Source of the DNA: Eledone cirrhosa
Lineage: Eukaryota
Length of the DNA: 64,000 bases
Direction: 5' to 3'
NCBI GenBank assembly: GCA_964016885.1
Contig: OZ024740.1
Coordinates: 257,486,001 to 257,550,000 of the forward strand
A model generated the notes under the pieces. It worked only from the letters and a program-made list of their open reading frames with translations. It was not told where the DNA came from and did not search any database. This document shows, piece by piece, positions 1 through 64,000 of this stretch; the first letter of the stretch is position 1; the number at the start of each line of letters is the position of its first letter. A program made the translations under genes and the position numbers.

Positions 1-671
1 TTATGCGTATGTCACTAGTTCAGGTAAAATTCGCATTTCAAACATCGTACGGCCTTGGTTTACAGAGTTCAGCTTTTCAGATAAAACTGATTTTTTTTAC
101 TCTTTTCACACAAAACTAATTTCTACAGTCGTGACAGGTATTTCCCATGTAGGTATTTTTCTTGCCAACGACTAACAATGACATTTTGTAATAGCATTCT
201 CTTTCGTTAATTCTTCATTCTCTTCACAGCTGTCTCTTATCTCAGCTTGCTTTCTAAATTTGATGGCTTCCTTCAAGACAGAAAACCGCCATTTTGTATG
301 TTTTATTCATATTTAATGTCCTTATACAGTTTTTTTCTATACACATTTCAAAACATTCTAGAGTGGGTATTTTATAATAATTTTCTAGTTACAGATTTCA
401 ACCTGACTATCAGAAATGAATATACACTCTGTGTTGGGGTTCAAGGGTTATAGTCTAAGTTCAATAAATAGTTTGACTAATTATTGTGCGTCCAGTTAGA
501 TATATTTGAACTATGACATGTTAACTGATTAATGACAATTTTCTTATGTTTACCTTTAATTCTATTTTAAATATACATTTAAAGAGTCTAAAATATTTCT
601 TAAACTTTTCTACCGTTTGTCTACGTTGTGCTCTCGAAGTAATTAAATTGTTAATTCTTTGTAAGTCTTCC

Positions 672-676
<5 letters not shown>

Positions 677-741
<65 letters not shown>
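677..741. repeat. (CT)n microsatellite
   Basis: Pure CT dinucleotide run. Confidence 0.95.
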
Positions 742-745
<4 letters not shown>

Positions 746-882
746 ATATATATATGTGCGCGCACGCGGGCGCACGCGTGTAGTTGTGTGTGTAAAAGGT
801 AGACGGAAGAAATGTAGTTCTAATATCAATAATAATATTTGATTAGAATATGTGAGTAGAATAATCCCGCCATTCTTACAGA

Positions 883-929
883 ACGGCAGACACTAATGTT
901 TCTGGTTGATCACCCTTCATCAGTACCGT
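883..929 (-). ncRNA. Type-I hammerhead ribozyme motif, stem II imperfect
   Basis: Reverse complement reads acggta CTGATGA agggtgatcaacca GAAA cattagtg TC tgccgt; 6-bp stem I and self-complementary stem III. Confidence 0.65.
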
Positions 930-1151
930 ATAATGGTTACCTGCCAACTGTCAGAGTTAATGAAGATATATGATATTTTCTCGGAATATAGAGTGACTGA
1001 TCGGCTTGATTTGCATATTAGCAGACTGCTTGATCAGTCAGATCTGCATGTTAGCAGACCCACTATTTAGACAATTTTCACATCAGCAGATAGGCCAGTC
1101 AGTTTCATGTATATGAGCGATTAGTAGTCGGGTTTGCCATAATCCAATAAC

Positions 1152-1428
1152 TAACAAATAGTTTTATCGCTCTATGTCGCTGAATACAAGAAATGTAAAT
1201 CTGAGATTTTCGAATATTAATATTAATATTCGATTCGTTTGCAATTATGCAAAGAAGCTCTTTAGGCCATGTGAGTGTTTGCCATTCTGTTTATATGGCA
1301 ACACAAGAACAAGAATGATAGGATCATTCTACTCACATGGCTTAAAGAGGCATACTTGTAAATGAAACGAATATTATTTTTAACTTACGTTTCTTGTATT
1401 CAGCCATGCAGAGCGATAAAACTATTTG

Positions 1429-1431
<3 letters not shown>
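1152..1431. repeat. Degenerate fold-back inverted repeat
   Basis: taacaaatagttttatcgctct (1152) pairs with agagcgataaaactatttgtta (~1410-1431); ctctttaggccatgtgagt pairs with actcacatggcttaaagag. Confidence 0.75.
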
Positions 1432-1486
<55 letters not shown>

Positions 1487-1529
1487 TTGTATGTATGTGC
1501 GTGTGTATTGTTATATTTGTGGAGGGTCA

Positions 1530-2036
1530 TATTGTTATAATATTGACAGGAATATATAATAAAGCACACTTACTCTTTGGTATGGATTGGTTTTCGCTTC
1601 CGTATATTTTATATCCCCATAGTTAATTTAGCTGGCAATCAATGTTTACCATTGATTGACCACCAGTTAAAATATAGATATAAATATATATATATATATA
1701 TATATAGACTCTCACAGTACTTTATTTACACACATGTGACATCATCAGTGATACACTTATGCTTCCACCCGTTGTATTGTAATGTCTACTTAGAATAAGT
1801 AAACATTACAATACAAGAACAGGTAGCATAGTAGTTCGACTGATGATGTCACTGGTGTGTGATGAAAGAACATTGAGCGACTATATATATATATATTTAA
1901 CTGTTAGTCAATCATTAATAAACATTGATTGCCAGCTAAATTAACTATAGGGATATAAAATATGAGGAAGCGAACACCAACCCAAACCAAAGAGTGGGTG
2001 TGTTTTATTATATGTTTCTGGCAATATCATGACAAC
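1530..2036. repeat. Nested inverted repeats separated by (TA)n
   Basis: Outer arms ~1530-1672 and ~1896-2036; inner arms ~1707-1750 and ~1840-1882. Confidence 0.75.
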
Positions 2037-2447
2037 TAGCAGAAAACCACCCTTCGGGTGATTTTCTGCTAGCAAGTGCGTATTGATATTACACACAAAT
2101 ATATAGGCATGTAGATATGACACGTCAAATACAATCGTAATCGAGAACGTGCACAGAAATTGAGAGAGAGACTGTGTTACAGTGTATTCTGTAATCGGTA
2201 AAGTAATCCATGACACATTTAAAAAAGACGATATTATATGTAAAACTATATATAACGATGCAAATATATGAACGTTTATATAAGCTATATAATATAGAGT
2301 CCATTATATCATAACCGGAAATATTGACATTTGAACATTTTAAAAGAAGTGAATCATGAAATAAGCAATAAAATTATTTATATTTCATCAAGAGTTACGA
2401 AATTTAGTACATAGATTATGTAATATGCATTCATTATTTATTCAAAG

Positions 2448-2632
2448 GCCGGTGGATTGGCAGTATCGGTAGAGGGTCGGACGCCATGCTTTGTAGCATA
2501 GTTACGTCCCTTTACGATCTGAGTTCAAATCCCGCCGAGGTTGACTTTGCCTTTCATCCTTACGGGGTCGATAAAATAAAGTACCAGTAATAGCACTGGG
2601 TAATTGCTGGCCTTGTGCCTAAAGTAGAAACA
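2448..2632 (+). mobile_element. tRNA-derived SINE (octopus type)
   Basis: A-box TGGCAGTATCGG, B-box GAGTTCAAATCC, tail GTAGAAACAATTATT; 15-bp TSD attatttattcaaag at 2433-2447 and 2633-2647. Confidence 0.92.
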
Positions 2633-2829
2633 ATTATTTATTCAAAGTAATCCAACTTATTTTACGAACAGGATAAAAAAAATATATTCAGGACGTAGTC
2701 CCACACTCCCCCCTTTATTATTGTATGATATCCCCAAATATAACAATATTTGTTCCAACACACGAATTCATATAAAAAAAAACTTAGAAAACAAATATAT
2801 ATAAATGAGATTTTTACTCTTAAATAACA

Positions 2830-2872
2830 GCTTTTGACGAGTTCCAAGAAGGGGACGAAACGTTCGTAAATC
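2830..2872 (+). ncRNA. Degenerate type-I hammerhead motif
   Basis: gctt TTGACGA gttcc-aagaag-gggac GAAA cgttcg TA aatc. Confidence 0.5.
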
Positions 2873-3150
2873 AACATTTAATGTAAATACGTATTTGGTA
2901 ATTGCTTTAATGAATAATTTGCTTCATGCGTAATGAATAATTGGGTTCATGTGAGTGTGTTATATTTTAACACAATAGAATGTTTTTGTATACATGCATA
3001 TTTGGAATATTCTTTCAAAGAAGTATGTAGCATAATCTTTTGTACTGTTTATTATAATAATCTACTGTATTTTGAGCTGTTTCTAACCTCTCCACCTATA
3101 TTTCTAATCTTTTGTACTTTTTTGTTGTTGTAAAAATCGATATCTTTTTC

Positions 3151-3210
<60 letters not shown>

Positions 3211-3659
3211 TTTAGGTCGTTATGTATATATATACTACGTTCTCGTATTTCTTTTGCAAGGTTTTTGTATCGGACATTATACCTTGGGAGGGTTTGTTGC
3301 CAATGAAAAAACACTCTCATCTACTGGTTTTGACTTCAATTTATTACAAATCTCCAGTTGGTTTGTTTCATAACTGGATTGTTGTTTATTTGGTGTCAAA
3401 GCTCCTTCGTGACACATCCCGTGACTTCCTCAATGACTAATTTCTTATTTTGTGTCTCTCATTTGTTCTATCCTAACACCAAGATGGGGTTCTACAGAAC
3501 AAAGGAATATCAGAAATTATTATATCAATATACATACTTATATATAATACATACATATATATAATACATACATATATATATAATCTCTTTCACGCTCTCT
3601 TTAACACTTGTGTGCATTATTTTGTTATTAATTTTCCTTTCTTTTCTAGGGCAACATGT

Positions 3660-3950
3660 CATGCAGCACGAATTTAAGGTCATTTAAGTTCTGTGTGTTC
3701 GAATCTCACCGAGGTTTGCTTTGCCTTTCAACCTGCGGTGTCGATAAAATAAAGTGCCAGTAACACACCGGGATCGATTTTTGGATAACATCAAGATCTA
3801 TGTTTACATTTATGTCTTTGTTTATGTTTCGGAGCCTTGCAATAAAAAAAAAAGAGAATGATAAAATATGTTTCATAGTTGAAAACGTAAGTACTAAATG
3901 GAGGCGGTAACCCAGCATGGCCGCCGTCTAGAACAAAATAAAAGAATATT
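3660..3950 (+). mobile_element. Degenerate SINE
   Basis: gttcgaatctcaccgagg...ttgcctttca...gtcgataaaataaagtgccag and a ggcggtaacccagcatggccg tail motif. Confidence 0.6.
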
Positions 3951-4499
3951 AATTTTAGAATCGTTGATAACATACATCATGAGAATGGATCTTTGCCAAG
4001 CTAAACACACAAGATAAATCACAAAACAGCAGACAACTGAAACCCTGGCTTATCTTCTCAACATTGCATTGACCTATAAATTAAGAACTGCAATAACAGA
4101 CACATATATGTGAATACAAGAGAATATGAAGTACTTTTAAGGGTATACAATTCTAAAGATATGGAGATTTAATGTATTAATTATCTAAATGTGAAAATAG
4201 TTAAGGGATTACAATCAATTGATCTTCCTTTGGTGCAAAAAAATATATCTCCCGTCAGATAAAATTTAAGAAAAAATTAAAAAGACAAATATTTCCAAAG
4301 TGTCTATGACAAACATAACATTAGAATGTCGGATTAAAAATGCCCGGCTATTTGTTCCGGTTCACTCGACTCCGAGTTCAAATCCTGCCAACATGATCAA
4401 TTTTACATTTTATAATTTTACATTTTATAATTCGAGGTAACTGGAACAATCCCTCTTCTCTCTCTTTTTGAAAATTGAGATTTTCACTCCCAATTGCTT

Positions 4500-5240
4500 A
4501 GGTGCCTTTCCCGAGATCCAGGTCACCGACATACACGAGTCAGCCAGAGAATATCTTTTATACTTAAGTCTTTTAACATGTCGGACCGAATTTCATCTTC
4601 CTCAGCGGCTTTGCCATATTTGAGTACTTTGACTGCTCTTGTGACCTCAGCCTACGAGAGATTAGTCACTGCATCCAGATGCATCTCGTGTACATCAGAA
4701 GATACTGTTCGGATCGGGGTTAGGAGCCCAGCAAATTATTATCTTCACATCATCACGATGCACCTCTCTGAAGACATGAGAATGCCAGATGCGTTCCTGA
4801 TAGCAGATATGGAGAGAGACTTATTAATAAGAAGTCGTTGTATGGTATGCCAAAACATTTTATCTGCTGATCTGAAGTCTGATTCCAGCTGAACCCCAAA
4901 TTCCTCAGCATTTAACATTTGAAGCAGCAACTGCTGAGCTAAACAATCTCCACTCGCCAGAAGATGATTTTCGATTTGTACTTGGTAGATTTCGTGTCGA
5001 GTGCTGCATGGCTGGAATGAAAATTAGTGCTACGAAAACTGAGGCTTGCGCTGTGCAGGTGGAGAATATCAAGTATCTCGGTGTCGTATTCACAGGTGAT
5101 AAAAGGCAGGAGGAAGAATTAAGTGCAAGAATTGCAGGAGCTGCTGCAGTAAAACGCCAGCTTCAGCATTTAGTAATAAATGTCTTCAATTCGGTATTAT
5201 GCCAACTCTTACGAATGGTCATGAATCTTGAGTACTGAAA
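4500..5240. mobile_element. RTE-clade (Expander/Rex3-like) LINE fragment with internal inversion
   Basis: Minus strand ESDFRSADKMFWHTIQRL (~4500-4925); plus strand AGMKISATKTE...QVENIKYLGVVFT...RIAGAAAV (~4925-5240). Confidence 0.7.
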
Positions 5241-5276
5241 GAAAAAAACCCATCGATTGCCGGTCCAGCAAACATT

Positions 5277-5929
5277 AGGATTGGTGCTCTGAAATAGCGA
5301 TGTATACATGAATGTATGTATAGTATATTTGGCAATATACCGTACGTTTAATTAAAAACATTTAGAAGACCATTTTTTTTTTGCTAGACCGGCAATCGCT
5401 CTGTATAATGTTCTCCTGATTATTACTGGAATTCTATAAGAATCCAGCTTCTATGATTTTCGGCGAAAGTAGGTGGCTCTGATGAACGCCAACCAGCGTG
5501 AAACAGACTGTCAGCTTCTCTCCTTTCTTTCATCGAAAAGAAGTGACATAGTCACTACTTTAAAACTCATAGCGTATGGTCTTCTAAATATGTTTAATTA
5601 ATGATACGGTATATTGCCAAATATACTATACATATATTCATGTATACCTCGCTATTTCAGAGCACCAATCCTAAGACCTAATTTTTGCTGGACCAGCAAT
5701 CGCTCTGTATAATCAGCTCCTGATTATTACTGGAATTCTATCGGAATCCAGCTTCTATAATTTTTGGCGAAAGCAGGGGAGTCCGTGGCTCTAATGAACG
5801 CCAACCAGCGTGAAACAGACTGTCAGCTTCTCTCCCTTCTTTCGCCGAAAAGAAGTAAGTGACATAGTATGGTCTTCTAAATGTTTTTAATTAAACATAC
5901 GGTATATTGCCAAATATACGATACATACA

Positions 5930-5935
<6 letters not shown>
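5277..5935 (+). mobile_element. ORF-less HHR repeat: inverted piece plus ~312-bp tandem (retrozyme-like or solo pLTRs)
   Basis: 5277-5372 is inverted relative to ~5575-5672; tandem units carry HHRs at 5475 and 5787; another inverted copy at ~8845-9045. Confidence 0.75.
5475..5516 (+). ncRNA. Type-I hammerhead ribozyme, canonical core
   Basis: ggct CTGATGA acgc-caacca-gcgt GAAA cagactg TC agct; copies at 5787-5828 (CTAATGA) and 8968-9010 (minus strand, mutated). Confidence 0.85.
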
Positions 5936-5984
<49 letters not shown>

Positions 5985-6987
5985 TATAAAATAACAGATT
6001 AAAGTTTAAGCAAAGAATCGCTGCTTTCTCCCTTAACTGGATCTTCTGAAACTAACAAAGTCAATCTGTAAACGCAGAAGTGGATATTTAAAAAAAAAAT
6101 GCAACCGGAAGAAGACAGGAAGACGATACTTTGGTTCGTGGAAACGTTCCCTGGCAAAGAACGGGAAAAAACGAATATAATACGTCATTATTTGGAGCGG
6201 TGAAAAACAATTACACGCAAAGACAGAACCACGTTTATGGTATAAAAGAAGTCGTAGACTAATGTTCTCTTAGGTGGTTCATAGAGACGTTCTCTGGCAA
6301 TGAACGAAAAAAACGATGATTATACGTCATATGTGGAGCGTGGAGAACAATTGCACGCAAAGACAAAACCAAGAAAATGGTATAACTGATGTTGTAGACT
6401 AAAATTCTAACTAGGACACCGAATGAATCTCTGCTTCAGAGTTAAGAATAAAGTAAATCAAATACAATACAGAGGTAATAGAAATTAAATAAATACATAC
6501 ACGCATGAAAATCCGTACATACACAAGCATACGCGAAACACTTGCCATAGGTATACAAAACCACGCACATATAAATGTGTGTGTGTGTGTGTGTGCGTGT
6601 ATACAAATAAATAACTAATTAAATAAACGTATATAACAAGCGCACACACATACCTACATATAAATACACAAATGTTCGCAGACTACGTCAACCAAAACAT
6701 GAAGTACACATATACACAAACCCTACATACGTACGAACCCGCATACTCACACAGACGCAAAACTCCCGTATACACATAACCAAACCATATGTACCAGAAT
6801 ATATAAAAAATTATACGCCATAACATATACAATCAAATATACGTACGAGAAAGTATGCGTACCTTCACAAAACATACAGGTGATATATACCTACTTATGC
6901 AAATAAGTAATGGTATAAACATAACATATACTTAGCTACAACATCAAGATGTAAAATATCCACGTATAGATCGTACTATCCGTTAGG

Positions 6988-8240
6988 TTATAATGTGGGG
7001 CTGTAATACAGGAAAGTGTTGTGCAATTTATGTTTACAAGCCGAAATTGCCTCAGATTTTTTGTTTAAGATGTGGTCTGTGGCGTAGAGTATTTCCAGGG
7101 CCTCAGCGGCGCAGAGGTCACATGGTCTTTTATTTCCGTTATACGATCTAGCCCTAGCTAGGATCTCCCAGTGTAACTTATATTGGGTGTGGTTGTCTTT
7201 TAGACTCCAGATATAAGCTGAAAGTGAAATATTCCTTCTTAGAGGGTAACGAAAAGAATGGGTATGCATGTAAAGTCAATGCTTGAATCTATTGGCGGTT
7301 AACCCTACGGGACGTGGGTGTTTCAACCTTACATTTGTAGACAATGTTACTAGAGAGGCATTTCCCGGATAGGGGGCAATCAACCCGATTCCTACAATTA
7401 CAGTTAGTACTAACTACAGGGTTGCACATGTTCCTACGGCTAGGTAGTTTAGCTAAATTTGAAGCTGTGATGTTATGTGCAAGGTTAGAAGTCGTAGAGT
7501 AAGAAATTTTAATAGTATTTCTATTAAAATTGTTTTTATGTTTATGTGTAGGGAGAAATGCTACGTAATAAGGGATAGACAGATCTGAGCTAATGGTGTG
7601 GCCACCTCCATATTATATGGTGGGTTATACCAACAAATGCGACGGGATCTATTTCTTCTAGGTCTATTTTCGTACTCTGTATATGCTACCTCATCGACAA
7701 ATCCACTCTGAGCAAGAGCTTCATTGTAATAAGTGCAATGGTCGTTGAAAATATGCTCGTTAGTAGATAGACGGGAAAGCCTCAACGAAACGTTTCTTAC
7801 TAGGTTCTTGGCTATGCTGGCAGGATGGTTAGAATGCTTACTTATGTAATTAAGCGTATCATTCGGCTTTGTATACGGGTAATACATGCCATTCGATAAA
7901 TTGAGGGGAACGTTCCTTGTTGCATATGCCGTTGAACCAATCAATCACCGCGAAAGAATTGTTCCACAGTGCAAGAGGGGCCAAACTTCTAATTTCAGGT
8001 ATAATTCTATCAAAAATCCTTTTACTAAGTCTACCTAAATCGGACTTCGTAGAGTTAATAAGCCGAATAGAGGGGTTGTTCGGAAAATTGGATTTGTGAT
8101 CCTTCAAGGTAAAGTGGGGAGAAATAGGGTCCAGAGGTTTGGTCCGGTCCAGGATGTTGAGATCAGGGGTGATTTTTAACCCAGCATCGTTGATTTCATT
8201 GATGACGCACCGATTAGTTTTACGGTAATCCTTAGTTACA
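6988..8240 (-). pseudogene. PLE RT/GIY-YIG polyprotein remnant
   Basis: ORFs 6988-7269, 7561-7944 and 7859-8107; frameshifts; no YRDD region. Confidence 0.85.
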
Positions 8241-8656
8241 GCAAATTTCTATTACCTCTGTATTGTATTTTATTTACTTTATTCTTAACACTGAAGCGGA
8301 GATTCATTCGGTGTCCTAGTTAGAATTTTAGTCTACGACTTCAGCTATACCATTTACGTGGTTTTGTCTTTGCGTGAAATATGACGTATTATCTTCGTTT
8401 TTCCGTTCATTGCCAGAGAACGTCTCTATAAACCACTTAAGAGAACATTAGTCTACGACTTCTTTTATACCATAAACGTGGTTCTGTCTTTGCGTGTAAT
8501 TGTTTTTCACCGCTCCTATTAATGACGTATTATATTCGTTTGTTCCCGTTCTTTGCCAGGGAACGTTTCCAAGAACCAAAGTATCGTCTTCCTGCCTTAC
8601 TCCGGTTGCAACGTTTTTTGAAATATCCACTTCTGCGTTTACAGATTGACTTTGTT

Positions 8657-8707
8657 AGTTTCAGAAGATCCAGTTAAGGGTGAAAGCAGCGATTCTTTGC
8701 TTAAATT
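8657..8707 (+). ncRNA. Hammerhead-like motif with CAGAAGA (U4A) core, family A pLTR
   Basis: agttt CAGAAGA tcc..ggg(t/a) GAAA gca..tgc TT aaa(c/t)t; same core at 6003-6053 (-) and 44448-44498 (-). Confidence 0.6.
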
Positions 8708-8813
8708 TAATCTGTTATTTTAATAAATATTTGCTCTACGGTTATTATATATTTGATATATATTTATCCTTATCGAGTTCTCTTTGGATTTTAGTCTTCA
8801 AATTTATTATTAT

Positions 8814-8850
<37 letters not shown>

Positions 8851-9356
8851 TGTATGTATAGTATATTTGGCAATATACCGTATGTTTAATTAAAAACATT
8901 TAGAAGACCATACGCTATCAGTTTTAAAGTAGGGACTCTTACTTCTTTTCGGTGAAAGAAGGGAGAGAATCTGACAGTGTGTTTCACGCTGGTTGGAGTT
9001 CATCATAGCCACGTACGTGGGAGTTCAGGAGCTGATTATACAGACCGTCAAGAAAATGAGGTTTCTTTTTAAAATGTCCCACGCGCTTAAGGATATATGG
9101 AAAAGAAATTGAAAATGCAACTTGAGTCTTTTAAGAATATTTATTTACTTTACCGATCTTACAGTTCTTATCATTTTCAAAAGCAAAATTGAGATGGAGG
9201 GGTTTATGTTTCTGTTGTGGTTGGACTCCCATCAAGTTTGAGTTCGAAAGTTCTTTATGTTTTATAAGAAAACAATATCCCAGGCTGCAATTTCTTTAAA
9301 ATGTAATTCGGTTGGTTGATGACTGTCATGTGATTAGTTACTATAAATTTCATGCA

Positions 9357-9422
<66 letters not shown>

Positions 9423-9446
9423 GTGTGTATGTATTTATGTATGTAT

Positions 9447-10035
9447 GTCAGGTCACCATTTGGTACTACTGGTAACATGTATCCCTGTACAACCTGTCTC
9501 ATGGTCGGGTCGTTGACGACTAAACTGGCAACCCCACCAAGGTTTCTTGGTGAGGAGGGTGACTTTGGACATCCTGCAGGACTAAAAACTAAACCTGTCA
9601 AAGGGCAAAGGAGCTCTTAAAAGTCAATGGCCATCCAAAATCACCGGGAGAGATGACCCCTTAGCCTTTGTCAAGGCAGAATTCTAGGAGAAGGAAAACT
9701 CTAATATAACACCTGCAAACCTGATGGTATCCAATGATGTTGACTTGTTCTTCTTTTTGGTAAATATCATCTTGGTTAAGAGAGTGGGTCTGGCTTTGTG
9801 CAGTGCCTTTGCTCACTATAAAAGCTTCACGGCACAGGCATTGCTTTATATCTGGAGATCTCTCTGCACTGGGTCCAGCACTATGTATCAATAATTGTCA
9901 CAAGTGTAGTGTTTGTACCAGAGCTTTCAAGTCACTGGCTGGACTAAAAGGTCACACTCGTTCAGCGCATCGTTAGGGGTTCTCCTACATGGATATAAAG
10001 TAGTGGCCGTACTCGAAAACGAGTTGGCAGCCACC
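9447..10035. mobile_element. Probable degraded LINE (RTE-like) fragments
   Basis: GC-richer unique block between microsatellites with only weak resemblance to RTE 5' and endonuclease regions. Confidence 0.3.
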
Positions 10036-10039
10036 ACCA

Positions 10040-12432
<2,393 letters not shown>

Positions 12433-12435
<3 letters not shown>

Positions 12436-13170
12436 ATATAAGATCAAAAGATGGTTAAAAGAGATCCATGTATTTTATTATGCGCATTTCAAAAACAAAT
12501 ATCATCATGGGATGATATCTGCGTTCACACCAGATAAAATAGGGATACATGATATGAAGCTTAAAAAACACTTGTGAATAGTGAAGTTTTAAATCAACAT
12601 ATCATATATATCAACATATCATTATCCCTGTCTTATCTTATGAGAACGCAGATATCATCCCATGATGATATTTGTTTTTGAAATGCGCATAATAAAATTC
12701 TTGGAACTCTTTTAACCATCTTTTGCTCTTATATTATTTATACTCCAGTCCTACAAACCGTAGAGTGCTACTTATCCGATATTTGCATTGCTTTATTGTG
12801 CTACAATAAAACTCACCTCCTACATATGTATATATATAGAATAAGGAAAAGCGAAGTAGTTTCAGATGTTCAAGTCCTTTAATAATAATGCTGTGATATA
12901 TATTTCAACATATGTTGATTTAAAACTGCACTATCCACAAGTGTTTTCAACCTTCATATCATGTCTTCCTATTTTATCTGATGAAAACACAAATGTTATT
13001 GCATGATGATATTTGTTTTTGAAATGCGCATAATAAAATACATGGAACTCATTTAACCATCTTTTGATCTCATATATTATGTATACTCCAGTCCTACAAA
13101 CAGTAGAGTGCTTCTTATCCGATATCTGCATTGCTTTATTGTACTACAATAAAACTCACCTCTTACATAT
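12433..13170 (+). mobile_element. ORF-less HHR repeat: inverted copy plus ~341-bp tandem (retrozyme-like)
   Basis: 12433-12547 is inverted relative to 12622-12737; HHR copies at 12630 and 12971; bounded by (TA)n. Confidence 0.8.
12971..13039 (+). ncRNA. Type-I hammerhead ribozyme, canonical core, long stem II
   Basis: attttat CTGATGA [~15-bp hairpin] GAAA tgcgca TA ataaaat. Confidence 0.9.
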
Positions 13171-13239
13171 ACATATATATATATATATATATACATATAT
13201 ATACATACATATATATGCATATAAATATATTGATGGGGT

Positions 13240-13570
13240 ATGTCTCTGCTTTGATGTGTCTTGGTGTAATGTTAAAGAGTGCAGGGCCAATTGAGGTGAC
13301 ATAATTGTGCCGTATTGCTGTTATGTGATGCGAGCGAGATTTTTGTCGTGGGCGGATAACACGGAGCCCAAGCCTTGTGTGTACAAACACGGAGCGCAAG
13401 CCTTGTGTGTACACTAAAGGTGATGCCAACATCATTTGGGCAAAGATGATGGAATATTTTCCACATTATACAGATAATGTAGCGCTCACGGCGACGTTGG
13501 AGAGAATAAAGTTTGAGCTTTTCTAATCGACACCAATAGTCAAGGCCTGTCATGCCATCTATCATTTTTG
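13240..13570 (-). mobile_element. CR1-like LINE 3' fragment
   Basis: GLDYWCRLEKLKLYSLQRRRERYIICIMWKI is the typical CR1 ORF2 C-terminus. Confidence 0.8.
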
Positions 13571-13581
13571 TATTTGACCTT

Positions 13582-13828
13582 TTGTAATCATTATCTATCG
13601 TACACTCTTTGGCATCCTTTTATAAAAATAGACTCATAACGAACTCAAGACGACACGATAATTATTTAAGCTAATGTATAATATCTCATATTAGATGTTA
13701 CAAAATGCACCTAAACCGAATTCTATATTATAAATTCACTTAAATAATTATCGTGTTGTCTTGAGTTTGTTATGAGTCTCTTTTTTATAAAAGGATGCCA
13801 CAGAGTGTACGATAGATAATGATTACAA
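13582..13828. repeat. Inverted repeat with ~89-bp arms
   Basis: 13582-13670 pairs with 13739-13828. Confidence 0.85.
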
Positions 13829-14761
13829 TATTTTTGAGCAACAACTCTACTCCCACACTTTTGAAGGTTTATTATAACATTCTGTGGCTCTTTTGAGCTT
13901 GCACATTTTTTAGGTCTAGTTTAATATTTTTTTAAGGCAACGCTTGTAATAACTCTAGTTAAACATGATATATATTAATAAATAATTATCATTGTAATGT
14001 AATTAGATTATATAATTATTATTTTATAAATGATCTTATAAATATTATTGTAAGATGTATAAAAAATATTTTCAGACTCTTAATATAAACAACTACAAAA
14101 ACAATCAATATTAAATAAATATATTTTACATAATAATTGTTATAGTTGAATTAATAAAAATTAAATATTACATACAAATAGTCTAACATAATAATAAAAA
14201 ATAATCTAACATAAAACGAACAATAATATGGACAAATATACAAGTAAATATGATACAACCAACATTATAAGCATGTTATAAGGAACTGAAAAAAAATAGT
14301 TAATATCAATTTAAAAAATCATATATAAATTAACAATATAACCTACCAAAAATATTTTGATGATAAACGACGAAATACAGGAGGAAGATTCGATAGCGAA
14401 ACGATAAATAAACGTGCAAACAAAGTTTCGGATGCTTTTGAGTAACTATTACTATCATTGGTTGATTAGCCAATAAGACGATACATTACAAAAGATGTTT
14501 TGCAGGGATCACCACGGCAAGCGAAACCCCTTGAATGTTTTATTCACAAGCTACGCATATATGTCAGACACGCAGACTTAAAACATTCTGTTGTTAGTCA
14601 CTGCGTGTCTAACAGATATTACTTAATTTTTAAATTTCATTTTCAAGATTCTTGATCTGAAATCATGTGTTGAAACATACATTGTTATACATTGGGTGGG
14701 TTACCTATAAAACACACACACACATTCACCAGTTGAGTTTAACTTTGGTTTAATTTTAGTC

Positions 14762-14970
14762 AGGGCGGTGGATTGGCCATATCTGTAGAGTATTAGACAA
14801 AATGATTTGTGGTATTTAGTTACAACTTTCTACATTCTGAGTTCAAATTTCATTGAGGTCAACTTTGACTTTCATCCTTCTAGGTTTGATAGTATAATGT
14901 ACCAGTTAAGTTGATATAATCTATTTTCCTCTTCCCCCAAATTGCCAGCCTTGTGCTAATAATAGATACA
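14762..14970 (+). mobile_element. Degenerate tRNA-derived SINE
   Basis: gggcggtggattggc...gagttcaaat...tttcatcctt...ccttgtgc. Confidence 0.8.
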
Positions 14971-15293
14971 CTTAGTCAGGTATCTAATCCATTCTTTGAT
15001 TAGTTTAGTAACTGGGTGGCTATTTAATTGCCAAAGCTTTTTCATCATATTCTGTAAGCTTTTCAATGATTCTTCTTGCTCCTCTGTGTCTCCTCTTTGT
15101 CTTGATCTTATTTTATTTACTCCATCTTTTTGGTGTATCTGTTTTTATCGACAACATGACCCTCTCAAAGTATAACAAAATATATAATATATTTTCATCA
15201 AATAAGTAAGTGTACATAATTTAATTAAAGCACAAAAATGAACATTCAATTTACTGGGTTATATTTTAACAATTAACTATTGAATATGTTTAA

Positions 15294-15513
15294 CCCTTTA
15301 ATGTTCAAACCAGCCCAAACCGGCCAGAATTCTCTACCTTTTTCTGTTGAAACAGGCTGTAACTGATCGCTCAAACTGATGTTAAGGTATTGTTCTCAAA
15401 ATAAATACTTTCAAAATGTCATAGATTTGATATTATGTGAGATAATTATGCGAGGTAAAGCCTTTACCATGAAAATATAATAATATATATAGAGTAATGT
15501 GAATGCTAACGGG
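15294..15513. mobile_element. piggyBac-type MITE
   Basis: TTAA-CCCTTTAATGTTCA ... TGAATGCTAACGGG-TTAA; imperfect TIRs with TTAA target duplication. Confidence 0.65.
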
Positions 15514-15655
15514 TTAATAAAATCTCACCAGGGCCTCATGAAACAGAAACTCCAAACAAAGTGATAGTTCCATTTCTTTTAATTTTTTGACAGTAGAATG
15601 CTGACTACACACTGTAGAACATCTAGTGAGATGATGTCATTATTTCATGATATAA

Positions 15656-15840
15656 GGGCAGTGAATTGGCAGTATCGGTAGAGGGTCGGACACCATGCTT
15701 TCCAGCATAGTTACGTCTCTTTACGGTCTGAGTTCAAATCCCCTCGAGGTTAACTTTGCCTTTCATCCTTACGGGTTCGATAAAATAAAGTACCAGTAAT
15801 GTACTGGGTAATTAATGGCCTTGTGCCAAAATTAGAAACA
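15656..15840 (+). mobile_element. tRNA-derived SINE
   Basis: Same family as 2448; 16-bp TSD attatttcatgatata at 15639-15654 and 15841-15856. Confidence 0.92.
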
Positions 15841-16039
15841 ATTATTTCATGATATATTTGCCAAATATTTCTTATTATATTTGTAATTAATGTGATCAAA
15901 GCATGGTTGTTAACTAACCAAGTGTAATTAATTGTTTCTACTTCAGGCACAAGGTCAGCCATGTGTTCACCAATAACTATTTAGGGTTTTAATAAAGCTT
16001 TAACTTTTCACCCATGAAAAGACTTTAGTCTTTTTTTTT

Positions 16040-16490
16040 TAATTCCTTTTGCATTGGTTGCCATCGAGACCTTAGGCATCCTCGGTCCCTGGACAACTGA
16101 CCTCCTCCATAAAATCGGAATGGCAGCAGCTTTTCTGAGGAATGAGCCCCACGAGGTGGGGTGGCTGTTTCTGGCCATTGACTGCAGAAATGTCTTTGTC
16201 ATTTTGTCTACAGGGTGCAGCCGAAACACTGCTCTGACCTAGTTGTAGAGTCTGTCATCTTCTCCCCGTCCTCTTTTCTTTTTCCTTTGCCTTATAGTCA
16301 TTGCTCTGTTCCCTCCTTTTCCTCTCATATATGGCATTGAAAGTCCTTTCCAAAACTACTTTCTTTTTTTATATATTTGACTAAATATTAAATTCTTTAT
16401 TATTTTTATGTAATTTTACCCTAAGAATATATTTGAATTTTTTGAAATAAAATAAACTTTAGTTATAAAAAAAAAACTAAAAAAAAATCT
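16040..16490 (+). mobile_element. 3' end of a non-LTR retrotransposon with restriction-like endonuclease
   Basis: VAIETLGILGP..LLHKIG..EPHEVGWLF..RN resembles the REL C-terminus; A-rich tail at ~16467-16488. Confidence 0.55.
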
Positions 16491-17000
16491 TCTAGCAGAA
16501 ACTCACTTTCTAATCTGCAAACCTTTGAATTCACTTTGAAAATCACCGAATTTGACGAGTATATATATTCAACTTGAAGGGGCCCTGTAAACGAAGCTTT
16601 AAATCGTCTGTGATAATTCTTGTGATTTCTCGTCCTTCACAATTCTAAACCAGGGAATCAACCCAGGATAGTCACCATATTATTACTGTGAACAATCACT
16701 AGATTGAGACTGTAGTGACTAGCGTCACCTTGGAGTTACTCTAATTGGAGTTACTTCCCCGTGGCCCGAATATAAGGGATTGTTCTGGCGCCTCTTTCTC
16801 TCTTGCAGCTTGACCTTGCTAAGGTAAACACCAATTCTTCTTTTGCTCCGCAAGCACAAACAATATGTAACGACAAAACCTTACTACAGGCCTGGCCAAC
16901 GCCTCAGCCAGTCAACCGTACTTTCTCTTGCAATCTTAATTGGTTTATTTCATTTCTTTTGGAATGACAGCTTAATCCACCTCTTAAACTTTATTAATAA

Positions 17001-17580
17001 ACTAGCAGTGGTACCCGGCGTTGCACGGGATAAGGTATTTTGGAACGCGGGCCGCCAACAGACCTAATCGTGGAAAAACTGCATGCCTGGACAATATGTA
17101 AAGAAAATAAACCGAAAGTTTGGATAATCTTTAAGAATTTCCTCGATGAAGCAGGAAAAATACAGGTTTTCACCTAATGTGGGCCCTAGGGGATCAAGAA
17201 AATGAATTCTTATTATGTGCATAATATGCCTTGAAATTTCGGAAAAACCGGCTAGGCGTAATGCCTAAAAAAAGCCCTAAAAAGCTGAATAAATGAAGTT
17301 TTTCCCCTAGGCCATAAAAAAGTTGGGTTTTCTTTGCTCACGGTATGAAGAAGAGACTGACTAATACATAGTTACAATTTCAAGGAAATCGGTCTGACGT
17401 AACGACTCAACATACCCCTAAAAAGCTGAAAAAACGCAGTTTTTCATCTAATGCAGGAACTAGATCAAAAAGTTGAATTTTTATGTGATAACACTCTCTG
17501 AAACATAACGCAGGCCGCCAACAGACCTAATCGTGGAAAAAACTGCATGCCTAGACAATATGTAAAGAAAATAAACCGAA
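17001..17580 (+). mobile_element. Probable non-autonomous Helitron/Helentron-like element
   Basis: Starts ACTAGC...CCCGGCGTTGCACGGG (subterminal hairpin); internal duplication ~17045-17117 and ~17507-17580. Confidence 0.5.
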
Positions 17581-18137
17581 TGCTCTGATGCAATTAGTAT
17601 TAGGTATGCTTCTCCTTCCACGTGGAGAAAATCGGCTTGGTGCTTTTGTACTTTAATAAAGTGGCATGAGTCAGCAGGACAGATATCACCACTTATGTCA
17701 GAGGGAAGTCTGCAATGCTTGAGCAAGGCATGACGTGTAATCGGACAGCATGTGGAGCCTTCTCGAAGGAGTCCACCGCATCTTAGTAAGTAAACGCAAC
17801 TGAACACACGTTTACCAAACTGTGGGTATAATTTAACAAATTTAAATAGGAATGGCGCAATAAAATGGGCCCCGAGGCGTATGCGTGTTCACTGGGAGCC
17901 CTAAACGAAAGGGTCGCCATCAGTTATTTCAAGGGCCCTTAAAAGGGCCTTGTAAGCCGTTCACTGACACTCCAGTACGGAGAGGTAACCATCAACAATT
18001 TTAAGTGGTTGCCCTAAAACGGGCCATGTGAGCGTTCACTTGTAGCCCTTAATAGTGACTTTGACTGCATTCTCTGACATTTGGAGGGTGTTACGGTTGC
18101 TTCCACTGGTAGCCTTTAGAATGAATCAGAATGCGTT

Positions 18138-18526
<389 letters not shown>

Positions 18527-18529
18527 TTA

Positions 18530-18594
<65 letters not shown>

Positions 18595-19141
18595 ATATAT
18601 GTATATATGTATATATATATACCTCCCCTGAGATAGATGATGCTATAAAGAGAATAATAAGACCGCAATGGAGAACAGAATATAGGAAATGCTGTGTGAA
18701 TCGGATTCAAAGCGACATCCGACAGACTAGCTGGCCAAGCTTCTGAATGTGATATATATATACATATATATAATAAGGTGTTGACGGCCCAGTATATTTA
18801 TCAATGCCACGACCGGTTGTATCTCAGCGTACTCAATAGGCAATGTGAGATACATTCCCAGAGTATACACATAGTTATTCGCTTCAATACAACACACGTA
18901 AAACGGGTGCCTATAATAGTTCCCGGACTCGAGTTTCGGCCACACTTAAAGCAGCAGGAGGGTGCGCTGCACCGTCCCTCTGCATATATTATGCAACAAT
19001 GCATAATCGGCGTATGTGGCTTCATCAGTGGGTATCGCCTAATCAATAACAAATCGATCGACAGAATCCAGACCCCAGCCCATGCCGGCCATGACTGTTT
19101 GTGACAGCCGTCACGGTAAAGCGATTAGCAACTGGAATCCG

Positions 19142-19175
<34 letters not shown>

Positions 19176-19267
19176 TTACACAATCATTATTCACAAGGAA
19201 GAAGAGTGGGCATACATTTATTGCATAACACTGACGCATGTTTCATCGTAAAAAAAGAAAAGAAGAT

Positions 19268-19602
<335 letters not shown>

Positions 19603-20039
19603 ACATGGAGGATAGTATATTAAACAGAAATATGCAAGTAGAGGAAGAAATTTGAAGATTAATGGAAAGAGGTGGAAGGAGGAGAAGATAAGATAGGTAT
19701 TAATAGAGATAATAGTAGGGAATGATGGGAGACTTAGGGTAGTATCTAGGGGATAGTAAATGACAAGTGGATTCAAAATATCTGGACCATTATTGGTTGA
19801 AAATTAATTGTAGCAGTAGTAGTATGATAACAACATCAATGCTATTTATTCAATGTAGATCCATCAATTTGACAATTGTCTGCTCTTTTACAGACACAAA
19901 TACACCCGGCATTACTTCAAAGAGGTCGAGAATCGGTCTGCAAAATATGACCATAATAAAGTTACAATACAGTTAGCGGGGTAGATTAAAAACATGAGTG
20001 TATAGTTAGTATGATCTAATCTCTTTTTATTCAGGAGTA

Positions 20040-21650
20040 TAAGAAGAAGGTTTAAATTGTCTGTGTCTGCAATTACAAATTTGTTCTTGTATAGTATTTA
20101 CTAATTGTTTCCCAGTTATTATATGGTGAATTTCCTGTGTCCAAATATGACATATTCCTGTATCATGTTGATACTTACCGGAACATTTTAGGATAGACCA
20201 TGAAATTTCGTACTTTTTGGGGTAGGGGAGATTCTATTAACTCACAAATTTTATTAGCTGAAGCAGTTGATTCCCTAAGTTTCGGTTATTTAAACGAATG
20301 CTTGTGTATATATACCATATTCTCTTTAAAAATTTTGGATATAGATCCTATATACCTGAATATTTTTTTATGCATTTTAATCTCGCATTGGTATATTATA
20401 TTCTCACATATACACTTAATCTGCAGGGGACATTTGTCTGGTTTCTAGCAGTTGCAATTCAAATGTTTCCTGTTGATGGGTTTCTTATTATTACAGCGAT
20501 CCATCGAGTTGTTAGATAATCTACCAAGCTGTGAGTGGAATTCTATATGATTGTTTCCACTTTAAGATTATCTTACTAAACCAAAACTCTTGTTTTGGTT
20601 TAGTACCACAGGAATATATTTTTGTATCTTTTCCTCTAAGAGAATTAGGTTTATCGTTATGTATGCGAAGGCGTTTTCTATTTGCACTAATAATATAACC
20701 GTCTAAATTTATAGTTGGGGAGTAAAATAATCGAATAGTATTTCTATTTATTATTTTGTGATACTTATGTGATTGTGGAAAGTTTTTATCTATTATGTTA
20801 AAAATATAGTAGACAGTTTAGATTTAATATTGTTATTGTGCGAAGGATTATACCATAGGTTTGATATTTTCCTTGTTCTTTTAGGAATATTACTATGTTG
20901 GGATCCTCTGCGGGATTTACCAGTTATTATTTTTGTTTTATTATCTGGGTTATCAGTTGTACTAACAGAATAACTATTTGGTTTATGTTGTTTAGTACCA
21001 TTAGGTTCACACCTAGCATTGGAGTTTTTATTACGTGAGTGGTGTCTAGAATATATACCTTTTTGCAGTTTTATCCAGGTACACTATCTCAGATTTATAT
21101 CTTGCTCTTCTTAATGCATTATTATATTATTAGGGCGGTCGATTGGCAGTATCGGTAGAGGGTCGGACGCCATGCTTTGACGCATAGAGTTACGGCTCTT
21201 GCCATTCTGAGTTCAAATCTCGCCGAGGTTAACTTTCCCTTTCATCCTTACAGGGTTGATAAAATATATCTACAAAGGCTGAGAGTTGGGAAGTCCTAAG
21301 TGATACGTTCGTAACTATAGGGTTTAATATTGATTTATGATATTCAGAATAACAACTAATATGAGATAGATTCTCATTATTCTTATGATATGGTTCATCT
21401 AAACCAGAATTAAGATTTAAAGTAATATCATTTTTCTTTTTTACCCCTTTCCTTGTTTCTGTTTCCTTTAATTATTGCTTACCTTCTATATATATCTATA
21501 TGTGAAAATATTCTTATTCCACTTTGAAAATTCGTTGTCTACATATGATATTTACATATTTGGATTCGATTTAATGTGATGGAAATAGTCAAATGTTAGC
21601 GATCCTGGACATATATGTAACACATACGATGAAACACGTATCAGTGTTAT
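20040..21650 (-). pseudogene. Old decayed Naiad-type PLE
   Basis: Reverse translation gives DITLNLNSGLDEPYHKNN (~21400), FPQSHKYHKIINRNTI (~20760), CNC*KPDKCPL (~20440), YIGS (~20345) and CNCRHR (~20070). Confidence 0.8.
21132..21263 (+). mobile_element. 3'-truncated SINE inside the decayed PLE
   Basis: A and B boxes; ends at gataaaat. Confidence 0.85.
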
Positions 21651-21890
21651 GCAATAAATGTTATTCCGACTCTTCTGGATAGTGATGTTTTCGATAATGA
21701 CTTTGTAAATTTCTTCATATACTCCGTAAATAATTACATATGGAACCATTAGTGGAAATACCACAGAATTTACTAAAGGAAATAATTCGACCCTTAAGTA
21801 AAACACTACTGCGACAGTCCTCTGATTCTTGTTACATAAACAAATTAATTGATGACACTAACGGAAAATAAATAATGCTATAATTCTCTC

Positions 21891-21938
<48 letters not shown>

Positions 21939-21952
21939 TCTCTCTCTCCCTC

Positions 21953-21998
<46 letters not shown>

Positions 21999-22051
21999 CG
22001 TGTGTGTGTATGTGTGTGTATGTGTGTGTGTGTGTGAGTGCGTGTTGGTGC

Positions 22052-22082
<31 letters not shown>

Positions 22083-22149
22083 ACCGAAATAACAGAAGTA
22101 AGTTTTATTCCATCATTATGTTTTTCTGTTCTTTTCTGTTCAAATTCTA

Positions 22150-22208
22150 GCTGTCTAATGAGGTCATAGCTGCTGCCTAATGGTTATCACCGAAATATAT
22201 ATAACAGC
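22150..22208 (+). ncRNA. Hammerhead motif with CTAATGA (probably inactive)
   Basis: gctgt CTAATGA ggt...acc GAAA tatata TA acagc. Confidence 0.6.
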
Positions 22209-22340
22209 GAATTTGAATAAACGATGTTAATTTTAACCTGTTGACATACACCTCCGAAATATATATAACAGCGAATTTGAATAAACGATGTTAATTTTAA
22301 CCTGTTGACATACACCTCTTATTATATATATATATATATA

Positions 22341-22524
22341 GGGCGGTGGATTGGCAGTATCGGTAGAGGGTCGGACGCCATGCTTTCCAGCATAGTTACG
22401 TCCCTTTACGATCAGAGTTCAAATCCCGCCGAGGTTGACTTTGCCTTTCATCCTTACGGGGTCGATAAAATAAAGTACCAGTAATGCACTGGGTAATTGC
22501 TGGCCTTGTGCCTAAAGTAGAAAC

Positions 22525-22525
<1 letters not shown>
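22341..22525 (+). mobile_element. tRNA-derived SINE
   Basis: Full length, flanked by attatata(ta)n duplication. Confidence 0.92.
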
Positions 22526-22558
<33 letters not shown>

Positions 22559-22582
22559 TCACACGCACGCACACAAACACAC

Positions 22583-22638
<56 letters not shown>

Positions 22639-22839
22639 TTCGAAATAATGTTTTCGGCTTCAGGGTTAAAGTGACCTATAAAGAGGAATGTTTCAGCATA
22701 CAGTGGTGGTTGACTCAACAATATGTTAACTTCAATAGTTTGACCGTAGGGCTGCTCTTTGATAGTTCTGTGATAGGTAATTGCAAGGAACCAGAGACGA
22801 GGAATAAAGTAAAAAAGAAAATTGATATTATGGTTTAGT

Positions 22840-22955
22840 TAAACCATATCATAAGAATAATGAGAAATTTTCTCATTTTAGTTGTTATTCTAATGACCCT
22901 AAATCAATAATAAACTCTATATTTACGAACGTATCACTTAGGATTCCCTGACTCT
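22840..22955 (+). pseudogene. PLE RT-thumb fragment, inverted paralog of ~21282-21400
   Basis: KPYHKNNE..SHFSCYSNDPKSIIN..NVSLRI. Confidence 0.65.
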
Positions 22956-23729
22956 TTTAACGTGATTTAAACTATACTGCGCAACAAACGATTTGTGTCG
23001 CTTACATTGGGTTGAGAAGGCAAACACTTATGACCAATCAACGGTAAGCATCACTACCCATGGCTCACCATGCCCATCAAAAAGCTTTAATTCCTTGCAT
23101 GCAAGATCTCCACTTCCTTATTATTTTACTTCCTTCTATCCTTCTTTTCTTCTATTACATTTATCTTCTCCTCCTCCATTGGATGTGCATATTTATGTGT
23201 GTATATACTTATAAGGGGTATTTGATATATATATATATATATATATATATGTCCCAAGGCTCTGATACCATCAACACCATAAACACAGAGCTGACTAACT
23301 GCCTGATGAGATTCATAGCCATTCAATGGCTATCATCGAAATATATGTAGCAGTAAATAAAGGATCATGAGTTCATGCAATTGACTTATGTTTCGTCACT
23401 ATATATATACATATATATACACAATGATATTAAATAAATGGAAACTATATTTCTAAAAAAATATATTTATTCTATTATATATATTTCAAGGGTACAAAAA
23501 AAAAACTTTGGTACGCGTTCATCAGATAAGATACAAAGAGTGTTTTATAAATATTTACATAGCCAAGGAAATCATAACTTATCAGTTGAATTTTCTTGGG
23601 TAGTGAGATTAAAGGACGGATATTTCAAACTTATGGATAAATATGCAAATGATTATGTAAATAGGGTTGAGTTATATGATTGAAAACCCGTTATTTTAAA
23701 CGCTATGGAAAGTTTAGATATATAATAAT

Positions 23730-23917
23730 TGTTTCTACTTTTAGCACAAGGCCAGCAATTACCCAGTGTATTACTGGTAATTTATTTTATCGACCCCATA
23801 AGGATGAAAGGCAAAGTTAACCTCGGCGGGATTTGAACTCAGAATGGCAAGAGCCGTAACTCCATGCGTCAAAGCAGGGCGTCCGACCCTCTACCGATAC
23901 TGCCAATCTACCGCCCT
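23730..23917 (-). mobile_element. SINE inserted in the left arm of PLE C
   Basis: 13-bp TSD gatatataataat at 23717-23729 and 23919-23931; empty site in right arm at ~28206-28218. Confidence 0.93.
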
Positions 23918-25136
23918 CGATATATAATAATAAGAGAGAAATAAAGAAGAAAGAAAAAAGAAAAGGAAAAATAAAGAGAAGGAAACGGAAAAGGAAGACC
24001 ACTTATAACGTTATATTGGGGGAAATGTATTCGAACATTTAGCTATATTATGTATATATTTATATGGAGAATTATGTTTGTGAGTATTTATCTTATATTG
24101 TAGTGGGTTAAATATATAAATATCTATATATATTTTAATAATAGCATATGTATTTTTATTAAAAGGATAATTTGCAATTATTAGTTGTTTATAATATGAG
24201 TTACGAGGCTGTTGATTTTGTGTTTTAAGTAGATAAATAAATAAAAAAATAAATAGGTAGTTCAAGTTTTAGGTTGTTGTTCTTAATATGAGTTACGAGG
24301 GTGTTGATTTTGTATTTTATGTAAATAAATATGTAGTTAAAATTGAGAATGTTTTAAATTAATTTAACGGAGTTAGGTATAACATTTATATGATTGAAAA
24401 GGAAAGATAACTCCGATTTTATTTGTTAATCGTTAGTGTGAGATTAATTAATTATTTAGTCGAAAGAAATATGAAACATCGTCTTGAATAGGATAGATTT
24501 TACTAAAATCAGTTAATGGTTATTAATCTACGTTTAAAAAATAGCTTTAGATAGTGTCATTGGAAAAATAAAGAATTAAGAAATTTAAAAAAATTAAAAA
24601 TTAAAAAAATTAAAAAATTAAAATAATAATTAAAATTCAAATTAGAATTATAAAAGATATACATAAATATATATAAATATCTATACACATATAAATAAAT
24701 ATATACATACATATTATAAGAAATATTTTTTCTAAATGCTGAAAGTACTACAAATATTAGAGATATTATGATTTAGAGATATTAATATTAAAAATATAAA
24801 TTGTTAAAGCAGATAGGATCATTTTAGAAATTAATAGGAATATTATAAGTATATTATAAGTTACATATAGTTCTGAATGTAGAATTTTGGCGATGTCTGC
24901 AGGAACTAAATAACTCTGTTCTGAGATTAATAGAGTTTTGACAGTTAATTATATAAAAAATTTCTTCAATACACAATTTACAGAATCTTGATAAAGCCGT
25001 GTTTCGGTACGCAGGTGCTTTCGAAACAGTTATAAACATATAAATTTGGTGTATTTCCAACAAATTAAATATCCCTTCTACTTATAAATAGCTCCTTTAA
25101 TGTTGAGCACTTTAAATTATAACTGATTGATAAATA

Positions 25137-27338
25137 ATGGAATTCTTTAGGATTTCTTCCTCTCTAAAAGATGTACCTAAGAATAAGGAATATCTAAAAC
25201 AACTCATTGAGAAATCTGACTCCTTTATACGATGACTTAGATGGCGTGCCTTCCATTTCGATAGAAAATCAGATGAAAAAATAAATAAATCCAGTTATAA
25301 CTTCGATCTTATCTTCAAATCTAAGAAGAATCCACCTAACTATAAACTATTAATTGAATTTGAAAATTATGTAATATCTATTATACAAAACATCAAATTC
25401 AAGAAAAAACAATTTGTAGGCCAGGAATACTCTAAAGGCCTCAAAAATAATATAAACAATCTTGAAAAAACTGAGAAGATCCTCGTAAAATCTGATAAAA
25501 CTAATCATCTATACGGATGCAAAAGGACGAATATAATAACCTTAAATTGAAAGAACTCAGAAAAAATTACAAAATAACAACTAATGAACATCATGGTACG
25601 TTAAATAGAGAAGCTTCTGAAATAATTCATAAATTAGTCATCCAAAATAGGACTGAAACCGTTATACCTAGAAGACCGAAAATTAACCTGAAAGACCACA
25701 AAAGAAACTTTGAAATAGAACTACCAGTCAAACTTATAGCACCATCTAAATCAGAATTAGGCATGATAGAATCATACCGCAACTTAAAGAAAAATCACAC
25801 CTGAAACTATGGAACGGGACTAATGAAGTTATAGATTGGTTCAATAACATCAAATTTAAACATAACAAAAAATTCATTCAAATGGATATTGCAAATTACT
25901 ACTCCTCTATTACTCCTAGTTTTCTCAATAGGGCTCTTATCTATGCATCTAAACATACAGATTTATATAGTGATGAAATGCATATCATTCGAACTGCGCG
26001 GAAAACTTTAATTGAATTCAACAATCGTCTCTGGACTGAAGCCGATAGAAAAAATAATTTTGATATCACTATGGGATCATCTGACTCGGCGCAAATAACG
26101 GATCTTTTGGGCTTATTTATTAATAATACACTGCATAGAAAAATGCCAGAGATGACCGGTGGTTTATATCGTGACGATATGCTGGTTTTAATTGAAAACC
26201 ATAGTAATTGTGAAATTAATAGGAAAAGAAAATCCATAATACTATTCTTCAATAATTATAACCTTAAGTTAGAAATAGAGAATAACAATAAAATCGTTAA
26301 CTTTTTAGACGTAACATTAAACCTGAACACAGGGCTCTACTATCCATTGCATAAAATTTATGAGAATCTAAATTACGTAACTTTTAACTCTAATCATCCT
26401 AGATCTATCAAGAACACTATTGTCAATAGTGTCCAACAACGAATTACCCACATCTATGTTAATAAAAATATGTTTGATGATAAGGCTGAATATTATAATG
26501 AAGATTTAAATAGAGGAGAGTATTTGAATAAAATTGAATACATTGACAACAATAATAAGGCAAATCACCCTACTATTAATTATAATAATAATAAACAATT
26601 TAATTTAAACTCTAAAACAAACAAAAGAACTAGAAATATTATTTGGTACTCAGCCCCATTCTCATTAAGCGTTAAAACACAATTAGCAAATCTATTCTTT
26701 AAAGCACTAGACAAATGTTTTCCAAAAGCCCACAGATACCACTCCATCCTTAACAGACATACTATAAAACTATCCTACTCTACTACATAGCACAAAATAT
26801 AAATAGAATTAATAATAGAAATTTAAATTTAAACCCTAACCAAAATAACCATAATAGCAATAATAATATTTCTAGCAATATCCAACCTAATAGTACCGTT
26901 CCGAGCAACAACAAGTCCGTAAAATGTAACTGTAGAATCAAATCCAACTGCCCTTTACAAAATAAGTGTTTAGATAAATGCAGAGTTAAAACTAGTGATA
27001 ATATATTTAACTATGTCAGACCCACTATTAAAAAAATTAAAGATCGCTGGAATAACGACAATCACTCTTTCAAAAGATCTGATAAAATATCTTCTACTTC
27101 CATTTCACATCTTATATGGAACTTAAAAAGCAAGAATATAGACTATTCAATATCTTGGAAAACTATTTCAAAGGCACCTGCGTACCGAAACACGGCTTTA
27201 TCAAGATTCTGTAAATTGTTTATTGAAGAAATTTTTTATATAATTAAATGTCAACACTCTATTAATCTCAGGACAGAGTTATTTAGTTCCTGCAGACATC
27301 GCCAAAATTCTACATTCAGAACTATATGTAACTTATAA
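25137..27338 (+). pseudogene. PLE RT + GIY-YIG polyprotein with stops and frameshifts
   Basis: MEFF..SLKDVPK..FIR*LRWRA, LKDHK, QMDIANYYSSI, MGSSDSAQITDL, GGLYRDD, CNCRIKSNCPL, SSCRHR. Confidence 0.92.
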
Positions 27339-28403
27339 TATACTTATAATATTCCTATTAATCTCCAAAATGACCATATCTGCTTTAACAATTCATATTT
27401 TAAATGTATTAATATCTCTAAATTATTCTCTAATATTTGTATTACTTTCAGCATTTAGAAAAATATTTCTTATGATATATATGTATGTATATATTTATTT
27501 ATATGTATATATATATTTATATATATTTTTGTATATCTATATAATTCTAATTTTAATTTTAATTTTAATGTTTTAATTTTTTTAATTTTTTAATTTTTAA
27601 TTTTATTTTTATTTCTTAATTCTTTATTTTTCCCTCTAAAGCTATTTTTTAAACGTTGATTAATAGCCATTAACTGATTTTAGCAAAATGTATCCTATTC
27701 AAGACGATGTTAAAACATTCATATTTCTTTCGACTAAATAATTAATTAATCTCACACTAACTATTAACAAATAAAATCGGAGTTATCTTTCCTTTTCAAT
27801 CATATAAATATTATACCTAACTCCGTTCAATTAAATTAAAACATTCTCAATTTTAACTACATATTTATTTACATAAAATACAAAATCAACACCCTCGTAA
27901 CTGATATTAAGGACAACAACCTAAAACTTGAACTACCTAATTATTTTTTTATTTATTTATCTACTTAAAACACAAAATCAACTTCCCTCGTAACTCATAT
28001 TATAAACAACTAATAATTGCAAATTATTCTTTTAATAAAAATACATATGCTATTATTAAAATATTTCTCCATATAAATATATACATAATATAGATAAATG
28101 TTCGAATATATTTCCCCCAATTTAACGTTATAAGTGGTCTTCTCTCTTCCGTTTCCTTCTTTTTATTTTTCCTTTTCTTTTTTCTTTCTTCTTCATTTCT
28201 CTCTTATTATTATATATCTAAACTTTGCATAGCATTTAAAATAACCGGTTTTCAATCATATAACTCAACCCTATTTACATATTCATTTGCATATTCATCC
28301 ATAAGTTTAAAATATCCGTCCTTTAATCTCACTACCCAAGAAAATTCAACTGATAAGGTATGATTTCCTTGGCTAAATAAAAATTTATAAAACACTCTTT
28401 GTA

Positions 28404-28471
28404 TTTTATCTGATGAAAGCGTACCAAAGTTTTTTTTTTTTTTTGGTACCCTTGAAATATATATAATAGAA
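28404..28471 (+). ncRNA. Type-I hammerhead ribozyme, family C pLTR
   Basis: tttat CTGATGA aag-c-gtaccaaa..ttggtac-c-ctt GAAA tatata TA ataga; inverted copy at 23471-23530. Confidence 0.85.
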
Positions 28472-28609
28472 TAAATGTGGTTTTATAAATATAGTTTCCA
28501 TTTATTTCATATCATTGAATATTTACTCCAGAAAACTGTCGAGTGCTCTGAATCCGTTATAAACATTTATATTTGTTGTATTTCCAATAAATTAAATATC
28601 CCTTCTACT

Positions 28610-28660
<51 letters not shown>

Positions 28661-28720
28661 ATACTTTGGGAGGGTCGTGTTGCCAATAAGAGGGTCATGT
28701 TGCCAACAAATTCAGAAACG

Positions 28721-28772
<52 letters not shown>

Positions 28773-29592
28773 TAAAACCTTGATGTAATTGAATACGAGA
28801 ACTCAAGGTGCATTTTCCACATAGGTATGACGGAGAATTTTTAAAATAAGGAATTACAAAGTTTAGATGATAAAGTCCTTTATTGATAAGGCCGTGATAG
28901 ATATTTCGATGATGACAGTGGCCACGTGATTCAGCGTAGTACCCAGAGCCATGATCTCATCAGACAGCTTCTTACATAATAAGGTTACAATCAAAGAGGT
29001 AATCCAAAAATCGAAGCGACAAGGGAACGGACAAACAGCGATGTTCCTGAATCGAATGCCCGTTCACCTGTGAGCTTCAATGCACGCTACAGGTCTGCGC
29101 ATGCGTAAAAGTAAGATATGTAGCTGGTTACTGTTGCAAGACAAAGCAAAATATCTCACGGATGACCACCCCCTCCCTCGTCAATGAAGCAAGGTGCCAG
29201 TCAGCCAGCCCAGAATCCGGCCGATATTTTGCTGGTCGAATACCAAAATGCTGTGGTAGAGTGTGATTATGAGTTTTAGTGGCCTAATAGTTGCCTAATT
29301 TTAAGTCGAGATATTACGGTTTCCTAGTGGAAGTTAAAATTAGTAAATAAGACTAAATAAGTGAAATTAAATGTTTTGAATTTTAGTAAATAACAGAAAA
29401 TAACCTAAGGTATAGAATACGATAATTGATACGAAAAGTAGTAAATATCATCCTCCATTAGATTAATACACGTAGTGAGGGATAAAATTATCGATAAAGA
29501 GTACGTTAAGTATACATACATACACGCACACATACACATACATATAGACACATATACATACACATAGGTACAGATACACATATATACACACC

Positions 29593-29667
<75 letters not shown>

Positions 29668-29668
29668 G

Positions 29669-29706
<38 letters not shown>

Positions 29707-29767
29707 TGATGGTAGCTAAGATGCTTCCATAGGCGGTATGTTAGTTGCTTACAGAGCAGAGTATGAT

Positions 29768-29982
29768 AGAATAGAAAACGAAAAATCAGTGATGCATCTG
29801 AACTCAACTTATTGTGTGTTACAATTGTTTCGGAGCATATTCTATGCTTCGAAATCATTAGACGTGTCCGCCGAACCTTCGGGTCCAGAATCAGACAGAT
29901 CGTGTCTCGAGCTGTCCCCCGGCAAACAATTGTAACACACAATAAATTCAGTTCAGATGAATCACTGATCTTTCGTTTTCTA

Positions 29983-29986
<4 letters not shown>
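29768..29986. repeat. Palindromic element with ~63-bp arms
   Basis: 29768-29830 pairs with 29924-29986; internal hairpin tttcggagcata-ttc-tatgcttcgaaa. Confidence 0.85.
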
Positions 29987-32408
<2,422 letters not shown>

Positions 32409-32583
32409 ACCAAGTGCTTTCACTCCAAAAGGAATATATCGTAACGTGTGGAGAGTGAAAATGTAACTTATTGTTTCTTTAGTAAAATCGAAGTTTCGGC
32501 TGTAGCCAAGCTAACGAAATACAATCAAGAGTTATCCAGCCAAGGCACTTGATCGATGAGCTGTGCTCAGTGTAATAACATAT

Positions 32584-32730
<147 letters not shown>

Positions 32731-33639
32731 CGAATATTTACTTGTAACCCAACAATTTTAAATAAAACTGTTGCATATATATATATATATATATGCATTT
32801 TTCTATAATAATATTTTTTATGTAAGTATAAGGATCATTTAGATGGACTTGTCTATATTTCTATTATATTTTTGTATATTTTTTAATTAATACCCTTTAT
32901 ATTACATATATGTATATGTCTGGTCTCATACATATATACTCATATAAGTTCCAAAAATATCTACGGATAAATTTACATATGTTTTAAAATATATATGTCT
33001 GAAAATAGTCTTCACTGCTTTCATTTAATCCTCTTTTGCACTTAGATGAGATATAGACTAACGAAAATCTAAATATTTTCAAATCCTTTTAAGATAAATA
33101 ATTAAAGAACTGTCCTATATCTTTGATAACATATTATTTTAAATTTCCCTGCTATAAACAATTAATAGTCCTAACAGATTTTGATATGCCTAAAAAAATA
33201 GAACACTAATAAATGTAAAATGTTGCATGTCTGGTGGCATGGGCAGACTTATGCTTCACATTTAAACATTTAAATTTCAAGCTACATTACACCTTGCATT
33301 GTATGCATTGTATCCTCTATTATTCTCGATAACTTGTATTATGATATGAATCAATTTATTGTTATTTTCTGTTATATATAATCTCTGAAGAGATAAGGTT
33401 TGAGTAGAGCACATATAATGGTGTAAATAACTAACAGATAATATCCAGCTTTCCCCACAACTGGATGTGCTATTCTAGTCGAGTTGAAACGTCCGTTACG
33501 AAGTATAAATAAATAATTATAATATTATCCTTGAATTTCTTAAATTTTGAATATATATGTGTGTATGTATATATGGCAGGGGGTTATTTCAATGATTTTT
33601 CTGATTGATATCTTGTCGATTGTCTTAGCTTCCTAGAAT

Positions 33640-34270
33640 ATAGGTATACAATTCTGTGTAACACAATGTCAGCTCAGTGGAACCTATTATTGCAAAACTT
33701 ATTCTATTCCTTGATACCAGATGTAGACTATGCAAAGTTTGCCGGCACATCACAAAATTAAATTTTGCCTATCGACCGAGTCTATTGTGAGGATCACTCC
33801 GCCGCCTCTCTTTAGCCGGGAAGGTCAACCAATTTTCTTCTGTCTGGTGGCTGTAGCGAAAAAGGTTGAATGGTTGATGCGCTGAAAGGATTGAGGACAG
33901 ACACTTTCCTCTTCATCAATTTTTTTTCACGTTCTACTTGGAAAGGAGGCTGAAGGTAGTGAGAGAAGTGACACATTGTTAAAAGGTGGTTGAACTTAGC
34001 CTACTCTGAGCATGATGCTGGAGGCTGGCTAATGTGGAGAAGAGAAGGATACACTCCTATGGTGCTCTTGCAGAGGAGTGTGTTTTAGGATTTGTGGGGT
34101 TCCCATGTCACTCCTGCGTGGTATTACCCCTATTGGAAAATGTTCATTAATATGTATTTAGTTCTATATTTATTTGTTATAAAATTTTTACTCGATTTTA
34201 TTGTAACCCCAAAATGACGCTGTCTTTTGTATTGTCTCCTATATGTCTGCTCTTGTGGCCAATAAAGAAA
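33640..34270 (+). mobile_element. L1/Tx1-like LINE 3' fragment
   Basis: VAVAKKVEW..KGLRTDTF..INFF; 3' end cttgtggccaataaagaaat. Confidence 0.55.
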
Positions 34271-34426
34271 TAATTATAATTGTTATTATTATTAGTAGTA
34301 GTTTGCTGTTGTTTTTTATCTTCTTGATTGTTTCATGTGCACTCTTTATTTTAAGTTTTAAATATATTCAGTTTATAATTGATTACAAATAACTGACATA
34401 CATATGTATGTATGCATGTATGTATG

Positions 34427-34490
<64 letters not shown>

Positions 34491-34564
34491 CTTGTGTGTC
34501 TCTATCGCTCCCTCCACATCTCTCTGTGTACACACAGACATGTATCTATAAATATATCTCTATA

Positions 34565-34626
<62 letters not shown>

Positions 34627-35629
34627 AGAAACAATGAATATATTTCCTTTTTTATTGCAGATGCTCATCTTGCTGTTATTATAATTATTGTTGTTGATTT
34701 TATGGAGTTTTTACCCAGTTTATAACTTTCATAAATTCAAAGAAAATATGCCTTTCATTTTGGTTGTTTGGTGTTGTTGTTTGTTTTTTCTAATTAGCAG
34801 TATATTAGCAAATATTATGTCAGAAGGCTATGAAAACTAATTAACATGTTTAGTATATTCTTGATTTCAGCGAAATGATAAAGTAAAATATAAAACATAC
34901 TATTTAAATACATAAAAATATTTATTAGTTTCAATGTCTTCCGTAAAAAACTCCACAAATTCTTAAAATTTCTAAATATTGGTGGAAATTTTAAATACTT
35001 TCTTCAATTTCTCTTTTTATTTACATTTTAAAATAAATTTTGCTTCATATTTATATAAACCTTTAAGATCATTTTTTTTTTATTATTATATGTAAATATT
35101 TAATCAATTCCCTCTGCGGTCGACTTTGACATTTATCCTTCCGGGGCCGATAAAATAAGTCACGTATTGGCGTCGAAATAATCGACTACGCCCCTCTCCA
35201 CAAATATTTGCTTTTCTGTTAATGGTATAGATATTTATTGCATACAGGCTTCGGGTTCAAAATCCTGTTGTGCTCACTTCGCTTTCCATAATTCAGATAC
35301 AATCTAAGGTACATAAGGTTCAATTTAATAGAGCAACTGTTTGTGTCTACATACTAGGGTGAGAAATTATTATAATATATTTGACGAGCGTGGCTTCAGT
35401 TCAGTTACTAGAACCAGTAATAGTGTATAGGTAGAGTATAAAGTTTCCGTCACTTGATGACATGTATAACGGTAACATATTGCAAACATCGTGAAGCTTT
35501 ACAGATTATTACTAGACCTAGTACAGAGAACGTGAGAACTAGATTTCGTTGAAAGTTTAGAAAGTGTGTCTGAGAAGAATTCATGAGATTGGGAATATTG
35601 GGCTATATATATATATATAAATTATGGTT

Positions 35630-35810
35630 TCTTATATAGGCACAAGGCCAGCAATTTGAGGGGAGAGGAAAGTCGATTAAATCGAACCCAGTACGTTACT
35701 GGTGCTTTATTTATCGACCCATTAAGGATAAAAGAAAGTTCCGACAAAGGACCGAAACTCTATGCTGCAAAGCATGGCATCCAACCCTCTTCAGATACTG
35801 CCATCCAAAT
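35630..35810 (-). mobile_element. Degenerate SINE (another remnant at ~35110-35240, plus strand)
   Basis: ggcacaaggccagcaattt...ctggtgctttatttatcgaccc...gatactgcca. Confidence 0.7.
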
Positions 35811-36486
35811 AATATTAATGAGAGTAAATATACTAATTTACTTTGTATTTTTGAGCTCAATGCAATGACGATGCTGCAGAGCTGTTATACATTTATTAAT
35901 TGACAATTGTTTCTACCATGGTAACTCTACCTTTAACGAATTATTTTATTTAACAATTCACCATTAGTGAGTATAGATCGTGAGTGTCATCAGACGTTAT
36001 TTTAAATACCGATATAAGTCACTCAAGAGAATAATTAGAACAGATAATATACAAATCACTTATCAAAATATCACAAAAAAAGTTTGCAGTTATGAATACT
36101 ATGTTAAAATATTGTAGTCTGAAAGAAATATATTGTATTTTTGTTTGTGTTTAGAGTTCACGATACAATTTTGCAGTTAAGAATTCATTCCAAAATGTAG
36201 TAGGTCGAAAGGAATATATTGTTATTTGTGTTTTAAAAAATGGTATCATTATTATTAACAACTTTTCTAAAATGAACTTGTATATATAGAGTTTCAGTAT
36301 AACAATATTCATATTTATCTGAAGTAGTCATGTATTAACATGATTTAAATATATATATGTATATTTATTTACTACGGAACTATGTTACGAAATATGAAAA
36401 ATGAATATAAACGCAGTGAATGTATGTATGTATGTATGTATGCATGTATGTATATATATGTGGGTGTATTATGTATACATATATAT

Positions 36487-36539
<53 letters not shown>

Positions 36540-37040
36540 TAAACAAATAATGAACAAACAATTCCTTATATTAAACAAAAAAAGTTCACTATTTAACGAT
36601 CGTTTCTAGGGTATATATGTGTTATAATTGGTATGCATATTTAACAGATCTATGTACAAAATTATATAAAATTATACAAATTATCAAGATTAAATATACA
36701 TACCTAACTCATATATACGCCGTCTTCAGAAATAATGAAGTATATTTATTGATAATAACAACAATTCAAAATATCAGTTCAAAATTGACCAATGAAAACA
36801 CAAAGGGTTAAAAAGCAGTTTGGTGTGTGTATATACATGTAAAAACCTTACACATATTTTACAATAATGTGTGTATAATTTGTATGTGCATACTAAAAAG
36901 ATGGATGCAAATATAAAATTTCAAGGTTAATATCTCTGTAAGCTTAATGCGCTGATAAGATACGCAATGATACTTATGGAGTCAAGCATATAAATATATT
37001 TTTTTCATACTCACACATATCAGTATAATCACACATACAT

Positions 37041-39083
37041 GTGCGTATATGTATAAATATACACATAACCACGAACACACAAACACACATACTCAACAAC
37101 AAAACACACAACATAGTAAAAAAACTAAATATTGAAGATAGAACTGAACCTTTGGCATTGAGAAGTCCACACTTCAACCTGAAAGATCACAAATCTAACT
37201 TTAACTCTAATCCTTCTATTAGACTTATATGTCCCTCCAAATCAGATATTGGAATAATTAGCAAAAAAATTTTAGATAGAGTCATCCCACAAATAAGAAA
37301 ATACGTTATTTTACCACTCTGGGAAAACACCTCCCAGGTAATTAATTGGTTTAAAAATATTAGGTGTAAATCTTCTGCTTCTTTCCTACAGTTTGATATA
37401 GATAATTACTATTCTTCTATATCACCCATACTCCTGAACAAAGCATTAATATTTGCTAAAAATAGATCTAATTTAACTTCGGATGACATTAACATTATTA
37501 CACATGCTAGACAAACACTTATTGAATTTCAGAATGAATACTGGACCAGAAACACTTATAGTAATCTTTTTGATATTACTATGGGTTCAAGCGATTCTGC
37601 CCAAATTACTGATCTTGTGGGCCTCTTTCTCCTTTTCAACATAAATGCCTCTTTTCCCCACCTCAAAGGTGGTTTATATCGTGATGACTGTCTTCTTCTT
37701 TCTAACAACCTTAGCCTTTCAGAAATCGAAAAAAACAAAAAGCATATTAGAACTTTCCTTAAAGACTATTATAATCTTAATATTACTTTTGAAAAAACAA
37801 GTAAAGTAGTAAATTTCCTAGATATAACTTTAGATTTAGCTACGGGTATATACCAACCTTACCATAAACCTAACCAAAACTTACATTACATACACTCACA
37901 ATCTAATCACCCTAAATCTATCCTTAAAAACCTTGCATATAATATATCACTTAGAATTTCTAACCTTTCTTCTAACCAAGATGTATTTGATAAAAATGCG
38001 ACCTTTTATAATGAAGCTCTAGATAGAAGTGGCCACAAAAATAGATTAGAGTATATACCTTCTACTAAAAATACTGAAAGCATACAGCATAATATTACCA
38101 ACAAACACCAAATGAAAAGTACACACCTAAATGCCACCCACAGTATACCCCAAAATACTAAATCTTCTAATATAAAGTATAGTAACCCTCAAAAAAATAC
38201 TCATCATACGACTATAATAAATATTAATAATAAAACTCCTAATAAAAAAGATAAAACACCTAAATCTACAAATATAACTAAAAATAGTTGTGGTGAGATC
38301 ATTAACATTATTCCTCCTAGTAAAAATCATAATACAACATATAAAAATAATAAAAATAATAAACAACATAGAAACCGTAATAGACGAGTTACTTGGTATA
38401 ATGCTCCTTTTAATTTACAAGTTAAGGATAATATTGCTAAAAAATTTTTTTATATCCTTGAGAAAAACTTCCCGCCAAACCACAAATACCATCAAATCTT
38501 AAATAGGTCTACAGTTAAATTCTCATACTCTACAACAAATAACATAAAACAAAATATAAGTGCATATAATGCATATAAATGTAAGAAAACCATAAGTATA
38601 CCACCAGTACATCAAATTAACAATAATATCTCCTCAAATACAGAATTAACGAAAGGATGTAACTGTAGAAACAAAACAAACTGCCCATTAAAAGGGAATT
38701 GTCTTGTTAACAACATAGTCTATAAATGTAATGTTAAAACTAAAGATTCTATTTGCTCATATATAGGAGCTACCTCTAACAATTTTAAGACAAGGTATAA
38801 TACCCACAAACATAGCTTTAAAAATGCCGCACTGGCTAATACAACATCTCTAGCAGAAAAAATCAATAGTTATAAAAATAAAAATATAAAATATGATTTG
38901 ACCTGGAGTGTGCTCAAAAGAGCCACCCCTTATCAAAATAATAGAAAGGAATGTAGATTATGTTCCCAAGAACTATTTGAAATAATGAAGTCTAGGGATA
39001 TCTTATTAAATAAAAGACAGGAATTAATTATATCGTGTAATCATAAACTAAAAAAAACATTTAAATATTATAAACCTAATTAA
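37041..39083 (+). CDS. PLE reverse transcriptase + GIY-YIG endonuclease; open frame, native N-terminus missing
   Basis: LKDHK, QFDIDNYYSSI, MGSSDSAQITDLVG, GGLYRDD, VNFLDITL, SNHP, CNC..CPL..CL, IVYKC..YIG, CRLC..E, LLNKRQE..CNH; first ~18 aa come from the inverted pLTR. Confidence 0.93.
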   Translation: MRICINIHITTNTQTHILNNKTHNIVKKLNIEDRTEPLALRSPHFNLKDHKSNFNSNPSIRLICPSKSDIGIISKKILDRVIPQIRKYVILPLWENTSQVINWFKNIRCKSSASFLQFDIDNYYSSISPILLNKALIFAKNRSNLTSDDINIITHARQTLIEFQNEYWTRNTYSNLFDITMGSSDSAQITDLVGLFLLFNINASFPHLKGGLYRDDCLLLSNNLSLSEIEKNKKHIRTFLKDYYNLNITFEKTSKVVNFLDITLDLATGIYQPYHKPNQNLHYIHSQSNHPKSILKNLAYNISLRISNLSSNQDVFDKNATFYNEALDRSGHKNRLEYIPSTKNTESIQHNITNKHQMKSTHLNATHSIPQNTKSSNIKYSNPQKNTHHTTIININNKTPNKKDKTPKSTNITKNSCGEIINIIPPSKNHNTTYKNNKNNKQHRNRNRRVTWYNAPFNLQVKDNIAKKFFYILEKNFPPNHKYHQILNRSTVKFSYSTTNNIKQNISAYNAYKCKKTISIPPVHQINNNISSNTELTKGCNCRNKTNCPLKGNCLVNNIVYKCNVKTKDSICSYIGATSNNFKTRYNTHKHSFKNAALANTTSLAEKINSYKNKNIKYDLTWSVLKRATPYQNNRKECRLCSQELFEIMKSRDILLNKRQELIISCNHKLKKTFKYYKPN

Positions 39084-39589
39084 TAACATTATTCTAGAAT
39101 TTAATTTAATTTAAATGTTAGTTAACCTATAAATTTAATTTAATTAATATTTTATTACAGATGAGAAAATATTATGTAATCATAAATTTTGAAAAACCTT
39201 TAAATATTACTAATATATATTCAGTAATTTAATTTATAGATTAATTTTAACTTATTTTAACCTTTTATTATAATTTTTTAATTTAGTTTAACCTTTTATT
39301 ATAATTTTTTTTATTATATTTCTTTTACAGATAAAATATAACAAAATAATATCATGTATCCTATGACGGAGAAAGAATTTTTAGTATTATAGACCTAATT
39401 AATATATATTTTGGAAATATATTTATTATTTGGTTTTAGTTTTAATCAACCTAAAACTTTAATTTTAATTTGCTTAAAATTAGTATCCTTGTACAGACGA
39501 ATTGCAGAATGTCATGTAATCATAGAATGGGAGGTGTTTTGGATATATACCTAGTTAATATATTCTGTGCAATTTTTTGAAAAAGATAT

Positions 39590-41079
39590 GTATATCTATA
39601 TGTATATGTATATGTGTGTGTTGTATGTGTATCTGTATGTATATTTATGTGACTATATATGTATGTATGTGTATATATATGTATATATATATATATATGT
39701 GTGTATGTATATGTATGTATATGTGTATGTGTATGTATATGTATATGTATGCGTATTAATTTTGATTTTTTTTTTTGCATATAATTATATTATGCTATTG
39801 ATGAAATACAATATCTGCTTTATGTATTGTATACCTAATTAACATATACTAATTAACGTATACTATTGAAATAAATATATAATTTTTAATTTAGTTAACA
39901 TATAATTTATATGCTACTACCGATGTAATACTTTATTTTATTTTTATTTGGGTTTCTTTTCCCTATTACTAAATTCATCTCCTAATATTGATACCATAAC
40001 GTTATTAACTTTAATTTGGTTATAATGTAATTAATAATCTACTACTGTTTGACTTCATAATTCTGCTTCAAATATTATAAACCTAACTAATTTACACCTT
40101 GGAAATCAATATGTTGACTATCTTTGGTTTAGTTAACATATGATTAATGGTATACTTTTTTATTTTGTGATGCATAGATTTCGTATTTCCTAGCACTGAA
40201 AATATGTAAGAACATACATTGAATTAAGATATGGAAAATATTATATGTTTCTTGAAACATATATTTACTTTGATCCCCTTCTCCAAACCCCCCCTTTCCC
40301 CCATACTATTATCATCTGTTTTTGTAAGCGTATATGTATGAATATATGTGTTATGGGTGTCTATATAGGTTTTGGTATTTATTTCTAAATATAAAAATAC
40401 ATATATGAGCATGTAAATATGAATGTAAGATTGAGTGTGTATATATGATTGTACATACATATGTATGTATATATATGTATATATATGTATTATATATGTA
40501 TGTGTATGTGAATGTGTGGTATGTATATGTGTATGTATATGTATATATGTGTGTGTATGTATATGCTTGTATATAGGAATATATATATGTGTATATATGT
40601 ATATATATGTATATGCGTGTTTGTATGTATGTGTATATGGGTTCTGTATATATTTGTATGTCTCTCTATTTATATGTTTATCTTCGTATCTATGTGATAT
40701 ATGTGTGTGTGTGTGCACGTATGCATATGTATGTGTTTGTGTGTGTTTGTATGTGTGTGTGTATATATATATATGTATTTGCGCATACTCACATACACAT
40801 ATATATATATATATATATATATGTGAGTGTATGTGTGTGTCTGTGTGTGTGTGTGTGTGTGTATGTGTATATATATAAATGTGTATATATGTGTATGTGT
40901 GTGTGTATAAATATATATATGTATATATATATATATATAAGTGTATATAGGTGTCTATATGTGAATATATGTCTTTATTCGTATGTGTGTATTTATATAT
41001 GTATATATTTAGGTGTATGTATGTATGTGTATGTATGTATGTGTATGTATATATATGTATGTATATGTGTATATGTGTG

Positions 41080-41111
<32 letters not shown>

Positions 41112-41476
41112 TTATTCTTTATTATTATTGTAATATAACTTATGTGTATATGTGTATAAGTGAGGTTGTGTATGTATATATACTATGTGTATATATAAGA
41201 GTAATGAAATATATATATATATATATATATATATGTGCATGTCTGTATTTTATGTGTGTGTGTATATATATATGTGTATGTGTGTATATATGTATGTATA
41301 TATACGTATATGTGTACGTGTGTGTATGTTGATATATGTATATATATATATATATTTATATATACATCTGGGTGTTTGTATGTGTTTTTATGGTGGTATG
41401 AGTGTGGGGATATATATGTTTGTATATGTGTATGTATATGTATGTATATATATATGAGTCTATGTGTGTGTATATA

Positions 41477-41521
<45 letters not shown>

Positions 41522-41710
41522 ATGTGTGTATGTGTTGCGCGTGTGCGTGTGTGTATTTATATCCTTTTATATGTGTATGTGTATGTTCGTGTAAATGTAT
41601 GTGTGTGTATGACAGTATAGGTATGTGTGTATGTATGTATGTGTAGATATCTCTATGTGCGCGTACATGTATGTATGTGTATGTATATCTGTATGCGTAT
41701 GTACATTATA
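39590..41710. repeat. (TA)/(TG)-rich microsatellite tracts within the PLE B 3' UTR
   Basis: Lie between the ORF stop and the pLTR. Confidence 0.9.
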
Positions 41711-42293
41711 TTATATGTATTATATTTTATTGTTTTTATTTTTTTATTTTTCTTAATTTATAGATACATTTATATTAGGCTGTCTGGTCTGACAATCTAA
41801 TACTGACCCCTCCCCCCCCCCTCCCACCTAATTTCTGTATCTTGATCTTGAAATGTGTGTACCAGTGTTTTTATGTGAGTGACTTAATTTCTATTTGCTT
41901 ATGATTTTATATCCACATATATAAATGTGAGTGGGGGAGTATGTGTGTTTGTGTGTTCGTGGTTATGTGTATATTTATACATATACGCACATGTATGTGT
42001 GATTATACTGATATGTGTGAGTATGAAAAAAATATATTTATATGCTTGACTCCATAAGTATCATTGCGTATCTTATCAGCGCATTAAGCTTACAGAGATA
42101 TTAACCTTGAAATTTTATATTTGCATCCATCTTTTTAGTATGCACATACAAATTATACACACATTATTGTAAAATATGTGTAAGGTTTTTACATGTATAT
42201 ACACACACCAAACTGCTTTTTAACCCTTTGTGTTTTCATTGGTCAATTTTGAACTGATATTTTGAATTGTTGTTATTATCAATAAATATACTT

Positions 42294-42444
42294 CATTATT
42301 TCTGAAGACGGCGTATATATGAGTTAGGTATGTATATTTAATCTTGATAATTTGTATAATTTTATATAATTTTGTACATAGATCTGTTAAATATGCATAC
42401 CAATTATAACACATATATACCCTAGAAACGATCGTTAAATAGTG
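42294..42444 (+). ncRNA. Type-I hammerhead with ~115-nt stem II/loop 2 (family B)
   Basis: cattattt CTGAAGA cggcgtatatatg...catatataccc-ta GAAA cgatcg TT aaatagtg; inverted copy at 36587-36737. Confidence 0.75.
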
Positions 42445-42631
42445 AACTTTTTTTGTTTAATATAAGGAATTGTTTGTTCATTATTTGTTTAATATTTTAT
42501 CTTGACTCTGTATACCGTTTATCTTTCACCGAAATTGGATTTTCATTACATCTCTTCTTTCCATGATATCCGGAATACATTGAGTTCTTCATACGGATTG
42601 GACACTACCGTAAACTCTTGGTAGATTTATC

Positions 42632-42683
<52 letters not shown>

Positions 42684-42725
42684 TTAAAACAATGAAATAA
42701 AAAATCAAGTCATTAGAGATATACT

Positions 42726-42865
42726 TCACTGCTTTACGATCGTTTCTAGATGGTAGTAATACATTGTATCTATACTCAGTTATTGATCTATGTAAGTTTA
42801 CAAACTATCAGATAGAGAGAATATTTACTTACATGCATATCACCAGCTGTTTTCAAAAGCAATAA
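42726..42865 (-). ncRNA. Type-I hammerhead with U3-A8 core and ~100-nt stem II (family D)
   Basis: ttattgctt TTGAAAA cagctggtgatatgcat...atgtattactaccatcta GAAA cgatcg TA aagcagtga; copies at 48393-48532 (-) and 51442-51578 (+). Confidence 0.7.
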
Positions 42866-43581
42866 TAATTTTATTCAATAATAATTTTACTCAGAATTAG
42901 TATCATGTCCATATTTGGAGGTAGTTGAAGAACTAAGGAATCAAATTGTTTTTTTCATATGGTGTTAAGATGAAAAAGTAATACACTTTAGTTGAGGTCA
43001 TGACCCTTTGAAAGGAATGTTTGAAAGGTTTTAGTAGAAATGGCATAAAAATCTATTAGGAAGGAAGGAGATTGTCAAACTGATAGTTGAATGTATATTG
43101 TATAGTGAATTGAAAAGGAATGTCAAAATAAATGATGATTAGTGTTGTATTGAGTTTTAAGGTGAATATAAATTAATGTTATGGCTAGGAAAGATAGTAT
43201 AGTAAAATATGAAAATTATAATAAGATAATGTGATATAGTAATGCGATAATATACAACTTAACCAACAGAATGTAGTAAATTGCACTCAGTATAATATAA
43301 CATATTATACGCTCTAAAATATTACTAAGTATGTTTATGCATAAACAATCAAACTCAGATAAGTACATGTTGGCATAGTAAAAAAACATACATTTCATAG
43401 TCTACAAAGTGCATATAGAGAGAGGTACAGTTATATTGATATCTAACCAAAATATACATACGTGCAAATAGATGCAAACCTAAATACACATTCGCACGCA
43501 TGCATATAATCATATCCATACATATCTATATCCACACATACACATCTATACCCCCATATATACATATACATTTACACATAC

Positions 43582-43618
<37 letters not shown>

Positions 43619-43738
43619 TATTGTTTCAAAACTTACTTGATATATATATATATACACACACAGACACACATACATACATATATACATGTACATACATATA
43701 GACACATACATACATACATACATACATACATACATACA

Positions 43739-43772
<34 letters not shown>

Positions 43773-43987
43773 CCTACACATATATCACATATACACATAT
43801 ATATATATATACATATATACAGTATATACATATACATATATATATATACACATACAACACACACACACACATACACATATATATACACACTTCTGTGAGC
43901 ATATGTACACTCCTCTTACATGCGCACATACTCATATATAAACATTCATACACCTATACTCACATATACACACACACAAAAACATAT

Positions 43988-44022
<35 letters not shown>

Positions 44023-44144
44023 CATACACACACACACATACAAATATATATATACATATATATACACACCCATATATATATATATATGACTTGATTTTTT
44101 TATTTCATTCTTTTAACTTATATATATATGTGTGTATATATAGG

Positions 44145-45086
<942 letters not shown>

Positions 45087-45192
45087 ATATATACACATTT
45101 ATATATATATACCTATATATACACATATACATACATATACATATACATTCATACACACATACATACACAAGCATATACATATATACACATAT

Positions 45193-45267
<75 letters not shown>

Positions 45268-45514
45268 AATATATAAACACATAAATATATTTCCATATCA
45301 TACATAGATGTTTATTTTTACTCATGCAATTACGGGTGGCAGTGTATCTTGTTACATTTAGTCATTAACGCATAAATCTAAGGAAACTAAAACATTTAAA
45401 GCCAAAAATAAGCATGAAAGCATATAATTAGGGGAAAGAGGTACTAATAAATATTATTATATACGGAATTATAGTAAAGTTTCTATTTAGAATATTTAAT
45501 TAGGTTTACAGTAT

Positions 45515-48128
45515 TTAATTAGGTTTATAGTATTTAAATGTTTTTCGTATACGGTGATTACAGACTATGATCAATTCCTGTCTTTGATTTAATAAATCGT
45601 CCTTAGATTTAGTAATTTCCAAGATCTCTCCTGAACATAATCTGCATTCCCTCCTGTTTCCAATATATGGAGTTTTTGGTAGAATGGTCTTCCACGATAA
45701 ATTAAAATCTATTTTTTTCTTTTTATAATTATTTACCGCTTCAGCTAAAGATGTGGTCTTTTCTAGTTTAGTATTGTTGAAACTACTAGAGTGTGCGTAA
45801 AATCTTTTCTTAAATGTGTTTGATGTAGATCCTATATATGTTTTCTTGTAGTCTGTAGTAGACACAATGCATTTATATATTACATTATTAATCAAACAGT
45901 TTCCATTTACGAGGCAAATGCTTCTATTTCTGCAATTACAGCCATACGTAAGATGGTTTTGGAGGTGCCTATACTATTCTCATTTATCCTTGAGCTATTC
46001 CTATTGTAATTAATGATAGCAGGAGAATGAAGGTTGCTTTGTGGGTGGTTTGGTGCTAGACTTGTACTGTAATTTTGTGTTCTGTTGTTTTTGTGTTGGT
46101 GATTTGGGTGGTTGTGTTTTCTAGGTTGAAGGATTGTATTATTTTTCTTTTTAAAAGGTGCAGTCCTATTTAAATTATGTTGCGGTGGTGTAATCATATT
46201 ATTTTAAAGTTTATAAATGTTGTATTTGCTTATTTTTTTGTTTGGGATTGTTTGATGTAGAGTATGAGAATTTAACAGTATATTTGTTAAATATTTGGTG
46301 GTATCTGTGGTTTAGTTGAAAATGTTTATGTAGTATTTCAAATAATTTTTGGGGGATTTGTCGAATAGTTTGCAGGTTGAAGGGTGCGTTGTACCATGTT
46401 ATGTTTTCCATTGCGGTTTTTAGTTAAGTTTTTATTATCTCTTATATTATTGTGTTGTGTTCTAGAAGAGTTCCTATGGTTAGTGTCCTTATTTATGGAA
46501 TTTGGTAAATCATCGTGGTTGTATTTGGTGCTATGTTGGGGTAGATTATGAGATTTTGAGTGTTTGGTATTCATATGTGGGTTGATAACATTGGTCATAG
46601 ATCATGTAGGAAAAGTTGTTGTGGTTTTTCGGTTGTTTGGTGTAATAGGAATAACCACTTTAAGTATTTGTTTCAATGGTATCTTTTGGTGTTTGTAGTT
46701 TTTGTTAGGTTTTATGATTTGGTCCATAGTAGTGTTGGGGATATATGAGATTTTTTCTTTATATCCACTTCTAGTTGTAGAAGGGTGCACTATTATAAAA
46801 TATATCTTCATTGGAAGATAATTTAGAAAGTCTAAGAGAAATGTTATATACTAAGTTCTTGAATATAGAGCCTGGGTGTTAAATCGTGAATGTACATAAT
46901 GTAGATTCTGGTTAGGTTTGTGGTATGGTTGATAAGTATTTGTAGATAGATCTAAGGTAGCATCAAGGAAATTAGCTACTTTTGAAGTGTTTTCAAAAGT
47001 GATGTTAAGGCTGTAATATTCCTTAGGAATTTTCTAATTTGCTTTTTCTTCTTCTCTATATTGGAATTGCTAAGATTGTTAGATAACAATAGACAATCAT
47101 CCTGATAAAGACCATCTTTGGGGTGGGGAAAAGAGTCATTAATGTTATAGAGGAGAAATAGCCCAACGAGGTCTGTAACTTGAGCAGAGTCTATGGATAT
47201 CGAATAAGTTGTTATACGTATACGTAATATCGAATAAGTTGTTATACGTATTTCTTGTCCAATATTCATCTTGGAAGTTTAGTAAGGTTTTTCTAGCGTG
47301 AGTTATGATGTTGATTTCCTCAGTAGATAAATCCGATCTATTTCTGGCAAAGATCACTGTTTGTTTAAAAGAATTGGAGAAATCGAAGAATAGTAGGAAT
47401 CGATGTCGAATTGAATGAATGAAGCTGAGTTTTTATTCTCGATGCTAGTAAACCATTCGATAACTTGGGAAGTGTTATCCCATAGTGGATGCGTTACAAA
47501 TTTTCTAATTTGCGGAATGATACGACCAATAATATTTTTGCTGATATTACCGATATCAGATTTTGATGGGCATATCAGTCTAATAGATGGGTTCGAGTTA
47601 AAGTCAGATTTATGGTCTTTTAAGTTGAAGTGTGGGCTTTTAGGCCCGAAAGGCTCAGTCCTATCTTCAATCTGGAGCTTTTTTACTATATCACATGATA
47701 TGTTGTTCAAGGATGTTAGTGCCGTGGTATTTGCTTTCTGATAGTTTTTCCTAAGTTCTTTATATATGAACTGGTTATATTTATCGATATCCATATGGTA
47801 CAAGTTACCAGTTTTGTCAGAATGGACATGGACCTTTTTAGAATTTTTTGAATTCTGATTTGTGTTTTCTGAACTTTATGTTTTTAATCAAATTCAGTAG
47901 GGCGCTCTCAAAATTTTCCAGTTGAATATTATGAGGAGGACTTTTGTATGTTTTGAATCCATAGCAGTACTTCATTTCATTTGTATTAGTTTTGTTGTCA
48001 AAATGGTAGGCTCTCCATCTCATTCTCCTAATAAATTGATTAGTTTTTTGTATGAGTAAGAGTAGATATTCATCTTTAGGTGGAATTGGAATATTCTTCA
48101 AGGAAGTACCTAAATATTGTTTTTCCAT
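45515..48128 (-). pseudogene. Full-length PLE RT + GIY-YIG, frameshifted
   Basis: MEKQYLGTSLKNIPIP..FIRRMRWRAY, QFDIDSYYSSI, DGLYQDD, VIYKC..YIG, CRLC; close relative of the family B protein. Confidence 0.92.
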
Positions 48129-49648
48129 TGTGATACAGGAATTAGATAAAAAATGAGATCAATTAAATATTATAATCAATAATGAAAAATATATTAAAGG
48201 AGCAAAATGCACAGAGGTATACACAGGGAGTTGTGGGGTCTATTATGTATGAAGAACTCAATGTAATCCATATGTTGAAAATGTTGTAGGTTAAGATAAA
48301 TCTCAGAAAACAATAAAATATTAAAAGAAAAACAGAGTCATGATATAAGTTAAAACAATTAAATAAAAAAATCAAGTCATTGGAGATATACTTCACTGCT
48401 TTAAGATCGTTTCTAGATGATGATAATACATTGTAACTATACTCAGATATTGATCTATGTAAGTTTACAAACTATCAGATAGAGAGAATATTTACTTACA
48501 TGCATATCACCAGCTGTTTTCAAAATAAATAATAATTTTATTCAATAATAATTTTACTCAGAATTAGTATCATGTCCATATTTGGAGGTAGTTGAAGAAC
48601 TAAGGAATCAAATTGTTTTTTTCATATGGTGTTAAGATGAAAAAGTAATACACTTTAGTTGAGGTCATGGCCCTTTGAAAGAAATGGTTGAAAGGTGTTA
48701 GTAGAAATGGCATAACAATCTATTAGGAAGGAAGGGGATTTTCAAACTGATAGTTGAATGTATCTTGTATAGTGAATTGAAAAGGAATCTCAAAATAAAT
48801 GGTGATTAGTGTTGTATTGAGTTTTAAGGTGAATATGAATTAATGTTATGGCTAGGAAAGATAGTATATTAAAAGATGAAAATTATAATAAGATGATGTG
48901 ATATAGCAATGCGATAATATACAACTTAAACAAGAGAATATAGTACGGTGTGGTAAATTGCACTCAGTATAATATAACATATTATACGCTCTAAAATATT
49001 ACGAAGTATGTTTATGCATAAACAATCAAACTCAGATAAGTACATGTTGGCATAGTTAAAACACATAAATTTCATAGTCTACAAAGTGCATATATTCACA
49101 CTACATATAGAGAGAGGTACAGTTATATTGATATCTAACCAAAATATACATACGTGCAAATAGATGCAAAACTAAATACACATCCACACCCATGCATATA
49201 ATCATATATATACATATCCATACATATCTATATCCACACATACACATCTATACCCCCACATATACATATACATATACATATACACACATATATATATACA
49301 TATATATATATATATACACACTCATACATATATACATATATACATGTACATACATATAGACACACACATACATACATATATACATACACATATACAAATA
49401 TATACATATATATACATATATGTACATATACATATGTATACATATACATGCATATATATATATACATATACAACACACACACACATACACATATATATAT
49501 ACACACTTGTGTGAGCATATGTACACTCCTCTTACATGTGCACATACTCATATATAAACATTCATACGCCTATACTCACATATACACACACACACATGCA
49601 TACACAAACACACACACACATACACACACATATATATACACATACATA

Positions 49649-49684
<36 letters not shown>

Positions 49685-49930
49685 AATATATACACACATA
49701 AATATATTTCCATATCATGCATAGATGTTTATTTTTACTCATGCAATTACGGGTGGCTGCGTATCTTGTTACATTTAGTCATTAACGCATAAATCTAAGG
49801 AAGCTAAAACATTAAAAGGCAAAAATAAGCATGAAAGCATATAATTAGGGGAAAGAGGTACTAATAAATGTTATTCAATACGGAATTATAGTGAGTTGCT
49901 ATTTAGAATATTTAATTAGGTTTACAGTAT

Positions 49931-50587
49931 TTAATTAGGTTTATAGTATTTAAATGTTTTTCGTATACGGTGATTACAGACTATGATCAAATCCTGTCTT
50001 TTATTTAATAAATCGTCCTTAGATTTAGTAATTTCCAAGATTTCTTCTGAACATAATCTGCATACCCTCCTGTTTCCAATATATGGAGTTTTTGGTAGAA
50101 TGGTGTTCCACGATAACTTAAAATATATTCTTTTCTTTTTATAATTATTTACCGCTTCAGCTAAAGATGTGGTGTTTGCTAGTTTAGTATTGTTGAAACT
50201 ACTAGTGTGTGCGTAACATCTTTTCTTAAATGTGTTTGACGTAGATCCTATATATGTTTTGTTGGACTCTGTAGTAGACACAGTGCATTTATATATTACA
50301 TTATTAATCAAACAGTTTCCATTTAAGGGGCAAATGCTTCTATTTCTGCAATTACAGCCATACGTAAGATGATTTTGGGGGTGTCTATACTATTCTCATT
50401 TATCCTTGAGCTATTACTATTAATGATAGCAGGAGAATGAAGGTTGCTTTGTGGGTGGTTTAGTGCTAGAGTTGTATTGTAATGTTGTGCTATGTTGTTT
50501 TTGCGTTGGTGATTTGGGTGGTTGTGTTCTCTTGGTTGAAGGATTGTATGATTTGTCTTTTTAAAAGGTGCAGTCCTATTTAAATTA
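49931..50587 (-). pseudogene. GIY-YIG 3' fragment of the upstream tandem copy
   Basis: ORF 49931-50311 is nearly identical to 45515-45895. Confidence 0.9.
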
Positions 50588-50628
50588 AATCTGTCTCTAT
50601 ATATGTACATGTATATATGTATGTATGA

Positions 50629-50722
<94 letters not shown>

Positions 50723-51755
50723 TTGTGTATATGTATATATGGGGGTATAGATGTGTATGTGAGGATATAGATACGTATGGATATGGATATATATGATTAT
50801 ATGCATGGGTGTGGATGTGTATTTAGGTTTGCATCTATTTGCACGTATGTATATTTTGGTTAGATATCAATATAACTGTACCTCCCTCTATATGTAGTGT
50901 GAATATATGCACTTTGTAGACTATGAAATTTATGTTTTTTAACTCTGCCAACATGTACTTATCTGAGTTTGATTGTTTATGCATAAACATACTTAGTAAT
51001 ATTTTAGAGCCTAAAATATGTTATAGTATACTGAGTGCAATTTACCACACTGTACTATATTCTGTTGGTTAAGTTGTATATTATCGCATTACTATATCTC
51101 ATTATCTTATTATAATGTTCATCTTTTAATATACTATCTTTCCTAGCCATAACATTAATTTATATTCACCTTTAAACTCAATACAACACTAATCACCATT
51201 TATTTTGACATTCCATTTCAATTCACTATACAAGATACATTCAACTCTCAGTTTGACCATCCCCTTCCTTCCTAATAGATTTTTATGCCATTTCTACTAA
51301 CACCTTTCAACCATTCCTGTCATGACCTCAACTAAAGTGTATTACTTTTTATCTTAACACCATATGAAGAAAAAAGACAATTTGATTCGTTAGTTCTTCA
51401 ACTACCTCCAAATATGGACATGATACTAATTCTGAGTAAACTTATTGCTTTTGAAAACAGCTGCTGATATGCATGTAAGTAAATATTCTCTCTGTCTGAT
51501 AGTTTGTAACCTTACATAGAACAACTGAGTATAGATACAATGTATTATCACCATCTAGAAACGACCGTAAAGCAGTGAAGTATATCTCTAAGGACTTGAT
51601 TTTTTATTTCATTGCTTTAACTTATATCATGACTCTGTCTTTCCTTCTAATGTTTTATTGTTTTCTGACATTTATCTTAACCTACAACATTTTCAACATA
51701 TGGATTACATATAGTTCTTCATACAGAATAGACCCCACAACTTATAGTGCATACG

Positions 51756-51807
<52 letters not shown>

Positions 51808-51854
51808 AAGAATATATTCGAAACGGCGAGCGAGTTTGAAATTATAAATATAAC

Positions 51855-52009
51855 CTATCGCTGTATTTTGACTAAAGAAATTAAATAAATTCTTTTAGCC
51901 TAATAGTGGGTTTAAGAACCCTCGGAGAAATTAAAAAAATTGAGTATTGACGTCAATACTCATCTTTTTCCATTTCTCCGATGGTTCTTTAGTCAAAATA
52001 CGGCGATAG
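51855..52009. repeat. Imperfect palindrome centred on ttgacgtcaa
   Basis: tgagtattgac|gtcaatactca core; outer arms ctatcgctgtattttgactaaagaa and ttctttagtcaaaatacggcgatag. Confidence 0.8.
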
Positions 52010-52364
52010 CTTATATATATATATATATATAAGTTAAAACAATGAAATAAAAAATCAGGTCATTAGAGATATACTTCACTGCTTTACGATCGTTTCTAGA
52101 TGGTAATAATACATTGTATCTATATTCAGTTATTGATCTATGTAAATTTACAAACTATCAGATAGAGAGAATATTTACTTACATGCATATCACGAGCTGT
52201 TGACTTGATTTTTTATTTCATTGTTTTAACTTATATCATGACTCTGTTTTCCTTTTAATGTTTTTTGTTTTCTGAGATTTATCTTAACCTACAACATTTT
52301 CAACATATGGATTACATTGAGTTCTTCATACAGAATAGACCCCACAACTTACAATGGATACCTC

Positions 52365-52415
<51 letters not shown>

Positions 52416-52422
52416 ATGTATT

Positions 52423-52479
<57 letters not shown>

Positions 52480-52486
52480 ATGTATT

Positions 52487-52666
<180 letters not shown>

Positions 52667-52835
52667 GAGGTATTCACTGTAAGTGGTGGGGTCTATTCTG
52701 TATGAAGAACTCAATGTAATCCATATGTTGAAAATGTTGTAGGTTAAGATAAATCTCAGAAAACAATAAAACATTAAAACATTAAAAGGAATACAGAGTC
52801 ATGATATGAGTTAAAATAATGAAATAAAAAATGAA

Positions 52836-52878
<43 letters not shown>

Positions 52879-52913
52879 TAAATATATATATATATAAATA
52901 TATATATATATAA

Positions 52914-52944
<31 letters not shown>

Positions 52945-53016
52945 AAGAAAAAGAGATGAAATCGAAAATGCAACTGGAGTCTTATTTTTTTTTAAAATAT
53001 ATATATTTATTTGGTT

Positions 53017-53054
53017 CCTTTACCGGTTTCGCAGTTCTTTTGCTTTTCAAAAGG
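53017..53054 (-). ncRNA. Minimal type-I hammerhead with U3-A8 core
   Basis: cctt TTGAAAA gca-aaagaac-tgc GAAA ccgg TA aagg; decayed relative at 9147-9184. Confidence 0.8.
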
Positions 53055-53459
53055 TGAGTTGCGATGGAGGGTCTGTGGTTTTTCTCACATCTGTGACAGA
53101 TGTGGTTAGGTCTTAGGAGTTCTTGGTTAACGTAGGAGGTATTGTTTCGTTTTTAGAACGACCTTTCACGCTGAGGTGCGCTTGTCAAACTGATGTGTAT
53201 GTGGTGTGTTGTTCTATATATAGGGATTTAACATGTCTGTGGTGTGGTGGGTTTTTTTTTCTCCCCCTTTAATAAGTGCATGGGTGTAGGTGTGTTGAAA
53301 AAGTGTTAATAGCAGTAATGAGTTGAGACGGTGAGTAGGTTTGGGTGGGGAGAAATGTAGCAAGTGCGGCCTGCCCCGGTCATTCTCGAAGAATTCCTTT
53401 ATTCAGGGGAAAAAGCTTTTAGTATTCCTTTGTGTTGAGAATGGTCACAGGCAAATCGT

Positions 53460-54701
53460 TTCAGAAAGATTCCCCAAAGAATTCATCTTGGAAGGACTTA
53501 AATTAGTATTGGAAAACAACCACTTCCTCTTTGACAACGAACTTTATCTACAAATAAAAGGAACAGCCATGGGTACCAAAGTGGCCCCTACATATGCAAC
53601 GTTCGTTATGGGTCACTTAGAGGCAAAATTATATTCCCAACTACAGATAACATTCAGTCACGACTTCGCCTTCTACATTAATAAAAACTGGAAACGTTAC
53701 CTAGATGTTATTCGATCTTAAACAGGCTTCATGAAGCTATACAATTCACTATGGAATGTAATGAAAAGGAACTGCCCTTTCTACATATCCTCATCATTAA
53801 AGAAGGGGAAAATATCATAACGGACCTATTTTGCAAACCCACTGACACACACCAATACTTAAATTTCCGGTCAGCACACCCCTCACATACGAAAAGGAAC
53901 ATTCCCTTCAACATGGCAAGGCGCATCTGCACTATAGCAACACGCCCCGTACTACAAGAAAAAAGATTATGTGACCTGAAAAAATTCCTTAAAAAACAAG
54001 AATACCCGATGAAACTCATCAACGCAGCCATCTCCAAGGCTAAGAACATCCCAATAACAACACTGAGAAAACCAAACCCACAACATAAAAAAGAAAACCC
54101 TGCTATCTCTTTTGTCATCACTCACAACCCAGGGAACATCAACATTGTGAAAACTGCTAAGCAGTATCTCCCGATTCTACAGCAATCTACCAAAATGAAT
54201 GCACTCTTAAAAAACACACAGATCATTTATAGCAGACGCCAAGCACCCAAACTTAAAAAACTAATTACCAAGGCAAAATTTACGACCAACATGGAATCAA
54301 TGCAAGTGACGAAATGCGGGGACCCTAGATGTGGAACCTGTGAACTCATCGAAGAGGGCAAACAGTTGTCCTTCAAAAACCATGATAATTTCAAGGTCAA
54401 TGCAAACATGAACTGCAAAACGAAAAACCTAATATATTGCGCAACATGTCCACAGTGTAAAGAGTATTACATTGGGGAAACCGGAACGGGATTACATGAT
54501 AGAGTCCGGGTACATAAACAACAAATTAAAGACCCCACAGTCAGAAATAGCACATGTAGCGCACACTTTGCATCATGCGGGAAGGGAAAATTCACAATCT
54601 TCCCTTTCTTCAAGATATGGTCGGATAACGAACATTTCCGCAGATATAAAGAAGAATTCTTCATTGAAAAATTTAAACCACTACTGAACACGAAAAAATG
54701 A
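53460..54701 (+). pseudogene. Neptune-type PLE RT + Zn-linker + GIY-YIG; 5'-truncated, deletion at YLDD
   Basis: LENNHF..QIKGTAMGTKVAPTYA, WKRYLD|, KPTDTHQYL..SAHP, CGDPRCGTC, NLIYCATCPQC..YIGET, EEFFIEKFKPLLN. Confidence 0.9.
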
Positions 54702-55157
54702 ATTAACACTCGGAGGTAAAATTACATTTCACAACCCCCCCCCCCCCTCTTCATATGTGTACACATGAATATCTTAGTGAACGGTGAGACACACACATAT
54801 ATGTATGTATGTATGGATGTATGTACGTGTGGGTATATATGTATGTGGGTGTGGGTATGTGTGTGTGTATATATATGTATGGATGTGTGTATGTTTGTAT
54901 GTGTGTGTGTATATATATATATGTGTGTATGTGTGTATATATATGTATATGTATATGTATGTATATGTATGTTTGTATATATATATATGTATATATATAT
55001 ATAAATATATATATATAGATATGTGTTTATATGTGTGTGTATGTATATGTATGTATCTATATATATGTGTGTGTGTGTCTGTATGTGCATATATGTATAT
55101 ATGTGTGTACATATGTGTATGTTTCTGTATGTGTATATGTATGTAGATGTATGTATA

Positions 55158-55244
<87 letters not shown>

Positions 55245-55437
55245 ACATGTGTCTTTATGTGCTTGTGTGTACACATATAAATATATGTGTGTGTATGTAT
55301 GTGTGTGTATGTATATGTATATATGTATATATAAATATATATATACATATATATATATATATGTGTATGTATATGTATGTGTATATATGTATGTGTGTAT
55401 GTATGTACTTGTATGTGTATGTGTATGTGTATGTATG

Positions 55438-55470
<33 letters not shown>

Positions 55471-55471
55471 T

Positions 55472-55510
<39 letters not shown>

Positions 55511-55771
55511 GCCTCTCTCTCTATATATATACATATATATATGTATGTGTGTATGTGTGTGTGTGTCTGCATGTATGTGTGAACGGAGGTATATATACGG
55601 AAATATGTATATGTGTGTGTGTGTGTGTACACGTGTGTGTGTGTATGTGTGTGTGCGTGTATGTGTATATATGTATATTTAGTTACGTATCTTTATGTGT
55701 GTATATGTATGTATATGTATGTATGTATATATATATATATACCCATGTGGAGGTATGAGTACATATTCGTG

Positions 55772-56050
55772 TAAGTTTTTAAGTTTTTACCGGTTGCGCA
55801 TTTCTAAATGCTTTTCAAAAATAATTTTGAGATAGAGTGTCCGTGCTGTTTGCTCTGATCAGAGCAAACAGCACGGACACTCTATCTCAAAATTATTTTT
55901 GAAAAGCATTTAGAAATGCGCAACCGGTAAAAACTTAAAAACTTAAAACCACAACTGAATACTAACCCATACAATCACTAATACTCTTTTATTCCTAATT
56001 AAACCATTTTTCAACTGTGAACAATTTGTCAGCATTTTCTATTCCGTTTA

Positions 56051-56055
<5 letters not shown>
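55772..56055. mobile_element. Repeat F with perfect 174-bp fold-back
   Basis: 55772-55945 is a palindrome centred on tga|tca. Confidence 0.9.
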
Positions 56056-56127
<72 letters not shown>

Positions 56128-56200
56128 CAACTTTTTAAATGGAAGTTGTAAAATTTTAGGGTATGTCAAATTTATTTGTAAAACTGTTTATATATTGTAT

Positions 56201-56260
56201 TTTGTCTGAAGAGGGCATACCATATTTTTAATATGATATCCCTGAAATATGTATGGCGAA
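56201..56260 (+). ncRNA. Degenerate hammerhead in a solo pLTR related to family C
   Basis: tttgt CTGAAGA ggg...cct GAAA tatgta tg gcgaa; cleavage triplet is non-canonical. Confidence 0.5.
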
Positions 56261-56521
56261 ATAAATATGGTTTTGTAGGTGTAGTTTCCATTTGTTTAAT
56301 ATCGTAAAATACTCCAAAATCTGTTGAGTGCTTTTATATCAGTTATAAAATATTTACTCGTTGTAACCCAACAATTTTAAATAAAACTTTTGCATATATA
56401 TATATATATATATGTAAGTATGAATACCTGCCATTTCAAGCTTTAAGCTCATATATTCCTTCCATTTACTGTACCGATTCTGTTGTTATTTCTGTTTACC
56501 TTTTACATACATGTATATATA

Positions 56522-56735
56522 CAGGGTGTTTCAAATTTTTTTAGATCATTTCAGATGTAAATATCCCAGAAACTACAAGGTCTAGGACAACAAGACTAAG
56601 CAGGGGCCCCATGTTGAGTAACACAAGATTTATTCCTCAAAACATGTCCCCGTTATAACATTAATTCACAATATATATTTCAATGTGACAACCTTGGGAA
56701 CAGGCCATTTATATCAAATGTTTTGAAACATCCTG
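56522..56735. mobile_element. Tc1/mariner-type MITE
   Basis: TA-CAGGGTGTTTCAAA...TTTGAAACATCCTG-TA, located at the centre of inverted repeat 56444-56521/56736-56813. Confidence 0.75.
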
Positions 56736-56895
56736 TATATATAAATGTATGTAAAAGGTAAATAGAAATAACAACACAATCGGTACAGTATATGGAAAGA
56801 ATATATTAGCTTAATATATATATTTTTATTGTTTCAATGGCTATATATATATATGTGTGGGTTGCATCTATTATATTCATTGTTCATTAATCAAT

Positions 56896-57083
56896 TGTTT
56901 CTACTATTGGCACAAGGCCAGCAATTACCCAGTACATTGCTGGTACTTTATTGTATCGACCCCGTAAGGATGAAAGGCAAAGTTAACCTCGGCGGGATTT
57001 GAACTCAGAATGGCAAAGGGCCGTAATTCTATGCGTCAAAGCATGGCGTCCGACCCTCTACCAATGCTGCCAATTCACCGCCC
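56896..57083 (-). mobile_element. tRNA-derived SINE
   Basis: TSD ttcattaatcaat at 56883-56895 and 57089-57101. Confidence 0.92.
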
Positions 57084-57230
57084 AATTATTCATTAATCAA
57101 TAATATTTAATTATATTTGATAATAGATTGTCAGCATTAATATAAATAAGTAATTATGATTACGAATATATATTAATAAAACATGGTTATTAATATTAAC
57201 CTATATTATGAAAAATGAAAATATTTGTAG

Positions 57231-57895
<665 letters not shown>

Positions 57896-58687
57896 CACTA
57901 CAAATATTTTCATATATATATATATATATATAGGAACAAGTAAGACCCCGACGGCTGAGCTCAAGCCGTTTCGGCGGCTAATTCTGTACTGAATGAAAAA
58001 TTAATTCTGGTATTTAAATAGCCGAACTTATCAAGGGGTAATTCCATATATGGTCAAAGAGTAAATCACCAGGATTGGTCACATCACAAGTTAGTAGTAA
58101 ATCTGTGATGGCAAGTTGGTGGTGGAAGGGGTAGCTAAACCTGCCAGTAGGAGAAAAAAGGAGAGGGGGTGGAGTAGACCCAATCATGCGTTGGTAGTGC
58201 CAGCTACAGCTGGGTGTGAGGTCAAAGAAGATACTGGGGAGGGGGAGGGGGAGGAGGTCGAAACGGTAAGTAGAACAATGAAAGGTAAAACTGTAAAATA
58301 TACCGAGAGAGAAAAAAATATAAGCAAAATCTGGTCACTAAGACTTAAGTCTCTCGCTATTGCTAGGCTGAAGAAATACATAAATAAATAAATAAACAAA
58401 TAATTGAATAAAAGAATAGATAAATAAATTTAAAATATATATATATATATATAATGTAGAATAAAAAAATAAATGATAATAATAGAAAAAAACTAGGTGG
58501 GACGGAAATAAAGGGACCCTTATACGAGGTATAATGCGTGTATCGTACGGTGACGGGTTAACAAAGGAGGGGCCATAATACTAAAGAGACTACCACAAAA
58601 ATAATAAAGGTTTCTACCCCAAACACAGGGCCTGCAACCAGCCAGTGCAAGAAAGTAAACTAGTACGAGAATATAATTCAGGGTCCC

Positions 58688-59944
58688 TCCAAATGGATAA
58701 AAAGAGCTTCTAACTCACCCTTCGACGTCAGCATAGGCGCTATGGATTCGGCGGAGTTCACAGATCTTATAGGATTATTCCTTATAACCAAACTCACCGA
58801 TATGTTTCCTGCTTTCGGTGGTGGATTGTACCGTGATGATGGGCTCCTTACCCTTAAAGGGTACAACCCCAGTAGTACAAATCGGGTCCGTAAACAATTA
58901 ATCTGCTTCTTCCGCGACTGGGGATTTAAAATTACACTACAAACGTCCCTGACCCGAGTTAATTTCCTGGACGTTACCCTCGATCTCAATAATGACCTGT
59001 ACTACCCATACAGGAAACCCAATGACAACCTGCACTACATCCACCGCCGATCTAACCATCCCAGGAACATCACCAACAACCTGGTCAAAAACATCTCCCT
59101 CCGTATATCCCGTTTGTCAGCTAATGAGAAGATATTCGATGAACATGCGCCTTACTACAACCAGGCCCTCAAGCGGAGTGGTTTCCGGGAGGAAATATCC
59201 TACTGTCCAGCTCCCATTAGCGGAACCAGCAGGCGACACCGCCGCTCACGCAATGTAACATAGTTCAATCCTCCCCACAACGCCGAGGTGACAACTCCCA
59301 TCGGGAAAATTTTCTTTAGGCTCATTGAAAAACACTTCCCACCACAACACCGCTACCACAACATAATTAACAAAAATACCATCAAACTCTCTTACAGCAC
59401 TACACCTAACTTCGCACAAAACATCGTCTCCTCCAACAACAAAAAACTCAACCCCGATGGAAGAAACAACCTAAATAGCAGTGGAGAGCCGACCAGGAGG
59501 TGCAACTGTCCTGATAGATCCAGTTGCTCCCTCGACAACAGATGCAGAGACCGTAATGGGATCTACCAGTGCAACGTGAGCATGGACACCTCCAACAAAG
59601 CTTATATAGGATTAACCGCATGCGACTTCAAGACCCGGCTATACCAACACAGACATACCTTCCGAAACCCGGCCCGGCGTCACGCCACTACACTTTCGGG
59701 CCACATATGGGACCTCAAGGACAACAACATCAACTATGATCTCACTTGGAAATTACTGTCCAGAGCCAACTCTTACACGGGAGGACGCCGTACGTGCAAT
59801 TTATGCTCGGAGGAAACATTACAAATGGTGTTTTCGACGGACCAACTCCTAAACAAGAAAGATGAACTGGTTACTGCATGTAAACACCGATTTCGTAGGA
59901 CTTACCTCGCCCTCAAACCCCATAATGACCCGGGGGGGGGGTAG
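58688..59944 (+). pseudogene. PLE RT C-half + GIY-YIG with a single nonsense change
   Basis: ORFs 58742-59263 and 59288-59944 are in the same frame; TAG at 59261 replaces W of the conserved WFNPP; GGLYRDD, GIYQC..YIG. Confidence 0.92.
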
Positions 59945-60742
59945 TAGCCTAGGGCTAGCTATAACACCCCACTTGCCTATTTTGTAATGGGTAACCCCTG
60001 CTTGCCTATGGAGACGTAAGATCTTCTTTTACATTCTTTTATCGCTTCCTCTATATTTCCTCCTTCCCCCAATCCCTCCTAGTCCTTCTACCCCAGTTCC
60101 CTTTCTTTGTCGTCGTCTCTTTCTCGCCCACCCAAGGTAGCCCATCGGTCCCTTGTAGCTTCAGCACCCCCACCCTCTCCCCTATTCTATGATAGATGTG
60201 GCTGACTCCGCTTTTTATAGCAGAGGTGTTAGACTTCGGATACTCGCCCCCTCCTCCGACCGCTGTCCCCTTTTTCCGTGCCTTCTATATTTCTTAGTGG
60301 CATCTTTGCTTTAATTTCTCGTTTATCCAGTATCTCTTTTTTATTTTTCCCTTTTTTTTTCGGGGGGGGGGGGGGGGGGCGTTCCTGTATTAATTTTCCG
60401 TTCTTTACTTTTACTTCGTACGATCTTTCATGTAGCTTGTATAAGACCTTTTGTTTCGTGGCGGTACCCTTAGAGTTAGCAACAGTATTTTTTTGCGGGA
60501 CCCTGAATTATATTCTCGTACTAGTTTACTTTCTTGCACTGGGTGGTTGCAGGCCCTGTGTTTGGGGTAGAAACCTTTATTATTTTCGTGGTAGTCTCTT
60601 TAGTATTCTGGCCGCCCCTTTGTTGACCCGTCACCGTACGATACCCGCACTTATACCTCGTATAAGGGTTCCTTTATTTCCGTCCCACCTAGTTTTTTTC
60701 TATTATTATCATTTATTTTTTTATTCTACATTATATATATAT

Positions 60743-60806
60743 ACTCTTTTACTCTTTTACCTGTTTCAGCCATCCGGCTGAGGCCATGCTGGGGCACCGC
60801 CCTTGT
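60743..60806 (-). mobile_element. SINE 3'-tail fragment present only in the right arm of PLE E
   Basis: ctcttttactcttttacctgtttcagccat...ggccatgctggggcaccgcc within (TA)n; absent at ~58440. Confidence 0.75.
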
Positions 60807-61215
60807 ATATATATATATTTTTTTTAAATTTATTTATCTATTCTTTTATTCACTTATTTGTTTATTTATTTATTTATGTATTTCTTCAGCCTAGCAATAG
60901 CGAGAGACTTAAGTCTTAGTAACCAGATTTTGCTTATATTTTTTTTCTCTCTCAGTACCTTTTACAGTTTTACCTTTCATTGTTCTACTTACCGTTTCGA
61001 CCTCCTCCCCCCCCCCCCCAGTATCTTCTTTGACCTCACACCCAGCTGTAGCTGGCACTACCTACGCATGAATGGGTCTACTCCACCCCCTCTCCCCTTT
61101 TCTCCTACTGGCAAATTTAGCTACCCCTTCCCCCACCAACTTGCCATCACAGATTTACTACTAACTTGTGATGTGACCAATCCTGGTGATTTACTCTTTG
61201 ACCATATATGGAATT

Positions 61216-61310
61216 ACCCCTTGATAAGTTCGGCTATTTAAATACCAGAATTAATTTTTCATTCAGTACAGAATTAGCCGTCGAAACGGCTTGAGCTCAG
61301 CCGTCGGGGT
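61216..61310 (+). ncRNA. Type-I hammerhead with U3-A8 core (family E)
   Basis: acccc TTGATAA gttcggcta...tagccgtc GAAA cggct-tgagctc-agccg TC ggggt; inverted copy at 57945-58039. Confidence 0.85.
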
Positions 61311-61401
61311 CTTACTTGTTCCTATTACCCACTCTACTACCCTAAGTATTGAGTACTTTGGTGCGTTATGGTTCACCTGGTTCCTTACCACATTTCCTTT
61401 G

Positions 61402-61464
<63 letters not shown>

Positions 61465-61469
<5 letters not shown>

Positions 61470-62935
61470 CATCCACAGAATTTAGTAAAATCCATGGAAA
61501 AATCTATAGACCTTTAACTCATGATAAAACAAAGTTTGAAACACTTATCCTTCAATTTGGAATAACATCAAATGCTCTGTATAGTCTTAAAAGACTATTT
61601 CATGAAAACTTTCAGTGGAGATGGTCACGGTTGGAACATCATTCATCAGCAGAGCTCAACAGAAAACCAGGGCTCTCACAGTAATATAGTCCGAAAAAGG
61701 GAATTCTAAAACTGGCTAGTTCGCCTTCATGTGTATTTATGAAAAAGCACATGAGGAAAAAACGGGGCTAGTGACGTCAGGATGGAAGTGAATGTTTATT
61801 TACAAGAAATAGCAGTCAAATACATTCTGAAAAAAAACTCTACAAGGAGTTCAGCAAAATAGCAATAATTATCACAGTTTTTATGAAAAAAACCGGGACT
61901 AGTCACAGATAGTTTAAGCACTCTAGGAAAAGAATCCGAGTATAAATATAAATGAGACGTATAGAGATTGTTTTAGCAAGAAGCTAACGGCATTCTATAA
62001 CATATATGCGACTATAACGTCAAGATGGGAAAAGTAGTTAACGAAAGATTTAGGAAATATAACTCAAACTCATCTCAAAAGAGAATCAGGATACAAATTC
62101 ATCCACAGAATTTAGTAAAATCCATGGAAAAATCTATAGACCTTTAACTCATGATAAACAAAGTTTGAAACACTTATCCTTCAATTTGGAATAACATCAA
62201 ATGCTCTGTATAGTTTTAAAAGACTATTTCATGAAAACTTTCAGTGGAGATGGTCACGGTTGGAACATCATTCATCAGCAGAGCTCAACAGAAAACCAGG
62301 GCTCTCACAGTAATATAGTCCGAAAAAGGGAATTCTAAAACTGGCTAGTTCGCCTTCATGTGTATTTATGAAAAAGCACATGAGGAAAAAACGGGGCTAG
62401 TGACGTCAGGATGGAAGTGAATGTTTATTTACAAGAAATAGCAGTCAAATACATTCTGAAAAAAAACTCTACAAGGAGTTCAGCAAAATAGCAATAATTA
62501 TCACAGTTTTTATGAAAAAAACCGGGATTAGTCACAGATAGTTTAAGCACTCTAGGAAAAGAATCCGAGTATAAATATAAATGAGACGTATAGAGATTGT
62601 TTTAGCAAGACTTCTGATGAATGATATTCCAACCGTGACCATCTCCACTGAACGTTTTCATGAAATAGTCTTTTAAGACTATACAGAGCATTTGATGTTA
62701 TTCCAAATTGAAGGATAAGTGTTTCAAACTTTGTTTTATCATGAGTTAAAGGTCTATAGATTTTTCCATGGATTTTACTAAATTCTGTGGATGAATTTGT
62801 ATCCTGATTCTCTTTTGAGATGAGTTTGAGTTATTTTTCCTAAATCTTTCGTCAACTACTTTTCCCATCTTGACGTTATAGTCGCATATATGTTATAGAA
62901 TGCCGTTAGTTTCTTGCTAAAACAATCTCTATACG

Positions 62936-62941
<6 letters not shown>
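61465..62941 (-). mobile_element. ORF-less HHR repeat: ~630-bp tandem plus inverted copy (retrozyme-like)
   Basis: Units 61465-62094 and 62095-62610; 62614-62941 is the reverse complement of ~61952-62278; flanked by (TA)n. Confidence 0.88.
61574..61655 (-). ncRNA. Type-I hammerhead ribozyme, canonical core
   Basis: gctctg CTGATGA atga...tcat GAAA tagtctt-tt-aagacta TA cagagc; second copy at 62203-62284. Confidence 0.9.
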
Positions 62942-63005
<64 letters not shown>

Positions 63006-63049
63006 ATATCGGCTTAGCTGCGGCTCGAGCTTCGAATATGCTGTACTTT

Positions 63050-63151
63050 CATTTATATATATGTTGTGTGCGTGTGTATGTGTATATATATTTGTAGAGA
63101 TGTGTATGTATATATATATATATGGGTGCATAATTGTCTGACCGTGTGTAT

Positions 63152-63186
<35 letters not shown>

Positions 63187-63284
63187 TATATATATATATA
63201 TATTTATATGTATATATATATATATATATGTGTATGTATATGTGTGTGTATGTGTGTATATATATTTATGTGTATGTATATATC

Positions 63285-63315
<31 letters not shown>

Positions 63316-63664
63316 ATGTATATCTCTTTATTTATGTATGTCTGAGTTGTGTGTGAGCGTGTGGTTGTATGTGTATATACATACATGGATATGTGTATGT
63401 GTGTGTATATATACGTATATGTATGTGTGTGTGTGTATATATATATGTGCGTGTATGTATGTATATATATGTGTGTATATATGTGTGTATATATATGTGT
63501 GTATATGTATATATGTATATGTATGTATGTATGTATGTATGTGTATGTACATATATGTGTATATATATGTGTGTGTTGTGAATATATGTATATATATATG
63601 TGTGTATGTGTGTGTCTATGTATTTATATATGTATATGTATGTGTCTCTATATATATATGTATG

Positions 63665-63704
<40 letters not shown>

Positions 63705-63915
63705 TATATGTATATCGGTGTGTATTTTATGTATGAGTATATATTTTACTTGTTTATTTCTTTTTAATATATTTTTCTTTTTATTTCTAAATTTATAGAT
63801 ACATTTTATAAATAGGCAGTTGTCTGACACCCTCAGTAATTACTGACCCCCTTTACCTACTTCTGCATCTAGATGTAAATATATGTGGCAGTGTTTATGT
63901 GCGCCTTAATATCCA
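63050..63915 (+). mobile_element. Microsatellite-rich 3' UTR fragment related to PLE B
   Basis: 63790-63900 resembles 41756-41890 (atttatagatacattt..gtctgaca..tactgacccc). Confidence 0.55.
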
Positions 63916-63939
63916 TATAGTTATAATAATAATATATAC

Positions 63940-64000
<61 letters not shown>

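What the first reader, a model, noticed from the sequence alone, without database searches (positions are those of the whole stretch)
28525..28547. Second conserved RNA structure in Naiad-type pLTRs: bulged hairpin RCUC-stem-UH-GAGY-N-CU just 3' of the hammerhead
Seen: seven otherwise dissimilar HHR-bearing repeats carry the same fold 25-70 nt downstream of the predicted cleavage site. C 28525 ACTC cag-aaaa-ctg TC GAGT gCT; E 61331 ACTC tact..agta TT GAGT aCT; B 42505-42588 ACTC tgtat..ataca TT GAGT tCT; D 52241-52325 ACTC tgt..aca TT GAGT tCT; A 8733-8781 GCTC ta..ta TC GAGT tCT; ORF-less unit 12742 and 13085 ACTC cag..c(c/a)g TA GAGT gCT; solo pLTR 56311 ACTC ca..tg TT GAGT gCT. Inner stems covary, the apical part ranges from 4 to ~60 nt, and the 2-nt 3' bulge is constant. 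I did not find it after the Neptune-type HHRs. Inference: a clade-specific cis element near the 5' end of the self-cleaved RNA, such as an RT binding or priming signal (loosely analogous to HBV epsilon or telomerase RNA elements). It could also license ORF-less units for trans-mobilisation. I know of no description of it.
Basis: partly seen in the sequence, partly recalled or inferred. Interest (0 to 1): 0.9.

Follow-up and report, generated by a model that had tools for sequence, protein, structure and literature searches.

The report
Twin hairpins set retroelement copying starts
A small predicted RNA hairpin sits twice in front of the gene of Hydra-type Penelope jumping elements, and in the two-ended insertions scored one end stops a few bases before the first hairpin and the other end before the second, so the pair likely tells two copies of the element's enzyme where to start copying.

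Summary
The motif is real (10 strict hits in the window versus 0.15 in shuffles), but its hosts are Hydra-clade, not Naiad, Penelope-like elements, and it comes in pairs: hammerhead, hairpin H1, spacer, hairpin H2, ATG. In protein-picked relatives from other sources 46 of 53 junction regions carry at least one copy, 32 both; inner pairs covary when sites are picked without using pairing. Insertion ends lie within about 9 nt 5' of H1 or H2 (67 of 67 terminal copies in family B). In 60 of 60 scorable two-ended insertions from six families, one end is at H1 and the other at H2, whichever arm is longer. Best reading (0.72): each hairpin docks one reverse transcriptase of a likely dimer, and the two cut DNA ends are primed at the two sites; the H1-H2 spacing is the unexplained Penelope 'tail'. 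One abundant family lacks a canonical hammerhead yet keeps both hairpins. The bulge matches the TAR/7SK arginine-sandwich pattern in secondary structure only. No RNA or binding data. Not found in seven paper searches or Rfam. This scan noted the twin-hairpin reading before, on other pieces of this genome.

The parts
28525..28547 (+). Hairpin H1 of element C (the finding): 4-bp outer stem, 3-bp inner stem, 2-nt 3' bulge, NCU tail
28410..28465 (+). Type I hammerhead of element C, core start to predicted cleavage site, 59 nt before H1
28548..28610 (+). Spacer after H1 up to the right insertion end of C, which stops 7 nt before the position of H2 and meets (TA)n
25091..25111 (+). Hairpin H2 of element C at the pLTR-ORF junction, 25 nt before the ATG at 25137
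25137..27338 (+). Decayed Hydra-clade ORF of element C (RT then GIY-YIG)
23422..23729 (-). Outer part of the inverted left arm of C; ends 7 nt before the position of H1
37029..39083 (+). 5'-truncated Hydra-clade ORF of element B (684 aa; full ORF frame 830 aa in genomic arrays)
42302..42436 (+). Hammerhead of B with long stem II
42505..42588 (+). H1 of B with long apical extension; right end of B at about 42637 is 5 nt before H2
36531..37094 (-). Inverted left arm of B; ends 4 nt before H1
52241..52325 (+). H1 of family D; its inverted arm (52027 side) ends 4 nt before H1
48253..48338 (-). H1 of a D copy at a pLTR-ORF junction
48154..48203 (-). Degenerate H2 of that D copy, before the ATG
52706..52799 (-). 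Further H1 copy of family D
8733..8781 (+). H1 of family A
12742..12769 (+). H1 (mutated inner pair) of family U, a coding Hydra family
13085..13112 (+). H1 (mutated inner pair) of family U; left end of this insertion at 12428 is at the H1 site, right end at the H2 site
56311..56332 (+). H1 of family S (solo end piece)
61331..61357 (+). H1 of family E, which has no canonical hammerhead
62546..62570 (-). Hairpin of the non-coding 629-bp tandem unit (family G)
61917..61941 (-). Second unit's copy of the family G hairpin

Best explanation
Hydra-clade Penelope-like elements carry two copies of one bulged hairpin motif between the hammerhead and the start codon, their insertions end a few bases 5' of one or the other copy, and each copy likely docks one reverse transcriptase of a predicted dimer so that the two cut ends of a (TA)n target would each be primed at one site. 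Shown: the two copies, their covariation, the two end sites 0-9 nt 5' of them in an AU-rich stretch, one end at each site per insertion, either arm the longer. Inferred: a read-through RNA spanning a tandem junction is bound at H1 and H2; the GIY-YIG domains cut both strands of (TA)n; each 3'-OH pairs with the AU-rich bases just 5' of a hairpin; both cDNAs run toward the RNA 5' end and are joined head to head by microhomology. This gives an inverted repeat in which only the arm started at H2 carries H1 plus spacer, the 'tail'. Weaker inference (about 0.35): the bulge is read by arginines as an arginine sandwich, as in TAR and 7SK, by the basic run before W[FY]NPP or the RxRW[KR] motif.
For: Pairs: 32 of 53 protein-picked junction regions have both copies, 46 at least one; strict scan 43 of 61 sense, 0 of 61 antisense, 0 of 61 coding, 5 of 1,220 shuffles. 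Also by eye in published consensi of coral, sea cucumber (two) and, as a variant, a copepod. Covariation with pairing-blind picking: inner pairs 1-4 Watson-Crick in 91/103, 61/97, 44/64, 24/47 versus 52, 28, 16, 12.5 permuted; G-U 23 versus A-C 9; inner pair 1 of H1 swaps U-A/C-G at least 8 times on the protein tree, at least 4 forced by well-supported branches. Ends: family B 67 of 67 terminal copies 3-9 nt before H1 or H2; S 33 of 33 at two sites, D 42 of 45; other sources 14 of 26 within -7..+1 of a detected hairpin. End spacing follows hairpin spacing: 138 nt in B, about 134 in D, 55-83 elsewhere. One end at each site in B 30/30, S 11/11, D 11/11, U 5/5, A 2/2, C 1/1. In 3 of 8 clearly asymmetric B insertions the deeper arm has the H1 end and the short arm the tail, so neither arm is a simple copy of the other. 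In a Poseidon element, two internal RT start sites bound the tail, both strands are cut and extended, and a dimer is predicted (PMC11167929).
Against: The short hairpins are weak: predicted energies -3.5 to -6.7 kcal/mol, no better than antisense, and the lowest-energy fold differs from the proposed one for E, S and U. H2 inner pair 1 is nearly invariant (no covariation signal, p 0.11) and inner pair 2 is often U-U. Conservation of the outer stem and bulge U is partly built into my search patterns. 12 of 26 ends in other sources were not at a detected hairpin (two sit at an H1 that lost its first base); a looser tally of B left 6 of 66 ends elsewhere (five at +224, one at -55; not inspected). 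H2 of family S was not found, so its long end is assigned by analogy. A one-sided tail was already known, so the pairing rule alone does not choose between RT starts and trimming. Some copies may be segmental duplicates (one D pair was merged for that reason).
Confidence: 0.72

Rival explanations
1. The hairpins act on DNA: one cDNA is made, folds back and is copied, and the endonuclease recognises the motif in the intermediate and trims one arm at the AT-rich site before H1, leaving a one-sided tail.
For: Craig et al. ascribe the tail to endonuclease-mediated resolution; self-priming was proposed from palindromic junctions (PMC3846280); the D. virilis endonuclease needed the tail to cut (cited); both end sites are AT-rich.
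Against: Either arm can be the trimmed one and in 3 of 8 cases the short arm holds sequence the long arm lacks, which needs the first-made strand to be cut at its own primed end; G-U outnumbers A-C on the sense strand 23 to 9; in vitro the tail bounds are RT start sites.
Confidence: 0.15
2. The pair is mainly a translation or transcription control element (for example the protein binds its own leader), and the end sites are set by neighbouring AU-rich stretches alone.
For: H2 ends 12-42 nt before the ATG in 50 loci; PLE pLTRs hold promoters.
Against: Non-coding units keep both hairpins; ends keep a narrow offset from each hairpin although AU-rich sequence is everywhere and the spacing varies from 55 to 138 nt. 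Not exclusive of the best reading.
Confidence: 0.08
3. The hairpin is an auxiliary domain of the hammerhead or marks the 5' end of the cleaved RNA.
For: H1 lies 38-57 nt after the cleavage site in 25 loci.
Against: Family E keeps both hairpins and intact tandem ORFs without a canonical hammerhead; there are two copies; family B arms extend past the cleavage site; cleavage was dispensable in vitro for a Poseidon element.
Confidence: 0.04

Closest known systems
Hydra clade of C-terminal EN+ Penelope-like elements (Craig et al. 2021, PMC8557442)
   Same: RT then GIY-YIG, CxCX5C linker, CxxC and CxH around the conserved E and N, RW[KR] motif, (TA)n targets, hammerheads, inverted arms with a one-sided tail.
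   Different: The passages, section and supplement parts read describe no second RNA motif; the tail there is 30-40 bp and put down to endonuclease resolution; here it is 55-138 nt and equals the H1-H2 spacing.
Internal two-site RT initiation in Poseidon_Ac (Frangieh et al. 2024, PMC11167929)
   Same: Two internal start sites bound the tail; both DNA strands are cut and extended; dimer predicted; hammerhead cleavage not needed.
   Different: Other clade; start in an AC-rich stem-loop inside the ORF; no repeated positioning element named; no rule of one site per end.
3' tail stem-loop of stringent LINEs and partner SINEs (ZfL2, UnaL2; PMC4176376 abstract, PMC1636434 listing)
   Same: Small conserved stem-loop near the RT start, shared by non-autonomous partners, bound by basic residues of the element's protein.
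   Different: There one stem-loop lies 5' of the start and is copied; here two copies each lie 3' of a start site, and H2 is never copied into the end it sets.
Arginine sandwich motif of HIV-1 TAR and 7SK (Pham et al. 2018, PMC6189040)
   Same: Paired purine, then bulged U, then G-C, A-U, G-C pairs: the order given for A22, U23, G26, A27-U38, G28.
   Different: The closing loop is on the opposite side; two loci swap the A-U pair; no triple or arginine binding shown.
L1 twin priming and the two-subunit R2 reaction (recalled, not read here)
   Same: Both target ends prime or are handled by two subunits on one RNA.
   Different: L1 twin priming has no fixed second site and gives no inverted duplication of the end.
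HBV epsilon; telomerase RNA stems bound by TERT (recalled)
   Same: Bulged stem as RT docking site; the predicted Hydra protein's best fold matches are telomerases.
   Different: In epsilon the bulge is the template; here junctions lie outside the hairpin. No sequence or model match to telomerase RNA was shown.

Membership tests
Naiad clade | GIY-YIG endonuclease N-terminal to RT | tested here: not met
   EN is C-terminal in B, C, D, E, A remnants
Naiad clade | Motif present in published Naiad consensi | tested here: not met
   Six common 9-mers of the 3' arm occur 7 times in the supplement: 4 in Hydra hairpins, 1 in a Naiad stretch and 2 in Chlamys stretches without the hairpin; line breaks hide about one in nine
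Hydra clade | C-terminal EN with CxCX5C linker, CxxC and CxH motifs | tested here: met
Hydra clade | N-terminal RW[KR] motif | tested here: met
   full B frame; 75-78 of about 80 aligned relatives per column
Hydra clade | Insertion into (TA)n | tested here: met
Hydra clade | Canonical hammerhead in the pLTR | tested here: inconclusive
   met in B, C, U; U3-A8 variant in D; absent in E
Hydra clade | Placement in an RT tree with reference clades | not tested
   tree holds only relatives of the query
Rfam families | Match at gathering score | tested here: not met
   0 hits in 15 loci; the 150 of 212 window matches shown were all below gathering score
Stringent LINE 3' stem-loop | Single stem-loop 5' of the RT start and copied into every insertion | tested here: not met
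   two copies, each 3' of an end
Stringent LINE 3' stem-loop | Bound by the element's own protein | not testable with these tools
   needs binding assay
Arginine sandwich motif | Watson-Crick pair directly before a bulged pyrimidine, then G-C and A-U pairs | tested here: met
   inner pair 1 WC 91/103, bulge U 101/103, U-A at outer pair 3 95/103 (partly fixed by the search pattern); definition
Arginine sandwich motif | Base triple and arginine intercalation | not testable with these tools
   needs NMR or structure
HBV epsilon-like priming signal | First nucleotides templated by the bulge (recalled) | tested here: not met
   junctions 3-9 nt 5' of the stem base in B

The most novel reading that the evidence does not exclude
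Endonuclease-bearing Penelope-like elements integrate by concerted double target-primed reverse transcription: a dimer clamps two TAR-like bulged hairpins on one RNA and primes both cut DNA ends at once, each just 5' of a hairpin, which explains the tail and the inverted arms; other clades do the same with their own repeated signal (a short repeat follows both ends of the Neptune family here). The 25-nt hairpin would be a portable start signal for a telomerase-related RT.
Probability: 0.5. Interest if true: 0.9.

Novelty: new variant of a known kind. Interest (0 to 1): 0.8.

Why it matters
How Penelope-like elements, the closest relatives of telomerase RT, choose their start site and why they leave inverted arms with a one-sided tail is an open question named in PMC8557442 and PMC11167929. 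The twin hairpins give a defined, mutable signal with a sharp prediction (start a few nt 5' of each hairpin, one per DNA end) and a young family with at least 150 copies identical over the endonuclease domain to test it with. It also gives a marker for annotating Hydra-clade ends and their non-coding partners, and, if portable, a way to aim RNA-templated insertion.

Tried and rejected
Rfam on the window gave only repeat-driven matches below gathering score among those shown and nothing on 15 loci. A single-protein scan of metagenome contigs found nothing; the alignment scan did. The Neptune search gave 30 loci of one family; hairpin hits there were nested Hydra pieces or chance. A DNA search for family U returned nothing, so U was scored from loci already held. 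The first D search overlapped the inverted arm and had to be rescored. A two-copy complex prediction of residues 1-490 of a Hydra protein gave no verdict (score 0.00). The monomer model is confident (pLDDT 91.6) and matches telomerases best but does not locate the RNA site. SECIS was considered and dropped: no in-frame UGA in the B frame and no SECIS-like pattern was sought further. Genome-wide counts of end pairs and RNA reads were not obtained. No covariance model was built because the apical part varies from 5 to about 110 nt; anchored counts were used.

Full report
OBSERVATION. The motif is at every coordinate named. A strict scan gives 10 hits in the window against 0.15 (max 2) in 60 block shuffles; the two copies at 12742 and 13085 fail it through a broken inner pair. 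The window lies in a 3.0-Gb genome (host not identified), where the pairing-free pattern has 269,577 matches against 59,394 for the reversed control. In 130 kb of unselected stretches there were 9 hits, 6 followed by a TA run within 80 nt.

HOST ELEMENTS. The ORFs upstream of the sites are RT followed by GIY-YIG, with a CxCX5C linker and CxxC/CxH motifs. This is the Hydra clade of Craig et al. 2021 (PMC8557442; abstract, passages, section 11, supplement parts 1, 2, 52, 53 and one search read); Naiads have the endonuclease in front. By eye the hairpin is in three of the six new Hydra consensi there (coral, two sea cucumber; two copies before the ATG in one) and as a variant in a fourth; two end before it or are unclear. 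The 'ORF-less unit' is the end of a coding family. Family E has no canonical hammerhead in 1,279 nt. One Neptune family tested lacks the motif.

TWO COPIES. A tandem array of family B shows the order hammerhead, H1, insertion end, H2, ATG; element C has the same in the window (H2 at 25091-25111); so do E, A, U and three further families. For a motif-independent sample I aligned 81 of 121 proteins held and fetched 90 loci by protein alone. Among the 61 with at least 100 nt before the ORF, a strict scan hit 43 on the sense strand, 0 antisense, 0 in coding controls and 5 of 1,220 shuffles. With a descriptor needing one inner pair, 32 of the 53 loci with at least 140 nt had both copies, 14 one, 7 none, several of these lacking the junction. 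Spacings: cleavage to H1 38-57 nt (n 25), H1 to H2 55-83 (n 36), H2 to ATG 12-42 (n 50); H1 to H2 is 138 in B.

STRUCTURE. Sites picked by sequence alone (103 distinct, 66 loci; about a tenth mis-picked and kept in) show inner pairs 1-4 Watson-Crick in 91/103, 61/97, 44/64 and 24/47 against 52, 28, 16 and 12.5 after permutation; pair 5 shows nothing; G-U 23 versus A-C 9. Inner pair 1 of H1 changes between U-A and C-G at least 8 times on a quick tree of 47 proteins, at least 4 forced by well-supported branches. The outer stem varies little: A-U for G-C at pair 1, mostly in H1 of this genome, and A-U for U-A at pair 3 in two loci. Against: short copies fold weakly and not always as drawn; H2 often has U-U at inner pair 2. 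The core is five pairs, a UH bulge and an NCU tail.

ENDS. Of the first 30 family B copies by position, 1 was a junction and 29 ended 4-9 nt before H1 (16) or 3-5 nt before H2 (13); 36 more ends from 20 regions chosen as outward-facing neighbours, blind to end type, and the window's two ends did the same. A looser BLAST tally gave 59 of 66 at the two sites, one read-through and six elsewhere, not inspected; S 33 of 33 at two sites (H2 not found for S); D 42 of 45. In other sources 14 of 26 non-truncated ends lay within -7..+1 of a detected hairpin. Where both ends of an insertion could be scored, one was at the H1 site and the other at the H2 site: B 30 of 30, S 11 of 11, D 11 of 11 (two more had one aberrant end; one duplicate merged), U 5 of 5, A 2 of 2, C 1 of 1; U and A came partly from loci picked for having H1. 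Independent choice would give half concordant. In 8 B insertions with arms differing by over 300 nt, the deeper arm had the H2 end in 5 and the H1 end in 3 (one further pair could not be scored).

MECHANISM. Shown: two motif copies, two end sites, one per end, either arm longer. Inferred: each hairpin docks one RT; the cut (TA)n ends pair with the AU-rich bases 5' of the hairpins; two cDNAs are made from one RNA and joined by microhomology; the tail is the H1-H2 interval. Frangieh et al. 2024 (PMC11167929; parts 1-2 of 4 read) found in a Poseidon element two internal start sites bounding the tail, cutting and extension of both strands, a predicted dimer and no need for hammerhead cleavage, but named no repeated positioning signal. 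The main rival is trimming of a fold-back intermediate by the endonuclease (PMC8557442; PMC3846280, passages). It needs the first-made strand to be cut at its own primed end in the 3 cases above. The bulge has the order of residues given for the arginine sandwich of TAR and 7SK (PMC6189040, passages), with the loop on the other side; Hydra proteins have a conserved basic run before W[FY]NPP and an RxRW[KR] motif. That link is a lead only. The predicted protein fold matches telomerases best.

NOVELTY. Seven full-text searches and Rfam showed no description of the hairpin pair. Read besides: the 2026 retrozyme preprint (10.64898/2026.07.22.740005; parts 1-3 of 5, supplements closed), passages of PMC7229834 and PMC4209133, the abstract of PMC4176376. 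Subscription papers, Repbase notes, figures and unread supplements may hold it. L1 twin priming, R2 and HBV epsilon are recalled. The scan's own notes give the same twin-hairpin reading for other pieces of this genome; my reading was written before that look-up and those notes are not independent support. A second look-up found no note with the dimer, opposite-end and arginine terms together.

VERDICT. Real, misassigned in clade and in its reference point, and more informative than first stated. New variant of a known kind (RT-recognition stem-loop); interest 0.8; best mechanism 0.72.

Noticed in passing
window 53685-54701; L311-L317: A Neptune-type family has two ends about 36 nt apart, each in AATAT and followed by a short repeat around TGTAC; two of two scorable insertions (L284, L312) have one end at each. 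It may be another clade's version of the twin signal.
   Followed up: partly
L311-L317: In all seven Neptune copies fetched, the 795-796-aa RT-EN frame starts right after a TGA and an upstream ORF begins at the junction; read-through, frameshift or an intron was not examined.
   Followed up: no
L237-L280, family B: In 11 of 22 two-ended insertions the inversion centre lies about 206-220 nt before H1, at the 5' strand of hammerhead stem I; possibly a transcript start.
   Followed up: partly
window 61331; L319: Family E is very abundant and has intact tandem ORFs but no canonical hammerhead in its 3' UTR.
   Followed up: partly
window 51590-51630 region; L331-L360: Family D hammerhead carries the U3-A8 compensatory core variant in 26 of 28 copies (variant described in PMC4209133).
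   Followed up: partly
L318 (1.3-kb unit); window 61462-62952 (629-bp unit): Non-coding tandem units with hammerhead and both hairpins (one degenerate in the 629-bp unit): likely retrozyme-type passengers of Hydra elements.
   Followed up: partly
L218-L220; L201-L214: Satellites whose short units (about 60 and 42 bp) each contain one hairpin-like motif.
   Followed up: no
L158-L170: Hydra-clade elements sit in contigs of several bacterial metagenome-assembled genomes; likely host DNA carried into the bins.
   Followed up: no
G000 family B: At least 150 copies are identical over the 147-aa endonuclease part, many with the full 830-aa frame and in 6-kb tandem arrays: a very young family.
   Followed up: partly
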